Assembly: GCA_965223855.1 (NCBI GenBank)
Contig: CBDCXM010000009.1
Location: forward strand, 928,001 to 992,000
DNA: 64,000 nt
Direction of reading: 5' to 3'
Origin: Candidatus Multivoradales bacterium
GTDB taxonomy: Bacteria > Acidobacteriota > Thermoanaerobaculia > Multivoradales > JAHEKO01
Both the position numbers and the translations under genes were made by a program. Below, piece by piece: positions 1-64,000 of the stretch (position 1 is the first letter of the stretch; each line of letters starts with the position of its first letter). The notes beneath the pieces were generated by a model. It was not told where the DNA came from, did not search any database, and was given only the letters and a program-made list of their open reading frames with translations.

Positions 1-759
1 GAGCCACACCGACTCGGAGCCGAGGAAATCTTCGTAGGCGGTGCCGGGGTAGAACTTCCAGCCGTTGGTGTTCCCCGAGCTGTAGAGCTCCATCTGACGA
101 TGGAAGTGGAACGGCAGGTAGACCGCCTCGGGCTCCTCGTACGGGTGGTTGTTGACGTCGTAGTACTTGACGATCGGCCGCCACTCGCCGAGCACGCCGA
201 CGACGCGGAAGTCGCGGTCTTCGATCCGCAGGGTGCGGCCGACGCTGTCGCGGCCGCCGAACAGCCGGTCGTTCGTGTCGCGCGAGAGGACGACCACCTC
301 TTCCGGGCCGCGATCCGCGCTCGCGTCCCAGGGGCCGCCGTATTCGAACGGCACGTTGAACAGGCGGAAGAAGTCACCCGAGGTCAGTCGGGTCATCGCC
401 CGGTAGGGCCGCAGCTCCTCGCTCGCCGGGTGAACCGTCAGCTGGGCCTTGAACATCACCGTCTGGTGGGTCGGGATGTCGCTCTCCATCAGCGCGATGG
501 CGTCGCGGTAGGTCACCTGCTGCGGCGGCTCCTCCGGATGGTCGTCGTCGTAGGGCTCGTTGGGGTCCCAGCTGTCGAGTTGCACGGCGAACAGGCGGTC
601 GCTCTTCGACGGGATCGGATCGGCCGCCATCAGGTAGTAGGCGGTGACGAACGCTGTCGAGACGGCGATGCCCAGGGCGATGCCGGCGATCAGTACGGTC
701 GACAGCACCGGGTTGCGTCGCAGGCTCTTCCACGCGATGCGGATCTGGTAGGCGAGCAT
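1..759 (-). CDS. ABC transporter permease (MacB/FtsX-like), runs off window start
   Basis: ATG at 759 after GAGGAGG; MLAYQIRIAWKSLRRNPVLSTVLIAGIALGIAVST... is a typical permease N-terminus; follows the ABC ATPase. Confidence 0.85.
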   Translation of the reverse strand, partial: MLAYQIRIAWKSLRRNPVLSTVLIAGIALGIAVSTAFVTAYYLMAADPIPSKSDRLFAVQLDSWDPNEPYDDDHPEEPPQQVTYRDAIALMESDIPTHQTVMFKAQLTVHPASEELRPYRAMTRLTSGDFFRLFNVPFEYGGPWDASADRGPEEVVVLSRDTNDRLFGGRDSVGRTLRIEDRDFRVVGVLGEWRPIVKYYDVNNHPYEEPEAVYLPFHFHRQMELYSSGNTNGWKFYPGTAYEDFLGSESVWL

Positions 760-769
760 CCGTTCCTCC

Positions 770-1504
770 TCAGGCCTCGGCCGGCGCCGTCGGCTCGGTG
801 TGCTTCGGGGCGTAGAGCGGCGCCGCCGCCTCCTGGCCGTCGATGTCGATCATCCGGCCGTCGAGCAGATAGATCTGTCGCGACGCCCGGGCGGCGAGTT
901 CCGGGTCGTGGGTCACGACCACCACGGTCGTTCCCATCTCGTTGATCTTCTCGAGTAGATCCATGATCTCGTTCGCCATCGCCGAGTCGAGGTTGCCGGT
1001 CGGCTCGTCGGCGAGGATCAGAGAGGGTGTTCCGACCAGGGCGCGGGCGACGGCGACTCGCTGCTGCTGGCCGCCCGAGAGCTGCGCCGGGTAGTGGCGC
1101 AGCCGGGAGCTCAGGCCGACGATCTCCAGCGCCTCTTCGATGGCCCCGCGTCGCGCCGCACCGCCCATGCCGCGATAGCGCAGCGGCACGTCGACGTTGT
1201 CGAACACGTTGAGATCCGGGATCAGGTTGAACCCCTGAAAGATGAAGCCGATCCGCTCGTTGCGGATGCGCGACATCTCGGAATCGGAGAGGCGCGAGAC
1301 GTCCTCGTCACCGAGACGGTAGGTTCCCGAGTCGAAGGAGTCGAGGAGGCCGGTGACGTTGAGGAAGGTCGTCTTCCCCGAGCCGGACGGGCCCATCACC
1401 GACAGGAACTCGCCGGTGGCGACGTGAAGAGAGAAGCCGCTCAGGGCGTGGGTCTCCACGTGCTCGGTGCGGTAGACCTTGCTGATGTTGTCCATCTGGA
1501 TCAT
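770..1504 (-). CDS. ABC transporter ATP-binding protein (LolD/MacB-like)
   Basis: [11 protein letters not shown] start; Walker [17 protein letters not shown] signature, [11 protein letters not shown] Walker B. Confidence 0.95.
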
Positions 1505-1544
1505 GCTGTGACTCCCGTTGGCATCGTGTCTTTTGGGGACGTTC

Positions 1545-2834
1545 TCAGTCGGTGACGAGGACGCGCTCGGCGCCGTCGAAGCGGGTGGTGTCGGAGAGGA
1601 TGATCTGGTCGCCGGGCTCGAGTCCGGCGACGATCTCGACCTCGCCGACCGACAGGCTCCCGACCTCGATCGGGCGCAGGGTCGCGAGACCGTCCTCGAG
1701 GACGTAGGCCTGGCGGCCGCCGCCGCTTTCGAGGAACGGCCCGCGCGGCACCTTGAGGACGTCGGTGCGGCTTTCGAGCAGCAGTCGGGTCGAAACGCGC
1801 TGGTTCTGCTTGAGCGAATCCGGAGACTCGCCGGCGAAGACGACGGTGGTGCGCACCCGGCTCCCCTCGACCTCGGGGGCGATCCCCTTGACGGTGCCGG
1901 GCCAGTCACGGTTGTCGTAGCGGATCACCGCTTCGACCCCCGGGGTGATCTCGTCGGCGTAGATCTCGGGCACCATCACCTCGACCTCGAAGGCCGACAG
2001 GTCGACGACGGTGACGATCGGCTGGCCGCTGGTGACGGTGTCGCGATCGTTGATCGACACGCGCGAGACGAGTCCTTCGACCGGTGAGCGCAGGGTCAGC
2101 TCATCGACCCGCCGCTCGAGGTCGGTGACCAGCAGGCGCTGGCGCTCGACGCGCGAGGCGCGGTCCTGGACCTCGAACTCGAGCGTCTCGCGATCGAAGT
2201 CCGCCTTCTGCCGGGCGAGGTCGAGGCGCAGCGACGTGACCTTGACGTCATCCTGAGCCTCTTCGTACTCGACGGCGTTGAGCAGTCCCTCGGAGCGAAT
2301 GCGCTCGGCGCGGTCGAGGGCGCGCTGGGCCGCCTCGAGCTCGACCTCGAGCACGCCGATGTCCTGCTCCGCCTGTAGAGCGCTCTGGCGGGCCATGATG
2401 CGCTGGCGCTGCCAGTCGGCACGAAGCGACTCGAGGACCGAGCGCTCCTGGGCCAGCAGGCTCTCGACCTCGGGCGACTCGATGCGAGCCAGCACGGTTC
2501 CGGCGCCGACCACGGCGCCCGGCTGAACCTCGACCCGCGCGGTGCCGCGGGCGGGGCTCGTCAGTGTCGGGTTGAACGCGGCCACCACGCTGCCCTGCGC
2601 CGAGACGTCGCGCACCAGGTCGCCGCGAGTCACGGTGCCGATGCGGATGCGCGACATCGGCACCGAGGTCTCGGCCTCGGCCCAGCGCTTGATAGCGGGG
2701 CCGACCGTGAGGAGTGCGAGGACGACAGCGATCGCGATCGCGCCGAGCCACCACAGTCGCCGTGACGACGAAGGGCGCTCGATCGGCCGATCCATGCTGG
2801 CCGAGCCGTGAAGGACGGAACGTTTCTCGCTCAT
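1545..2834 (-). CDS. Efflux periplasmic adaptor (HlyD/MacA membrane fusion protein)
   Basis: N-terminal TM, coiled coil, LRSPVEGLV lipoyl-like motif, [10 protein letters not shown]-terminus; upstream of ABC genes. Confidence 0.9.
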
Positions 2835-2847
2835 CGGACTCTCTCCT

Positions 2848-2863
2848 TACAAGGCCTGTGCCA
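2848..2863 (-). promoter_or_regulatory. sigma54 -24/-12 promoter
   Basis: Minus strand TGGCAC-AGGCC-TTGTA just before the RBS (AAGGAG) of the adaptor gene; one mismatch to TGGCAC-N5-TTGC. Confidence 0.7.
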
Positions 2864-2941
2864 GCGGCGGCAGGCTTCTCTAAGTGGCTTCCTTCCAGAC
2901 ACTTGGAAGATCTTGCGTGGCGGAGAGGCCGTCTGCGGGTT

Positions 2942-2974
2942 GACACCTGTCCGGCCCGACGCGGACACCTGTCC
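2942..2974. promoter_or_regulatory. Putative enhancer-binding-protein (NtrC-family) site
   Basis: GACACCTGTCCG twice, 22 bp apart, forming the palindrome TGTCCG-N8-CGGACA, ~80-110 bp upstream of the sigma54 promoter. Confidence 0.55.
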
Positions 2975-3082
2975 GCCCTCCGGTGCCCGTCGGTCGCCGG
3001 CACTCGCGCCCATCGACTCACGTAGCTTCGCCGGCGGGATCGCCCCCTGAGCGGCTTGAGAGGTTCAGGCTAGACTGACTTC

Positions 3083-4423
3083 ATGGAGACGTTCGCCGTC
3101 GGCGACCTGGTGCATCTGCCGGCGCGCGCGGCCGTGCGGCGCTACTTCGCCGGGCTCAACGAGACCGTGTTGAGGCGGCTGCTGGTGGTCGCGGTGCCGA
3201 TGAGCCTCCTGACTCCGCTCGTGCGTTGGGTGGGCTCCGATCGCATCGGCGCGGCGCTGTGGCTGCCGGCGGCGCTCCTCTCGCTCACGCTGGCGGCGAT
3301 GGGACGCAACGACTGGTTCCGTCGCCGTCGTGCCATCTGGACTCCTGCGTTCCTCGTCTGCCTCGTGATCTCTGCGGCGATCGGCTTCCCCGAGGAGGTC
3401 GCCTCGACGGTGATCGCCGGCTTCGTGATCCCGGCCGTCCTGCCGCTGTTCCGTCTCTCTGCGCGCTCGCTGACGCTGGTGGCGGTGGTCAACGCGCTGG
3501 CGACCGGCGCCGCGCTGTGGCGCTCGACCACGGTGGACGTCGGGTCACGGTTGGGGGTCGGGATCGCGGCGCTTGTCTTTCAGCTCGCCGTCGTCGCCTT
3601 CACCTGGAGCCGTACCCGCAAGACCCGCGACGGCTTCCTGGCGCAATGGCGCCTCGAGGTGGCTCGCGAGAAGGACCGCGCCCGCATGCTGACCGAGCTC
3701 GAGGATGCGCGCGAGATCCAGCTCAGCATGCTCCCGCTGGCGCCGCCGGCACTGCCCTGGCTCGACATCTCGAGCGTGTCGCTGCCGGCCTCCGAGGTCG
3801 GAGGCGACTACTTCGACTTCTTTCAACTCCCCGGTTCGCGACTCGCCGTGGTGATCGGCGACGTCGCCGGACACGGCGTGGCGAGCGGGCTGGTGCTGTC
3901 GGGAGTCCGCAGCGGACTTCATCTGCTGGACGACCGCCTGGAGGATCCGGTCGGGGTGCTCGAACGCCTCGACCGGATGCTCCGAGCGACGGTCGGCGGG
4001 CGCATCTTCATGACTTTCCAGATCGCCGTTCTCGACCCGATCGAGAGGAGCGTCCGGGTCGCCAACGCCGGCCATCCGCCGCTGCTCAAAGTTGCCCGCA
4101 ACGGCAGTCTGACGCGCCTCGGCGAGCCGGGCCTGCCGCTGGGCACCCGCCTGTCGGGGGAATACTCGATCGCCGAGGCCCCGCTAGTCGAGGGCGACGT
4201 CCTGGTGCAGATCAGCGACGGCGTCATCGAGGTCCGCAATCATCGCGACGATGTCTTCGGGGACCAGAGGCTCGAGGCCGTGTTGCGCGGTTCGGCCGAG
4301 CTGAGTTCGAGGCGACTGCGCGACAACCTGCTGAGCAACCTGTCGCGCTTCAAGGGCGACGCCGAGCAGGAGGACGACCTCACTGTCGTCCTGACGAGGG
4401 TCGGCGACCTCTCGTCCGGCTAG
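3083..4423 (+). CDS. Membrane-anchored PP2C (SpoIIE/RsbU) protein phosphatase
   Basis: Several TM segments, then ARE/IQ, VGGDYFD, GDVAGHG, NAGHP, SDG and DDLT motifs. Confidence 0.9.
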   Translation: METFAVGDLVHLPARAAVRRYFAGLNETVLRRLLVVAVPMSLLTPLVRWVGSDRIGAALWLPAALLSLTLAAMGRNDWFRRRRAIWTPAFLVCLVISAAIGFPEEVASTVIAGFVIPAVLPLFRLSARSLTLVAVVNALATGAALWRSTTVDVGSRLGVGIAALVFQLAVVAFTWSRTRKTRDGFLAQWRLEVAREKDRARMLTELEDAREIQLSMLPLAPPALPWLDISSVSLPASEVGGDYFDFFQLPGSRLAVVIGDVAGHGVASGLVLSGVRSGLHLLDDRLEDPVGVLERLDRMLRATVGGRIFMTFQIAVLDPIERSVRVANAGHPPLLKVARNGSLTRLGEPGLPLGTRLSGEYSIAEAPLVEGDVLVQISDGVIEVRNHRDDVFGDQRLEAVLRGSAELSSRRLRDNLLSNLSRFKGDAEQEDDLTVVLTRVGDLSSG

Positions 4424-4532
4424 CCGGGACTTCTCACGCCGGCAACCTTGGTCTGCGCTCGCCGTATCCATGAGCGTCGTCGAGGCCCGAGCCCTCGTTC
4501 CCGCAACCTGTGTTCCCTCGACAGGAGGTCGT

Positions 4533-5681
4533 ATGTCCAGACGTCTTCTTCTTCCCTCGGCGGCGCTGGCGCTGATGTTCAGCGCCGCGTTGGCCGCTCA
4601 CGCCCAACGCCTCACTGCACCCCCCGGAGGGGCCAATCAGCGCTCGGTGGTCACCCAGTACCTGGGGCTGGTGTCGGTGACGATCGACTACAACAGCCCC
4701 GACGTGACGAGCCCCGCCGGCGACGACCGAACCGGCCAGATCTGGGGGCAGCTCGTTCCCTGGGGGATCGCCCCCAACCCGTTCTTCCCGGGCTTTGGCA
4801 GTGCCGAGACCATGCCGTGGCGGGCAGGGGCCAACGAGGCGACGACGATCACCGTCTCTCACGACGTGGAGGTCGAGGGGCAACCGCTCCCGGCCGGCAA
4901 GTACGCCCTCTTCATGGCTCCCGGCGAAGACGAGTGGGAGGTGATCTTCAATCGCAATCACGCCGCCTGGGGGAGCTTCTTCTACGACCCCGATCTCGAC
5001 GTTGCGAAGGTGAGCGTGAAGCCGGAAACGACCGACTTCTTCCGCGAGTGGCTGACGTTCGAGTTCGACGATCGCCAGCTCGATACGGCGCGGGCGGTGC
5101 TCCACTGGGAGCATCTGAGGGTGCCCTTCCGCATCAGCGTGCCGGATCAGGCATCGCTCTACCACCAGGCGATGTCCGACGAGCTCACCGGCCCGGTCGG
5201 CTTCAACTTCCAGAACTTCATCCAGGCGTCTCAGTGGGCGGTGCAGCATGAGGCGTACCACGACGACGCCATTGGCTGGGCGGATGCGGCGGTGACCGCC
5301 AACACCAATTTCCAGACCCTCTCCAACAAGGCCAACGTCCTCAATGCGGCCGGTCGCAACGAAGAGGCGATGGCGGCGCTCGACCAGGCGATCGACCACC
5401 CGACCGCCACCGCGGTAGCGGTCCACATGGCCGCGCGAGGTCTGCAGGGCCAGGGGCAGATGGACGCCGCCAACCTGATCTTCCGCAAGAACTACGAGAA
5501 GAACCCCGGAGAGTGGCCGGTCGACTTCGGCATGGCGCGGCTCTACTCTCAGGAAGGCGACTTCGACAAGGCGCTCGAGCATGCGCGAATCGCGCTCGGC
5601 CGCGCACCGGAAGGGCCCCAGAAGCAGAATCTCGAGACGCAGATCGAGCGACTGGAGCGGCAGGAGAACATCAACCCCTGA
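4533..5681 (+). CDS. DUF2911-domain protein with C-terminal TPR
   Basis: AGGAGG RBS before ATG 4533; signal peptide; IDYNSP..IWGQLVPW..WRAGANEAT..LPAGKY..WG; helical TPR-like tail. Confidence 0.8.
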   Translation: MSRRLLLPSAALALMFSAALAAHAQRLTAPPGGANQRSVVTQYLGLVSVTIDYNSPDVTSPAGDDRTGQIWGQLVPWGIAPNPFFPGFGSAETMPWRAGANEATTITVSHDVEVEGQPLPAGKYALFMAPGEDEWEVIFNRNHAAWGSFFYDPDLDVAKVSVKPETTDFFREWLTFEFDDRQLDTARAVLHWEHLRVPFRISVPDQASLYHQAMSDELTGPVGFNFQNFIQASQWAVQHEAYHDDAIGWADAAVTANTNFQTLSNKANVLNAAGRNEEAMAALDQAIDHPTATAVAVHMAARGLQGQGQMDAANLIFRKNYEKNPGEWPVDFGMARLYSQEGDFDKALEHARIALGRAPEGPQKQNLETQIERLERQENINP

Positions 5682-5698
5682 CAGAGCAAGATCGCCTC

Positions 5699-5729
5699 GA
5701 AGCCGGTCTCAGGGCCGGCTTCCTTTTTT
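5699..5729 (+). terminator. Rho-independent terminator
   Basis: GAAGCCGG...CCGGCTTC stem followed by CTTTTTT. Confidence 0.8.
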
Positions 5730-5736
5730 GCCTCAG

Positions 5737-5774
5737 TGTACTAGTTGACTAGTTCAATGGTAGAGCCATACAAT
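5737..5774 (+). promoter_or_regulatory. YtrA-type GntR operator overlapping a sigma70 promoter
   Basis: Near-palindrome TGTACTAG-TTGA-CTAGTTCA; TTGACT(5745)-N18-TACAAT(5769). Confidence 0.7.
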
Positions 5775-5780
5775 GCCGCC

Positions 5781-6173
5781 GTGCCGACGAAACGCTTCGA
5801 GATCGACCGCACCAGCGCCGTGCCGGTCTACGTGCAGCTCCAGGAGCAGATCCGACTGCTCGTGCACCGCGGTGTGCTCACCCCCGGCGACGCGATGCCG
5901 ACCGTGCGCGCGCTCGCCGTCGAGCTGGGTATCAACGCCAACACCGTCACCCGGGTCTACCGCGAGTTGCAGCAGCAGGGTTTCCTGCGCCTCGAGCGGG
6001 GGGTCGGTACCTTCGTGGCGGTGCCCCCCCGCGATCCCTCCCTGGGAGAAGACGACTACCGGCGCCTCGAGACGCAGGTGCGGGCGCTCGTGGAAATGGC
6101 TCGTTCGAAGGGCCTCGCCCGGCGCGAACTGACACAACTGCTCGAAACTCTCTGGAAGGAGACTTCGTCATGA
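5781..6173 (+). CDS. GntR family regulator (YtrA subfamily)
   Basis: PVYVQL...GDAMPTVRALAVELGINANTVTRVYRELQQQG..RGVGTFV with short C-terminal domain; likely GTG start at 5781. Confidence 0.9.
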   Translation: MPTKRFEIDRTSAVPVYVQLQEQIRLLVHRGVLTPGDAMPTVRALAVELGINANTVTRVYRELQQQGFLRLERGVGTFVAVPPRDPSLGEDDYRRLETQVRALVEMARSKGLARRELTQLLETLWKETSS

Positions 6174-7042
6174 AAGGACGCTTCAACCCCGTCGCCATGA
6201 TCGTGCTGCTCGTCTCGGCGGGCCTCGCCGTCGCGTGCGCACTGACCGTCGGACCCTGGCCGGCAGGAGCGATCTTCGTGCTCGGCTTCTATCTCAGTCT
6301 CTCTCCGCGCCTGCTCAAGGAGTGGGAGCGCGGCGTACTGCTGCGACTCGGCCGCTTCCAGCGCGTGCTCGAGCCGGGTATCTCCTGGACCTTCCCCGGC
6401 TTCGACCGCCTGACCGCCGCGGTCGACATGAGGATCCGCTCGACACCGTTCGCCGCCGAGAAGACGCTGACTCGCGACACCGTGCCGGTCAACGTGGATG
6501 CGGTGCTCTTCTGGGTCGTGACCGACGCCAAGCGGGCGATCGTCGAGGTCGAGCACTTCGAGTCGACCGTGAGCTGGGCGGCGCAGACGACGCTGCGCGA
6601 CGTCATCGGCCACACGGAACTCGTACGGATGATCTCCGACCGCGAGGCGATCGACCGCCAGCTCCAGGAGATCATCGATGCCAAGACCTCCGAGTGGGGC
6701 ATTACGGTCCAGTCGGTCGAGATCCGGGACGTCCGCATCCCCGGGGGTCTCGAGGACGCCATGTCGCGCAAGGCGCAGGCCGACCGCGAGCGCGAGGCGC
6801 GCATCATCCTCGCCGAGTCCGAGCGGCAGGTCGCCGGCGAGATGGAGAAGGCCGCGGCGGTCTACGAGCGCGACCCGGTGGCCTTGCGGATCCGCGCCAT
6901 GAACATGACCTACGAGTCGATCAAGGAGCGTGGGGCGCTGATGGTCGTGCCGTCGGACATGGTCGGCTCGATGAACGGCGTGCTGGGGATGGCGACCGCC
7001 GCGTTCGAGGCGCCGGCGGTCTCCGCCGACGGCTCCGACTGA
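6170..7042 (+). CDS. SPFH/band 7 (slipin/stomatin-like) protein
   Basis: ERGVLLRLGRF, LTRDTVPVNVDAVLFW, AQTTLRDVIG, WGITVQSVEIRDV, AQADREREARII. Confidence 0.92.
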   Translation: MKGRFNPVAMIVLLVSAGLAVACALTVGPWPAGAIFVLGFYLSLSPRLLKEWERGVLLRLGRFQRVLEPGISWTFPGFDRLTAAVDMRIRSTPFAAEKTLTRDTVPVNVDAVLFWVVTDAKRAIVEVEHFESTVSWAAQTTLRDVIGHTELVRMISDREAIDRQLQEIIDAKTSEWGITVQSVEIRDVRIPGGLEDAMSRKAQADREREARIILAESERQVAGEMEKAAAVYERDPVALRIRAMNMTYESIKERGALMVVPSDMVGSMNGVLGMATAAFEAPAVSADGSD

Positions 7043-7051
7043 GTCGGGAAG

Positions 7052-7630
7052 ATGCTCGCCGTCCGACAGAGTCGATTGCACGACGTGGCGCTCGCCATCG
7101 GCGGGCTGCGCACTCCGGGCCTTTCGCTCTTCCCGTTCTTCGACGATGGCGGAAGCGTGCAGGCGGCGATGGTGACGAGTGACGCCGACGGCCGCATCGT
7201 GCTCCTCGACCGCAGCCGGCTGAGTCGTGCCGTCGGCTCCCGGCGGGCGTGGAGTGTGGCGCAAGGCCTGCTGCTCGACCCCTCTCATTGGGCGGATCTT
7301 TCCACCCTCGATGCCGTCGACGTCGAGGAGCTGTGGCACTTCGACCCGTGGTGGGAGCTGGCCGAGGCGCGCTACGACGGTCATCCGGCCGTGCCGGCGA
7401 TCAAGCAGACGAATCTTCCCGCCTACGATGGGGAGCTCTCGGAGGTGTGGTTCGACCGCACGCTTTCGCGGGTCGTCTGGTTCGTCTGGGGCGAGGGCGA
7501 GGAGGCACGGCAGCGCCCGTTTCGCCCCAGGCTGCTGGCTGCTGCGCGGGAGGCGAGACGTCGCGAGTCGGCCCCCCCGAGCAGGGTGGCACCGAGCCGT
7601 GAAGGATGGCGGCTGCGCCCCTATTGGTAG
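7052..7630 (+). CDS. Hypothetical protein
   Basis: Starts 10 bp after the SPFH stop; globular, Trp-rich composition. Confidence 0.6.
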   Translation: MLAVRQSRLHDVALAIGGLRTPGLSLFPFFDDGGSVQAAMVTSDADGRIVLLDRSRLSRAVGSRRAWSVAQGLLLDPSHWADLSTLDAVDVEELWHFDPWWELAEARYDGHPAVPAIKQTNLPAYDGELSEVWFDRTLSRVVWFVWGEGEEARQRPFRPRLLAAAREARRRESAPPSRVAPSREGWRLRPYW

Positions 7631-7701
7631 CACTCTGCGAGCGGCCACGAGGCAGCCCGAGCCTCTCGCCGGCACGCCCCGCGGCGCCTGTGTGGTCCGC
7701 C

Positions 7702-7744
7702 AAAAAAAACGTTCGGCCTCGTCAGGGAGTCGACGAGGCCGAAC
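7702..7744 (-). terminator. Rho-independent terminator
   Basis: 13-bp perfect stem GTTCGGCCTCGTC/GACGAGGCCGAAC; on the minus strand followed by a T8 run. Confidence 0.85.
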
Positions 7745-7780
7745 AGGGGATGGCTCCGGGCGACGGAGCCTCGAAGGGTC
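7702..7780 (-). ncRNA. Candidate small RNA (~80 nt)
   Basis: Own class II CRP/FNR-type promoter, internal hairpin GGCTCCG/CGGAGCC, C-rich linker and loop, terminator. Confidence 0.45.
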
Positions 7781-7785
7781 TGCGT

Positions 7786-7829
7786 AGTATCGCAAGAACG
7801 CGATAGGTCCCGATGTGACCGACTTCACA
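7786..7829 (-). promoter_or_regulatory. CRP/FNR-family box plus extended -10
   Basis: Perfect TGTGA-N6-TCACA at 7814-7829; minus-strand TGcGATACT with hexamer at 7791-7786, putting the box centre near -41.5. Confidence 0.6.
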
Positions 7830-7846
7830 GGCTGCGGAGCCGTCCG

Positions 7847-9811
7847 TCAGACGAGTTCCGGATCAGCGACGATCTCGACCAGGCTCGGCCCGTCGATCGA
7901 CAGCGCTTCCTCGAGCGCCGCGTCGAGATCGGCGTGTTCGGTGACCCGACGTCCGTGGGTGCCGCAGAGCCGCGCGTAGGCGGCAAAGTCCGGGTTGTGG
8001 AGCGAGGTCTGCCAGACGTCCCAGTTGCCGGAGCGCTGTTCCTTGGAGATCTTGCCCAGTTCGCTGTTGTTGACGAGGACGTGGGTGATGTTCATCCCGT
8101 ACTTGACCGCCGTCGTGAGCTCACCGAGGTACTGGCCGAAGCCGCCGTCTCCCGACACCGACACGACCGGCCGGCCGGCAAAAGGAGTGTCCTCCTCCTG
8201 CGTGGCCGCCCACGCTCCCATCGCCGCCGGAAAGGCGAAGCCGATCGAACCGAGGTAGCCCGACATCAGGATCGCCTGTCTCGTGCACTCGAAGTAGCGA
8301 CCGAAGGAGTAGGTGTTGTTGCCGACGTCGACCGGCACGATGGCGTCCTCGGGCACGACCCGGTTCATGGCGTCGAAGATCGCCGCCGAGGAAACCCCGC
8401 GACCGCGCTCCTCATCGAGCCGGCGTCGCTTCTCACGGCGCCACAGCTTCCAGCGGGAGGCGACGTCCGGGCGCTGATCTTCGCTGCCGGTTCCGCCGTC
8501 CAGCGCTTCGAGTAGCAGCCTCGCGGTCACTCCGATTTCTCCCCACACCGGCACCGCCACCGGGTGGAACTTGCCGAGCACCATCGGGTCGTAGTCGACC
8601 TGAACGATCGGTCGCTTCGGAGTGATGCCGGTGTGGTTCGAGAAGCTCGCGCCGAAGACCAGCAGCGCGTCCGACTCGTTCATCAGCCAGCTCGCCACCG
8701 GGGTGCCGCTCCTGCCCAGCACCCCGGCGCCCAGCGGGTGGTGATCGGAGACGAGCCCCTTGCCCTTGAAGGTCGTCAGCACCGGCGCGTGCAGACACTC
8801 GGCGAGCTCGATCACCGGCTTCATCTCGAAGCGGGCGCCGTGTCCGACGACGAGCACCGGTCGCCGGGAGGCGCGCAGCAGCTCGACCGCCTCGTCGAGG
8901 CTCTCGCGAGGCGGCGCGATCTGCCGCCGCGTCACCCGTCCTTCGGGACCCCCGGCCCTGGCTCCGTCCGGAGCCGGCTGGGTCTGCACCTCGTCGGGGA
9001 AGATCAGGTGCGACACGCCGCGCTCGAGGATCGCCGTCTTGGCGGCCAGGTTGACCAGCTCGGCATGGCGGCTGGTCGTGAGCACCGGCTGCGTCCAGCG
9101 GGCCACGCCACCGAAGGCGGCGGCGAGATCGACCTCCTGAAACGCCCCGGGCCCGAGCACCTGGGTATCGACCTGGCCGGTGAGTGCGAGCACCGGAGAG
9201 CGATCGACGTTGGCATCCCATAACCCGGTCAGCAGATTGGTCGCTCCGGGGCCGGCGATCGACAGACAGGCGGCTGGGCGCCCGGTGAGCTTGCCGTAGG
9301 CCGAGGCGGCGAATGCCGCAGCCCCCTCGTGCCGGATGCCGTAGAAGCGCAGCCGCCCCGCCTCCTCCTGGCGCCGCAGGGCGTCGGCGAGCCCCAGGTT
9401 CGAGTGACCGACCATCCCCCATACGTGGCGCACCCCCCAGTTGGTGAGCGTCTCCGCCATCACGTCGGTGACGGTCTCGACATGAGGCTCCTCTGCGGGA
9501 AGCGCCACCCAGACGCCGTCGTCACGTTCCTCGACCTCGAAAGCCTCGACGCCGTCGTCGAACCCCGGGGCCTTGCCGGTCAGGGGATCGTAGTCCCAGC
9601 CGTGCCACGGACAGCGGAGCAACCCGTTCTCGATCGTCCCCTCGCCCAACGGACCGCCCTGGTGGGGGCAGCGATTGTCGAGTGCGCCGAAGCGGCCGCC
9701 ATGACGGGTGACGCATACGGTCGTGTGACCGCACGTCACCGCCTTGACGCGACCTTCCGCCAGCTCCTCCCTGTCGAGCACCTTGTGCCATCGCACGCTG
9801 TCTTCACTCAT
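7847..9811 (-). CDS. Rieske-fused thiamine pyrophosphate enzyme (pyruvate oxidase/ALS family)
   Basis: CPHQGG...CPWHGW Rieske motif; RHEGAAAFAA, GPGATN, GDGGF...NN TPP-binding motif. Confidence 0.9.
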   Translation of the reverse strand: MSEDSVRWHKVLDREELAEGRVKAVTCGHTTVCVTRHGGRFGALDNRCPHQGGPLGEGTIENGLLRCPWHGWDYDPLTGKAPGFDDGVEAFEVEERDDGVWVALPAEEPHVETVTDVMAETLTNWGVRHVWGMVGHSNLGLADALRRQEEAGRLRFYGIRHEGAAAFAASAYGKLTGRPAACLSIAGPGATNLLTGLWDANVDRSPVLALTGQVDTQVLGPGAFQEVDLAAAFGGVARWTQPVLTTSRHAELVNLAAKTAILERGVSHLIFPDEVQTQPAPDGARAGGPEGRVTRRQIAPPRESLDEAVELLRASRRPVLVVGHGARFEMKPVIELAECLHAPVLTTFKGKGLVSDHHPLGAGVLGRSGTPVASWLMNESDALLVFGASFSNHTGITPKRPIVQVDYDPMVLGKFHPVAVPVWGEIGVTARLLLEALDGGTGSEDQRPDVASRWKLWRREKRRRLDEERGRGVSSAAIFDAMNRVVPEDAIVPVDVGNNTYSFGRYFECTRQAILMSGYLGSIGFAFPAAMGAWAATQEEDTPFAGRPVVSVSGDGGFGQYLGELTTAVKYGMNITHVLVNNSELGKISKEQRSGNWDVWQTSLHNPDFAAYARLCGTHGRRVTEHADLDAALEEALSIDGPSLVEIVADPELV

Positions 9812-9981
9812 GGGACGCCTTTCTCCGCTGTCGTCGCGGGCGAACGTGAGAGACTGGAGCGTAGCGAAACACCGCGACCGCCCTGTGGTTTTCTGAGGCT
9901 CCCCCGATCGGTTGGGTTGGGGGAGATCATTCGAACGCGGGCTTCGACCCCGCGGGGAGATCTCCGGTAAGGAGGAGGAAT

Positions 9982-10221
9982 ATGAACATCGTCTGGTTTC
10001 TGATTCTCGGAGCGGTGGCCGGCTGGATCGCCGGTCAGATCATGAAGGGGGGCGGCTTCGGCCTGCTCGGCAACATCATCGTCGGTGTCATCGGCGCGGT
10101 CATCGGTGGCTGGACCTTCGGCGCCCTCGGCCTGTCGGCCGGCGGCCTCGTGGGGTCGCTGGTGATGGCGGTGGTGGGAGCGGTCATCCTGCTGTTCCTC
10201 GTCGGCCTGATCAAGAAATAG
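9982..10221 (+). CDS. GlsB/YeaQ/YmgE transglycosylase-associated membrane protein
   Basis: Strong RBS; GAVAGWIAGQIMKGGGFGLLGNIIVGVIGAVIGG. Confidence 0.92.
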   Translation: MNIVWFLILGAVAGWIAGQIMKGGGFGLLGNIIVGVIGAVIGGWTFGALGLSAGGLVGSLVMAVVGAVILLFLVGLIKK

Positions 10222-10312
10222 CCGGGCCGGAGGTCGGCCGAAGGAGCTCGCCGGTGGCGAGTTCGAGGGAGGGGTGTGCCCGCGCTCACCAGGGGTGACT
10301 CGATTGCCGGCG

Positions 10313-10341
10313 GGAAACCCCGGGGCGCCGATCGCCGTCTC
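10313..10341 (+). promoter_or_regulatory. Putative ECF sigma promoter
   Basis: GGAAACC-N16-CGTCTC upstream of the RBS AAGGAGG. Confidence 0.45.
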
Positions 10342-10361
10342 TATGCGCAAAGGAGGTGGCG

Positions 10362-10907
10362 ATGCTTCATCGGGCTTCGGAGTTGGCCGCGCGCGGCTAC
10401 GTCTTCGTGCTTCTCAACGTGTACGGCCTCGGCAAGATGGCGGGAGGGCAGTTCTATCGCCGTGGAGAGCTGCCCGCAGACGTAGCGGCAACGCCCCTGG
10501 GAGAGGCGTCGGCGTTCCAGCTCGCATGGTGCTTCATGGGCTACTCGCCGCTCTACATCGCCTTCGTCGGCGTCACCCAGGTGGTCGGGGCCTGGATGCT
10601 CCTGTGGGGGCGCACCAGGCTGCTGGGTGCCCTCATCCTCCTGCCGGTGATGATCAATGTGGTGGTCTTCGACGTGATCTTCCTCGACATGCCCGGAGCG
10701 TTGGCGAGCGCGTCGATCTATACCTCGCTGCTGGTGGCGGTGCTCGCGCTGAACGCCCCGTCGGTGCGACGGGCACTGGTCGCCCTCACCGTGTCCGATC
10801 GGCGGACGAGGGACTGGCGGGTGTTCGCACTCGCACTGGCGCTGATGGCGGCGCTCTTCGGCCTGGATCAGCTGCTCGTGAACTGGCTCGGACACGGCGA
10901 AGGGTAA
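10362..10907 (+). CDS. DoxX-like membrane protein
   Basis: YGLGK..QF, LAWCFMGYS..Y, RTRLLGALILLPVMINVV; 4-5 TM. Confidence 0.7.
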   Translation: MLHRASELAARGYVFVLLNVYGLGKMAGGQFYRRGELPADVAATPLGEASAFQLAWCFMGYSPLYIAFVGVTQVVGAWMLLWGRTRLLGALILLPVMINVVVFDVIFLDMPGALASASIYTSLLVAVLALNAPSVRRALVALTVSDRRTRDWRVFALALALMAALFGLDQLLVNWLGHGEG

Positions 10908-10997
10908 TGACGACAGGGAGAGTCACCAACGACGACGCCCCGGACACCTGGAGGGTGCCCGGGGCGAATCGGATCCGTAGACCTCGAAGTGCAGGGC

Positions 10998-11654
10998 TCA
11001 GCGGGCGCGGGCGACCGTGACCCGCACGGTCGGGTTGCGCCAGTCGTGCGTCCGCTCGCTCAGATTGCCGGCGCGTCGGACGCCGGGTGAGACATGGATG
11101 AATCCCTCGGCACCGTTGGTGACGCGGACTCCGGGGTTGCCGCACGGCGGACCGGGGATGTGCGCGCAACGCTGTGTGTTGGCCTCGGAGCCGGCGTCGT
11201 ACGCGGGGCCGATGAAGGTGTCGCCCGAACGCACGACCTGACCGCCGGCGGCGTAGAAGGCGTCGTTGGTCGTCACCAGCATGCCGAGGACGGTGACGTT
11301 CTTGAACCCTCCGGCGAGAGAGATGGTGACCGTCTGACTCTGCCCGGGGAGGATGACGTCGCTGCCGATCTCGACCGAGCCGACTCGCGGTTCGGTTCCC
11401 AGCAGCGCGATCAGCCCCGCGCTGTCGGCGTCCTCGGCCACCGCCGCGAGCTCGGGGCTCGCCGCTTCGCCGGTCTCGAAGACCCGGAAGTTGCGCCGGT
11501 GGGAGACGACGATCGGCGGCGACATGATCTGTCCCGGAGTGAGGTTCGTGATCGTGACTTCGTAGGCGTTGCCCTGAGCGGCGGCCGGAGTGCCGCCGGT
11601 GAGCGCGACCGCAACTGCGATCACCGTGAGGGCGAGGGTGCGGAATCTGGACAT
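10998..11654 (-). CDS. Secreted spondin_N-domain protein
   Basis: AAGGAGG RBS; signal peptide; YEVTITNLT, AVAEDAD, MLVTTNDAF, YDAGSEAN. Confidence 0.85.
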   Translation of the reverse strand: MSRFRTLALTVIAVAVALTGGTPAAAQGNAYEVTITNLTPGQIMSPPIVVSHRRNFRVFETGEAASPELAAVAEDADSAGLIALLGTEPRVGSVEIGSDVILPGQSQTVTISLAGGFKNVTVLGMLVTTNDAFYAAGGQVVRSGDTFIGPAYDAGSEANTQRCAHIPGPPCGNPGVRVTNGAEGFIHVSPGVRRAGNLSERTHDWRNPTVRVTVARAR

Positions 11655-11730
11655 CTGAGCCTCCTTGGGAAGTTGCTCGTGAGTGGGGGCGTCGATCTCG
11701 TGTCGACGCTCGAAGCATCGAGCGCCGAGT

Positions 11731-11768
11731 TCACGAGAAGTTCCCCCGGATCTCACGTTTTCCTCACG
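11731..11768. promoter_or_regulatory. Putative OmpR-family direct-repeat site
   Basis: TCACG at 11731, 11753 and 11764 (11-bp phase) upstream of the spondin gene. Confidence 0.55.
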
Positions 11769-11811
11769 ACGGCTGGCCCTGTCGGCGGCCGCCTGCCTGT
11801 GGATTCGCCTG

Positions 11812-13338
11812 TCAGGCGGCGACGAGCGGCAGTTCGAAGGAGAAGGTGCTGCCCGCCCCGACCTCGGAATCGACGGCGATCGAGGCTCCGTGCAGCTCCA
11901 GCGCCTTGCGGGCGATGGCGAGGCCGAGGCCGTTACCGTGGCCTCTGGCGCCATGGCTCTCGCCGCCCGCGCGGCGTCCCGAGGCGCCGTAGAAGTAGCG
12001 ATCGAAGAGGTGGGGCAGCTCGTCCTCCGGGATTCCGCTGCCGGTGTCGGTGATCTCCACCACGGCGGTGCCGTCGCTCTCGCCGACGGCGATCCGCACC
12101 CGCCCTCCGGCGGGCGTGTGCTCGAGCGCGTTGTCGAGCAGGTTCTGCAGCACCCGGGCCAGGAGGCCGGTGTCGGCGTGTACGCGGGCGAGTCCCTCGG
12201 GAAGACCTGCTTCGAGCCTCACTCCACGCTGTTCGGCCGCGAGCCGGTACTCGGCGACGATGTCCTGCACCAGCTCCGTCATCGCCACCGCCTCGCGGTC
12301 GAGCTTGACGCCCCCCGAGTCGAGCTTCGCCAGCTCGAAAAGCTCGGCGACGAGCTGCTCGAGGCGCGACGCCTGGCGGGAGGCGATCTCCAGGTAGCGG
12401 GCGCGACGCTCGTCGTCGAGCCCTTCGTTTCTGAAGCGCAGGGTGTCGAGGTAGCCGCGCAGTGAGGTCAGAGGCGTGCGCAGGTCGTGCGAGACGTTGG
12501 CGACCAGGTCGCGGCGCAGCCGATCGAGGTGTCGCAGCTCGTGAAGCTGCGTCACCAGTCGCTCGGCCATGCGGCCGAAGGTGCGGCCGAGCCGGTCGAT
12601 CTCGTCACCGCCGCCCGTGATGTCCCCGGCTCTGCGGTCCGGGTCGCCGGAAGGCAGCGCCGCCGCCCGGCGGAAGTCGCTTTCTTCGAAGCTCTCGACG
12701 GCGGCCGAGAGCCGGCGCAGCCGGCGGGTCAGGTAATAGAGCAGGCCGAGCCCGCCGAGGAGCGCGACCAGCAGCGAGGCGATGACGCCCCCGGCGGCGA
12801 GGCGCGCGATGTAGCTCCCGCGAAGCAGGGCCGCTGCGGAGTCGTACTCCTGCCCACCGAGGACGACGTAGAGGTAGCCCTGCGGCGCCGAGGGCGGACC
12901 GACGGTGGCGGCCGAGAACACCTTGCGACGCTCCGCGTGGCGCGGGTCGTCGCCGACGATCGCGCGTGTCGAGGAAGCGGCGAGGAAGCGGCGCACCGGC
13001 CCGAGATCGACGCGATCCCGGACGACGACGCCGTAAGGCGCCGAGTAGGAGAGGATCTCGCCCGCCGCGTCGAGGAGGTAGACCTCGATCGCCGGGTTCA
13101 CCACCATCATCGTGTGGAAGACGTCGTAGAGCGCGTCGTCCTGGACCTCGCCCTCGATCATGATGTCCGCCTCCTTTACCAGGTTGGCGGCCAGATCGTG
13201 GTGCAGGCTCTGGGTGAGCTCGGCCTGATAGGCGCGCGTCGTCGCGAGCGTCACCCCTAGGTAGAGCGCGCCGACGAACAGCACGATCGCCAGCAGCGCT
13301 AGGGCGAGACGCGCGAAGAGGCTGGAGCGCCGGTTCAC
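11812..13338 (-). CDS. HAMP-domain sensor histidine kinase
   Basis: GTG start overlaps the regulator stop; 2 TM, HAMP, NVSHDLRTPL H-box, NLLDNA, DTGSGI, GLGLAI. Confidence 0.95.
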   Translation of the reverse strand: MNRRSSLFARLALALLAIVLFVGALYLGVTLATTRAYQAELTQSLHHDLAANLVKEADIMIEGEVQDDALYDVFHTMMVVNPAIEVYLLDAAGEILSYSAPYGVVVRDRVDLGPVRRFLAASSTRAIVGDDPRHAERRKVFSAATVGPPSAPQGYLYVVLGGQEYDSAAALLRGSYIARLAAGGVIASLLVALLGGLGLLYYLTRRLRRLSAAVESFEESDFRRAAALPSGDPDRRAGDITGGGDEIDRLGRTFGRMAERLVTQLHELRHLDRLRRDLVANVSHDLRTPLTSLRGYLDTLRFRNEGLDDERRARYLEIASRQASRLEQLVAELFELAKLDSGGVKLDREAVAMTELVQDIVAEYRLAAEQRGVRLEAGLPEGLARVHADTGLLARVLQNLLDNALEHTPAGGRVRIAVGESDGTAVVEITDTGSGIPEDELPHLFDRYFYGASGRRAGGESHGARGHGNGLGLAIARKALELHGASIAVDSEVGAGSTFSFELPLVAA

Positions 13339-14039
13339 GCCGCCAGGTCCTCGGCGAATCGATAGCCGACGCCCCACACCGTCTGGATGTAGCGCGGCTG
13401 CCCCGGGTCGGGCTCGAGCTTCCCGCGCAGCCGGTTGATGTGCGAGTTGACGGTGTGCTCGTAGCCGTCGTGGCCGTACCCCCACACCTCGTCGAGCAGC
13501 TGGCTGCGGGTGAAGACGTGGCCCGGATGACGTGCGAAGAACAGCAGGAGATCGAACTCCCTGGCGGTCAGGTGCAGCTCGCGCTCGGCGACGGTGACGG
13601 TCCGCCGGGTGCGATCGATCGACAGGTCGCCCACGGTCACCGTCTCGATCGCCTCCTCGCTCGCGGCCGGGGAGGCGTCGATGCGTCGGAACGCCGCCTT
13701 CACCCGGGCGACCAGCTCCAGCACGCTGAACGGCTTGGTGAGGTAGTCGTCTGCACCGACCTCGAGGCCGAGCACCCGGTCGAGCTCGGTCGCCTTGGCG
13801 GTGAGCATCAGGACGTAGGTCTCGGGCGCCTCGGCGCGCAGGCGTCTCGCCACCTCGAGCCCGTCGATCCCGGGCAGCATCAGGTCGAGAACGACGAGGT
13901 CGTAGCGGGATTGACGGGTGCGTTCCAGAGCGGCGAGCCCGTCGGCGGCCCAGTCGCACTCGAGCGGCAGGCTGCCGAGATGCAGCGCCACCAGGTCGGC
14001 GATGTCGCGGTCGTCCTCCACGATCAGTACCCGTCTCAC
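13335..14039 (-). CDS. OmpR/PhoB-family response regulator
   Basis: VLIVEDD, LDLMLP, GADDYLTKPF, HINRLRGK, TVWGVGY; GGAGG RBS before GTG 14039. Confidence 0.95.
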   Translation of the reverse strand: MRRVLIVEDDRDIADLVALHLGSLPLECDWAADGLAALERTRQSRYDLVVLDLMLPGIDGLEVARRLRAEAPETYVLMLTAKATELDRVLGLEVGADDYLTKPFSVLELVARVKAAFRRIDASPAASEEAIETVTVGDLSIDRTRRTVTVAERELHLTAREFDLLLFFARHPGHVFTRSQLLDEVWGYGHDGYEHTVNSHINRLRGKLEPDPGQPRYIQTVWGVGYRFAEDLAA

Positions 14040-14074
14040 GTCGTTGCCTCCATGCGCACCGTAGCGACGGGAGT

Positions 14075-14090
14075 TCACGAAACCATCACG
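14075..14090. promoter_or_regulatory. Putative OmpR-family autoregulatory site
   Basis: TCACG-N6-TCACG; GAGTTCACGA also occurs upstream of the spondin gene. Confidence 0.55.
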
Positions 14091-14215
14091 CCCGAGCGCC
14101 ACTGCCGCCGAAGCTACGGTTGCGGCCCAGGCGCGGTTCAAGCAGGCAAAGCTCGCTCCCACGATAGGCTGCGCCCTTCGCGGAACCTCTTCCGTGGCGC
14201 AACGTAGGGGACCTC

Positions 14216-17200
14216 ATGAGAATCCAGACCGGTCGGCCCGTTCTTCGCTTCCTTCTGCCCGCCCTCGCACTCCTCCTCGCCGTCCTGCCGGCAGCTGCCG
14301 ACGAGGGCGACGGTGTCGGAAGACTCCTGCGCTATCCGTCGATCCACGGCGACTTCGTCGTCTTCGTCTACGCCGGCGACCTGTGGCGGGCGCCGACCGC
14401 CGGCGGGCGCGCCTATCGCCTGACGAGCCACGACGGAGTGGAGCTGACGCCGAGGATCTCTCCCGACGGGGAGTGGGTCGCCTACAGCGCCGAGTACACC
14501 GGCAGCCGGCAGGTCTACGTCATGCCCTCCTCCGGCGGCGCGCCCCGTCAGCTCACCTTCTACAACGACGTCGGCGTCATGCCTCCGCGCGGCGGTTTCG
14601 ACTACTGGATTCAGGGGTGGAGCGCCGACGGCCGGATCCTCGTGCGCATGAACCGCACGCCGTGGGGGCAGCGACCCGGGCGTTACTTCCTCGTCGATCC
14701 CGACGGCGGGCTTGAGCAGCCGCTACCGGTTCCGGTCGGTGGCAGCGCGTCGCTCTCCCCCGCCGGCGATCGTCTCGCCTACACCTATTTCGATCGCGAG
14801 TTCCGCACCTGGAAGCGTTACCTCGGCGGCCGCAATCAGGACATCTGGACCCTCGATCTCACCACCCTCGAGTCCGAGCGCCTCACCGACTGGGACGGAT
14901 CGGACAACTTCCCGTTGTGGCACGGCGAGACGATCTACTTCACCTCCGATCGCGAAGGGACGCTCAATCTCTTCGCCCATGACCTCGCCGGCGGCAGTCA
15001 GACGAAGGTCACCGACTTCGACGAGTACGACGTCCTGTGGCCGAGCCTCGGTCCCGAGTCGATCGTGTTCATGAACGGCGGCTGGCTCTACCGTCACGAC
15101 CTCGCGAGCGGCGAGACGCGGCGCCTCGAGATCGAGCTCAGCGGCGACCTGCCGGGAGCCGCACCGCGCTGGGAGGACACCAGCGACAACATCGCCGCGG
15201 CCGATCCGTCACCCGACGGCAAGCGGGCGGTGTTCGAGGCCCGCGGCGACCTCTACACGGTGCCGGCGAGCGACGGCGCAACGCGCGCCCTGACCGCCAC
15301 CTCCGGAGTGCGCGAGAGCTCGCCCGCGTGGTCGCCCGACGGCGCCTGGATCGCCCACTACTCCGACGCCAGCGGCGAGATGGAGCTCTATCTGCGCCCG
15401 CAGGACGGTCGGGGCGAGGTCCGGCAGATCACCGACGGCACGTCGGTATGGCGTTATCCGCCGGTGTGGAGCCCCGACTCGTCGCGACTCGCCTTCGGCG
15501 ACTCCGACCATCACCTCTGGGTTCTCGACGTCGATTCGGGCGATCTGACGAAGGTCGATACCGACACCCAGGGCGACATCGACACCTATCGCTGGTCGCC
15601 CGACAGCGCCTGGGTCGCGTACGAGAAGAGCCATCCCGAGACCCGGCTGCCGAGCCTGGCGGTCTACTCGATCGAGACGGACCGCGCAACGCTCCTCGGC
15701 TCCGGGCTGACCTTCGACTTCGATCCGACCTTCAGTGCCGACGGGCAGTACCTCTTCTTCCTCTCGAATCGCGACTACAACCTCAACTTCTCCGATTTCG
15801 AGTTCAACTACGTCTACGACAACGCGACCCGGATCTTCGCCGCCGCGCTCGACCCGGAGGCGCCGGCACTCTTCCCGCTCGAGACCGACGAAGTGGCGAT
15901 CGAGACCGAAGATGAAGGCGATGACGAAGGGGAAGACGACGAAGGCGAGGACGACACCGCCACGACCGTCGAGGCCGCCGGCTTCGTCGAGCGCACCGTC
16001 GCCCTGCCCGGCATCGAGTCCGGCAACTACGGCGCCCTGTCGGCGGTCGAAGGCGGCCTTCTCTTCCTGACATTCCCCGACGCCGGCGCGCCGGCGTTGA
16101 TGAAGTACGACCTCGCCGGCCGCGAGGCGAGTGAGGTGGCGAGCGGGGTCGGCAGCTACGTGCTGGCGGCGCGCGGCGACAAACTGCTGCTGCAACAGGG
16201 GGGCTCCTGGAAGCTGGCGTCGGCGGACTCGGGGGACGGCGACGACCTCGATCTGTCCGGTCTCAGGGTCAAGCTCGATCCGCGGGCCGAGTGGCGCCAG
16301 ATGTACGACGAGGCCTGGCGTATCGGCCGCGACTGGTTCTACGACGAAGCGATGCACGGCGTCGACTGGGCGGCGCTCGGCGAGCGCTATCGGGCGCTCC
16401 TCCCCTGGGTCGCCGATCGCTCCGACCTCGACTTCCTGCTGAGCGAGCTGGTCTCCGAGCTCGAAGCGGGCCACGCCTACGTCCAGCGCGGCGAGGAGGC
16501 TCGCATCGAGCGCGTCGAAGGGGGCATGCTGGGAGCCGAGTTCGAAGCCGACGCGTCGGGCCGCTACCGCATCGCCCGCATCTACCCGGGCGAGAACTGG
16601 GACGACGCCTGGCGCTCGCCGCTCACCGAGCCGGGGGTCGACGTCGCCGAGGGAGAGTTCCTGCTGGCGATCGACGGCCGCGAGCTGACGACCGCCGACA
16701 ACCCCTACGAATGGCTCGAAGGCAAGGGCGACCGGCAGGTCGAGCTGACGGTCGGCACCAGCCCCGACCCGGAGGAGGGCCGCCGGGTGCGCGTTCACAC
16801 GATCACCAGCGAGGGCAACCTGCGCTACCTCGACTGGGTGACCTCGCGCGCCGCCCTGGTGGAGGAGCTCTCCGACGGCCGGATCGGCTATCTCCACCTG
16901 CCCAACACGGCCGGCGCGGGAAACCGGGCGCTCCAGAAGTATTTCTACAGCCAGGCGAGCAAGCCGGGACTGATCGTCGACGACCGCTACAACGGTGGCG
17001 GCTTCATCCCCGACCGGATGATCGAGATGCTCTCGCGCACGACCCTCTCCTATTGGGCCCGTCGAGGCATCGAGTCGTTCGCTACGCCCGGTTTCGCTCA
17101 TGACGGGCCGAAGGCGATGCTGATCAACGGCTACGCCGCATCGGGCGGCGATGCGCTCCCCTACTACTTCCGCCAGGCGGGCCTCGGACCGCTGATCGGT

Positions 17201-17482
17201 ACTCGCACCTGGGGCGGGCTGATCGGTATCTCGGGCAACCCGATGCTGGTCGACGGCGGGGGCGTTCTCTACCCGACGTTCCGCTTCTACGGCACGGACG
17301 GCGAATGGGACGTCGAGAACGTCGGCGTCGCCCCTGACGTCGAGGTCTGGGACCTGCCGGGTCCGATCTCCGAGGGCGGCGATCCGTCGATCGAGAAGGC
17401 GGTCGAGATGCTTCTCGAAGAGCTCGGGGACTACGAAGGCCGGCCGGAGACGCCTCAGCCGCCGGACATGAGCGATGACTGA
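14216..17482 (+). CDS. Tricorn-like S41 protease
   Basis: Signal peptide, PD40 propellers, PDZ, GYLHLPNT, DDRYNGGG, ASGGD catalytic Ser, GTRTWGG. Confidence 0.95.
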   Translation: MRIQTGRPVLRFLLPALALLLAVLPAAADEGDGVGRLLRYPSIHGDFVVFVYAGDLWRAPTAGGRAYRLTSHDGVELTPRISPDGEWVAYSAEYTGSRQVYVMPSSGGAPRQLTFYNDVGVMPPRGGFDYWIQGWSADGRILVRMNRTPWGQRPGRYFLVDPDGGLEQPLPVPVGGSASLSPAGDRLAYTYFDREFRTWKRYLGGRNQDIWTLDLTTLESERLTDWDGSDNFPLWHGETIYFTSDREGTLNLFAHDLAGGSQTKVTDFDEYDVLWPSLGPESIVFMNGGWLYRHDLASGETRRLEIELSGDLPGAAPRWEDTSDNIAAADPSPDGKRAVFEARGDLYTVPASDGATRALTATSGVRESSPAWSPDGAWIAHYSDASGEMELYLRPQDGRGEVRQITDGTSVWRYPPVWSPDSSRLAFGDSDHHLWVLDVDSGDLTKVDTDTQGDIDTYRWSPDSAWVAYEKSHPETRLPSLAVYSIETDRATLLGSGLTFDFDPTFSADGQYLFFLSNRDYNLNFSDFEFNYVYDNATRIFAAALDPEAPALFPLETDEVAIETEDEGDDEGEDDEGEDDTATTVEAAGFVERTVALPGIESGNYGALSAVEGGLLFLTFPDAGAPALMKYDLAGREASEVASGVGSYVLAARGDKLLLQQGGSWKLASADSGDGDDLDLSGLRVKLDPRAEWRQMYDEAWRIGRDWFYDEAMHGVDWAALGERYRALLPWVADRSDLDFLLSELVSELEAGHAYVQRGEEARIERVEGGMLGAEFEADASGRYRIARIYPGENWDDAWRSPLTEPGVDVAEGEFLLAIDGRELTTADNPYEWLEGKGDRQVELTVGTSPDPEEGRRVRVHTITSEGNLRYLDWVTSRAALVEELSDGRIGYLHLPNTAGAGNRALQKYFYSQASKPGLIVDDRYNGGGFIPDRMIEMLSRTTLSYWARRGIESFATPGFAHDGPKAMLINGYAASGGDALPYYFRQAGLGPLIGTRTWGGLIGISGNPMLVDGGGVLYPTFRFYGTDGEWDVENVGVAPDVEVWDLPGPISEGGDPSIEKAVEMLLEELGDYEGRPETPQPPDMSDD

Positions 17483-17807
17483 CGGCGTCGTCTCCCGGGT
17501 CGGGCTGTCACGCCGCGGCTGGGTCGTTCTCGTCGCGCTCGCGTTGCTGCCGGTCGCGGTGTCGTGGCTCAACGTCGCTCTGGCCGGTGATCCGGTCGCC
17601 GCGGCGCGCTCAGCGCTCACGAGCGAGGGGGGCGACGAGGCGACCCTGGTGGGTCTGTCGCTCGATCAGCGCTACGCGTTTCTCTGGGGTCGGGGCGAGG
17701 CGAGGTTCGCGACCGCGCCGTCCCCGGGAGAGGCGATCGTGGTCGAACTGCGTCGCGCCGCCTTCGGCCCCTGGCGCGCCGTCGGCGCCCGGCGTTCGCC
17801 GGCGTGA
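17475..17807 (+). CDS. Hypothetical membrane-anchored protein
   Basis: Overlaps the tricorn stop; one TM segment. Confidence 0.5.
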   Translation: MTDGVVSRVGLSRRGWVVLVALALLPVAVSWLNVALAGDPVAAARSALTSEGGDEATLVGLSLDQRYAFLWGRGEARFATAPSPGEAIVVELRRAAFGPWRAVGARRSPA

Positions 17808-17814
17808 GCGCGAC

Positions 17815-19875
17815 TCAGTCGCCGACCTGGAGGAACTGGACCTCGTAGTCGATCGGGATCGTCGCTTCGGTCTCGATCGCGAGCCGGTACCAGCCGGCCT
17901 CTTCCATTCGATGGGGGCCGAGGTCGGAGCCCTGCCTGAAGACCTCGTTGCCGTCGGCATCGAACAGGGTGAAGGTCGCCGGGCGCGACATGAAGACGAT
18001 GTCGAAGTAGATGTAACCGGGTCGGCGCACCTCGAGGTCGTAGACCACCATGTCCTCGGGTTCGAGCCTGCCGCCGCGCGCGCGTCCGAAGGCGATCTCG
18101 CCGCCGGAGTAGACCCGCCCCCCTTCGCGCACCGTCAGGGGGAGCGTCGGAAGGTCGCTCGGGGTGGTGCCGAGGCCGGCCCGCTCCCGGGTGTCGTCGG
18201 AGACGATCTCGGCACCGTCGGGAACGCTCAACACTTCGGGCTCCTGCTGACGACCGCGGTCGGGGCGGGCGCTCGCGGCGGGACTGCCGGTCGCCGGTAC
18301 CGAGGGTGCCTGGGTGGCGCTGGCGAGGGGCTCGCCGGAGAAGGTCTCGGGCTCGACGGCTGCCTCGGCCTCTGCCCCCGGCTCTTCCGTGACCGGGAGC
18401 GCCGTCTCGGCGATCGCCGCTTCCGGTTGCGGTTCCTGCCCGGGCTCTTCGACGGCGGGCGTCGATAGCCCTGTGGACGGGTCTTCCTCGTCCACCGTAG
18501 CCGGAGCCTCGATCGGCGCGCTCTCGGCGGCCTCCTCGGCGCCGAAGAGCGCCAGCACGTCGTCGAACTCCTGTGCCTGCCACCAGCGCCATCCGAGCCA
18601 CGCGGCGGTGACGCCGAGGGCGAGCATCACCAGCGCGATCGTCGCCGCGACGAGCAGTCCCTTGCGGGCACCGCCGCCGGATGTTGCCGGCGTCGCTGCA
18701 GCGGGGGTGGCCACCGGAGGTGGTGGCGGCTCCGCCGTCGCGCCGTCGCCGGGGGTGGTTGCCGGAATCGGAGGTTGCGGCACGGAGTCTGTCGGCACGG
18801 GGTCCTCCGACACGGGGTCCTCCGACACGGGGTCTTCCGACACCGGGTTTTCAGAAACAGGGCTTTCCGACAGCACGGTCGGCTCGCTCGGCGTCTCGGA
18901 CGGCGGCTCGCTGACGACGGTGCCCGCGAGCACCGGTTCAGTAGCGGCCTGAGCGGCGGTCGAGCGTGCCAGCATCGGCCGCGTGGTCGGATCGGGGACA
19001 GGGTCGGGAGCGATGCCGAGCAGGCTCTGACGGCAGGCCTCGATCAACGCCTCGGCGCTCGGGTAGCGCTGCCCCGGCTCGAACGCCATCGCCTTGAGCA
19101 CGACTCCCTGGAGGGCGTCGGGGATGTCGGCGGTGAAGTCGCGCGGCGGCGGCACCGGGTCGTGCACCACCTTGTGAAGCACGGCGAGCGGTGTGTCGGC
19201 AGCGAACGGCGCGTGCGCGGTCAGCATCTCGTAGAGCACCACTCCGACGGCGTAGAGGTCGGAGGCCGGCGTCGCGCTCTCGCGGCCCATCACCGTCTCC
19301 GGTGCCATGTAGGCGGGCGTCCCGATCTCCGCACCGGCGGCAGTCAGCGCCGGGTCGCCCGAGTCGACGATCTTGGCGATGCCGAAGTCGGTGAGGATCA
19401 CCGAGCCGTCGGTGCCGAGCATCACATTGTCCGGCTTGACGTCGCGGTGCAGCACTCCCTGCTGGTGGGCGTAGCCGAGGCCGGCCGTCAGCTGCTCGAC
19501 GATGCGGATCGCCTCGGAAAACGGGCGGATCGGGCCGTCCCGCTTGATGCGTGCCTTGAGGTCCTCCCCTTCGACGAACTCCATCACCATGTAGAAGAGG
19601 TCCTCGTGACGCCCGAAGTCGTGCATCTGAACGATGTTCGGGTGGCGCAGTCCCGCCACGGCGCGTGCCTCGCGCTGGAAGCGCTCGTCGAAGTTCTTCG
19701 AGCCCGACAGATCGGGTCGGATGACCTTGATCGCGCGGTGGACCGCGAGTCCGGGGTGGAACGCCTTGTAGACGTTGGCCATCCCTCCGCGGCCGAGCTT
19801 CTCGAGAATCTCGTAGTTGCCCAGCGTGATGCCGCTCAGATCCTGCATAGCCTCGGGTCCTTCATGGTCGTCCAT
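17815..19875 (-). CDS. Transmembrane Hanks-type Ser/Thr kinase (alternative start 19848)
   Basis: LGRGGMA, AIK, HRDVKPDN, DFG, GTPAYMAPE; Pro-rich linker, TM, extracellular beta domain. Confidence 0.93.
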   Translation of the reverse strand: MDDHEGPEAMQDLSGITLGNYEILEKLGRGGMANVYKAFHPGLAVHRAIKVIRPDLSGSKNFDERFQREARAVAGLRHPNIVQMHDFGRHEDLFYMVMEFVEGEDLKARIKRDGPIRPFSEAIRIVEQLTAGLGYAHQQGVLHRDVKPDNVMLGTDGSVILTDFGIAKIVDSGDPALTAAGAEIGTPAYMAPETVMGRESATPASDLYAVGVVLYEMLTAHAPFAADTPLAVLHKVVHDPVPPPRDFTADIPDALQGVVLKAMAFEPGQRYPSAEALIEACRQSLLGIAPDPVPDPTTRPMLARSTAAQAATEPVLAGTVVSEPPSETPSEPTVLSESPVSENPVSEDPVSEDPVSEDPVPTDSVPQPPIPATTPGDGATAEPPPPPVATPAAATPATSGGGARKGLLVAATIALVMLALGVTAAWLGWRWWQAQEFDDVLALFGAEEAAESAPIEAPATVDEEDPSTGLSTPAVEEPGQEPQPEAAIAETALPVTEEPGAEAEAAVEPETFSGEPLASATQAPSVPATGSPAASARPDRGRQQEPEVLSVPDGAEIVSDDTRERAGLGTTPSDLPTLPLTVREGGRVYSGGEIAFGRARGGRLEPEDMVVYDLEVRRPGYIYFDIVFMSRPATFTLFDADGNEVFRQGSDLGPHRMEEAGWYRLAIETEATIPIDYEVQFLQVGD
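18796..18870. repeat. 15-bp tandem repeat (5 degenerate copies) encoding PVSED/PVSEN
   Basis: CACGGGGTCCTCCGA x2 plus 3 variants in the kinase linker. Confidence 0.85.
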
Positions 19876-19920
19876 TGATGACGCGTGTGCGGACTTGATT
19901 GTAGCGAGCGGCCGGAGGCG

Positions 19921-20148
19921 TCACGCCTTCGTGCTGCTCCCCGGAGCGGGCCGGTGCATCAGCAGGATGTTGGTGGCGCCGCATTCGGGGCAGACGAGAT
20001 GACGCTCGAAACGCTCGCCGTCGGCCGGGTCGGCGACATCGCGCACCTCAAGGAACCCGTCCTCGTTCTTCGGGCAGCGCACCTTCGCCTCGGGGTCCTC
20101 GGCGAGAACCTTGGCGGCTTCGATCCAGCGCAGGGTCTCCGGTTTCAC
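19921..20148 (-). CDS. Small zinc-ribbon-like protein, possible immunity protein
   Basis: GTGA overlap with the upstream gene; CPKN...CPEC. Confidence 0.6.
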   Translation of the reverse strand: MKPETLRWIEAAKVLAEDPEAKVRCPKNEDGFLEVRDVADPADGERFERHLVCPECGATNILLMHRPAPGSSTKA

Positions 20149-20603
20149 AGTTCCTTCACCGCCCTTTCCGCAAAGTCGAACGTGGCCTGGGTCTCCTGCT
20201 GCGCGAGTTCGCCGCCGACACCCGAAGCGGCCTCGCTCGTCTTCAGGCGATAGAGCTCGTGAAGCACGGTCTTCTTCGGCTCTTCTTCGTTGCGGAACGC
20301 TTCGCGACCCATGAGGAAGCCATTCTCCCCGAAAAGGGTCATGCCTGATGCGGGGAGGCCCGGCTCGTATTGAATGATTCGCCCGTCGATCTCGACGATC
20401 AGGACCTCGCCCGCTTCGTGAGCGGCGCGGATCTGCTCGAACTCGGGAGACTCGAGGATGGTGCGTGCCTCGTCGATGACGGCGAGTTCGATCTCGGAGA
20501 AGTCGCCGCCTCCGTCGTCACCGCCCCCATCGTCACCGGCTCCGCCGTCGCCGGCGAGCCAGTCCGGAGACTCGATCTTCGGCAGCTCTTCTGGTCCCCC
20601 CAA
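20145..20603 (-). CDS. Hypothetical protein resembling a detached polymorphic-toxin C-terminal domain
   Basis: GAGGAG RBS before TTG; Gly/Asp linker, then a domain with TVLHELYRL and a downstream Glu. Confidence 0.55.
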   Translation of the reverse strand: MGGPEELPKIESPDWLAGDGGAGDDGGGDDGGGDFSEIELAVIDEARTILESPEFEQIRAAHEAGEVLIVEIDGRIIQYEPGLPASGMTLFGENGFLMGREAFRNEEEPKKTVLHELYRLKTSEAASGVGGELAQQETQATFDFAERAVKEL

Positions 20604-20655
20604 ACGGGGTCTCCTCGAGAGTTGTGGGACTCTCGGGGAAGGCTAGCAGAGGGTG

Positions 20656-21555
20656 TCAGGCGCGGTTGCGGATCCGGTAACGGAGCGCCAGACGCAGGTT
20701 GACGAACGACTCGAAACCGGCATCGCGCCCCGGGGGCCGTGCGACTTCGAGAGGGGTGAAGAAGAGCTCGGCCGCCGCCCGCCACCGGTCTCCCGCACGG
20801 GTGGTGACGCCGAGAGCCGCCGAGTAGGTGGTCCCGGACGCCGACAGGGTGCTGCGATCGACCAGTCCCCGGTACTCGGCGCGCACCTGGAAGTCGAGAT
20901 CGAGACGGTGAAGGGCGAGGGCGAGGTAGGGGGCGAGCCGGCGATCCGGCGTTGAGCGGCGCGACACCGTCGTCTCGAAGCTCAGGCTCTCGAGGTCCAT
21001 CGTGTCCGCAGACGGTGTCTCGCAGCCGAACTCGTTGGGGCCTTCGGCGATCTCCCGCGCCGAGCAGGTGATGTCGCCGTCGAACCGGCCGCGTTGCGCC
21101 ACGAGGCGGAAGGCGACCGGGAAGGCGCGCTGACGAAACGCCGCGCGACCGACGGCAAGCGCCACCAGCTCGGGCTCGATCCCGGAGATGTCGACCGGCG
21201 GCAGATAGCTCCCTTCGAGGCTCCACCCGCCGGGAAGGCCGACCGCGATCCGCGGGCGGCCGAAGACCGAAGTGCGATCGAAATCCTCCTCTTTGGTGCC
21301 GTCGAAACCGACCGTGCGCTCGGCCGCGGAGAGGGACGGCACCGAGTCGAGCTCGATCGCCAGCTCGACTGCGCCGGGAGGGAGCGGCTCACCGTCGTCG
21401 AGGCCGGTGAGCAGTCCGAGGCTGGCGGCGTACTGCATCGCCCACGACTCCGGGCGCTCGAAAGCAAGCGCCTCGTGGCCGGCGAGTACGACCTGTGCCG
21501 AGGCCGGCGAAGGCAGCAGGGCGCAGGCGACAAGAGCGAGCGTTCGCAGCCTCAC
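20656..21555 (-). CDS. Secreted/outer-membrane hypothetical protein
   Basis: Signal peptide; amphipathic beta strands, ends near LALRYR. Confidence 0.65.
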   Translation of the reverse strand: MRLRTLALVACALLPSPASAQVVLAGHEALAFERPESWAMQYAASLGLLTGLDDGEPLPPGAVELAIELDSVPSLSAAERTVGFDGTKEEDFDRTSVFGRPRIAVGLPGGWSLEGSYLPPVDISGIEPELVALAVGRAAFRQRAFPVAFRLVAQRGRFDGDITCSAREIAEGPNEFGCETPSADTMDLESLSFETTVSRRSTPDRRLAPYLALALHRLDLDFQVRAEYRGLVDRSTLSASGTTYSAALGVTTRAGDRWRAAAELFFTPLEVARPPGRDAGFESFVNLRLALRYRIRNRA

Positions 21556-22172
21556 GGTGTCGTGCGCGTGAGGGCGACGAAGCGCACCCGGTCGCTCGCT
21601 TCGAGTCGTTCGATGGCCGCCTCAGCCGTTTCCGACGGCAGCTTTAGCCGGTAGAGACCGAGGTCGTCGGGGCCGTCGATGATCTGCGCCTCGGCGTCGG
21701 TCAGCAGGCGGCGGATCTCCGCCTCGGTCGTCTGCTCGCTGAAGAGAATGTGCGCCACCCGCTCGCCGGGCGGCGTCTGCGCCGGTGCGTCGGAGAGGGT
21801 ACGGAAGGTCGGTTCGTGTGACGGTTCTTCGAGCGCCGGGCGCTGAGGCGCCAGCAGCCACGCCGCGCCGAGCGCCAGCAGCATGGTGGCGGCGGCGGCC
21901 AGCGGAGCCCATCGCGACGGATCCGCTCGTTGTCGCGAGGCTTCAGGGCCTTCGACGGCCATGCGCAGAGCGCGGACGCCGGACTCGACATCGAAGCCGG
22001 GGATGGGGGTCTGCTCGACCGCATCCTGAATCTCCTCGAGGTCCCTCAGCGCGCTGCGACAGGTGACGCAGGTGGCGGCGTGAGCGCGCATGTCCCTGGC
22101 CTCCTCGGGTTGCAGCGTGCCGTTGAGGTACCAGGGCAGCAGCGGCTCCCATCGTTCGTGGTGTGTCGTCAT
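21552..22172 (-). CDS. zf-HC2 anti-sigma factor
   Basis: LLPWYLNGTL...HAATCVTC, TM, FRTLS, C-terminal small ferredoxin-like domain. Confidence 0.88.
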   Translation of the reverse strand: MTTHHERWEPLLPWYLNGTLQPEEARDMRAHAATCVTCRSALRDLEEIQDAVEQTPIPGFDVESGVRALRMAVEGPEASRQRADPSRWAPLAAAATMLLALGAAWLLAPQRPALEEPSHEPTFRTLSDAPAQTPPGERVAHILFSEQTTEAEIRRLLTDAEAQIIDGPDDLGLYRLKLPSETAEAAIERLEASDRVRFVALTRTTP

Positions 22173-22179
22173 CGCGGGT

Positions 22180-22794
22180 CTAACTCCTCGGGTCCGTGGG
22201 CTCCTCGGGCGCGTGGGCTCCTCGGGCGCGCGTTGTTGCGGGCTCTTCGGCGCCACTCGCCTCGCGCGGCAGCAGGTCGCGGAGCCTGCGTCGGGCGTGG
22301 AACATCCGGGTCTTGACGGTGTTCTCGGGGCAGCCGACGATCTCGGCGATCTCGGCGTAGGAGTGGCCGAAGTAGTAGGTGAGTTCGACGACGGCGCGGT
22401 GCTCGGGGCTCAGCCGGCCGAGCGCGGCGAAGACTGCATGGCGCCGCTCCCGCTCCTCGACCCGTCGCTCGGGTCCGCCGTGCTCGACCTGATGGTCGGC
22501 TTCGACCTCGACCAGTGTCGGGGCCTTCGAGAGCTTGCCTACCGCGGAGAGGGCCTTGCGATAGGCGATGCCGAGGATCCAGGTCGACGGCTTCGATCGA
22601 CCGGCAAAGGTTCCCGCCTTCTGCCAGACGACGATCATGACGTCGTTCACCAGTTCCTCGACGATGCCGTGCCGTCCGACCATGCGATAGAGGAACGCGG
22701 TGACCGGTCCGTGGTAGCGCCGGTACAGCTCCTCCAGCGCCGCCCGGTTGCCGGCGGCGACGGAGCTGAGAAGCGCGCTGTCGGAGACTTCCAT
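22180..22794 (-). CDS. ECF RNA polymerase sigma factor
   Basis: ALEELYRRY, EELVNDVM, STWILGIAYRK, SYAEIAEIVGCPENTVKTRMFHAR. Confidence 0.93.
   Translation of the reverse strand: MEVSDSALLSSVAAGNRAALEELYRRYHGPVTAFLYRMVGRHGIVEELVNDVMIVVWQKAGTFAGRSKPSTWILGIAYRKALSAVGKLSKAPTLVEVEADHQVEHGGPERRVEERERRHAVFAALGRLSPEHRAVVELTYYFGHSYAEIAEIVGCPENTVKTRMFHARRRLRDLLPREASGAEEPATTRARGAHAPEEPTDPRS
22184..22234. repeat. 17-bp tandem repeat x3 at the sigma/anti-sigma junction
   Basis: CTCCTCGGGTCCGTGGG / CTCCTCGGGCGCGTGGG / CTCCTCGGGCGCGCGTT. Confidence 0.75.
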
Positions 22795-22824
22795 CGCTGG
22801 TTTCAGGGGGTCTGGTTCCCGGAG

Positions 22825-22854
22825 GTGAGTCTTCCAGGCGGTCGTAGCGGTTCA
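22825..22854 (-). promoter_or_regulatory. ECF autoregulatory promoter
   Basis: Minus strand TGAACC-N17-GACTCAC directly upstream of the ECF gene. Confidence 0.75.
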
Positions 22855-23334
22855 ATCCTCGGGAGCGTTCGGTCGGCACCCCGCTTCGGGCACCTTCAGT
22901 TGGCCGGACGCCCCGGAATTGATCCAGGCGATCATCGCGTCGATCTCCGCCTGGCCGAGGAACGGACCGCCACGCGGCATTCTCTCGCCGATGATGCCGG
23001 CGTCGCCCCGGAGTTTGTGGATCAGATAGCTCTGCTCGGCATCGCCGGGATCGACCCGCAGCAGCGCGGGCACCTCCGTCGACGGCACACCGACGAGGTT
23101 GCCGTGGGCGACGCCGGGTTCCAGGACGAGGCCGGCCTGGGCCGAAGCGGCGCTGTGACAGCCGCCGCGGGCGCAGGTCGGGGTGAAGATCTGCGCCTGG
23201 AAGTCGGAGAAGGTGACGGGCGGCCCGGCCGGCGGCTGCATCGGCGGCGCGGTCGGGGTACCGCCACCTCCTCCTCCACCGCAGCCGGCGGCGATCAGGG
23301 TGACGAGGGCGAGGACGGGTCGGTACGAGGTCAT
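22852..23334 (-). CDS. Lipoprotein with putative c-type cytochrome domain
   Basis: AAGGAGG RBS; lipobox IAAGC; CARGGCH (CX4CH); RMPRGG distal Met. Confidence 0.7.
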   Translation of the reverse strand: MTSYRPVLALVTLIAAGCGGGGGGGTPTAPPMQPPAGPPVTFSDFQAQIFTPTCARGGCHSAASAQAGLVLEPGVAHGNLVGVPSTEVPALLRVDPGDAEQSYLIHKLRGDAGIIGERMPRGGPFLGQAEIDAMIAWINSGASGQLKVPEAGCRPNAPED

Positions 23335-23353
23335 CGGCGTTCCTCCTTGCACG

Positions 23354-23417
23354 ATGTGTGGGCAGGCGTCGCACTCCGGTTCACTCTTGAACCTCGAAGC
23401 CGCATCCACCGACTCAC
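23354..23417. promoter_or_regulatory. Back-to-back ECF promoters
   Basis: GGTTCA-CTCT-TGAACC core; plus strand TGAACC-N17-GACTCAC, minus strand TGAACC-N17-CACACAT. Confidence 0.7.
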
Positions 23418-23436
23418 GGCGACAGGAGGCACCGAT

Positions 23437-23862
23437 ATGCGACTGATTCCCAGCCGAGCGTTCCCGTCCATCCTGATCCTCGTCTTCGCCGCAACGTCCA
23501 GCCTGCATTGCGGAGGAGGTGGCGGCGGAGGGGGCGCGACACCGACGGCCCCGGGCGGTCCGGTCGTCATCTCGATCGTCGACAACGCCTTCAGCCCGAG
23601 GTCGCCGGTGATCTCGCCCGGTCAGACGGTCCGCTGGGTCCTCGATGGCATGGATCCGACCCACACGACGACGGCGATGAACGGAAGCTGGGACAGCGGT
23701 TTCGTCTTCAACGCCCAGGGCAACTTCTACGAGCGCACCTTCCCCGCCACGGAGACGGGAAGAACGTTCGAGTACTCGTGCGTCACCCACCGCGACTCCG
23801 ACGCCATGCAGGGTTCGATCCGCGTGGGTGCCGACGCCCCCGACCCACAGGACGGCTATTGA
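23437..23862 (+). CDS. Cupredoxin (plastocyanin-like) lipoprotein
   Basis: AGGAGG RBS; Cys-Gly8 tether; FSP..GQTVRW..HTTT..YSCVTH.....M type-1 copper ligands. Confidence 0.8.
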   Translation: MRLIPSRAFPSILILVFAATSSLHCGGGGGGGGATPTAPGGPVVISIVDNAFSPRSPVISPGQTVRWVLDGMDPTHTTTAMNGSWDSGFVFNAQGNFYERTFPATETGRTFEYSCVTHRDSDAMQGSIRVGADAPDPQDGY

Positions 23863-23898
23863 GCGACTTGTTGTGGAGCGCTGTGCGACACTGAATCG

Positions 23899-24636
23899 AT
23901 GGTGCTGCGGAAGGCAACGGCGCGCTGGGCACGGGTCGGCTGGGCGCTGCTGCTCGGACTCCCGGCCGCGGTGTCGTCCCAGGAGAAGGGGGCCGAGCGG
24001 TTGCATGCCATGGTGACGCTGACCTCCGACTACGTTTACCGCGGGGTCTCGCAGTCCGACGGTGACCCGGCGATCCAGGGGGGCTTCGAGTTCGAGGCCG
24101 ACCGCGGCGGCTTCGTGGGCCTCTGGGCCTCCAGCGTCCAGTTCAGCGAGGCGACTCCGCGGGAAACTCCGCGAGACCTCGAGCTCGATCTCTACGCCGG
24201 CTGGCGCTTCGAGCTCGGCCCGGAGTGGAACGGAGAGGTGAGCTGGACGCGGCTCACCTACCCCGGTGCCGATACCTTTTTCGACTATGACTACGACGAG
24301 GCGCGCCTCTCCCTCACCTGGCGCGGCACCCTCGGCGCCACGGTCGGTTACCAGCCTGAGGGGCTCGGAAGCCCGACCTCGGCGTGGGTCTACGAAGTTC
24401 TCGCCGGTCGGCCGGTGAGACGGGGCACCGAGCTGGGAGCCGGCTACGGCTACCACGATCTCGAGGGCTTCTTCGGCGGCGGCTACGGGTACTGGAGCGC
24501 CGTCGTGTCCCACGGGCGAGGGCGTCTGCGCGCGGCGCTGACCTACGTCGGCACGTCGAGCGCCGCCGAGCGCCTCTGGGATCGGGAGCTGGTCGGCGAT
24601 CGGTGGGTCGTCAGCGTTTCGGCGGGGGTCCGTTGA
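23899..24636 (+). CDS. TorF-family putative porin
   Basis: TSDYVYRGVSQS..PAIQGG, GLWASSV, ELDLYAGW. Confidence 0.85.
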   Translation: MVLRKATARWARVGWALLLGLPAAVSSQEKGAERLHAMVTLTSDYVYRGVSQSDGDPAIQGGFEFEADRGGFVGLWASSVQFSEATPRETPRDLELDLYAGWRFELGPEWNGEVSWTRLTYPGADTFFDYDYDEARLSLTWRGTLGATVGYQPEGLGSPTSAWVYEVLAGRPVRRGTELGAGYGYHDLEGFFGGGYGYWSAVVSHGRGRLRAALTYVGTSSAAERLWDRELVGDRWVVSVSAGVR

Positions 24637-24637
24637 C

Positions 24638-25978
24638 GTGAAGCGAGGCAGGCACATCCCGCGGCGGTGGTGGATCGCAGCGGCGCTGACGATCGGCCTG
24701 AGCCGGGCGCTGTGCGCCGCGGAGGGCGCGGCCGGAGAGGGCGGTCCTCCCGACGCCCGCGAGCTCGAGCGCCACCTGCTCGTCACCCTGGCCGAGGCTC
24801 CCCGCCGACCTCTTCCGCCGGTCGGCTCCACACCGCGCGCCTACGGTGGTGCCCGGGGCTACAAGAGCTCCGCGCGCGCCCGTCGACTCGCCCGCCGGCT
24901 GGCGAAACGCCACGGGCTGACGCGGATCGACGGGTGGCCGATCGAGTCGCTCGACGTCTACTGCGTCGTGTACGAAGTCGCGGCCGACCGATCGATCGAC
25001 GAGGCGCTCTCCCGTCTGACGGCGGATCCGCTGGTCGAGAGCGTTCAGAGGATGGGTGTCTTCCGGGTGCTCGCCGAGCGGCACAACGACCCGCTGCTGG
25101 AGCTGCAGCACGGCTTCTCGGCGCTCGAGCTCGAGGAGGCGCATCGCTGGTCACGGGGCGACGGGGTCGAGGTCGCGGTGGTCGATACGGGGATCGACGT
25201 CACCCATCCCGAGTTTTCCTCCCGTGTCGTGTCGACCGAGAACTTCGTCGGAGATGCCGGGGCGCCGCTCGCCGACGTCCACGGCACCGCGGTGGCGGGA
25301 GTCATCGCCGCCGCGGCCGACAACGGCATCGGCATCGCCGGAGTCGCTCCGGCGGTGCGCCTTCTGGCGCTGCGCGCCTGCTGGCCCGAGGGGCGGGACA
25401 CGGCAGCGGCGCTTTGCAGCAGCTTCACGCTCGCCAAGGCGCTGAGCTACGTCGTCGAGCACCGTCCCGACGTCGTCAACCTGAGCCTGGCCGGCCCGCC
25501 CGACCCGCTGCTGGCGCGCCTGCTTGCGCGCGCCGTGGAGCGCGGCGTGCTGGTGGTCAGCGCGATGCCGGAGCGTGCCCTGCACGAGCCGCGGTTCCCG
25601 GCGACGGCCGACCGGGTGATCGCCGTCGGCACCGGGGTCGGCAAGGAGACCGACACGCACTCGAGCGACGCGCTTGCTGCGCTCCCCGCTTCGGTGCTCC
25701 GAGCCCCCGGAGATCGGATCCTCACGACCATGCCTGCCGGGGGCTACGACTTCCTCTCCGGGAGCTCGCTGGCGGCCGCTCACGTCACCGGGCTCATCGC
25801 TCTCCTCCTCGAGCAGGAGAGGCGACTCAGCTACGAGCGGGTGGTCGAGCTGCTGAGGACCAGCGATCCGGCGCGCCGCAGCGCGGTCAACGGCTGCCGC
25901 GCTTTGCAGCTGCTGAGCGCGAGGGTCGAGTGTCGGGAAGCTGACGGCACAGGCCCGACGGCGACCGGCGCCCGCTAG
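24638..25978 (+). CDS. S8 subtilisin-like peptidase
   Basis: VAVVDTG, HGTAVAG, SGSSLAAAHVTG catalytic triad. Confidence 0.92.
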   Translation: MKRGRHIPRRWWIAAALTIGLSRALCAAEGAAGEGGPPDARELERHLLVTLAEAPRRPLPPVGSTPRAYGGARGYKSSARARRLARRLAKRHGLTRIDGWPIESLDVYCVVYEVAADRSIDEALSRLTADPLVESVQRMGVFRVLAERHNDPLLELQHGFSALELEEAHRWSRGDGVEVAVVDTGIDVTHPEFSSRVVSTENFVGDAGAPLADVHGTAVAGVIAAAADNGIGIAGVAPAVRLLALRACWPEGRDTAAALCSSFTLAKALSYVVEHRPDVVNLSLAGPPDPLLARLLARAVERGVLVVSAMPERALHEPRFPATADRVIAVGTGVGKETDTHSSDALAALPASVLRAPGDRILTTMPAGGYDFLSGSSLAAAHVTGLIALLLEQERRLSYERVVELLRTSDPARRSAVNGCRALQLLSARVECREADGTGPTATGAR

Positions 25979-25992
25979 CCTGTTCTTTCCCG

Positions 25993-26334
25993 TCAGCCCG
26001 AGAGCCGGCCCGGCCCCATTCGTGTCGCCAGCAGCCAGAAGGCGAGCGACACCAGCGACAGGCTGACGCCGCCGGCCAGCAGTTGAGGCGCGCCGAGGCC
26101 GCTCGCCAGCGGCTCTCGCAGATGCCAGAAGATGAGTGCGCTCACCAGCGCCGCGAGACCCCAGTAGGGCAACAGCCAGCGACTTGCGCCACGGACGCGC
26201 CGCGGCGGCGTCTCGGCGGCGTCGAGGCGTGCGGCGAGCCGCTGCTCGAAACCGGGCCGCACGCGGGGTGTCGCGGTGTTCGCGAATGCGCTGCGCAGCT
26301 GCTGATCGACCGATGTCCGGGGTGTCTGCTTCAC
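25993..26334 (-). CDS. Small 2-TM protein, probable anti-sigma factor
   Basis: Coupled to the ECF stop; DQQLRSAF...PGFEQRL, then 2 TM. Confidence 0.65.
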   Translation of the reverse strand: MKQTPRTSVDQQLRSAFANTATPRVRPGFEQRLAARLDAAETPPRRVRGASRWLLPYWGLAALVSALIFWHLREPLASGLGAPQLLAGGVSLSLVSLAFWLLATRMGPGRLSG

Positions 26335-26900
26335 GGGTGTTCCTCCAGAGCGTTGCCGAGTCGCGCGCGTGCGCGATGCAGGCGGGCCTTGACGGTGCCG
26401 GGCCGCACCGAGTGGAGCGTGGCGATCTCGTCGATCGACTGTCCCTGCCAGTAGTGCAGCAGGATGGTGCTGCGCTGAGGTTCCCCGAGGGCGTTCACCG
26501 CCGCCAGCAGGTCGAGTCGACGCTCCCGCTCCTCACCGGGGCCGGCAAGCTGAGCGAGCGCCTCGTCTCCCAGGTGAGGGCGTTGGAAGCGGGCCCGACG
26601 GGCGACGTCGATCGCCCGTCGGCGGGTGATCGCGTAGAGCCAGGTCGAGAACCGGCTTTCCGACCGGAAGGTGGCCAGCTTGCGATGGACGAGCACGAAC
26701 ACCTCCTGTGCGACGTCCTCGGCCTCGGCGTCGAAGCCGGGGCCGAGGATCGAAGCGGCCAACCTGAAGACGCGATCCCGGTAGCGGGTGACGAGGGCGA
26801 GGAACGCTTCGTCGCTACCCTCCGCGACACAGCGCCGGACGAGATCCTCGTCGCTCGGCAGGCTGTCGGCGGTCATCGCTGCTGGCAGGGTCGTGGGCAT
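26331..26900 (-). CDS. ECF RNA polymerase sigma factor (start 26900 or 26876)
   Basis: DEDLVRR, AEDVAQEVF, FSTWLYAIT, SIDEIA..TVKARLHRAR. Confidence 0.92.
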   Translation of the reverse strand: MPTTLPAAMTADSLPSDEDLVRRCVAEGSDEAFLALVTRYRDRVFRLAASILGPGFDAEAEDVAQEVFVLVHRKLATFRSESRFSTWLYAITRRRAIDVARRARFQRPHLGDEALAQLAGPGEERERRLDLLAAVNALGEPQRSTILLHYWQGQSIDEIATLHSVRPGTVKARLHRARARLGNALEEHP

Positions 26901-26929
26901 CGCTCGGGGGAGCCGTCCGTCCGGGCCGG

Positions 26930-27331
26930 TCAGTCTCCCGGGAACAGGCGTCTGGCGACGAGGGAGAACAGCAGCAGGCCGAAGCCGGCCATCATCGGCA
27001 CCAGCCCGATCGACCAGAGCTTCTCGAGCTCGGGGTCGGCGATGATGAGGAAGCCGACGAAGAGCCCGGTGCCGCCGAACATCAGCAGCAGGCCGAGGCC
27101 GAAGGCGATCAGCCGGACCCACTGGCTCTGCCGGCGGTAGGCGTCCTGCGGGGTCAGGGTTTCAGTGGTCATGGAGGGGTCTCCTTTCGGTTGCGGAGTC
27201 TCGCCGTGCTCGATCGCCGCCAGCCGCTCGCGATGTTCCATGAGCCGGGTGCGGTAGGCCTGCTGGCGCACCAGCAGCCAGACCCCGGCGACGAGGGCAG
27301 CGGTGAGCAGGATGGTGAGTTCGATCGGCAT
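26930..27331 (-). CDS. Membrane protein (DUF6249-like)
   Basis: TM, HRERLAAIEHG, two more TM with GLVPMMAGFGLL. Confidence 0.7.
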   Translation of the reverse strand: MPIELTILLTAALVAGVWLLVRQQAYRTRLMEHRERLAAIEHGETPQPKGDPSMTTETLTPQDAYRRQSQWVRLIAFGLGLLLMFGGTGLFVGFLIIADPELEKLWSIGLVPMMAGFGLLLFSLVARRLFPGD

Positions 27332-27358
27332 GAGAGGGCTCCTGTGGTCTTCGTTCTT

Positions 27359-27387
27359 GAGACGAGGTGACCGGACCGAAAGGTTGC
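27359..27387 (-). promoter_or_regulatory. ECF promoter of the DUF6249-ECF-anti-sigma operon
   Basis: Minus strand GCAACC-N17-CGTCTC; the -35 (CGCAACCT) is tandemly duplicated. Confidence 0.6.
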
Positions 27388-27486
27388 GCAGGTTGCGCGG
27401 GGATTCTGTCGGCGAGCGGCCGCACGATTGCGGACAGCTGTGTCAGCTCTGACAGCTGTTCTGGCGGCCCGGAAGGGCCTTCGCGA

Positions 27487-28350
27487 TCAGCCGGCGGCTC
27501 TCAGGCGCTCGAGCAGAGCGGAGTTGAGTCGAGTGTACTCGTCCCTCAGCTCGTCGCCCTCGGTGGCAGCCCCGGCGAGCGAGCGCTCGGCGGCGTCCAC
27601 CGCGGCCTCGATGTCACCGAGACCCTCTCGAATCAGGGCCAGCCGGTAGAGCATGCCGATGTGGCCGGGGGTCGACTCGAGCGCCTTCTCCATCAGCTCG
27701 GCGGCGCGAGCGAGGTCGAGACCGCTCTCGAAGTAGAACATCGCGGCGTGGAAGTAGGGCTTGCGTCCGTCCCCGGCGAGAGCCTCCTCGAGCCGTGGCA
27801 CCACGGTGGTCGCCAGGTCGACGGTCACCGGCACCTCGAGCCGCGTCCGCGCCCATGCCAGGTAGAGGAGTGCCCGATCGCGTCCGACATCGTCGAAGCC
27901 GATCGTGAAGCTTTCGATGGGGAGCGGCAGTTCGCTCGGAGTCACGACGATGCGTGCGACGTCTCGGGCCGGGTCGTAGGCGTACGACCCCCATTGCGAC
28001 CGACTCGACTGGAGGATGACCTCCCAGCGATAAGGGCCGGGGATGGTGAAGAGTTCGTAGCTTCCCGCCTCTACGGCGACGCCGCCGAACGAGAACGCCG
28101 TGCTCGCCGTGAGGCTGGTGGCGGCGTCCGCTCCGGTCCGCCAGATCCGTCCGAACGGCACGAGCGCGCCGAAGATCTCCCGCCCCCTTACCGACGGCCG
28201 ACCGTAGTTGATCTCGAAACGGGTCGAAGCCACCTGCTGGTGGATCTCGGCGCGAGGATTCGTCGCCGGCAACGGGAAGTCGGCGGCCGCGACCGTGAGT
28301 GGCTGCACGCACAGTGCGAAAGCGAGCGAGTGCCAGGAAGGTGATTTCAT
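27487..28350 (-). CDS. DUF2911-domain protein (second paralog)
   Basis: INYGRPSVRGREIFGALVPFGRIWRTGAD, AGSYELFTIP, WGSYAYDP; TPR-like tail. Confidence 0.85.
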   Translation of the reverse strand: MKSPSWHSLAFALCVQPLTVAAADFPLPATNPRAEIHQQVASTRFEINYGRPSVRGREIFGALVPFGRIWRTGADAATSLTASTAFSFGGVAVEAGSYELFTIPGPYRWEVILQSSRSQWGSYAYDPARDVARIVVTPSELPLPIESFTIGFDDVGRDRALLYLAWARTRLEVPVTVDLATTVVPRLEEALAGDGRKPYFHAAMFYFESGLDLARAAELMEKALESTPGHIGMLYRLALIREGLGDIEAAVDAAERSLAGAATEGDELRDEYTRLNSALLERLRAAG

Positions 28351-28470
28351 CTCGAGCTCGTTTCTCCAGGACCGAAGCGGCGAGTTCTGAGGATGTCCAA
28401 CCCCCTGCCGGGTCGCCTTGTTCCCTTCGATCCAGCCGCTTCGCCTGCCCCGGGGGTGCGCGAAGAACCC

Positions 28471-29295
28471 TCAGTCGGATCGGGAGTCGTCGACGAACCA
28501 GCTCAGAGCGCTCCAGCGCTCGCTGGCTTCGTTGCCGTCCATCAGCGCCACCACTCTGCCGGTCGTGGCGTAGACGGCCCGCCAGTAGCGGCCGGGCTCG
28601 CGAAAGTCGATCGTCGGCGGGTCGATCCCCGGCTGCTGACCGTGGATCTCCTCGATCTGCCCGAACACCTCTCCCTCGAAGATCGTCGTGAAGAGCACTT
28701 CGGCGCTGTGCTCGACGCGCGTACCCCGGCTGTAGACACGGACCGGCTTGCCGGCGCGGATCGCCGCGATCAGCTCGGCCTTCGAGCCCTCGACCGGCTG
28801 GCCGTTCTCGTCATGACGGTAGGCGAGTCTCCAGCCGCCGGACATCTCTGCCGTCCGCGGCTCGACGATCAGGAAGACGGCGGTCGTGTCGCCGACGTTG
28901 AGCACCTCGTGCCAGTCGACACCGTCACTCGCCCAGGAGAGGCCGGTGGCGAGGTCGACTTCGCGCACACCCTCTGCATCGCGCATCTGCATGCGCCCGC
29001 CGGCCACGGTGTAGCCGAAGTGCGGAGCGTGGAAGTGGCGCTCGTGTCCGACTCCCGGAGGGAAGTTGCAGAGCAGAGCGCGGTGCCGGTCGTCCTCGGA
29101 GAGAAGCTCGCACACAGCGTCGTCCTGCCAACCGGCGGCCAACGGGTCGGGCAGCTCGGCGGCCGCGCCCGAGGGGGCGAGGCTCGTGACGACGAGGCTT
29201 GCGGTGACGAGGCCTGGGGCGACGAAGACGGCGCCGAGTCCCCGCAGGGTGCTCGCGAAGTGGGAGGCGCTCTCGGCGCCGGCGGGTTCGTTCAT
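28471..29295 (-). CDS. Secreted cupin-domain fusion protein
   Basis: FPPGVGHERHFHAPHFGY...WHEVLNVG cupin plus ~115-aa unknown C-terminal domain. Confidence 0.7.
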   Translation of the reverse strand: MNEPAGAESASHFASTLRGLGAVFVAPGLVTASLVVTSLAPSGAAAELPDPLAAGWQDDAVCELLSEDDRHRALLCNFPPGVGHERHFHAPHFGYTVAGGRMQMRDAEGVREVDLATGLSWASDGVDWHEVLNVGDTTAVFLIVEPRTAEMSGGWRLAYRHDENGQPVEGSKAELIAAIRAGKPVRVYSRGTRVEHSAEVLFTTIFEGEVFGQIEEIHGQQPGIDPPTIDFREPGRYWRAVYATTGRVVALMDGNEASERWSALSWFVDDSRSD

Positions 29296-29339
29296 GGTGG
29301 CTCTGCTCCGATGTGGGGTGTCGGGAGGGACCGGCGCCC

Positions 29340-31340
29340 TCAATCGCCGCTGCCGCGTTGCCAGCTCGTCCAGCCGATCTCGCCTTCGCCCGGCGGCTTG
29401 ACCCAGTGGGCGTCGGGGAGTTCGAGCCTCGTGCGCGCCTGTCCGCGCGGCATGGAGAAACGCTCGGTCGTGAAGGTGTGTCCGTAGGTGTGCACCGAGA
29501 TCAGATGCACCGTGCGAGGTTGTCCGGCGACGAGGATCGCCGGCAGCTCGCCCGGCGGCGAGTACGGCCGGGCGGGGATCGAGATCTGAAGCGAGACCAG
29601 TCGACCCGGCTCGAAGGCGCCGGGCTGGGGGCTCTCACCGCCGGTCATGGCGTCGCGCAGGGAACCGACGAGGCAGCGCGGCGTGCCGTCGGCGCAGGGG
29701 GCGAGTCCGAGGCTCCCGCCGTCGGACGGCTGGAACAGCCGCCGCACGACGACCAGCTCCGGCCCGCGAGCACGGAACCAGCGCGGCGAGAGGGTTCGCA
29801 GCTCCTTGCGATCGACCGAGGTCATCGCCCGCGCGTGCCAGCTCGCCCCCGGCTCGAACAGCCGTCGACTGTGGAAGATCCAGCCGTCGGCGCTCTCGAG
29901 AACACCCGGGTCGACCCCGTCCAGCCTCTCGACGTCGTGGCGGAGGCCGCGGATCGGCCGCCGTCCGTGCCAGGCGGGCTCGGGAACGTCCATCCGCTCG
30001 GCGAGAACGACGTGGTTGTCGCTACGAGTCATCGGTCGGCGCAGGAAGCGCTCAGCGAGGTCGCGGGTGTGCGGGATCGACTGCCTGTAGACGTAGTTCC
30101 AGCCCGGTGGCACGACGAGCGCCGCCAGTGCCAGCCACGCTCCGGTACCTGCCCGGCCTCGCCATCGCGGGGGAACGAGGTGGCGCACGCCACGCCAGAG
30201 AGCGCGGAGCGCGAACGCCAGACAGAGGCAGGTGACCGGCAGGATCGGCAGCACGTTGTTCGGCTTGAAGTGGTTGGTCTGAGTGACGTACACCAACAGC
30301 CAGATCGGCGCGAACGAAAGCAGTCCGAGGGTGGCGGCCGCGCGGGCTCGCGTCGCGCTGGCGGCGGGCCGTCGTAGCACCGGGAGCGCCGCGATCAGCA
30401 GGAAGAGGGCGCCGCCGCCGGCGAGCCAGGCGCCGGGGGGCGAGTGGACCCAGCGGCCGGCAAAGAGCGCCAGGGAGTCGGCGGTCACGTCCCAGCGGCT
30501 GGTGCCGTGGAGGAAGGCGCCGTACTCGTACTCGCTCTTGAGCCGCTCCATGTAGCCGGGGTAGAGGCGCCAGTGGGGGTTGAAGAGCAGGAAGGAGAGC
30601 GCCGATACCGTCGCCGCGACGGCGAGGTTGCGCCACCGGCGACGGTCGCCCGGTCCGAGGAGCACGGTCCCCAGGGCGAGGGGAAAGGCTGCGACCACGC
30701 CGGTGAGCTTGGCGCTGGCGGCGGCCGCGATCGCGAGACCGGTCACGGCGCCCCATCTCCACGACGCCGTCTCGAGCGTGCGGACGGTGGCGTAGAGCGC
30801 CGCGACGATGGCGGTGATGAGCATCGCGTCCGGCTTGAAGTAGCCCGACATGTGGAGGTGCCACGGCAGGAAGGTGAGGAGCGCCGCCGCCAGCAGGCCG
30901 ACGTCGGGTCCGCGCAGACGTCGTCCCAGCAGGTAGAGGAGCCCGATGCCGGCGACCGCCAGCAGCGCCGTCCAAGCTCTGGCCGCGCGATAGAGCGCGG
31001 GTTGCGGGGCTCCGTCTTCCAGTGCGTCCCAGCGCGCATCGCCGGTGCGTTCGTGCAGCCGCTCGAGGGCGAGCGCAAGTCCGGAGACCGGGGCGAAGAA
31101 GAGCGGCGAGGCGTAGAAGCCCCTGGGGGTGAGCGTCGTCCCCTTCACCGCCAGGGCATGCACGTTCTCGAACGCGTAGCGCTCGTCCCAGAAGCGGTTG
31201 TGGTGAGTGCCGCCCCAGCCGTAGGCGACCCGCAGTGCCAGGCCGACGAGGAGCAGCAGGGCCAGCAGCCAGCGATGACCGCGGCCGGCTGCCGCTGGTG
31301 GAGGGCTTGGGAACGGGCGGGCTGGGGCGTCGCCGCTCAT
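29340..31340 (-). CDS. GT-C glycosyltransferase (family 39/ArnT-like)
   Basis: LALRV..FWDE, multi-TM, FKPD, AKLTG. Confidence 0.8.
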   Translation of the reverse strand: MSGDAPARPFPSPPPAAAGRGHRWLLALLLLVGLALRVAYGWGGTHHNRFWDERYAFENVHALAVKGTTLTPRGFYASPLFFAPVSGLALALERLHERTGDARWDALEDGAPQPALYRAARAWTALLAVAGIGLLYLLGRRLRGPDVGLLAAALLTFLPWHLHMSGYFKPDAMLITAIVAALYATVRTLETASWRWGAVTGLAIAAAASAKLTGVVAAFPLALGTVLLGPGDRRRWRNLAVAATVSALSFLLFNPHWRLYPGYMERLKSEYEYGAFLHGTSRWDVTADSLALFAGRWVHSPPGAWLAGGGALFLLIAALPVLRRPAASATRARAAATLGLLSFAPIWLLVYVTQTNHFKPNNVLPILPVTCLCLAFALRALWRGVRHLVPPRWRGRAGTGAWLALAALVVPPGWNYVYRQSIPHTRDLAERFLRRPMTRSDNHVVLAERMDVPEPAWHGRRPIRGLRHDVERLDGVDPGVLESADGWIFHSRRLFEPGASWHARAMTSVDRKELRTLSPRWFRARGPELVVVRRLFQPSDGGSLGLAPCADGTPRCLVGSLRDAMTGGESPQPGAFEPGRLVSLQISIPARPYSPPGELPAILVAGQPRTVHLISVHTYGHTFTTERFSMPRGQARTRLELPDAHWVKPPGEGEIGWTSWQRGSGD

Positions 31341-31341
31341 C

Positions 31342-32184
31342 TCAGGTCCGCAACGATCTCAGGAGGCGGAGATTACCGGCGTCGCCGACGCCGTCTTTGG
31401 GGGTCTCGAGCACCATCGGAACATCGCCCAAGCGGCGATCGGAGACGATGCGTGCGAGCGCCGCTCGACCGAGATGACCGGCGCCGATGTGCTCGTGCCG
31501 GTCGCGACGCGAGCCGAACGGCTGCTTCGAGTCGTTGAGGTGGACCGCTCGCACCTGGTCGAGGCCGAGGCGACGGTCAATCTCGCCGATCGTCGCTTCG
31601 AGCCCCTCCGCCTCGTGGATCGGATAGCCGGCCGCGAACAGGTGGCAGGTGTCGAGGCACACGCCCAGCCGCTCCGGTCGACGCACGGCGTCGTAGATCC
31701 CCTCCAGTTCCTCGAGGTCGGCGCCGAGGTTCGAGCCCTGACCGGCGGTGGTCTCGAGGAGGAGGCGGGTGGCGAATCCCGCGGTGCGTTCGAACACCCG
31801 ATCGAGGAAGGCCCCGACCCGCCGCACGCCGGTGGCGACGCCGGCCCCGACATGGCTCCCGGGGTGGAGCACGACGCCTGCAAGGCCGAGCCGCTCGGCT
31901 CGCTGGAGCTCGTCGATCAGCGCGACGATCGAGCGTTCGCGGGTGGCCGGCTCGGGGGACGCCGGGTTGACGAGGTAGCTGCCGTGCGAGATCAGCCGGT
32001 GCGGCGGCCAACGGCGCGCCAGCTTGCGGAAGCGGTCGACGTCGCTCGCGGCGAGGGGCTTCGCCCGCCACTGGTTCTGATTGCGGGTGAAGAGCTGCAC
32101 CGCGCCGCAATCGAGCTCGGCGGCCCGTTCGAGGGCACGCCACACCCCGCCCGCGGCCGAGGTGTGCGCTCCGAGATTGTCCAA
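31342..32184 (-). CDS. nfo: Endonuclease IV (AP endonuclease)
   Basis: GAHTSAAGG, QLFTRN, HGSYLVN, HPGSH, LETTAGQG, CLDTCHLFAAGY, HLNDSK, DRHEHIG, ETP; TTG start ~32184. Confidence 0.95.
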   Translation of the reverse strand: MDNLGAHTSAAGGVWRALERAAELDCGAVQLFTRNQNQWRAKPLAASDVDRFRKLARRWPPHRLISHGSYLVNPASPEPATRERSIVALIDELQRAERLGLAGVVLHPGSHVGAGVATGVRRVGAFLDRVFERTAGFATRLLLETTAGQGSNLGADLEELEGIYDAVRRPERLGVCLDTCHLFAAGYPIHEAEGLEATIGEIDRRLGLDQVRAVHLNDSKQPFGSRRDRHEHIGAGHLGRAALARIVSDRRLGDVPMVLETPKDGVGDAGNLRLLRSLRT

Positions 32185-32201
32185 CGGCGGGCCGCGTCTC
32201 G

Positions 32202-34529
32202 TCAGATGTAGCCGAGGCTGCGCAGCCGCTCGAGCTCGGCGGCGTCCATGCCGGCGGTCGGGTCGACCCGGTCGAGACGCGCCGCCTCCGCCTGGCGCCG
32301 CCAGTTGTCGAGCACCGAGGAAAGACGCTCGACGACCTCGGGATGCTCGGCAGCGACGTCGATCTGGTTGAGGGGGTCGTCGAGGTGACGATAGAGGGCG
32401 TGACGGACGTCGCCGTCGTCGACTTCGTGGCGGATCAGCTTCCACTCCCCCAGCTGAATCGCGGTAGATGTGTGCCCTCGCAGGGTCATCAGCATCTCGG
32501 TGATGGCTGGCCGGTTCCACAGCGGCGCCTCGGTGCCGTCGAAGAGTGGCGCCAGCGAAGCCCCCTGTGCACGCTCCGGTACGGGCAGGCCGCTGAGCTC
32601 GAGCATCGTCGGCATGAGGTCGATCGTCTGCACCGTCGGCTCGACGACGACGCCGGCGGGAAGGCGCCCCGGCTGCCACAGGAGCATCGGCACCCGGTTC
32701 AGCTCGCCGTAGACGGTGTGGCCGTGGAAGTGAGCGTCGTGCTCGAGGAACTCGGTGCCGTGATCGGCGACCACCGCGACCAGTACGCGGCCGCCGAGTT
32801 CGAGCTCGTCGAGGCGCGAGAAGAGCTGCTCGAGTGCGACGTCCATGCCGCGGATCGAGCTGTCGTAGCCGTCGAGCTCGTGGGCGACGAAACTCTCTGG
32901 GTCGAGACCCGCCGCCTCGAGCTCCTCGCGCAGCGGCATACCGAAGCGCTGCATCAGCTCGTGGTGGGTGATGTGGGGCCGCACCTGCTCGATCCACCCG
33001 TCGAGCCGGTCCATGTCGCCCGGCTCGGAGAAGATCTCCTCGTCTTCGGGCAACGGCCGGTAGGGGCTGTGGGGGTCGGCGACGTGGAGCAGGGCGAAGA
33101 AGGGCGTGTCGTGCCGCTGCTCGATCCAGGGCAGCAGTCGGCCCACGTGCTCGCGGGCGGTCTTCGGGCCGAGGTCGTCGTCGACGGACGCTCCTTCGTG
33201 CATCACCTCGTACCCCTGATGGAGGGCCGTCAGCCGGCCGACGAACGGGATGGTGGTGAGAGCCAGCGTGGCGTAGCCGGCTTCGCGGTAGACCTCGGCG
33301 AGGGTCTGGGCCGCCGCCGGCAGCCGGTCGGGGATGTCGGCCACCGTGTGGGTGCTCGGATAGAGCGAGGTCTGGATCGCCGGCACCGAGACCTTGGTCC
33401 AGGTCGCCTGGGAGACGGTGTTGGCGAACCGCACTCCTTCGTCCGCCAGCCGGGTGAGGGTCGGTGCCGTCTCCCGCTCGTAGCCGTACGAGGCCAGATG
33501 GTCGGCGCGCAGCGTGTCGGTGAGAATCAGGATGACGCCGGCGAGCTCGTCGGGAGCGGTGCGCGAGCGCACCACCGGATTGCCCCAGACGCCGATCGTC
33601 CCCTCGTCCCCGGAGAGCGACAGGGCGATCTCGACCGCCGCGCCGTCGAGCCCGTCGAGCTCGAGCCACAGCTCGTTCCACGCTTCCGGTTCGGTGATCG
33701 ACTGCTCGATCACGCGCGGTTCGCCGCTCTCCGGGATGACCTCGACACGGAAGTCGACGGCGGTCGCCCCGGTCGAGCCGACCGCGACCTCGAGCGCCGG
33801 CGCCGCCGGCAGTACGGCCTGGTAGCGCAGCGTCTCGGGTGCCCGCGCGACGATCGACTCGCGGTAGATCTCCGACATCCCCTTCCAGCTCACTCCCGAA
33901 GGGATCGACGCGAAGTGCTCGCCCTCGAAGACCAGCTTCACCGACTCGATCTCGAAGCGGGCTCCCGCGGTGTCGGACGGCGAGATCAGCAGGTGGTGGG
34001 CGGAGTCGGCGGTGACGGTGCGCGGCGGACGCAGGACGTAGGTCTGCATCTCCTCGCCCGTGCGGAGCGGAGTGCGGAACTCGCCGAACGGATTGCCGAG
34101 CGCGCGCCCGAGGACCAGCGGGTCGCCGTCGAAACGCACGGTCAGATGGTCGCCGTCGGAGACCTTCGCCCGGACCTCCACCGAATGGACCCTCTCGCCG
34201 TCGGGGACGTCGGTCGGTCGCCGGGCGACCACGAAGGCCTCCTCGCCGGTGACGCTGCCGCGCAGCACCCCTTCGACGACCTCGAGTCCTTCGATCCCGC
34301 GCTCGGCGCGGAAGTCGTTCGCGCCGTCGGCGAAGGTCCAGCTCGTCGCCTCGTAGCCGGCGGGCGCCGGTGGCGGGCTGGACTCGACCACGGAGGAGGC
34401 GAAGAGGTCGACGAGGCGGACCGGCTGCCGTGAAGGCTCTTCGGGCGCCGAACAGGCTGCGAACACGACCGCAGCGGCGCCGACCGGAATGCTGGCGAGG
34501 CGCGTCGGAGACGCGGAGAGGGGGTGCAT
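32202..34529 (-). CDS. Sulfatase-like (alkaline phosphatase superfamily) lipoprotein
   Basis: Lipobox FAAC; DTLRADHL, DPHSPY, ADHG..FLEH..HG; lacks the CxPxR motif. Confidence 0.85.
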   Translation of the reverse strand: MHPLSASPTRLASIPVGAAAVVFAACSAPEEPSRQPVRLVDLFASSVVESSPPPAPAGYEATSWTFADGANDFRAERGIEGLEVVEGVLRGSVTGEEAFVVARRPTDVPDGERVHSVEVRAKVSDGDHLTVRFDGDPLVLGRALGNPFGEFRTPLRTGEEMQTYVLRPPRTVTADSAHHLLISPSDTAGARFEIESVKLVFEGEHFASIPSGVSWKGMSEIYRESIVARAPETLRYQAVLPAAPALEVAVGSTGATAVDFRVEVIPESGEPRVIEQSITEPEAWNELWLELDGLDGAAVEIALSLSGDEGTIGVWGNPVVRSRTAPDELAGVILILTDTLRADHLASYGYERETAPTLTRLADEGVRFANTVSQATWTKVSVPAIQTSLYPSTHTVADIPDRLPAAAQTLAEVYREAGYATLALTTIPFVGRLTALHQGYEVMHEGASVDDDLGPKTAREHVGRLLPWIEQRHDTPFFALLHVADPHSPYRPLPEDEEIFSEPGDMDRLDGWIEQVRPHITHHELMQRFGMPLREELEAAGLDPESFVAHELDGYDSSIRGMDVALEQLFSRLDELELGGRVLVAVVADHGTEFLEHDAHFHGHTVYGELNRVPMLLWQPGRLPAGVVVEPTVQTIDLMPTMLELSGLPVPERAQGASLAPLFDGTEAPLWNRPAITEMLMTLRGHTSTAIQLGEWKLIRHEVDDGDVRHALYRHLDDPLNQIDVAAEHPEVVERLSSVLDNWRRQAEAARLDRVDPTAGMDAAELERLRSLGYI

Positions 34530-34656
34530 CGCGAGATTCTAGCTCGTCCCTCTCGCGCCGCTGTGCCCCGGTAGGTCGCAGGTCGCTGGAGATAGGAGGC
34601 TTCCGCTCTACGTCGAGGAGCGCAGTACGGAAACGAAGCGGCCCGGCGATTCGTGT

Positions 34657-34685
34657 TGAACCCGGTCGCCCCGGAGGCGGACTCA
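34657..34685 (+). promoter_or_regulatory. ECF promoter matching the 22.8/23.4 kb motif
   Basis: TGAACC(34657)-N17-GACTCA(34680). Confidence 0.65.
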
Positions 34686-34689
34686 AGGT

Positions 34690-34800
34690 TCGACAGCGGT
34701 CGTTCATCCGGAGCCGGAGACGACTTCGTAGATCAGATGAAAACCGCTGGAAGCCGTCGGGTTGGTGGTTGATTGGGCCTCCACCGACCCGGCGGCTTCC
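34690..34800 (+). ncRNA. Candidate ECF-dependent structured sRNA or leader
   Basis: Starts after the promoter; stem CAGCGGT-cg-TTCATC/GATGAA-a-ACCGCTG, then a 20-bp stem at 34749-34800. Confidence 0.45.
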
Positions 34801-34867
34801 CCTGCCCTGGCCGCGCCTCGTTTTCCTTCTCGCTGACGGGCCGTTCGCGGCCTGCTAGCGTCGCGCC

Positions 34868-35986
34868 ATGTCGAGCATGACGCCTGTCGCCGTACGATGC
34901 CGCCGGCTCGCAAGACGGTTCCCCGCGGGGGTCTTGCTGCTGGCATCGTTGCTCTCCGGGAGGACGCTCACCGCACAGCCGATCGATCGACTCGGCGCCA
35001 TCGGTGACAGCCTGACCGACGAGTACCTCGAGGACAGCTACGACTACGCTCGTGCCTGGACCGAGATCCTGGTCGATGAACGGGGAATCACCTTCGGTCC
35101 CACCGCCGTCCAGGCGGGGCAGCCGGGTGGCACCTGGGGCGAGCCGCGACGGCGGGGGTTCCAGGACAACTGGGCACGCTCCGGCGCCACCACCAACGAC
35201 GCGTTGAACACGGGCCAGCACACCGGCGTCGCGGGCGGAGCACAGAGTCGCGACGTCTCGCACGTGGTGATCTACATCGGCGGCAACGACTTCTCGCCGT
35301 GGGCCGGCGCCTACGACGAGATCTACGATGGCGCGTGGAGCCAGGGTCAGATCAACGCCTGGATCGCCGGCCGGGTCGGCAACGTCGGCACGATCCTCGA
35401 CACCGTCGGGGCGACGCCGGCGAAGATCGTGCTGCTTGGCATCCTCGACTTCTCGGTCATGCCGTGGCTTCATCAGGGGGCGTACACCGATCCGGCGCGG
35501 CGCGAGGCGGTCGCCGACGCGGTCTCGCAGCTCGGCGACGGCCTGCGGGTGCTCGCTCAGCAGCGCCAGCTCGTGTTCGTGGATGTCTTCGCCTTCGGGC
35601 GCGCCGTCTTCGGCGACAACTTCAACCTGCGGCCGACGCTCACGATCGGCAACGTCGCCATCGACCTCGACGAAGTCGACAGCTCGACCGGCGCCATCCC
35701 GACCGCTGGCTTCGTCGATGACGGTGTGCACCCCAACACCGTGCTGCAGGCGCTGTGGGCGAATCTCATCCTCACCGCCCTCAATCAGGCCTACGACACC
35801 GGTGTCCCGCTCTTCTCCGAGCAACAGATGCTGGCGACCGCGGGAATCGCCTACGGCGGCGTCGACACCCTCGACGACGAGATCGGCCCGCTGTCGGAGT
35901 TCGTCGCCGACTACACCGGACGGACGATCTTCGCCGACGGCTTCGAGGGTGGCGACACCTCGGCGTGGTCGGCGACCGTGCCCTGA
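34868..35986 (+). CDS. Secreted SGNH/GDSL hydrolase with IFADGFE tail
   Basis: GDSLTD, GGNDF, DGVHP; ends IFADGFEGGDTSAWSATVP. Confidence 0.88.
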   Translation: MSSMTPVAVRCRRLARRFPAGVLLLASLLSGRTLTAQPIDRLGAIGDSLTDEYLEDSYDYARAWTEILVDERGITFGPTAVQAGQPGGTWGEPRRRGFQDNWARSGATTNDALNTGQHTGVAGGAQSRDVSHVVIYIGGNDFSPWAGAYDEIYDGAWSQGQINAWIAGRVGNVGTILDTVGATPAKIVLLGILDFSVMPWLHQGAYTDPARREAVADAVSQLGDGLRVLAQQRQLVFVDVFAFGRAVFGDNFNLRPTLTIGNVAIDLDEVDSSTGAIPTAGFVDDGVHPNTVLQALWANLILTALNQAYDTGVPLFSEQQMLATAGIAYGGVDTLDDEIGPLSEFVADYTGRTIFADGFEGGDTSAWSATVP

Positions 35987-36067
35987 TCTTCGCGCCCGGA
36001 GACCGGAATCGCTTCCCCCTTCCCGGGTCGTCGCCATTTCGACACGCCGACGCGATAAGTTTCGCGG

Positions 36068-37921
36068 GTGATCCCGACAACAGGGGGGCTGTCATGGACC
36101 CGGCGCGCGATCGTCCTCGGCGCCGTCGCTGCGGTCACCGGTGCCGCGTCCGGGAGCCGTGCGACGGCCCAGCAGGTGGTCAGCGACACGATCCCGACGA
36201 CCTTCCTCGAGTCGCTGCGGATCGATCTGGTCGAGGTCGAGGTGTTCGTCACCGACTCGAAGGGCACGGTGGTGACCGGACTGACCGAGCGTGACTTCAG
36301 GCTTCTGGAGGACGGCCGCAAGGTCGACATCGAGCACTTCGCCTGGATCGCCCCCACGACACCGCCCGATGCGGCTGCGGCGGACGCCGTCGATGCCACC
36401 TCGGCTGCGCCGATCCCGACCGAGACCGCGGCCGCCGAGCCGGGCCGCGTCGTCTTCTTCCTCGATGGAGCGTCGCTGCCGGCGGCGGCACGCCATCAGG
36501 CGGTCGACTCGCTGGTGCGTTTCGTCGGCGAGGATCTGGACGATGGGATCGAGGTGGCAGTGGCCGCCTACGACGGCGCATTCTCGATGCCGCTCACCTT
36601 CACCGTCGGCCGTGCCGAGGCCCAGGAGGCGCTGCGATCGGTGGCGCAGCCGAGCGCTCTCGGACTCCTGCGCCAGCGCGAGCGGGAGTCGACGGCGATC
36701 GAGTCGCTCGAGCTGCTGCGCCGGATCCGCGACCTTTCACGGAGCCCGGTTCGCCGTACCGAGGTGCCACGCTACTTCGGCGCCGTCAGCCGGCAGATCG
36801 AGGCTCAGGCTCGCCGGATTCGGGAGCAAAGTGCGGGGAGTCTCTACGCCCTGAGTCATGTCGTCAATGCGCTCGGCACCCTGCCCGGGCGCAAGGCGCT
36901 CGTCTACGTCGGTGCGGGCATGCCGATGCGCCCCGGGGCGGAGCTCCACGAGGCGCTCTCCGAGGCGGTGCGCACGACCGGCCCGATCGACGTCGACGTG
37001 ACGGATGGCGAGAGCCGCGACGCGGAGATCGCCCGGCGGTCAGCAGTTCTCGGTGCGGTGGAGGAGGCGAGTCCGCGCCGCAGCCGTGAGGTCGGCGAGG
37101 CCAACCGCGATCTCGCGCTACTGGCGGCGCTCGCCAACGCAAGCGGCGTGACCTTCTACCCGTTCCGGCCCGAGGGGCACATCGGTGGCTCGCTGCCGGA
37201 GCTCGCCGGCGGTGCCGCTGAGCTCGCGACACCGCAGTACAAGAGTCTTCGCCAGGCGAATCTGGTGGACACCCTGCGGTTTCTCTCCGATCGCAGCGGT
37301 GGCGTGACCGCGGTCGGTGGTGATGTCTCGGACGTCGTCGCTCAGGCGCGCGCCGACTTCGGCGGGCGCTACTCGCTGGCGTTCACGCCTCGTGCCACTG
37401 ACGACGGAGAGATTCACGACCTCGAGGTCAAGGTCAAGGGACGCGGGCTGCGGGTGCGCCACCGTGCCAGTTATCTCGCCAAGCCGCCGGCGATCCGCCT
37501 CGCAGACCGGGCGAGCACGGCGATGCTCTTCGGCATCGAGGACAACCCGCTCGATCTCTCCATCGCTATCGGGCGACAGGAAGCGACCGATCATCCGGAA
37601 CGGGTGATCGTGCCTCTGAGCTTGCGAATCCCGCTCGGCAATCTGGTGCTCGCGCCGGAGGAAGGCGTGCATGCGACGACGGCGACCCTCTTCATCGCCG
37701 CCATGGCTCCCGACGGCCAGCTCGCACCGGTACAGGAGGCCCAGCTGAAGATCGCCGTGCCCGAGGATCGACTCGCCAACGTGAACCGCGAGGTGCACGC
37801 GACCCGCATCGAGCTGCTGATGCGCCCCGGCCCACAGCGGGTGGCGATCGGCTTCGTCGATCCGGCGACCGGCCTGACGAGCTACGTCAGCCGCGACGTG
37901 GACGTGCGAGCCGCCGAGTAG
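36068..37921 (+). CDS. Acidobacterial VWA-domain protein
   Basis: LVEVEVFVTDSKG.VVTGLTERDFRLLEDG, PGRKALVYVG, Y.LAF.P, HDLEVKVK..VRHRASY. Confidence 0.85.
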   Translation: MIPTTGGLSWTRRAIVLGAVAAVTGAASGSRATAQQVVSDTIPTTFLESLRIDLVEVEVFVTDSKGTVVTGLTERDFRLLEDGRKVDIEHFAWIAPTTPPDAAAADAVDATSAAPIPTETAAAEPGRVVFFLDGASLPAAARHQAVDSLVRFVGEDLDDGIEVAVAAYDGAFSMPLTFTVGRAEAQEALRSVAQPSALGLLRQRERESTAIESLELLRRIRDLSRSPVRRTEVPRYFGAVSRQIEAQARRIREQSAGSLYALSHVVNALGTLPGRKALVYVGAGMPMRPGAELHEALSEAVRTTGPIDVDVTDGESRDAEIARRSAVLGAVEEASPRRSREVGEANRDLALLAALANASGVTFYPFRPEGHIGGSLPELAGGAAELATPQYKSLRQANLVDTLRFLSDRSGGVTAVGGDVSDVVAQARADFGGRYSLAFTPRATDDGEIHDLEVKVKGRGLRVRHRASYLAKPPAIRLADRASTAMLFGIEDNPLDLSIAIGRQEATDHPERVIVPLSLRIPLGNLVLAPEEGVHATTATLFIAAMAPDGQLAPVQEAQLKIAVPEDRLANVNREVHATRIELLMRPGPQRVAIGFVDPATGLTSYVSRDVDVRAAE

Positions 37922-37936
37922 CCGGCCGCGCCGAAG

Positions 37937-38665
37937 CTAACCGTCTTCGCACTCTTCCGAGGCATCGCAGCCGGCGATGAAGTCGAGGCAGATCTCCGGC
38001 GGTGCCGGCGGCGGGCTCGGGTCGGGCCGCACGTCGCCCGGGTCCGCGCACCCCTCGTCGTCGGTGACCTCGCGGGAGACGGAGAAGGCGTCTCCAGCCA
38101 GCGACAGGTCGCCGGCAATCGGAGGTGTGGCTTCGCCCGGCGCGAGGGTCACGGGGTCGCGGCCCGGGACCGTCACCGTCACGCTCCGCCCGTCGGTGCA
38201 GTTGCGGATCGCCCGCAGCTTCAGATCTCCGAGAGTGTCGGGGTCGAAGGTGAAGGCGGTGTCGGTTCGGCAGGTGCTCGAGGTGCGCCGGAACGGCCGG
38301 TCGTCCGTGACGACGTCGACCTCGGTGAAGGCGCAGGTGGTGAGCCCCATCCCGCAATCCTCCTCCGCCAGCTTCCAGAACTTGGCGGCGAAGACGGTGT
38401 CCTGGCAGACGGCGAACTGCTGGTTGCCGATGTAGCTGCCGTCGGCCCGGCGGAAGAGCGAGGAGCTGCTGCCGGCGGCGGGACGCGGCACGACATCGAG
38501 CGCGCCCTGGGTATGGCCGTTACTCGATTCGATCTGCAGCCGGAAGATCTCACCCGGGCAGACGACCGGCGGGTTGACGGAGAGCCGGATCTGAGGGGGT
38601 GAGACGCAACCGATCGAGATGAGCGTCGACAGAGGGAACAGGGCGACGAGCGAGAGCTTTCGCAT
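37937..38665 (-). CDS. Cys-rich lipoprotein, hypothetical
   Basis: Lipobox SIGC; ~10 further Cys. Confidence 0.65.
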   Translation of the reverse strand: MRKLSLVALFPLSTLISIGCVSPPQIRLSVNPPVVCPGEIFRLQIESSNGHTQGALDVVPRPAAGSSSSLFRRADGSYIGNQQFAVCQDTVFAAKFWKLAEEDCGMGLTTCAFTEVDVVTDDRPFRRTSSTCRTDTAFTFDPDTLGDLKLRAIRNCTDGRSVTVTVPGRDPVTLAPGEATPPIAGDLSLAGDAFSVSREVTDDEGCADPGDVRPDPSPPPAPPEICLDFIAGCDASEECEDG

Positions 38666-38719
38666 GGGGCAACTCCTTTCGATGGAGTTGGCGACTCGTC
38701 GCGTCGTTCCACAACAGAT

Positions 38720-40135
38720 TCAAGCCGATGCGCCTTCGCCTTCCGGGAGATCGCCTCCCAGCAGCTCGGCTACCCGGAGTCGGGTCTCGCGCCGTTCGTG
38801 GAGCGAGTGGCTCAGACCGGAGGTTCTCTCGTCGGTTTCGACTCGCAGCGTCTCGACGGTGGCACTCGCACCGGCCGGCACCGGTTCGACCTCCACGGCC
38901 ACCAGACCGGCGTAGCGCAACACGGCGCCTCCCGTAGCGAAGCGCAGCGCCAGCGTACCGACGTGCACGGAGAGCGGTGCGACGACGGCGACGATCAGAG
39001 CTCCGACGAGGACGAATCCGATGCCGACACCCATGATCGCTTCGATGATGTAGACCCACCAGGGGTCGAAGCCGTCTCCTGCAAGGAGGTCCCAACCGAG
39101 GCGACCCAGCGCCACTGCGATCCACAGGGCGACGACGAAAAAGAAGCCCAGCCGCTTCTCTCCGAGTTCGAGCAGTCGGCCCAACCCGCCGACAAGTCCG
39201 CCGGCTGTCAACTGTGACAGGCACCGGTCGATCGTCTGCGCGAGGGCGATTCCCAGGCTCGCCTCGTCGCCGGGCGTTCGCAGTGCATGGAACCGCCCGG
39301 GCATCCGATGGTAGCGATCCGGGGCGAGCAGTCTGGTGAGGCCTTCGTGCGGGCGAAGCGCCCAGTGGGGAGCGAACCTGCCGAGCAGGACAAGGGCAAC
39401 GACTACCGCCAGGGTGAGGTAGGCGATGAGACCTCCGAACTCGTCACGCTGCCACGCCCAGACAGTGGCCGAAGCGGCAATCCAGGCGGCAACGAGGGAG
39501 GGCAGCAGATCGGCCAGCGCTCGCGCCGCGGCGCCGGAGCGCCGGACGACCCATGGATAGGCCAGAAGCAGGGCACCGGCGGGCAGCCAGATCCAGCGAC
39601 TCCAACTCTCGTCCAGGGTCCAGGCGTGAAGGGAGGACGCGGCCAGCAGGCAAGCGACGAGGATGAAGAAGAAGCGGGCGCCCGAGACGAAGCGCATCAG
39701 CATCTCCGCCCGACTCGCCTTGAGCTGCCTCAGCGCCGCGAAGGGGGTGCCGAGGGTGACGAGCGCGACCGGGTTGCGAGGGAGTGCTGCGCCGCATGCC
39801 AGGGCATCGAAGGCGACCGTGCCGCCGTGGCTGTGAGCGACGATCGCATGCTCGGTGGCGCCGTCGTTCTCCATCTCGGCCGTGAGCTCTTCGCGGAGCC
39901 GCGCTGCCGCCTCGTGACGGGCGACGAACGAGTTCTCGCCCGACCATTCGAACGGTCTGAACTCGAGCGGCCGATCCGCCGCCTCACCGACCTCCCGGCA
40001 GAAGTCGGACCCCGGTCGGAACCACGGCAGGGGGAAGCGTTTCGGGTCGGCCTCGTGGCGCCGCTCCCACCGCTCGCGGCCCCCGAGGCCGTACGCCCAG
40101 GTCCCGTGCACGAGGTGGACGATCAGCGGTCTCAT
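38720..40135 (-). CDS. Membrane-inserted alpha/beta-hydrolase-like protein
   Basis: LVHGT, WSGENS, AHSHGG nucleophile elbow, LVTLGTPF, then several TM and C-terminal HS. Confidence 0.65.
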   Translation of the reverse strand: MRPLIVHLVHGTWAYGLGGRERWERRHEADPKRFPLPWFRPGSDFCREVGEAADRPLEFRPFEWSGENSFVARHEAAARLREELTAEMENDGATEHAIVAHSHGGTVAFDALACGAALPRNPVALVTLGTPFAALRQLKASRAEMLMRFVSGARFFFILVACLLAASSLHAWTLDESWSRWIWLPAGALLLAYPWVVRRSGAAARALADLLPSLVAAWIAASATVWAWQRDEFGGLIAYLTLAVVVALVLLGRFAPHWALRPHEGLTRLLAPDRYHRMPGRFHALRTPGDEASLGIALAQTIDRCLSQLTAGGLVGGLGRLLELGEKRLGFFFVVALWIAVALGRLGWDLLAGDGFDPWWVYIIEAIMGVGIGFVLVGALIVAVVAPLSVHVGTLALRFATGGAVLRYAGLVAVEVEPVPAGASATVETLRVETDERTSGLSHSLHERRETRLRVAELLGGDLPEGEGASA

Positions 40136-40139
40136 ACGG

Positions 40140-41879
40140 TCAGTAGCGCCAGCTCGTCAGGTCCGCCCCTTCGGGAGCGCTCGCCTCGATCCGTTCGAGG
40201 ATCTTCGGCAGGTACATCGTGTTGTAGCGCAGCCGCGAGATGTGGTTCCCGTTCTCGTGATCGCCGTTCCAGCAGTGCTCGGCGCGGTCGCCGTAGTCGA
40301 CCTCGCCGGCGTAGTAGGGGTCGGTGGTCGACTCGAGGAACTCCTCCACCAGGTAGACGGCGTTGTTGAGGTAGAAGTTGTCCATGTCGCCGCAATAGAG
40401 GTGGATCTTGCCGACCAGGTCGGGGCCGATCTCGGACCAGTTCTCCCGCAGCACCAGGCCGAGGTCGTACTTCTTCCAGTGCTCGGCGACCTCGCGATCG
40501 ATCTCGCCCGTGAGCTTGTTCCACAACCGCTTCGGGTAACCGTCCTCCCCGACCGGCGAGTAGACCGCCTCCCAGATGTCGAACTGGTCGCCGGAGCGGG
40601 TCTTCGTCCCCTTGGCGAGCTCCTGATGATTGAAGCCGGCGAGCGTCGCCGTGACGTTGCCGAGATAGTCGCGAATTCCGGGGCGCTCGACCCGGGTGAA
40701 AGGGCCGTCCTCGTAGTAGAGGTTGTCGTCCTCGTAGATGTCGACCAGCATGAAGGCGCGGAAGTCGATCGGGTCGGGGCAGGCGGCGAAGGCGCCGTTG
40801 TACTCGGTCGGGTAGAAGACCTGCGCCGCGAGTGCCTCCCAGCCGCCGGTCGAGCCGCCGTAGAGGAAGCGCGCCCAACCCTCGCCGAGGCCGCGGAAGC
40901 GGCGCTCGATCTCCGGGATCAGCTCATAGGTGATCGCATCGCCGTAGGGGCCGACGTTGGCCGAGTTGACGGCGTAGGAGTCGTCGTAGAACGGGTTCGG
41001 ATGCTGGATCTGGACGATCAGCACCCGGGGGAAGCCGTCGCCGGTCCACCGGCGGTAGAAGTCGTACGCCTCCTGCTGCTGGATGCGGTTGTAGCAGTCG
41101 ACGTCGAAGCGCTCGCTGTAGGCGCACTCGAGATCGGGCTCGGGCGGCGTGGTGCGAAACCCGCCGAAGTCGGACGGGAAGTGGCCGTGGAAGATCATCA
41201 GCGGATAGCGCGCCTCGGGGTGTTCGTCGAACCCCTCGGGCACCAGCACGTGGGCGCCGAGCTCCATGTCTCGTCCCCAGAACTCCGACAGGAGCTCCGA
41301 GCGCATGCGCAGGTGGCGCACGTACTTGGTGTCCTTCGGTGGCTCGATCGGCGGGATCTCGCGGTCGAGCTCCAGGGTCGGGTTGTCCTCGCCGCCGGTC
41401 CCGAGCTCGAGCCATCGTGGAGTCGAGTAGAGGTTGCCGGGGGCGCGGTTCCACTGCTGCCCTTCGCCGCGGTCCATCGGCAGCTTGACGACGTGGCCGT
41501 CGGAGCGGTGGAAGGTCTCGTAGCGGTGCAACAGCGCCTGCACCCGGTAGCGCCCGGCCGGCAGATCGCCGAGGCGGGATACCGGGTAGCCGAAGGTGTC
41601 GCCGTCGAAGACGACCGTCGCACCCGGTGCGGCTCCTTCGACATCGACGCCGAAGACCTGCATCGTCGTCGTCGCGTTCCATCCGATCTGGAAACGCGGC
41701 TCGGCGTCGTCGTTGGTGGAGACGAGCAGCAGCATCCGCCCGTCGACCGGCCTGTCGATCTGGCTGTCTGTCGGGCCGGGCTCCGAGGCCGGCAGTCGCA
41801 CCGCGATCTCGGTAGCAAGCGCGACAGCCGGCGCCAGCAGGATGAGTACGGCGAGCGCGCCTCGCGACGAAACCTTCAT
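40140..41879 (-). CDS. Secreted esterase-family alpha/beta hydrolase
   Basis: Signal peptide, NSANVGPYG, GGSTGGW, GDMDNFYL, EHC. Confidence 0.8.
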   Translation of the reverse strand: MKVSSRGALAVLILLAPAVALATEIAVRLPASEPGPTDSQIDRPVDGRMLLLVSTNDDAEPRFQIGWNATTTMQVFGVDVEGAAPGATVVFDGDTFGYPVSRLGDLPAGRYRVQALLHRYETFHRSDGHVVKLPMDRGEGQQWNRAPGNLYSTPRWLELGTGGEDNPTLELDREIPPIEPPKDTKYVRHLRMRSELLSEFWGRDMELGAHVLVPEGFDEHPEARYPLMIFHGHFPSDFGGFRTTPPEPDLECAYSERFDVDCYNRIQQQEAYDFYRRWTGDGFPRVLIVQIQHPNPFYDDSYAVNSANVGPYGDAITYELIPEIERRFRGLGEGWARFLYGGSTGGWEALAAQVFYPTEYNGAFAACPDPIDFRAFMLVDIYEDDNLYYEDGPFTRVERPGIRDYLGNVTATLAGFNHQELAKGTKTRSGDQFDIWEAVYSPVGEDGYPKRLWNKLTGEIDREVAEHWKKYDLGLVLRENWSEIGPDLVGKIHLYCGDMDNFYLNNAVYLVEEFLESTTDPYYAGEVDYGDRAEHCWNGDHENGNHISRLRYNTMYLPKILERIEASAPEGADLTSWRY

Positions 41880-41955
41880 GGCATCTCCTCCGGGGGAAGT
41901 GAGGCCACATGGTACCGCTGCGGGGCGTCGGTCCCGCCGCCGGATGCCTTACCGA

Positions 41956-42813
41956 TCAGATGGCGTCGCGTTGTCTCGACGCGCTGTCCTGCAGCCTGCG
42001 ATCGAGCTCGCGAATCGCCCGGCGCACGAGCATCCGCGCCTTGCCCAGCAGCAACAGGGAGCTGAAGCGCACGGCCATCAGGTAGTCGATCTGCTTCGAC
42101 AGGATGAGTCCGCCCGGGGTGGCGTCGAGAGTCATCTCCGCGGTCCCGCTGACGGATTGGAGCGTGGCGAGGAGAGACTCACGCTGGGCGGCAAGGGCGT
42201 CTCCCGGCGAATCCCCGAAGGCGGTCGTGCCTCGAGGGGCTCGATGACGGGCGCCGGTTGCGTCGATCCACTCCACCCACAGGATGCCCGGCTTCCGGGC
42301 CAGCTCTTCCAGCGCATCCCTAAGCACCGTGTCAGGGGAAAGCGCCGGACGAATCTCGGTAGCGAGTGGCGGCACAAGAGCGAAGCCGACCTCGCGGTGC
42401 GACGTGGAGGCCGGTTCGCGATCGGGCGGAAGCAGCGGGCTTGTCACCAGGTGAGCCGACAGCGCTGCATGTACTGCTTCTTCGAGCTCCGCCAGGGAGA
42501 ACGGACTCGAGATGAGACAGTCGGCGCCGGCCTCTGCGGCGAGCGCGTTCGATTCCCCGATCGCATCGGTGGAGATCAAGACGATGCCGATGTCGGGAAA
42601 CTCCTCCGAGTGCCGAAACCGCTGACACACCTCGAGTCCATTCCGGTTCCGAAGGCCAAGCTCACAGATGACCACATCCGGCAACTCCCTGCGAGCCGCG
42701 CGGAGAGCGTCCTCGGCGGACTGCGCGACTGCGACGCTGTGGCCCCTTCCGAGCATCCTCTCGACCGTCTTGCCGAAGTCGACGCTCTCGCCGAAGACGA
42801 GGATCCTGTTCAT
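41956..42813 (-). CDS. Pseudo-receiver plus roadblock-like domain protein
   Basis: REC fold with PDVVICE (Asp to Glu); C-terminal LEELARKPGILWVEWIDATG...LLGKARMLVRR. Confidence 0.7.
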   Translation of the reverse strand: MNRILVFGESVDFGKTVERMLGRGHSVAVAQSAEDALRAARRELPDVVICELGLRNRNGLEVCQRFRHSEEFPDIGIVLISTDAIGESNALAAEAGADCLISSPFSLAELEEAVHAALSAHLVTSPLLPPDREPASTSHREVGFALVPPLATEIRPALSPDTVLRDALEELARKPGILWVEWIDATGARHRAPRGTTAFGDSPGDALAAQRESLLATLQSVSGTAEMTLDATPGGLILSKQIDYLMAVRFSSLLLLGKARMLVRRAIRELDRRLQDSASRQRDAI

Positions 42814-43577
42814 GGCCCCGCTTCCTCGCGGCTCGCGTGATCCAGTCTCATGCCCGCCTCGAGCAGGAGCTCCATGCCATGGATCTCCAGGGTCTGTGGA
42901 ACTCCGACCATGCTCTCCTCGCTGGTCGATGTGAACGCGAACGGAATGCCGCCTGGTGCCGGCCTTCTCGCGAGCAGCTCGGTGACCGCTTCGAGTCCGG
43001 TCACGCTGTCGGCCTCTGCGTGGAGGAGGAACCCCCGACGGTAGTAGAGCGAGGCGGTCGCGTCACCGAACTGAAGGGAGAGCCTGCCGGTGCTGACGGT
43101 CCGCCCGAAGAAGAGAATGAGTTCGGGAAGCCCTACGCCCTCGAGACTCCCCTCGAGGGAGATCCGGCTGGCCTCGGCCGCTGGAGAGCATTTGTCGGAA
43201 CGCCGGCTCTTCGCCTCGCTCTTCTCCGGATCGAGCGCAGCGAGAATGCGGTTCGCTGTCAGGATGCGGCTCTCGTCCTCTTGCACGAAACAGGTCGCGT
43301 CAAGCGGTCCTGCCTGGATCGCCGTCTCCCGGCCGAAGATGAGAAGGGCAATCTCGCCGAGCAGATTCTCGAGATCCAGTGCCTCGACCAGCTCCCCAGG
43401 GGTCAGGCCCACCTGGTCGGCGGCGTAGACGATGGCGTCGGGTCGGCACTCCCGGACCCTTTCCAGTGCGCTGACCGCTTCGGGTATGTGCTCTGTCTCG
43501 ACACCACTAGCCTCGAAGGCCCCGACCAGGGTCATGGCGCGCCGTGCGTCGGGGTCGATGAGGAGGAAGCGCCTCAT
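42810..43577 (-). CDS. Degenerate receiver plus DUF4388 (PATAN-like) protein
   Basis: MRRFLLIDPD start; LEGSLEGVGLPELI..STGRLSL..LYYRRG.LLHAE..GLEAV. Confidence 0.8.
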   Translation of the reverse strand: MRRFLLIDPDARRAMTLVGAFEASGVETEHIPEAVSALERVRECRPDAIVYAADQVGLTPGELVEALDLENLLGEIALLIFGRETAIQAGPLDATCFVQEDESRILTANRILAALDPEKSEAKSRRSDKCSPAAEASRISLEGSLEGVGLPELILFFGRTVSTGRLSLQFGDATASLYYRRGFLLHAEADSVTGLEAVTELLARRPAPGGIPFAFTSTSEESMVGVPQTLEIHGMELLLEAGMRLDHASREEAGP

Positions 43578-43618
43578 AGACTCCGTTTGCTCCGGAGGCC
43601 GTTGAGCAGCGACAACTC

Positions 43619-44095
43619 TCAGTCCTCGAAGAGCTCGTCGAGCGCGGGGTCTGATACTCGGAGAGGCGAGGTGGGCCGCAGTGGCTGGGCCGGGCTCTCT
43701 TCCGGGTCGTTCAGGTCCGCTAACGGTAGTGGCCCGCGGAGGCACTGTTGCACCGTCTCCTGCAAGGAGATGGGCGAAAAAGGCTTGACCAGATACTTGG
43801 TGGCGCCAAGAAGGTAGCCACGGTCGATGTCGGACTCGCTACTCTTCGAGGAGATGAGGACGATCGGCAGCTCCGCGGCCGAAGTCGACCTTCTCAGCGA
43901 CTCCAGGACCTCGTACCCGTCCGGATCCGGCATCGAGATGTCGAGGAGCAGGACGTCCGGCGCAACCTCTTCGACGAGCGCCTCTGTCTGGTTGGTGTGG
44001 CCGCTCATGTGAACCTCATGTCCGGCTCCTTCGAGGATCGAGCCGATCAGCTTTCGATCTGCTTCGGAGTCGTCGATGACAAGAAGTGATGCCAT
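43619..44095 (-). CDS. Single-domain response regulator (PilH/CheY-like)
   Basis: VIDD, LLDISMPDPDG, ISSK, GATKYLVKPF; intact phosphoacceptor. Confidence 0.9.
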   Translation of the reverse strand: MASLLVIDDSEADRKLIGSILEGAGHEVHMSGHTNQTEALVEEVAPDVLLLDISMPDPDGYEVLESLRRSTSAAELPIVLISSKSSESDIDRGYLLGATKYLVKPFSPISLQETVQQCLRGPLPLADLNDPEESPAQPLRPTSPLRVSDPALDELFED

Positions 44096-44188
44096 GGGTG
44101 CTGCTCCTGTTGTGAGTTGGAATGGCGAGACGGCAACTCAGGGGCTCACGAGAGTCGAGTCGTCCTGGAAGAGAGGCCCTCGAAGGTG

Positions 44189-45640
44189 TCAGCCGTGCCT
44201 GCTTCGAGGCTCTCGCGAGTCCCGGAAAGCATGCAGGGCGAGAGCCTGATCCCGGGTCAGCATCCGAGTCGCCAGCGACTCGATTTTCGTGCGCAGCTCG
44301 CTCAGTAGCGGCGACCAATCGTGCCTTCCGCCGGTGATTCCGAGCAGGCCCAGATACGGGGGCTCGTCCGGATCTGCAGCCACGGTGTTCAGCCCGAGAG
44401 GCAGGTGCCGTCCTGCCCTGGAAGCTTTCAACACCGCTTGCAGGCCGGCCGCCCAGAGCCGGTCGAATCGATCTATGGTCTCGTCGGCGCCGTACCCCGA
44501 CCACTCGAGCGCGGTCAGCTCATCCTCGAGGCTCTTGCGCTTTCGGACTACTTCCCAGATCTGGACGCCTTCCTCGAATGTCGGAAGCAGCGCAAGAGCA
44601 CGTCCGGTGGAGATCAAGCCGACGAGCTTCACGTGCTCTCTGGCCCAGGCGATCAGGTGTGGTCGCGCCAGCTCGGGCGTGTCGAAGGACCGGGTCTCGT
44701 CAGTGGCGAAGCTCCAGTTGCGAGTTTCACCGCGCGCTCTCAATGCACCCAATTCCAGCCAGGAGATGTCCTCGCGAAGTGCCTCGCTCAGGAGCAGTCG
44801 CCCCTCCACCGGCGGCCACACCGTGCCCTCGCCCACCGGAGTCAGCAGATCCGGTGTTACGTTGCTCGAGAACCGCTGTCGAGCGAGTTCGTCGAAAGAG
44901 GACGACGACGTTCGCCGGGATGCCACGGAGAGCTCAGGCCGGAGTTCATCGTCTTCGAGATCAAGCTCGGCGAGAAGGGCATTGGGGGAGGAGCTCCCGG
45001 CATCTGCCGCTTCGAGGTGTCCAAGGGAGTCGAGCTCACGGACCCGGGCCAGAGCTGCTCTCACCGCTGCAACGAACGTCTCGCGAACGCCGGTGCCTTC
45101 TGTTGCCGAAGTCTCGTGCCACTCGTGGTCTCCGGTAAGTCTCGCGTCAAGGTCGGACACTGCGATGGCGGTACGCATGTCTCGCTTGTTCAGCTGCAAG
45201 AGCATCGGAACTTGCCGGCCGCTGTCGACGAGGTAATCCAGGCATTCCTCGAGGGCGACCTGACTGGCAGCAAGGGCGGACTCGCGAGTGTCGACCACGA
45301 AGACGATCACGTCGGCGTCCTCGAGGATCCTGCGGCGCCTCGCTGCCAGAGCGGGCTGGCCAGGAACGGCAACGAGCTGGCATTGGATCGGACGCCCGCC
45401 GAATCGACCCGCGGTGTGCTCGACCCAGTCGAAGTAGAGAGTGCGACCCTCCCGCTCACCAGGTGTGATCATCTCGGCGCCGAGTGAGCGACTCAGCGCC
45501 TCGAGCGTGGCGGTCTTTCCCGCCTCCGCGGCACCGTCGTACACAAGCCGAAGGCGAAGACAACCCGTCTCTGTGTCAATCTGAGGCATGCCGGGACCCA
45601 GCGGCTCCTGAGAGACGACAGTTTGGCCCTCGGTCGCCAA
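44189..45640 (-). CDS. MglA-like small GTPase with ~280-aa C-terminal extension (start may be 45589)
   Basis: LVYDGAAEAGKT, GRTLYFDW, VPGQ, VFVVD, LNKRD, TSATEGTGV. Confidence 0.85.
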   Translation of the reverse strand: MATEGQTVVSQEPLGPGMPQIDTETGCLRLRLVYDGAAEAGKTATLEALSRSLGAEMITPGEREGRTLYFDWVEHTAGRFGGRPIQCQLVAVPGQPALAARRRRILEDADVIVFVVDTRESALAASQVALEECLDYLVDSGRQVPMLLQLNKRDMRTAIAVSDLDARLTGDHEWHETSATEGTGVRETFVAAVRAALARVRELDSLGHLEAADAGSSSPNALLAELDLEDDELRPELSVASRRTSSSSFDELARQRFSSNVTPDLLTPVGEGTVWPPVEGRLLLSEALREDISWLELGALRARGETRNWSFATDETRSFDTPELARPHLIAWAREHVKLVGLISTGRALALLPTFEEGVQIWEVVRKRKSLEDELTALEWSGYGADETIDRFDRLWAAGLQAVLKASRAGRHLPLGLNTVAADPDEPPYLGLLGITGGRHDWSPLLSELRTKIESLATRMLTRDQALALHAFRDSREPRSRHG

Positions 45641-45657
45641 TGCCGGGAGTTTGAGAC

Positions 45658-45688
45658 GAGCGACAGGCTTTCGAGGAGCCTGTCGCTC
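45658..45688 (-). terminator. Intercistronic hairpin (attenuator or mRNA stabiliser)
   Basis: 12-bp perfect stem GAGCGACAGGCT/AGCCTGTCGCTC between the roadblock genes and the GTPase; no long U tract. Confidence 0.55.
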
Positions 45689-45714
45689 TCTCAGGTCGGC
45701 GTGGGGTGCTTCGT

Positions 45715-46083
45715 CTAGGCGGCCGCCTGGACGGTCGAAGCGACGGCGCGCCGAACAAGAGCGAGATTGGACTGCGACTTGTCGACTGCCAGGTAGAGGA
45801 AGGTGCCTTTGTCGATCAGCTTGATCAGATGGATCTGGTCGCTGAGAGTCAGCAGCATGTCCTCGAGGTCCGAGTCAAGGCCGAGGGCCCCGATGGTCTT
45901 GAGCTTCATCTTGACCATCTCGCTGTTGTAGGCGCTTGCTGCGTCCAGGTCGAAGTCCGTTCTTTGGGTGCGAACGGCGATGGTCATTCCTGAATCGATG
46001 TCGGCAACCGAGGCGCCGATGAAGCCTCCAAGGCTCGCTTCCAGGCTCTCGAGGGCTGACTCCATGTTGTTGTCGTTGGGCAT
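45715..46083 (-). CDS. Roadblock/LC7-like protein
   Basis: GFIGASVADIDSGM, AYNSEMVKMK, LEDMLLTLSDQIHLI, NLALVR. Confidence 0.8.
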   Translation of the reverse strand: MPNDNNMESALESLEASLGGFIGASVADIDSGMTIAVRTQRTDFDLDAASAYNSEMVKMKLKTIGALGLDSDLEDMLLTLSDQIHLIKLIDKGTFLYLAVDKSQSNLALVRRAVASTVQAAA

Positions 46084-46123
46084 TGCTCTTTACTCCTTTG
46101 GGTGCGGTTTGGGAAGGTCGCCG

Positions 46124-46492
46124 TCAGACGACTTCGAGATCCTGCTCGACGGTTCTCAGCGAGTGCCGTGCCATGGCCAGATTCGCCTTGGCCTTGTCGA
46201 TCACGAGATAGACGAAGAGTGCATCGTTGTCGTTCACTGGGCGGATCAGGTGGAACTGCTTGTCCAGCGTGATCAGGATGTCGTCGATGCGGTCATCGAG
46301 GTCGAGGGACCTCATCGTGGCGCGCTTGGCCCGCACGACTTCCGTATTGCCGGCGGCGGCCACTTCGAGGTCGATGCTGCTACCGCCGCCGTTCGACGCC
46401 AGCATCATGCCGCTGTCGCTGTCGACGATGCAGGCGCCGACGTAGCCATTGATCTCCGCGAGTTGGTCGAGTGCTTCTTGCGCAGTACTCAT
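46124..46492 (-). CDS. Roadblock/LC7-like protein (paralog)
   Basis: GYVGACIVDSDSGMML, AAGNTEVVRAK, IDDILITLDKQFHLIRP, ANLAMAR. Confidence 0.82.
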   Translation of the reverse strand: MSTAQEALDQLAEINGYVGACIVDSDSGMMLASNGGGSSIDLEVAAAGNTEVVRAKRATMRSLDLDDRIDDILITLDKQFHLIRPVNDNDALFVYLVIDKAKANLAMARHSLRTVEQDLEVV

Positions 46493-46557
46493 TCGTGAAT
46501 CCTCCTTGGGTGGGATGTCTTGCGTCGGGTCACTTTGCCCGGGCTGTACCTCCCTAT

Positions 46558-46573
46558 CGCAAGCGGCGTACCA
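46558..46573 (-). promoter_or_regulatory. sigma54 -24/-12 promoter
   Basis: Minus strand TGGTAC-GCCGC-TTGCG ~65 bp upstream of the first roadblock gene; AT-rich tract upstream. Confidence 0.72.
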
Positions 46574-46663
46574 CGGTCGGATAGGGTAGTTTGACGACCG
46601 CTAAATGTTTGTATTCAAGTGGCTTGCGGGTTTCGCGCCGGCAGAGCCTCAGAAGGGGTTGCG

Positions 46664-46697
46664 TCCGGATTCCGAACAGTCGTTTTCGGATACCGAA
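46664..46697. promoter_or_regulatory. Putative enhancer-binding-protein sites
   Basis: TCCGG-ATT-CCGAA and TTCGG-ATA-CCGAA, 21 bp apart, ~90-125 bp upstream of the sigma54 promoter. Confidence 0.55.
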
Positions 46698-46889
46698 CGG
46701 GGCTGCGGCGCCCGAGAGGGAGGGCTCCGGAATCTCGGACCTCCCAGGGGGTAACGATCGAGTCGGGCCGTGCGCCTAGCTCAGAAAGAAGATCGGTGAT
46801 CGAGGAATGCAGTCGGGTCGCCGCTTCGGCCCGGTGGCCGTGAGGTGGGCTGCAATCCCAACAACTATCTGTTTCTGAGGAGGAAACCC

Positions 46890-47195
46890 ATGGGAAAGTG
46901 GGCATTCATTGCCGGATTGGTACTTGCCGTTGTAGCAGCCTTCGTCGATCTGGGGTGGCTGCCCTGGGCCGTCGCCGGGCTCGGCGTCGTCGTCGGTCTT
47001 CTCAACGTGACCGAAAGCGAGACCCGGACGTTCCTGCTGGCGGCCGCCGGCCTGACGATCGCCTTGATCTCGATTCAGGCGCAGCGCTACAACCCGGACT
47101 GGCTGACCGACATCGTCTTTTTCGCCAAGGTGTTCGTCTCGCACGCCTTGCTGATCGTTGCGCTGATGTCGGTCTTCGAGACCGCGAGGGACTGA
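46890..47195 (+). CDS. Small 4-TM membrane protein
   Basis: GAGGAGG RBS; GKWAFIAGLVLAV...GLLNVTESETRTFLLA. Confidence 0.8.
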   Translation: MGKWAFIAGLVLAVVAAFVDLGWLPWAVAGLGVVVGLLNVTESETRTFLLAAAGLTIALISIQAQRYNPDWLTDIVFFAKVFVSHALLIVALMSVFETARD

Positions 47196-47207
47196 AAGCC
47201 GGCCAGG

Positions 47208-48227
47208 CTAGGGAACCGCTCCCACCTTCATGCCGTCGCCGGCGACCTTGGGAACACCCTGCGCCATGATGAGGCGGAAGGCTCCCCCCTTGAGGCCGCG
47301 ACCGCTACCCTGGGTCGCCGTGAACACTTCCGACGTTTCGGTCGAGAGGAGTTCGACTTCGAGCGCTGCGTCGGGCTGGAAGAAGAAGGTGCCGAGCGGC
47401 ACGCCGAGTTCGAAGGCATAGGTCGAGGTGCCGACGGCGACGATCAGGCGGTCGGTGCTGATGTTGGTCAGCGTCACCTCGAGCGTCCGGCCGTCGCCGC
47501 CTTCGGGCACCCGGAAGTCGAGGGCGACCGCCCCCTGCTGATAGGCGAGGGCCACGTCGATCCGGCGGGCTTCGGCGCGCTCGAGCGTCCGGACCGCGGT
47601 AGTTCCATGGTCGACGAGCACGGTCTCGAACGACGACTCGCCGCTCTTCTTGTGGTTCGAGGTCGATTTCTGGTGCACCAGGCCGAAGGGGATCCCGGCG
47701 TTGAGGCAGGTCTCGCCCGTCATCGTCCCGGGATTGGGTCCGCCCAGCACGGCTCGGAAGGAGAAGACATCGCACTCCACACCGCCGTGCGTCGCAGAGC
47801 CGCCGGCGTCGAAACCGCCGCCGAAGTCGGCCATCGAGTCCCGCATCGCCGTGACCATCGACGGCGCCTGCTCCATCGGCGCGCTGCCGGCGACGACGAA
47901 GCTCGCCCCCGAGAGCGCCTTCCCGAAGCTGAGAAACCGGTTCTGCCAGTCGAAGCCGGGCTCGATGACGAAGATGCTCGTCGAGCCGCCGCCGGCTCCC
48001 GGCCCTTCGAGGAACTCGGTCTCGATCTCGACCACGAAGCCGCCGTCACGGTCGGCGAGGCGGGTGTAGGTGGCGGCGGTCCGCGCCCCCGCCGATGTCG
48101 TCGTCTCATAGCGCGCCCAGCTGCCGGGTGAGGTCGATCCGAAGTAGGGCCGAGGGAGGTCGCCGGCCATCAGCGAGCCTGCTCCCAGGAAGACGAGTGT
48201 CGCTGCAACGGCACTGACTGCTTTCAT
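47208..48227 (-). CDS. Secreted hypothetical protein
   Basis: AAGGAG RBS, signal peptide, PGSWARY, IPFGLV. Confidence 0.7.
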   Translation of the reverse strand: MKAVSAVAATLVFLGAGSLMAGDLPRPYFGSTSPGSWARYETTTSAGARTAATYTRLADRDGGFVVEIETEFLEGPGAGGGSTSIFVIEPGFDWQNRFLSFGKALSGASFVVAGSAPMEQAPSMVTAMRDSMADFGGGFDAGGSATHGGVECDVFSFRAVLGGPNPGTMTGETCLNAGIPFGLVHQKSTSNHKKSGESSFETVLVDHGTTAVRTLERAEARRIDVALAYQQGAVALDFRVPEGGDGRTLEVTLTNISTDRLIVAVGTSTYAFELGVPLGTFFFQPDAALEVELLSTETSEVFTATQGSGRGLKGGAFRLIMAQGVPKVAGDGMKVGAVP

Positions 48228-48411
48228 CCGAGTCTCCTTCGTCGCTGATCGACGCGCGCTGCGAGCCGCTCTATACCGGACGTTCCTCGCCACACCGGTG
48301 AGCGCACGAAGCACGCAAGCCGGCCTGGCGACAGGTTGCAAGAGGGAGCGGGCAGGCTAGCACGCGGGTCTGGAGCGGCCGAGCCGGCCGACTAGAGCCC
48401 GAGGCGGCGAC

Positions 48412-49224
48412 TCAGGAAGGAGCGTTCGCCCGTAGAGACGGGCCCGCGGTCTCGACCGGCCCGCGGGGAGCGCGCTTCGCCGGATGGCCGTCGTCGGCGG
48501 AGCGGGAGCGCAGCAGCTTCAACGGGCAACGCCAGATGGTGCGCGGCAGATCGACCAGGTCGTCCGGGGCTCGGGTCGTGAACTCGAAGCTCGTCTCGTC
48601 CGGCAGCGCTGTGGAGTCGAGCAGCGCCCGTACCGCCTGCTCCCCCTGCACGTCATCTCCTGTTGCGTGGATGACGGCGCCGTCTATGTAGTAGATCTCC
48701 GCCTCCAGGCATCCGTGGCACAGACGTAGACGACCGGTGCTGCCGGTCTGCTGGAAGAACGCCATCAACTCGGCGAGCTCGACGATGTCGAGGCTGCCGG
48801 CGAGTGACGAGCGGCCGCCGCGATCGAGCCGAGGTGGTGGACCCTGCGGGTTGCCGGCACGTTCTACGCCGGCGGCCGTGAGCGCAGCGACGATGTTGTC
48901 GGCGATCAGGGCGGCATCGTCGCGCCTGCCGACGATCACCCCGCAGGCGCCCTCGACCGACTGCACCTCCTCGCGCCGCCCGTAGACGACGATCTTGTGC
49001 CGTGACAGTGCAGAATGGCTCTTGAGGAGCTCAAGAACCTGGGGCGTGGTCAGGTAGCTGGAGCCGCAGGCGAAGGCGACCGCATGGGGCGTTCGCCTGT
49101 CGGCTGCGGCGAGCGCGAAGACCGGTTCCTCGACCCGGAGCGTCTCCACACCGAGCGCCTCGAGAGCGACCTCGAGACCGAGCGCGCGGCCGCGATCCGG
49201 TTCGATCAGCAGAAGGTGGCTCAT
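48412..49224 (-). CDS. Degenerate receiver plus DUF4388 protein (paralog of 42810-43577)
   Basis: MSHLLLIEPD; LAGSLDIVELAELM..STGRLRL..IYYIDGAVIHA..GEQAV. Confidence 0.75.
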   Translation of the reverse strand: MSHLLLIEPDRGRALGLEVALEALGVETLRVEEPVFALAAADRRTPHAVAFACGSSYLTTPQVLELLKSHSALSRHKIVVYGRREEVQSVEGACGVIVGRRDDAALIADNIVAALTAAGVERAGNPQGPPPRLDRGGRSSLAGSLDIVELAELMAFFQQTGSTGRLRLCHGCLEAEIYYIDGAVIHATGDDVQGEQAVRALLDSTALPDETSFEFTTRAPDDLVDLPRTIWRCPLKLLRSRSADDGHPAKRAPRGPVETAGPSLRANAPS

Positions 49225-49606
49225 TGCTGCTCCCGCTTCTGGACGTGGTCCGATGAGTGGGCGGCGGGTCGGGTCGAGGAGAAGTAGATGGCTTTGTGCA
49301 AGGTGCTCCTTGGAGGCAGGGAGAAGGGATCCGTCGGTCATTCCCTGTCAGGAGCAAGGACTGGGCCACTTCGTGCCGACGGTGCATTCGGCAGGGAAGT
49401 CGCTTGGAGAGAGAGGTTTGGGTGACTCCTGGCGTGCCGACCGGAGCGGTAGTCGGGGTCCGCATTCTGAAGTCTCCGTCCAGATCCCGGACGCCGTCGT
49501 GTGCCGTCGATCGGGAGCGGCCGGTTCGGCTCTACAATCCCCTGCCATGAGAGCGGCTAGGAGAGTGCCCGGAGAGAGTCTGTTGGGAGAGCCCCCCGGA
49601 GAAACA

Positions 49607-51802
49607 GTGAAGAAGCGGCGGCGCGGCGGCTGGCTCGTCCTGGCGGTTGCCGGCGGCGTCGGGCTGCCGCTCGCGAGCCCGGCGGAGGGGCAGGCAACGG
49701 AGGCGAACCGGCGCTCGATGCGCGCCGGGCGCGCGACCGTCGTCCCGACCCTCGACGGCGAGGTTCTGGACGACGAGGGCTGGGCGGCGATCGAGCCGAC
49801 CGGCGGGTTCGTCCAGAACACTCCCGACGAAGGGGAGCCGGCGACCGAGCGAACCGAGGTCCGTGTCGCCTTCACCGACGACACGCTCTACGTCGGCGTC
49901 GTCTGTTTCGATCGCGATCCGTCCGCGATCGTCGTCTCCGACAGCAGGCGCGACGCCTCACTGAGCGAGACCGATGCCTTCCTGATCCTCCTGGACAGCT
50001 ACGACGACCGGCAGACCGGCTTCGTCTTCGGCACCAACCCGGCCGGCATCGAGTACGACGGCCAGGTGACCGCCCGCACCGAAGGGGGGCTGACCGCCGG
50101 CAACGCCTTCAATCTCAACTGGGACGCCTCCTGGGAGGTGCGCACCCGCATCGCCGAGGACGGCTGGAGCGCCGAGTTCGCGATCCCGTTCCGAACCCTG
50201 CGCTACAAAGGAGCCGGGGAGCAGCGCTGGGGCGTCAACTTCCAGCGCAACATCCGGCGCCGCAACGAGGTGTCGTTCTGGGCGCCGCTCGACCGCCAGT
50301 TCAACCTCTTCCGGGTGTCGGGAGCAGGCGCGCTCGAGGGGCTGGAGGTACCGCGACTGCGCAACCTCCAGGTGACCCCCTACGTGCTGGCGGACGCGCG
50401 CAAGGCGGGTGTCAGCGGCGCGACGACCGAGACAGACCTCGACGGCGGCTTCGACCTCAAGTACGGCGTCACGCCGAGCCTGACGCTCGATGCGACCGTC
50501 AACACCGACTTCGCCCAGGTCGAGGCCGACGAGCAGCAGATCAACCTCGACCGCTTCAACCTCTTCTTTCCCGAGAAGCGGCCGTTCTTCCTCGAGAACG
50601 CCGGGCTGTTCTCGGTCGGCGTGCCGCAGGAGGTCGAGCTCTTCTTCAGCCGTCGCATCGGGCTGAGCCCCGGGGGCGAGGCGATCCCGATCGAGGCCGG
50701 CTTGCGCCTCTCCGGCAAGGCGGGGGCGAACAACCTCGGCCTCCTCTACATGCGCGCCGAGGAGACACCCGGAGTGGCGCCGCGCAACGACTTCGCCGTC
50801 GCCCGACTGAGCCGCGACCTGCCGAACCGCTCCGCGATCGGCGCGATCTTCGTCGGCCGCGACGGCGCCGACGGCGGCGACAACCAGGCGTTCGGCATCG
50901 ACGGCCAGTGGGGGCTGGGAGAGTACGGCCAGGTGTCGGGGTTCGTCGCCCGCACGGAGACTCCCGGTATCGAGACCGACGACCACGCCTTCCGCCTCGC
51001 CGCGCGCTACGACTCGGACACGCTCATCTACTCGATCGGCTACACCGAGGTCGGCGAGGGGTTCAACCCCGAGGTCGGCTTCCTGCAGCGCCGCGGCTAC
51101 CGCAAGCCCGACGCCTTCGTCCTCTATCGCTACCGTCCGGAGAACTGGCTCGGCATCCACGAGATGCGGCCGCACATCTCGTACCGCGGCTTCTGGAACT
51201 TCGACGATTTCCAGGAGACCGGCTACCTCCATGTCGATAACCACTGGGAGTGGAAGAACGGCTACGAGGTTCACACCGGCATCAACTTCACCCGCGAGGG
51301 GGTAGAGACGCCGTTCGAGATCTTCCCCGGCGTCACCGTGCCGGCGGGCACCTACGACCACGAGGACCTCCAGCTCGTCTTCTTCACCAACCGTGGCGCG
51401 CCGGTGTCGTTCGAGACCCGGATGACGCTCGGCGGGATCTTCGGCGGCGACCGCAACTCGATCTCGCCCGGCGTGCGCTGGCGTGCCGGCGAGAAGTTCA
51501 CCGGCGAGGTCAACTGGACCTACAACGACGTCGACCTGCCGGGCGGCAGCTTCGAGACCAACCTCGGTCGCACCCGCATCTCCTACTCCTTCACCCCGCG
51601 GATGTTCCTGCAAGCGCTGGTGCAGTACAACGACCGCGCCGACCGCTGGGCCACCAACCTGCGCTTCGGCTGGCTCGAGAGCGCCAACACGGGGCTCTTC
51701 GTCGTCTACAACGACGTGCGCGACATCGGCGGCGCCGGGACCGGCATCCCGGACCGCAATCTGATCGTCAAGTACAGCCGGCTCTTCGATCTGCTCCGAT
51801 AG
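49607..51802 (+). CDS. CBM9-like/DUF5916 outer-membrane protein
   Basis: GTG start with signal peptide; PTLDG, WSAEFAIPFRTLRY, TVNTDFAQVE, FFPEKRPFFLE, FFSRRIG; C-terminal KYSRLF. Confidence 0.85.
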   Translation: MKKRRRGGWLVLAVAGGVGLPLASPAEGQATEANRRSMRAGRATVVPTLDGEVLDDEGWAAIEPTGGFVQNTPDEGEPATERTEVRVAFTDDTLYVGVVCFDRDPSAIVVSDSRRDASLSETDAFLILLDSYDDRQTGFVFGTNPAGIEYDGQVTARTEGGLTAGNAFNLNWDASWEVRTRIAEDGWSAEFAIPFRTLRYKGAGEQRWGVNFQRNIRRRNEVSFWAPLDRQFNLFRVSGAGALEGLEVPRLRNLQVTPYVLADARKAGVSGATTETDLDGGFDLKYGVTPSLTLDATVNTDFAQVEADEQQINLDRFNLFFPEKRPFFLENAGLFSVGVPQEVELFFSRRIGLSPGGEAIPIEAGLRLSGKAGANNLGLLYMRAEETPGVAPRNDFAVARLSRDLPNRSAIGAIFVGRDGADGGDNQAFGIDGQWGLGEYGQVSGFVARTETPGIETDDHAFRLAARYDSDTLIYSIGYTEVGEGFNPEVGFLQRRGYRKPDAFVLYRYRPENWLGIHEMRPHISYRGFWNFDDFQETGYLHVDNHWEWKNGYEVHTGINFTREGVETPFEIFPGVTVPAGTYDHEDLQLVFFTNRGAPVSFETRMTLGGIFGGDRNSISPGVRWRAGEKFTGEVNWTYNDVDLPGGSFETNLGRTRISYSFTPRMFLQALVQYNDRADRWATNLRFGWLESANTGLFVVYNDVRDIGGAGTGIPDRNLIVKYSRLFDLLR

Positions 51803-51827
51803 GCACTGCTGAGCCAGACCGCCTTTC

Positions 51828-54617
51828 TCAGGGAGAGCGGCGCAGCGCATCTGTCGCTGCCTTCACCGCGGCCGGGTCGATCAACGGCGTTCGCGCGGCC
51901 ACGATCAACGCCGACTCCAGCAAGGCCTTCCCTTCGGCCTCGCGCCCGACTGCGATCTGTGCGCGGCCGAGGGCGAGCGCCCCGCCCGTGACGACCTGTG
52001 TCGGTGCTCCGCTCGCGGCGTCGAGGATCGGCTGGGCTTCGGTCAGGACTGCCAGGGCTTCCTCGGCCCGTTCGAGATCCATCAGGATCTCACCGTGGCG
52101 CAGGAGGTTGCCGGCGAGGACGATGTCGGCGCTCGTGTCCCCGGGCGCAGACGTCGCGCTGACTCGAGCCAGCTCGACGGCCGTCGAGGACCGACGAAGC
52201 GCCTGCTCGAGCGATCCGTGTCGCGACAGGCTCAGCGCCTCGAGACTCAGCATCTCCGCGCGGCGTCGCTCGGTCTTGCTGCCGCTCGCAGCGGCGTGGA
52301 AGAAGCGCGCCGCCGTCTCACTGTCGCCCGTCGCCAGATGAAGCGAGCCGAGGTTGGCCGCCGCGCGCGTCGCTTGCAGGACGGTCGGGCCGCCCGCTGC
52401 CGTCGCCAACTCCAACGCAGCCTCGTGAGCCTCGCTGGCGGCTTCCAGCTCTCCCAGGCGCGCCAACGCTTCGCCGCGATAGTCGTGCAGGCCGGCGACG
52501 ATCACCGACCTGGGTCCGAAAACCTCGACCGACTGCGGCAGCATGGCATCGAGGACCGCGAGCTTCTCTTCGGCCGATGCCAGCTGCGAGGCCCAGTTGC
52601 CGCGCACGATCAGGTAGTTGGGGTGACCCGTCCCGACGACAGCCTCGAGTCGCTGCAGCACGTCGGCGAAGTGGTCTCGCGCGCGGGCCCGGTCGCCGAG
52701 GTCGGCGTAGAGCCGCGCCAGGCCGTTCAAGGTCGAAGCGATTCCGAGGTCTTCATCGGGCAGGATCTGGCGCCGGATCTCGAGCGCCCGATCGAGCAAC
52801 CCGACCGCCTCGCCGGGTTCGACGTAGCGCGACAGATCGGTCATCACCTGGGCGACATCGGTGTGCAACTCGCCGTATCGGCGGCGGTGCCAGTCGAGCG
52901 ACGCGCGCATCTGCTCGCGGCCGATCCCGACCTCGCCCATCTGGAGGTTCATCAACGCCAGTGAGTGGAAAACCTGCTGTCCGAAGGCCGTATCGCTCTC
53001 GCCGATCTGCTGTTCGAGAGCCCAGGCGCGGTCGAAGAAGTCTCGTGCCTGCGCCTTCTCTCCGCGTACGGCGCGCATCTCGCCGAGCGCGAACAGCAGC
53101 CGCGCCTGCACCGCCGGACGGTCGGCCATCCCCTCGGCCGTCTGGTCGGCGGCCGCCAGGAAATCGGCGATCGACACGGTATCGCCCTGCGCCGTCTCAG
53201 GCGCCGCCGACTTGAGCAGGTCGACCAGGGTACGGGTGACCGCTTCGGAGCGTTCCTGCTCGACGACGAGGCGATCGCGCTCCTCGCGCAATCGTTCCGC
53301 CTGGACGAGCGCATAGGCGGTGAAGGCGGCGCCGAGACCGACCAGCAGCAGCGCGGCCATCGACGCGGCACGATTTCGGGCGAAGAAACGCCGCGCCCGA
53401 TAGGCCAGCGAATCGGCATGAGCGCTCACCGTGTCGCCGCGCAGATAGCGATCGACGTCCTCGGCAAGCTGCGCCGCCGAGGGGTAGCGTCGCTCGGGTT
53501 CCTGCCTCAGTGCCATGGCGGCGATCCGCGCGAGGTCGCCGCGCAGCTCCCGGTCGAGCCTTCGCGTGCCGGTCGCGCGCCGGGCGGCGATCTCCTCCAC
53601 GGCCAGATGATCGGTACGACCGGGAGCCAGCTCGTCGTCGGTCGATGTTCTCAGCGCCTCGGCGAGCGACAGCGGAGCGGTGCGGCGGACCGCCCCTTCG
53701 ACCGTCCCGGGCGAGCTGTCGGCCACCCGGTAGGGGAAGCGCCCCGACAGCAGCTCGTAGAGCAGCAGGCCGAGAGCGTAGACATCGGTAGCCGTGGTGA
53801 CGGCCTCTCCCGACAGCTGTTCCGGGGCCGAGTGGAGCGGCGTCAGCACCCGTTGTTCGGTGCGGGTGACCTTCGGGTCGAGGCCGAGCGACTGAGCGTC
53901 GAGTAGCTTCGCGATGCCGAAATCGAGCAGCTGCACCTGGCCGTTGGCGTCGACGAGGATATTGGACGGTTTCAGGTCGCGGTGGACGATCAGGTTGCGG
54001 TGCGCGAACGCCACCGCGTCGCACACCTGGCCGAACAGCCGCAGCCGCGCGCGCACCGGCAGGCGATTCTCGTCGCAATAGCGGGTGATCGGCGTCCCCT
54101 CGACCTTCTGCATCACCAGGTACGGCAGCCCGTCGTCGGTCATACCGCCGTCGAGCAGGGTGGCGACGTTGGGGTGCTGGAGGCGCGCCAGCAACTGCCG
54201 CTCGAGGCGGAAGCGATCGAGGGCGTCGGAGCCGAGCCAGCCGGTGCGCAGCATCTTGATGGCGACTTCCTGCTGGTACTCGTCGTCGCGGCGCTCGGCG
54301 CGGTAGACCACTCCCATGCCGCCGCGGCCGAGGACGTCGAGCAGTCTGTAGGGACCGAGGTCGGTGCCGATTCTCGGATCGTCCGCTTCCGCGGCGTCGT
54401 CGGCCAGCAATCGGCGCTCGAGAGGCGAGCTCTCTCCGGCTCCGTGGGCCTCGAGCATCGCTCTCACCTCGTGGCGCATCCCGGGCTCGTCCGGGAACAG
54501 CTCGAGGAGTTGCGGCTCCCGCTCCTCGGCCGGAATCTCGGCCAGTCGGGTGAAGGCTTCCTCGACCCGTTGCCAGCGCTCGACGGCTGCCGGGTTGCCG
54601 TCGGCCGTCCCGGTCAC
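51828..54617 (-). CDS. Ser/Thr kinase with TM and TPR repeats
   Basis: ERWQRVEEAF N-terminus, LGRGGMG, HRDLKPSN, DFGIAK, TPLHSAPEQ, LRGDL, TPRs; GTGA overlap with sigma gene. Confidence 0.93.
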   Translation of the reverse strand: MTGTADGNPAAVERWQRVEEAFTRLAEIPAEEREPQLLELFPDEPGMRHEVRAMLEAHGAGESSPLERRLLADDAAEADDPRIGTDLGPYRLLDVLGRGGMGVVYRAERRDDEYQQEVAIKMLRTGWLGSDALDRFRLERQLLARLQHPNVATLLDGGMTDDGLPYLVMQKVEGTPITRYCDENRLPVRARLRLFGQVCDAVAFAHRNLIVHRDLKPSNILVDANGQVQLLDFGIAKLLDAQSLGLDPKVTRTEQRVLTPLHSAPEQLSGEAVTTATDVYALGLLLYELLSGRFPYRVADSSPGTVEGAVRRTAPLSLAEALRTSTDDELAPGRTDHLAVEEIAARRATGTRRLDRELRGDLARIAAMALRQEPERRYPSAAQLAEDVDRYLRGDTVSAHADSLAYRARRFFARNRAASMAALLLVGLGAAFTAYALVQAERLREERDRLVVEQERSEAVTRTLVDLLKSAAPETAQGDTVSIADFLAAADQTAEGMADRPAVQARLLFALGEMRAVRGEKAQARDFFDRAWALEQQIGESDTAFGQQVFHSLALMNLQMGEVGIGREQMRASLDWHRRRYGELHTDVAQVMTDLSRYVEPGEAVGLLDRALEIRRQILPDEDLGIASTLNGLARLYADLGDRARARDHFADVLQRLEAVVGTGHPNYLIVRGNWASQLASAEEKLAVLDAMLPQSVEVFGPRSVIVAGLHDYRGEALARLGELEAASEAHEAALELATAAGGPTVLQATRAAANLGSLHLATGDSETAARFFHAAASGSKTERRRAEMLSLEALSLSRHGSLEQALRRSSTAVELARVSATSAPGDTSADIVLAGNLLRHGEILMDLERAEEALAVLTEAQPILDAASGAPTQVVTGGALALGRAQIAVGREAEGKALLESALIVAARTPLIDPAAVKAATDALRRSP

Positions 54618-55186
54618 GAGTCGAGCCCCGGCAGGTCGATCTCTTTGCGCAACCACGCGCGGGCGGCGGTCCAGCGGCGTTGCACCGTCTTGCCGGACAC
54701 GCCGAGCAGCTGTGCCGCCTCTTCGAGCGTCAGGCCGGCGAAGAAGCGCAGTTGCACTACCGCCGCCCCTTCGGGGTTCATCGCCTCGAGGCGATCGAGT
54801 GCCTCGTCGAGCTCGAGGATCTCGTCGGCCTCTTCCTCACTCAAGAACGCTTCCACGTCGTCGAGCGGCACCGGTGGCACTCCGCCGCCCCGCTTGTGGC
54901 GCTTGCGGGTGCGGGCGTAGTCGATGAGGATCTGGCGCATCGTGTTGCTCGCCACCGCGAGGAACGAAGCGCGATCGGCGGCGGTCAGCCGCTCCTGGCG
55001 CTGCAGTCGCAGGTAGGCCTCGTTGACGAGCGCCGTGGCGCTCAGCGTGTGGTTGGCGCGCTCGTTCCTCAGCCGGCCGGCGGCGATCGCACGCAGCTCC
55101 GAGTAGACGATCGGGATCAACCGATCCATCGCCGCGGGGTCGCCCCCGCGCAAGCGCTCGATCCAGTGCGTCGCGTCTCCGCTCAT
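54614..55186 (-). CDS. Kinase-associated ECF sigma factor (EcfK/TIGR02999-like)
   Basis: LIPIVYSELRAIA, HTLSATALVNEAYLRL, MRQILIDYAR..KRGGG, VQLRFFAGL, W..ARAWL. Confidence 0.92.
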   Translation of the reverse strand: MSGDATHWIERLRGGDPAAMDRLIPIVYSELRAIAAGRLRNERANHTLSATALVNEAYLRLQRQERLTAADRASFLAVASNTMRQILIDYARTRKRHKRGGGVPPVPLDDVEAFLSEEEADEILELDEALDRLEAMNPEGAAVVQLRFFAGLTLEEAAQLLGVSGKTVQRRWTAARAWLRKEIDLPGLDS

Positions 55187-55284
55187 CGCTGTCGAGCCCC
55201 CGGACTCGTCACCTCGGGGGCCGCTCTGCCAGAAGTTCGTTGCAGAGAGTCTAGCGAAGGGCGCGGCCGGCGCCACGCCCGCAA

Positions 55285-56679
55285 TCATGGCAGCGTGGTC
55301 GACCAGGCCGAGGTGTCGCCGCTTTCGAAGCCGTCTTCGAAGATCGTCGCCGACTCGACCGCCCCGAGCTCGACCGAACCGATGTCGCAGCCGTCGTCGC
55401 CATTGGGCGGCGGGCCGTCGACCGGGCGGTGCCCCGTCGGGCCGTCGAAGTAGCCGCGTTGGTCGCGGAAGACGCCAGGGCAGCTGCCGCCGTCGATCGT
55501 GACAGCCGAGGTCGCCGGATCGGGGAGGTGGGTCGGGGTCGGCCCGCCGTTGTCCGCCAGGTCCATGAGGCCCGCCGCCAGGGGAGTCGCGGCGCTGCCG
55601 ACGTAGTCGCCGTTGACGTTGGGGAGACCGCTCGGAAAGTAGAACGATGCGCCGGTGTTGTCACCGATCAGATTGAACCCGAGCGTCGTTGCCGGAGAGA
55701 CGCTATCGACGAACAGGTCGTCCGCCGCAATGCCGCTGACGTCACGATTGCCGGCGACGATCGAGTTGAAGAGCAGCAGCGTACTGGCGGCCGTCGAGCT
55801 CACGTAGATTCCGCCGCCGTCCTCCGAGCCAAGTTCGAAGGCACCTTCCCGCGGGCGCTCCTGGAACTCCCCTGCCTCGTTGTCTGTGACCGTCGAGTGG
55901 TAGAGCTCGAGGTCGCCGATCGACACCCAGATTCCGCCGCCGACTCCCCCGGCCACGTTGCCGCTCACCGTGGAGTGATCGAGGATCGCCGTACCGGGGC
56001 TGGCGACGATCATCCCACCGCCGTCGCCGTCGGTGGTGTTGTTGGCGATCGTGCTGTCGTAGGCGAGCAGCGTCCCCTGGACGACGATCGCGCTGCCGCT
56101 GCCGGCAGTGACGTCGTTGAAGGCGACGATCGAGCGCCGCAGTTCGATCGTCGAGCTGATGCCGACCCGGATCGCGCCGTTGGGAATGGTGTCGAGGTCG
56201 TTGTCGACGATCCGGCAGTCGCGGATCACTACTGTGGTGCCGGTGGTGATCGTGAAAACCGCGGCACCGACGCCGTTGGCACCGGTCATCGTCAGGTCGG
56301 AGATCGAGTGCGAAGTGTCGGCAGCCTGGAAAAGGAAGATCCGGTTGCCGTCGCCATCCACCGCGAGGTCGAACGCCCCGGGGCCGACGATGTCGACCGA
56401 GTCCGTGATCAGTGGCAGGTCGGAACCGAGCTCGATCACGCCGGTCAGGCCGGTCAGGTCGATGGTGTCGGCTCCGTCGCCGGCCGGGCAGCCGCCTCCT
56501 GCCGCGTCCGAGTTCGCAGCGACGATCGCCTCTCGGAGGGTGCAGCCGCCGGACACGGCGTTGGCATCGTCGAGGGTATCGACGACGATGGTGGCGGCCT
56601 TGGCGGCCGTGCCGCAAACGAGGACCGACAGGGTGGACAACAGGATGATGGGCAATCCAGGGGCAGATCGGGTGTTCAT
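55285..56679 (-). CDS. CSLREA / choice-of-anchor-Q secreted beta-helix protein with IFEDGFE tail
   Basis: CTLREAI, GGG repeats, LADNGGPTPTH, DQRG, CDIGSVE; ends IFEDGFESGDTSAWSTTLP. Confidence 0.88.
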   Translation of the reverse strand: MNTRSAPGLPIILLSTLSVLVCGTAAKAATIVVDTLDDANAVSGGCTLREAIVAANSDAAGGGCPAGDGADTIDLTGLTGVIELGSDLPLITDSVDIVGPGAFDLAVDGDGNRIFLFQAADTSHSISDLTMTGANGVGAAVFTITTGTTVVIRDCRIVDNDLDTIPNGAIRVGISSTIELRRSIVAFNDVTAGSGSAIVVQGTLLAYDSTIANNTTDGDGGGMIVASPGTAILDHSTVSGNVAGGVGGGIWVSIGDLELYHSTVTDNEAGEFQERPREGAFELGSEDGGGIYVSSTAASTLLLFNSIVAGNRDVSGIAADDLFVDSVSPATTLGFNLIGDNTGASFYFPSGLPNVNGDYVGSAATPLAAGLMDLADNGGPTPTHLPDPATSAVTIDGGSCPGVFRDQRGYFDGPTGHRPVDGPPPNGDDGCDIGSVELGAVESATIFEDGFESGDTSAWSTTLP

Positions 56680-56861
56680 GGCTCCTCCTCGCTACCTCTG
56701 GCGACGAACGGAACTCATCCTGGACACCTCGGCAGAGCCCTCGTGCGCCGCTGCGCGCAAGGGCAGGAGCAGGGCCGGAAGGCCTGGTAGGGGCTTTGAC
56801 AGGGGCTGCTATAGTTCCATGCAATCTTTACCAATATTCTTTCTCGGGAAGGCGCGAGATT

Positions 56862-59800
56862 CTGAGAGTTCGAAGGGCGCTGACGCCCGGGTTGTTGCTG
56901 TCTTTGTGTTGGCTGTCGAGCGCCGCCGGTGCTCGGGCACAGAGCGAGATGCGACCGAGTGCGAGCGAGCCTCCTCGCGCTCGAGCCATCCCGGCCCTGC
57001 CGGCGCTGAGCGCCGAGTCCGCAGCGGCCGAGAGTCACGAGCAGTGGCTGGCGACGCTCGCGGCGCGAGACACTCCTGACAGCCGGGCTCGGTCACTGGT
57101 CGCACTGGCACGCCTCGAGGTCGAGACCGAGGCGCACTTCGAGGCTGTCAGCGAGCGACTGTCCTCCGCGCCCGCGCCGGCTGTAGCGGCGGCGCGACTG
57201 GAGGAGGCGGCCGCGCGCTTCCGAGAGTCGGTCCGCACGATCAGGGTCGTCATGGAGCATGAGGCCCCCGGAGGGCGGACGCTACGCGATCTGCTCGCAG
57301 CCTCCGTCGAGGGGCGACGCGGGCGCGCCGCGCGCCCCGTCCGCGGCTCGCTTCCCCACCGCTCCCTCTCCCTGGCGCCGAGGCCGCTCCCCTCCCTGTC
57401 GCCGATCGTCCCCAGCTACGCCGACCCGCTCGCTGCCGCCGCGACCAGCGACGACCTGATCGACTCGCCGGAGGCGCCGCGGAGCCCGGCGATCCTGGCG
57501 CAGGCGGCATCGCTCGGGTTCGACTACGCGCGGATCTACGACTTCGTCCGTAACGACATCCGCACCGAGTGGTATCAGGGCTCGCAGAAGGGGGCGGAGG
57601 GGGCACTCGCTTCCGGGGCGGCGAACGATGTCGACAAGGCGAGCCTGCTGATCACCCTCTTCCGCTCCAGCCAGCTGCCGGCGCGCTACGTGCGCGGGGT
57701 GCTGCGGCTCGACGTGGAGCCGCTCGCCGCCGCCTTCGGCCTCGCGGACGACCAGCAGGTTCCCATCGCACTGGCACGCGCCGGTGTGCCGCACGAGGTG
57801 GTCATCGCCGGCTCGCGGATCGCCGCGGTCGACGTCCTTCACACCTGGGTTGCCGCCTACGCCCCCTACGCCAACTATCGCGGCGTGGTGATCGACACCT
57901 CCGGCAAGACCTGGGTGCCGCTGGCGCCTGCGGTGCAGGGGGTCGATCGCTCACCGCCCACCCGGGTGCTCGAGGCGATGGGCTTCGACAGTGCCGGTTT
58001 CGTCACCGACTACCTGGCGACCGAGCAGCCCGACCGGCCGCTCGAGCAGATCCGGCGGGAGGTCGAAGCCTTCCTGGGAGACGACTCGTACGCTGAGCAG
58101 CTCGGCGCTCGCTCGGTGGCGGTGAGGAGGCTCGAGCTCCTGCCGAGCGGGCTGCCGACGCCGCTCGCGACCCCGTTCTACGAAGGGGCGAGCTTGCCGG
58201 CCGAAGAGGAGACGCGGTTGCGGATCGTCGCGTCGGTCGGTGCGACGGGTTCGGAGCCGAGTCTCGAATCGTCGCTGCCGCTCGCCTCGGTCACCGGAAG
58301 GCGGTTGACCCTTTCGTACACTCCCGCCAGCGCGGACGACGATGCGATCGTCAACCTCTTCGGCGGGCTCGATCTGGTGCCGCCCTACCTCGTCGAGCTC
58401 CTGCCGCAGGTGAAGGTCGACGGTCGCCTCGTCGCGCTGGGGACGATCGGGGTGCCGATGGCGGTCCATCACCTCGTCCGCCTCGAGGTCGAGGCGGCGG
58501 GGACCATGGTGTCGCACGAGTTCCTCACCCCCGCGGTCGCCTACAGCGCGATCGCCCTCCACGCTCCCGGCGACCGCGCTCAGGCGGACGCGGGCGACGA
58601 CCCGGCCGATACCGAGTTCCTGGCCGCGCGCCTGCTCAGTCGGGTGGCATACCGCTACAGCGAGTCGTGGTCGGCGGCGGAAGACGAGCTGGCGGGGCTG
58701 CTGGACGTCGCCGTCGCGCGCCCGCTTCCCGCTGTGGCGCTGGCCCACAACCGCATCGGTATCGAGCAGGTGTTCGACGTGCCCCTGCGCATCCATTGGG
58801 AGGGGGTCGATCTCGACGCCGCGCTGCGGATCGCCGAGCCGCTGCCGAACGGTGCGCCGGACGATACGAGGAGCTGGTTCCGCCTGTCGGCGCTCGAAGG
58901 GTCGAGCCTCGAGCGGCGCGTGCTCGAGACCGAGTTCCAGGTCGAGGCGGTCTCGGCCGACCGCGGCCTCGGGCTGGCGCGTGACATCGGCACCACGGTC
59001 GAGCGGCTCGACCCCGGCAACGTCGATGCCGTCCTCGATGCCCTCGACCTGCCCGCCAACGTCGAGACGAGGATCCGGCAGCAGGTGCTCGGCGGTTTCG
59101 AGGTCGAGCTACCGGACGCGCCGGTGGGAGCGGAGGCGTGGTCGGGCACCGTCTGGCGTGCGGTCGACTCAGTCAGTGGTTCCGCCGGCTACTTTCTCGC
59201 CGGCGGGCTCGCGGGGGGCGCGACCACCACCGCACCCCCCAACTGGGTGCTCGAGTTCCTCGCCCAGGCGCTCGCGGCTCCCTACTCCCTGCCCCCGAAC
59301 ACCGATCCGCTGGGAGCGGCCGAGCTGCGCAAGCTGCCCGAGGGGGACGATCAGTACGGCACCGTCGGCGACCTCTTCGTTCACCGCCTGGAGGTGCAGG
59401 TGCGCGACCTGATCGGCAGGCCGGTCGAGGGAGCGGAAGTGACGTTCCTCTCCGAGCGCGGCGGCGGCCTGCTGGTCGATGAGGACGACGTCGAGCTGCC
59501 GCTGGCGATCGTGACGACCGACCGGCGCGGCGTCGCCGGCGTCCGGCTAAGGGCTGGCACCGACGTCTCCGACAATCCGACCTACCTTCACCTGGATCCC
59601 GACGATCCGTTCCCCGCGCAGGCGCTGGCACACGAGGTCGGCGCCTTCGTCGACGGCTTGCTGGGCATCGTCTCGCTCGACCTGCCGTTCCGCGCCATCG
59701 CCTTTCCCACCGAGGCGGTCGGTCTCGAACGCGTCGACACCGACCAGACGCATTTCACCGGAAGGGTGGGGTTCCTGTCGGACATCATCCCCATCCGGGC

Positions 59801-62800
59801 CGTCGACGAGTTCGGCAACGCGGTGTCGAACGTGCCGCTTCGATTCGAGGTGGCTGAATCTTCCGGTCCCGATCCCGACTGCACCAATCCGAGTCCGCAC
59901 GTTCTCAACGCCGTGCTGGTGCTGCCGGGAGACTTCAGCAGCTGCCACAACGGCCTGCCGGCGATCGGCTACTGCGGCGAGCCGGAGCTCGAGCGCATGA
60001 CCTCGTCCTTCCCTGCGAGCGCCGGCGTAGTGCTCGGCAGTAGCGCCTCGTCGCTCTACACGGTACTGGTGTCGGCGATCGATGCGCCCGAGCTCGGCTC
60101 GCTCGCGTTCACCTACGCCGGGCTCTACGAGATCTCGAGCACCAACGGCACCTGCTCTCCGGGCACGCCGATCCTCGAGGCCTTCGATCGACACCTGCTC
60201 TACAGCCCGGTGCGGATCGACGGCATGGGCAACAACATTCAGGCGGCGCCGGTCGGCGCGAACTATCCCGAGCCCCTAGTGGTCCACTTCGCCGCCTGGG
60301 ACCCGGACGACCCCGAGGACGACGGCGACCCGCCGCTGGAAGCGGGAAGCTGGACCCCGGCGACCGGCAACGTCTACCTGAGCACCGCCCCGGGAACCGC
60401 CGCCTCGACGACTCCGACGGTCGAGATCGCGCCGGGAGTGTTCAGCACCGTCCTCACCACCGACGTCGTTGCCGCCTACAACCCGGTGCACTTCGAGGCC
60501 ACCGAGATCACGTCGGTCGAGAGCCTCGAGTGCCCCCCCTGCTCGCTCGATTGTCCGGGTGTGCCGGGCCACGACTGCCTCGAAGACTGCATCGAGATTC
60601 CAACCAACGACGCTTGCATCAACTGTCCGCTCTGCACCCTCGACTGCCCCGGTCCCGACTGCGACGCCGACTGCCCGGTGGATGGCCCGATCCCGGCGTC
60701 CGAATGCGTCGAAGAGAGCGGCCGCGGTGCGGCGCAGACGATCGACTGGGGGTTCTTCGGCATTCCGCGGCTGATCGATCCGGACGTCAACGGGGTGTGG
60801 GGGGTCGATCCGCAGCTCACCGGTTTCGCGCCCGATCCGATTCCGCTCGACGGAAGCGGCAGCGTCGAGATCGAGAGCCGCATCGGCTATTCCACCGAGC
60901 CGCTCGACTACGTCGCCGCGACCGCCGATGTCGAGCTCTTCGCCGACGGCGACTGGGTGAGCTCGGGCGGCGGATCGTCGCTCTCCGGTAGCGGCGAAGC
61001 GAGGATCCAACGCGGCTTCCCGATCGATCTGGACGCCACGAACGAGGCACGGCTGGTGCTCAACCGGGGCTCGCCGGCCGAAGTCCGCTCGCCTCTCGTC
61101 GAGCTGCCGCTGACCCAGGGGATCTTCGAGCCGGGTGACGACAACGACGACAACGATCTCGTCGGGCGTCGTCAGCTCTACGTCTCGCAGGATGTCGATC
61201 TGACGAGCCGGCGGGTCTGTTCGCAGCCCGACCTCTTCTACTTCACCCTGACGCAGGAGGCGTCGGTGACCCTCACGTTCGAGAAGCTCTCGGGCGTCGA
61301 CACCGACGGCACCCCGCAGTACGACCCTCCTGAGGAGTTCCTGCTCAACGAGATCCTGCCGGAGGGCGAACACAGCTACAGCGTCACGGCCGGCGCCGGT
61401 GCCGGCGACCTGACGCTCGGGCCGGGCGACTATCGCTTCACCCTGGTAGCCGAGGGCACGGCTACCGGCCTGGTCGAGTCGTTCGAGGGCACGGCTCGCT
61501 CGGAGCTACGGGCGTCTGACTCGCTGCCCCTCGGGCATGTGCTGGTCGAGGGGGTCGATCTGTTTGACGGCCATCTCACCCTGCAGCGTGAAGATCTCGA
61601 GATCCCGGGGAGGGGCTCGCATCTGGCTTTCCGGCGGACCTACTCCTCGAGCGCGGATCGCGACCCGGGCCCTCTGGGCGTCGGCTGGACCCACAACTAC
61701 GCGTCGTTCGTCACGATCACTCCCTGCGGCGAGGTGATCGTCGTCGGCGGCGAGGGTTCCGGCATGCGCTTCGTCGACGACGGTGCCGGCGGCCTCACGG
61801 CGCTGGCCGGCTACCACGGAGGCCTGGTTGCCAGTTCGGACGACAACTCGTTCGACTTCTTCAGCCTGAACGGCACACGGTTTCACTACGAACCCGACCC
61901 GCGTTCTCCCGGCCGCTGGCCGCTGCGCTCGATCGAGGACACCAACGGCAACCTGACGCAGCTCTTCTACGACCCGAACACTGCCGAGCCGCTGGTGGCC
62001 GCGGTGGTCGACCCCGCCGGGCGGCGCCTCGAGTTCGGCTACGAGAACCGGGTGTTCGAGATCGTCGGCGAGGTCGAGCTCCGCAGCAAGCGGGTGCTGA
62101 CCTCGATCGACGGCCCCGCCGGCCTCGAGATGCGCTTCGAGTACGACGACTTCGGCCATCTGGTGCGCGCCGCCCGCGAGGGGGACGCGCGGGTCGAGTT
62201 CTACGGCTACGACTGGGTGATCGATCCGCTCCTGGCGCCGCAGCGGGCGCTCGTCTCCACCACCAACGCGCTGACCGGCGCGACCACCGTCTATCAGGGA
62301 GCCGGAGGCCTGACCGGGATCGACGCCGACATCAAGCTCGCCCGCCTGCGCACCACCTCGGTGACGCGTCCCGAAGGTGGCGTGACCCGCTTCGTCTACG
62401 ACGACGCCGGCCTCCTCGATCGCACCTCGCTCGAGCTCTCGCAGCAGGTGATCGACCCACGCGGCTTCGCGACCACCTATCGGCTCAACCAGTACGGCGC
62501 GCCGCTCGCGATCACCGATCCGCTCGGCCACACCACCGCCATGACCTGGGATCTCGACGACGTGGTGATGACGAGCCGTACCGACGCCAACGGCCACACC
62601 ACCAGCTACACCCACGACGAGCACGGCAACGTGCTGACCGAGGAGATCGAGGTCACCGACGCCGACGACGCGGTCCACCTCTACCGGCGCACGAACACCT
62701 ACCACCCGCCGGCCGACTTCGATCCTCCGTTCGTCAAGGAGCGTCTCGCCTCGCGCACCGACCGCGACGGCGACGTGACCACCTTCGAGTACGACACCGC

Positions 62801-64000
62801 CGGCAACCTCACCAGGAGCGCCACCGTCGTCGGCACGGCGACGATCGAGACCCGCCACGGTTACCTAGCCAACGGCGATCGCGCCAGCACCACCGATCCG
62901 CGGGGGGCGATCACCCAGTTCGGCTACGACGCCTACGGCAACCTCGCCTCGGTGCTCGACCCGCTCGGTCACGAGACGACCACCGAATGGGACGAGCGCA
63001 GCCGTGCGGTGCGCGTGGTCGATGCGCTCGAGCGCGAGACGCTCCTCGCCTACGACACCCTCGACCGGGTGACGACCCGCAGCCGGCCGCTCGGGGCGAT
63101 CGAGACGACGGCCTACGACGACGTCGCCAGTACCGTCACCACCACGGATGCCGAGGGGCGGGTCACCGTCGAGCGCCGCGATCTCGAAGGCCGGACGGTC
63201 GAGACCACCAACCCCGAGGGCGGCACGAAGCTGGTCGACTACGACCCGGCCGGCAACAAGGTGCTCGAGACGCTGTGGTTCGACGCCGCGACGCCGCGCC
63301 ACGACGTCACCTTCGAGTACGACGACGCCGGGCGCCTGCTGCGTCGCCACGAGCCGCTCGGACGTACTACCGAGTTCGGCCACGACGCAGTCGGCAACGT
63401 CACCTCGGAAGTTCTCTCCGACGCCACCGACGCCGGCTTCGCTGTCCGGCGGATGGAGACCGAATACGACGCCCTCGACCGGGCGATCCGGAAGCGCGAG
63501 TTCCTCGACGCCCGTCCGCTCGAAAGCCGCATGCTGCTCGACGGCGAGGGCAACCTGCTGCGCGAGACCGATCCGCTCGGCCGTGTCACCGACCACGCCT
63601 ACGATGAGCTCGACCGCCGCGTCGAGACGCTCGAGCCGCAGTGGCGGCCCGCCGAGCGCAAGCGCACCACCTTCGAGTACGACGCCAACGGCAACCTGGT
63701 GCGCGAGGTGCGCGCCAACGACCCGGCCGATCAGGAGCGCACCTTCACCTGGGACCCCCTCAACCGCGCTCTCACCACCACTGATGCGACCGGCGGCACC
63801 ACCAGCTTCGAATACGACGCGGTCGGCAATCGCATCCGCGAGACCGACCCCAACGGCAACGTCACCGCCCACGCCTACGACGAGCTCGACCGACTCGTCG
63901 CCACCCTCCAGCACCTCACCCGGGTCAGCGTGCCGCCGCGGGTCGTCACGACCACCTACGGCTACGACCGGGTCGGCAACCGGGTGAGCGAGGAGTGGCC
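56862..64000 (+). CDS. Giant Rhs/YD-repeat protein with N-terminal transglutaminase-like domain (partial; start uncertain; absent from ORF track)
   Basis: Frame with codons at positions 0 mod 3, read by hand at several points: signal peptide, IYDFVRNDI..YQGSQKGA..ANDVDKASLLI..PARYV, DUF6531-like GVDLFDG..FRRTYSS..LGVGWTHNY, many YD..GN repeats; no stop seen before the window end. Confidence 0.85.
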   Translation, partial: MRVRRALTPGLLLSLCWLSSAAGARAQSEMRPSASEPPRARAIPALPALSAESAAAESHEQWLATLAARDTPDSRARSLVALARLEVETEAHFEAVSERLSSAPAPAVAAARLEEAAARFRESVRTIRVVMEHEAPGGRTLRDLLAASVEGRRGRAARPVRGSLPHRSLSLAPRPLPSLSPIVPSYADPLAAAATSDDLIDSPEAPRSPAILAQAASLGFDYARIYDFVRNDIRTEWYQGSQKGAEGALASGAANDVDKASLLITLFRSSQLPARYVRGVLRLDVEPLAAAFGLADDQQVPIALARAGVPHEVVIAGSRIAAVDVLHTWVAAYAPYANYRGVVIDTSGKTWVPLAPAVQGVDRSPPTRVLEAMGFDSAGFVTDYLATEQPDRPLEQIRREVEAFLGDDSYAEQLGARSVAVRRLELLPSGLPTPLATPFYEGASLPAEEETRLRIVASVGATGSEPSLESSLPLASVTGRRLTLSYTPASADDDAIVNLFGGLDLVPPYLVELLPQVKVDGRLVALGTIGVPMAVHHLVRLEVEAAGTMVSHEFLTPAVAYSAIALHAPGDRAQADAGDDPADTEFLAARLLSRVAYRYSESWSAAEDELAGLLDVAVARPLPAVALAHNRIGIEQVFDVPLRIHWEGVDLDAALRIAEPLPNGAPDDTRSWFRLSALEGSSLERRVLETEFQVEAVSADRGLGLARDIGTTVERLDPGNVDAVLDALDLPANVETRIRQQVLGGFEVELPDAPVGAEAWSGTVWRAVDSVSGSAGYFLAGGLAGGATTTAPPNWVLEFLAQALAAPYSLPPNTDPLGAAELRKLPEGDDQYGTVGDLFVHRLEVQVRDLIGRPVEGAEVTFLSERGGGLLVDEDDVELPLAIVTTDRRGVAGVRLRAGTDVSDNPTYLHLDPDDPFPAQALAHEVGAFVDGLLGIVSLDLPFRAIAFPTEAVGLERVDTDQTHFTGRVGFLSDIIPIRAVDEFGNAVSNVPLRFEVAESSGPDPDCTNPSPHVLNAVLVLPGDFSSCHNGLPAIGYCGEPELERMTSSFPASAGVVLGSSASSLYTVLVSAIDAPELGSLAFTYAGLYEISSTNGTCSPGTPILEAFDRHLLYSPVRIDGMGNNIQAAPVGANYPEPLVVHFAAWDPDDPEDDGDPPLEAGSWTPATGNVYLSTAPGTAASTTPTVEIAPGVFSTVLTTDVVAAYNPVHFEATEITSVESLECPPCSLDCPGVPGHDCLEDCIEIPTNDACINCPLCTLDCPGPDCDADCPVDGPIPASECVEESGRGAAQTIDWGFFGIPRLIDPDVNGVWGVDPQLTGFAPDPIPLDGSGSVEIESRIGYSTEPLDYVAATADVELFADGDWVSSGGGSSLSGSGEARIQRGFPIDLDATNEARLVLNRGSPAEVRSPLVELPLTQGIFEPGDDNDDNDLVGRRQLYVSQDVDLTSRRVCSQPDLFYFTLTQEASVTLTFEKLSGVDTDGTPQYDPPEEFLLNEILPEGEHSYSVTAGAGAGDLTLGPGDYRFTLVAEGTATGLVESFEGTARSELRASDSLPLGHVLVEGVDLFDGHLTLQREDLEIPGRGSHLAFRRTYSSSADRDPGPLGVGWTHNYASFVTITPCGEVIVVGGEGSGMRFVDDGAGGLTALAGYHGGLVASSDDNSFDFFSLNGTRFHYEPDPRSPGRWPLRSIEDTNGNLTQLFYDPNTAEPLVAAVVDPAGRRLEFGYENRVFEIVGEVELRSKRVLTSIDGPAGLEMRFEYDDFGHLVRAAREGDARVEFYGYDWVIDPLLAPQRALVSTTNALTGATTVYQGAGGLTGIDADIKLARLRTTSVTRPEGGVTRFVYDDAGLLDRTSLELSQQVIDPRGFATTYRLNQYGAPLAITDPLGHTTAMTWDLDDVVMTSRTDANGHTTSYTHDEHGNVLTEEIEVTDADDAVHLYRRTNTYHPPADFDPPFVKERLASRTDRDGDVTTFEYDTAGNLTRSATVVGTATIETRHGYLANGDRASTTDPRGAITQFGYDAYGNLASVLDPLGHETTTEWDERSRAVRVVDALERETLLAYDTLDRVTTRSRPLGAIETTAYDDVASTVTTTDAEGRVTVERRDLEGRTVETTNPEGGTKLVDYDPAGNKVLETLWFDAATPRHDVTFEYDDAGRLLRRHEPLGRTTEFGHDAVGNVTSEVLSDATDAGFAVRRMETEYDALDRAIRKREFLDARPLESRMLLDGEGNLLRETDPLGRVTDHAYDELDRRVETLEPQWRPAERKRTTFEYDANGNLVREVRANDPADQERTFTWDPLNRALTTTDATGGTTSFEYDAVGNRIRETDPNGNVTAHAYDELDRLVATLQHLTRVSVPPRVVTTTYGYDRVGNRVSEEW

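Follow-up and report, generated by a model that had tools for sequence, protein, structure and literature searches.

Small RNAs (sRNAs) under the control of alternative sigma factors have been described in several bacteria, and those closest to the locus analyzed here are the sigmaE-dependent envelope-stress sRNAs, which include MicA, RybB, and MicL from E. coli, MicV from Vibrio and FoxJ from Fusobacterium (PMC4102768; PMC6694218; PMC11005410). Outside of the enterobacteria, the ECF-controlled sRNA Pos19 belongs to the RpoE regulon of Rhodobacter sphaeroides (PMC5036791), and the general stress network of Caulobacter includes an sRNA (PMC5869019). As presented in these sources, the last two RNAs were shown by experiment and illustrate the existence of small RNAs in ECF regulons of other phyla. 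A different precedent is found in Pseudomonas aeruginosa, where the rhlI leader-derived sRNA is reported as a 5′ UTR-derived sRNA (PMC6786874).

Here we describe a candidate small non-coding transcript from a window of 64,000 nt (G000:C9:928001-992000; 68% G+C), which is part of a genome of 4.52 Mb in nine contigs, hereafter G000. Like the sigmaE-dependent sRNAs, as far as they are characterized in the reports cited, the candidate would be transcribed from an ECF-type promoter and belong to a small stress regulon, in a genome that contains gene hfq as well as rho. Unlike them, it has no sequence or Rfam relationship to these RNAs, lacks a U tail and is not conserved in relatives, and the corresponding sigma factor is not an RpoE equivalog. 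Likewise, it is unrelated in sequence to Pos19 and to the sRNA from Caulobacter and, whereas these were demonstrated experimentally according to their descriptions, the RNA from G000 is a prediction, for which the weight of the case is modest. With the rhlI leader-derived sRNA, as it is outlined in its source, the candidate shares the possible origin of a short, stable RNA from the 5′ portion of a longer leader. New in this analysis are a homolog of one of the hairpins of the candidate, a leaderless signature in front of the adjacent SGNH hydrolase gene, and the absence of the promoter and the hairpins from the relatives searched.

Genome-Wide Specificity of the ECF-Type Promoter Motif

The candidate is preceded by an exact copy of the motif TGAACC-N17-GACTCA, which occurs twice more in the window, in both cases close to genes from an ECF sigma factor cluster. 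The features involved are as follows:

34657-34685, plus strand: putative ECF-type promoter, with −35 TGAACC at 34657-34662, a 17-nt spacer and −10 GACTCA at 34680-34685
22826-22854, minus strand: exact copy 1 of TGAACC-N17-GACTCA, predicted autoregulatory ECF promoter, 31 nt from the ATG of the sigma factor gene
23388-23416, plus strand: exact copy 2 of the motif, predicted to drive the cupredoxin-like gene, 20 nt from its start
22180-22794, minus strand: ECF sigma factor gene (Pfam Sigma70_r2, Sigma70_r4_2, and Sigma70_ECF; NCBIfam sigma70-ECF superfamily)
21552-22256, minus strand: zf-HC2 anti-sigma factor gene (Pfam zf-HC2, 2.2e-7; NCBIfam anti-sigma match below cut-off)
23437-23859: cupredoxin-like gene, with an AGGAGG Shine-Dalgarno sequence and a halocyanin-domain match below cut-off

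Searches of both strands of the nine contigs (4,520,844 bases) revealed that these three are the only exact copies in the genome; additionally, all three are immediately preceded by a T. The exact hexamer pair was absent at each of 11 other spacings (12–16 and 18–23 nt) across the whole genome, and matches with one mismatch numbered 14 at the 17-nt spacing vs. 2–10 at the others. From this one-mismatch background and the base composition, we estimate that chance would yield about 0.16 exact matches per genome. In shuffled versions of the window, matches with up to one mismatch averaged 0.20, and three or more were found in none of 100 shuffles. It is unlikely, though possible, that the third copy is a stray one; chance is made less likely by the intergenic position of this copy, by the T in front of it, which the other two also have, and by its location 12 kb from the sigma factor gene. 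The preliminary description of this DNA had pointed to a third strong copy of the motif, which is indeed an exact match, and the genome-wide count against chance that it proposed is in favor of specificity, with three exact matches vs. about 0.16 expected and none at the 11 other spacings.

Among the 44 other genomes from the family, 14 were found to have an ortholog of the ECF sigma factor. The relaxed form TGAAC[CT]-N17/18-nACnnA was found no more than 260 nt upstream of the gene in all 15 orthologous ECF loci (those from the 14 other genomes plus that from G000); one of these loci, L028, comes from an unpublished genome (G005), and its exclusion leaves 14 of 14. Because this relaxed form precedes the ECF gene in every one of the 15 orthologous loci, the motif is very probably the sigma factor's own, autoregulatory promoter. 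A strict scan of the motif in genomes G002, G004, G010, and G050 retrieved matches at the ECF loci only, plus one match in G002 that was within control levels and, as judged from the sequences compared, the third site has been added in G000 only. The type of promoter assigned in the preliminary description is therefore sustained by the presence of an ECF sigma factor gene with the same motif, by the specificity of this motif in sequence and spacing, and by its occurrence in the 15 orthologous loci. The sigma factor itself was not assigned as an RpoE equivalog, its NCBIfam matches to this type being under the cut-offs.

The ECF cluster (20668-25933) contains the sigma factor and zf-HC2 anti-sigma factor genes together with a 299-aa ORF and, divergently, a 160-aa ORF, the cupredoxin/halocyanin-like gene and a gene for a Gcw_chp outer-membrane protein, and it is collinear with that from G002; a signal from the envelope related to copper or redox state may be suspected.

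Transcription from the site at 34657-34685 is predicted to start near 34692 and would depend on the ECF sigma factor; overall, we consider it likely that this promoter is functional. It differs from the other two ECF promoters in its distance to a start codon, of 182 nt vs. 20 and 31 nt.

Two Hairpins Downstream of the Promoter Motif

The third copy of the motif is within a gap of 338 bp (34530-34867), flanked by a sulfatase ORF on the minus strand (32202-34529) and by a GDSL/SGNH hydrolase ORF on the plus strand. Downstream of the motif we identified the following features:

34694-34749, plus strand: hairpin 1, with an imperfect stem and an unpaired stretch that is relatively rich in A/U (−22.7 kcal/mol, z −2.98)
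34749-34800, plus strand: hairpin 2, with a contiguous stem of 20 bp (34749-34768 paired with 34781-34800) and a 12-nt loop
34831-34861, plus strand: promoter-like region of the SGNH gene, with a −35-like CTGACG at 34833-34838, a 17-nt spacer and −10 TAGCGT at 34856-34861
34868-35986, plus strand: gene for a secreted GDSL/SGNH hydrolase, a possible read-through target (Pfam Lipase_GDSL, 5.2e-11; signal-peptide-like N-terminus)

The 111 nt from 34692 to 34802 fold on the plus strand into the two hairpins with −63.8 kcal/mol (z −6.51), and none of 200 shuffles was as good. The contribution of the two hairpins is uneven: hairpin 1 alone (34692-34749) was equaled by 1 of 200 shuffles, does not show strand preference (−24.7 kcal/mol on the minus strand) and had no homolog in G000 or in the 40 relatives searched, and its modeled fold appears only modestly better than those of shuffled sequences. 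Hairpin 2, in turn, folds with −43.1 kcal/mol on the plus strand, which includes two G-U pairs, vs. −33.3 kcal/mol on the minus strand, where it is weaker because these two pairs turn into C-A mismatches. Only 12 contiguous stems of at least 18 bp with loops of 3–14 nt were found in the whole genome.

The 20-bp stem and 12-nt loop of hairpin 2 exceed the textbook form of an intrinsic terminator. There is no U tract 3′ of this hairpin, and efficient intrinsic termination at this position is thus doubtful. Nevertheless, this absence says little, because U tracts are rare in G000 after strong gene-end hairpins: at least four U in the following 10 nt were found in 8% of strong hairpins downstream of genes, vs. 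7% in the upstream control, a statistic that rests on a crude gene set. Two gene sets were obtained by crude gene calling based on GC3, with a coverage of 77 and 84% of the genome, and the counts derived from them are approximate. These measurements agree well with the preliminary description, which had reported a gap of around 340 bp with two stem-loops directly after the motif, G-U pairs in the second of them favoring the plus strand (by about 10 kcal/mol according to our data) and no U tract after the last stem.

A Homolog of Hairpin 2 Past the Stop Codon of Another Gene

A model built solely from the window copy of hairpin 2 detected one other match in the genome, with 51.6 bits and a rough E-value of 2e-8:

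G000:C9:845044-845095, minus strand: homolog of hairpin 2 (copy 2), with the same 20-bp stem and 12-nt loop, and included among the 12 long stems

The loops of both copies are nearly identical and their alignment keeps the 20 pairs, of which 13 are invariant, three show wobble changes (to or from G-U) and four show compensatory changes; conversely, identity in the sequences flanking the two copies is at about chance level. Copy 2 is located in a convergent gap, in sense orientation, 37 nt past the stop codon of a gene for a small secreted protein; it folds around 10 kcal/mol better on the transcribed strand, which contains all the G-U pairs. Neither a U tract at copy 2 nor an ECF motif upstream of it was found. 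Both copies thus share with intrinsic (Rho-independent) terminators a G+C-rich stem-loop, placed in copy 2 at 37 nt past a stop codon, and differ from them in the absence of the U tract. Since the sole homolog is just past the stop codon of another gene, we read hairpin 2 as a putative RNA-level transcript-end hairpin that was copied once.

The gene preceding copy 2 is the second of two tandem paralogous genes for small secreted proteins (L030:1634-3258, corresponding to G000:C9:845133-846757, minus strand), whose products are around 52% identical over 130 residues. Only this second gene has the homolog of hairpin 2 and a C-terminal tag that is described below; the tandem genes were not found in four congeners.

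A Leaderless Signature in Front of the SGNH Hydrolase Gene

The SGNH gene can start no earlier than 34868, because there is an in-frame stop codon at 34856. There is no Shine-Dalgarno sequence upstream of this ATG; the −10 TAGCGT is six bases before it, and the spacer contains a small third hairpin (34831-34860; −19.8 kcal/mol). The deduced product did not have Pfam matches other than Lipase_GDSL, nor any NCBIfam match, and scans of metagenome contigs and of genome contigs with this protein retrieved one distant locus each, with 48 and 44% identity, respectively.

Of the genes in G000, 1666 have a free upstream region; in 94 of these, the sequence TANNNT starts at position −12 relative to the start codon, compared to around eight genes at other offsets. 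This peak is not a mere artefact of stop codons, because the other in-frame offsets give from 3 to 36 genes. The genes with this signature define the leaderless consensus G-n-TAG(a/g)(a/c)T-N6-start (ATG/GTG), which does not include a clear −35, and the sequence GcTAGCGT-N6-ATG from the SGNH gene agrees with the leaderless set at eight of eight consensus positions. Many other genes from G000 show neither a Shine-Dalgarno peak nor the leaderless signature. In the congener G004, the SGNH ortholog is located around 30 nt after a pepF-like gene and its pre-ATG stretch is very similar to that from G000; the contexts of the orthologs from G002 and G016 differ from those in G000 and G004. The SGNH gene thus probably has its own leaderless promoter and, if so, the module formed by the ECF promoter and the hairpins would be a G000-specific insertion upstream of it. 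The divergent sulfatase gene also carries a leaderless signature, TAGAAT-N6-ATG (34536-34541, minus strand), which is supplied by the end of a dispersed repeat.

Conservation of the Locus and Neighboring Repeat

A DNA search with the 338-bp gap did not retrieve the promoter and the hairpins from any of 40 relatives; a 31-nt match in G018 was rejected as a chance match, since it is inside a coding region. Similarly, the hairpin 2 model (R1) had no matches in 44 genomes of the family or in 150 genomes of the order, and the three SGNH ortholog loci from G002, G004, and G016 contain neither the ECF motif nor the hairpins. Both the ECF cluster and the SGNH gene are syntenic with G002, but the intervening 9 kb are not (region 26000-34900 is not collinear).

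The gap also contains, at 34531-34650, one of 26 copies of a dispersed repeat of around 115–130 nt, which ends at around 34650, 5′ of the promoter. A variant of the locus, present in contigs from sequencing runs X1, X2, and X4, has positions 34547-34650 replaced by 48 other letters and keeps 34651-34811 with a single difference; because this variant lacks the repeat and retains the following sequence, the promoter-hairpin module is outside the 26-copy repeat. A search of sequencing runs found the locus in DNA contigs from four of them and in no RNA run; in these contigs the hairpin region did not show informative variation. These contigs are not independent support, because the runs belong to one study, whose material is perhaps the assembly's own source sample. 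The copies of the repeat are intergenic, appear in every gene context and in both orientations, and are present or absent among population variants. We also considered that the hairpins could themselves be a dispersed repeat (REP or MITE-like), which was ruled out because the hairpin 2 part exists in only two copies.

Comparison with Described RNA Classes

Comparison of the region 33500-36000 with Rfam, allowing E-values up to 10, did not identify any family; the matches to F6 (23.6 bits vs. a gathering score of 46, E-value 0.34) and npcTB_6715 were sub-threshold and we read them as noise. The Rfam comparison suggested in the preliminary description was consequently negative, with F6 as the best match. 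With respect to the features of sigmaE-type sRNAs, the candidate has a 3′ hairpin without the U tract that would complete it, and conservation, including that of a seed, was not observed in the DNA of the 40 relatives or with the hairpin 2 model in the 44 family and 150 order genomes. A duplex-energy scan of the stretch 34720-34748 against 3085 start regions gave a best z of −4.2, which is an ordinary extreme for that number of regions. The parallel previously drawn with MicA and RybB is no more than an analogy, as there is neither a sequence or family relationship nor a terminator U tail. The broader proposal, that of an ECF-dependent sRNA or structured leader, is well supported in its half concerning the ECF promoter, whereas the U tail, an Rfam match and conservation in relatives are all absent.

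Hairpin 2 has the G+C-rich stem and not the U tract of an intrinsic terminator, and no alternative terminator/anti-terminator folds were found, both the minimum-energy and the centroid structures keeping hairpin 2. A riboswitch or attenuator leader is not supported, in view of this single fold, of the absence of the leader from the SGNH orthologs compared and of the lack of an Rfam match. The only small ORFs that begin within the RNA, after the predicted transcription start, of 11 codons at 34738 and of 24 codons at 34762, were rejected because neither has a ribosome-binding site. A Rho site 3′ of hairpin 2 was also dropped, as C-richness in this region is weak (16 C vs. 11 G in 39 nt).

Possible Roles of the ECF-Type Promoter and the Hairpins

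The model that we tentatively prefer, which we hold at somewhat short of an even chance, is that transcription is driven by the ECF sigma factor and that the initial ~110 nt give rise to a discrete small RNA with its 3′ end at hairpin 2, past which some read-through may occur. According to this model, the site at 34657-34685 would be recognized as a promoter by the ECF sigma factor, the gene for which is 12 kb distant: upon release of this factor from its anti-sigma factor, RNA polymerase would start near 34692 on the plus strand, and hairpins 1 and 2, the second of them very stable, would form in the first ~110 nt. Hairpin 2 may determine where this stable RNA, induced by the ECF sigma factor, has its 3′ end: the polymerase could stop there or, once read-through RNA has been cleaved, the hairpin could block 3′ exonucleases; both this 3′ end and any action of the RNA in trans are predictions. 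Some polymerases may continue into the SGNH gene, which would be otherwise served by its leaderless-type promoter.

The plainest competitor is that the ECF promoter serves the SGNH gene as a second promoter that can be induced, and that the structured leader of around 176 nt only stabilizes or tunes the mRNA, with no separate role as an RNA. This is quite possible, if on balance doubtful. The promoter faces the SGNH gene, whose ATG is 182 nt away, a secreted hydrolase of the GDSL/SGNH type could plausibly be a target in envelope stress, and read-through is to be expected from a hairpin without a U tract; moreover, many genes in G000 have neither a Shine-Dalgarno sequence nor the leaderless signature, so that an internal start on an mRNA may be used without the former. 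However, the SGNH ATG lacks a Shine-Dalgarno sequence and is directly past hairpin 3, the leaderless signature fits a transcript starting at the ATG itself, the orthologs from G002, G004, and G016 do without such a promoter or leader, and the homolog of hairpin 2 is at a 3′ end and not in a leader. The location of this homolog at the 3′ end of a gene and the leaderless-type promoter of the SGNH gene tilt the interpretation toward a separate short transcript. Hence, we rank the discrete RNA of ~110 nt slightly above a plain long leader, because of the 3′-end homolog, the separate leaderless promoter, the lack of a Shine-Dalgarno sequence and the short leaders at the other ECF promoters. An extension of this preferred model, that the RNA is recently born, with an ECF promoter joined to a duplicated 3′-end hairpin in a strain-specific mosaic and the resulting ~110-nt sRNA acting in trans on envelope mRNAs, appears unlikely.

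A comparably low probability is given to a fortuitous or neutral origin, by which the motif would have arisen by chance or rearrangement in a strain-specific mosaic and the hairpins would be relics, such as a displaced 3′-end hairpin. It retains this standing because there is no conservation beyond G000, and it is consistent with an element unique to G000 among the genomes searched, with the lack of collinearity with G002 of region 26000-34900, with an adjoining mobile repeat that is polymorphic in the population and with the ~0.16 exact matches per genome attributable to chance. It does not easily explain, in contrast, an exact, T-preceded and intergenic match with the sole spacing in use and 12 kb from the sigma factor gene, nor a hairpin 2 that keeps 20 of 20 pairs and in which G-U pairs are confined to the transcribed strand. 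Finally, the tandem layout, with the ECF promoter 170 nt upstream of the leaderless-type promoter, would allow for transcriptional interference, whereby ECF transcription would occlude the SGNH promoter and yield a poorly translated, leadered mRNA, lowering the output of hydrolase; this is inferred from the layout only, requires read-through of hairpin 2, and we deem it very improbable.

If the discrete RNA is real, it would add an uncultured, high-G+C lineage to those in which an ECF sigma factor has an sRNA arm, and this arm would have been put together, in a single species, from a promoter and a transcript-end hairpin that had been copied; were it also recently born, it would constitute a datable example of a sigma regulon gaining an RNA arm. 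Regardless of the RNA, the promoter motif of this ECF family is now defined across 15 genomes, and the wide use of leaderless promoters in G000 helps to place gene starts in this lineage.

Other Repeated Sequences in G000

The SGNH hydrolase (at 35925-35986 in the window) is one of around 79 ORFs from G000 that share a C-terminal peptide, approximately (I/V)F-x-DGFESGDTSAWS-x-T-(V/I/L)-P-stop, which also ends the product of the gene preceding copy 2 of hairpin 2. Metagenome contigs over the DNA encoding this tag had a depth of ~480 vs. ~8. A literature search with the core word of the tag did not find anything relevant; it resembles a tag for sorting or docking that lacks a membrane helix and may be undescribed.

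Perfect palindromes, near-identical and of 37–38 nt, form intergenic arrays at G000:C9:1981176-1981571, with a period of ~180 nt, and at C9:2762279-2762616, with a period of ~100–200 nt.
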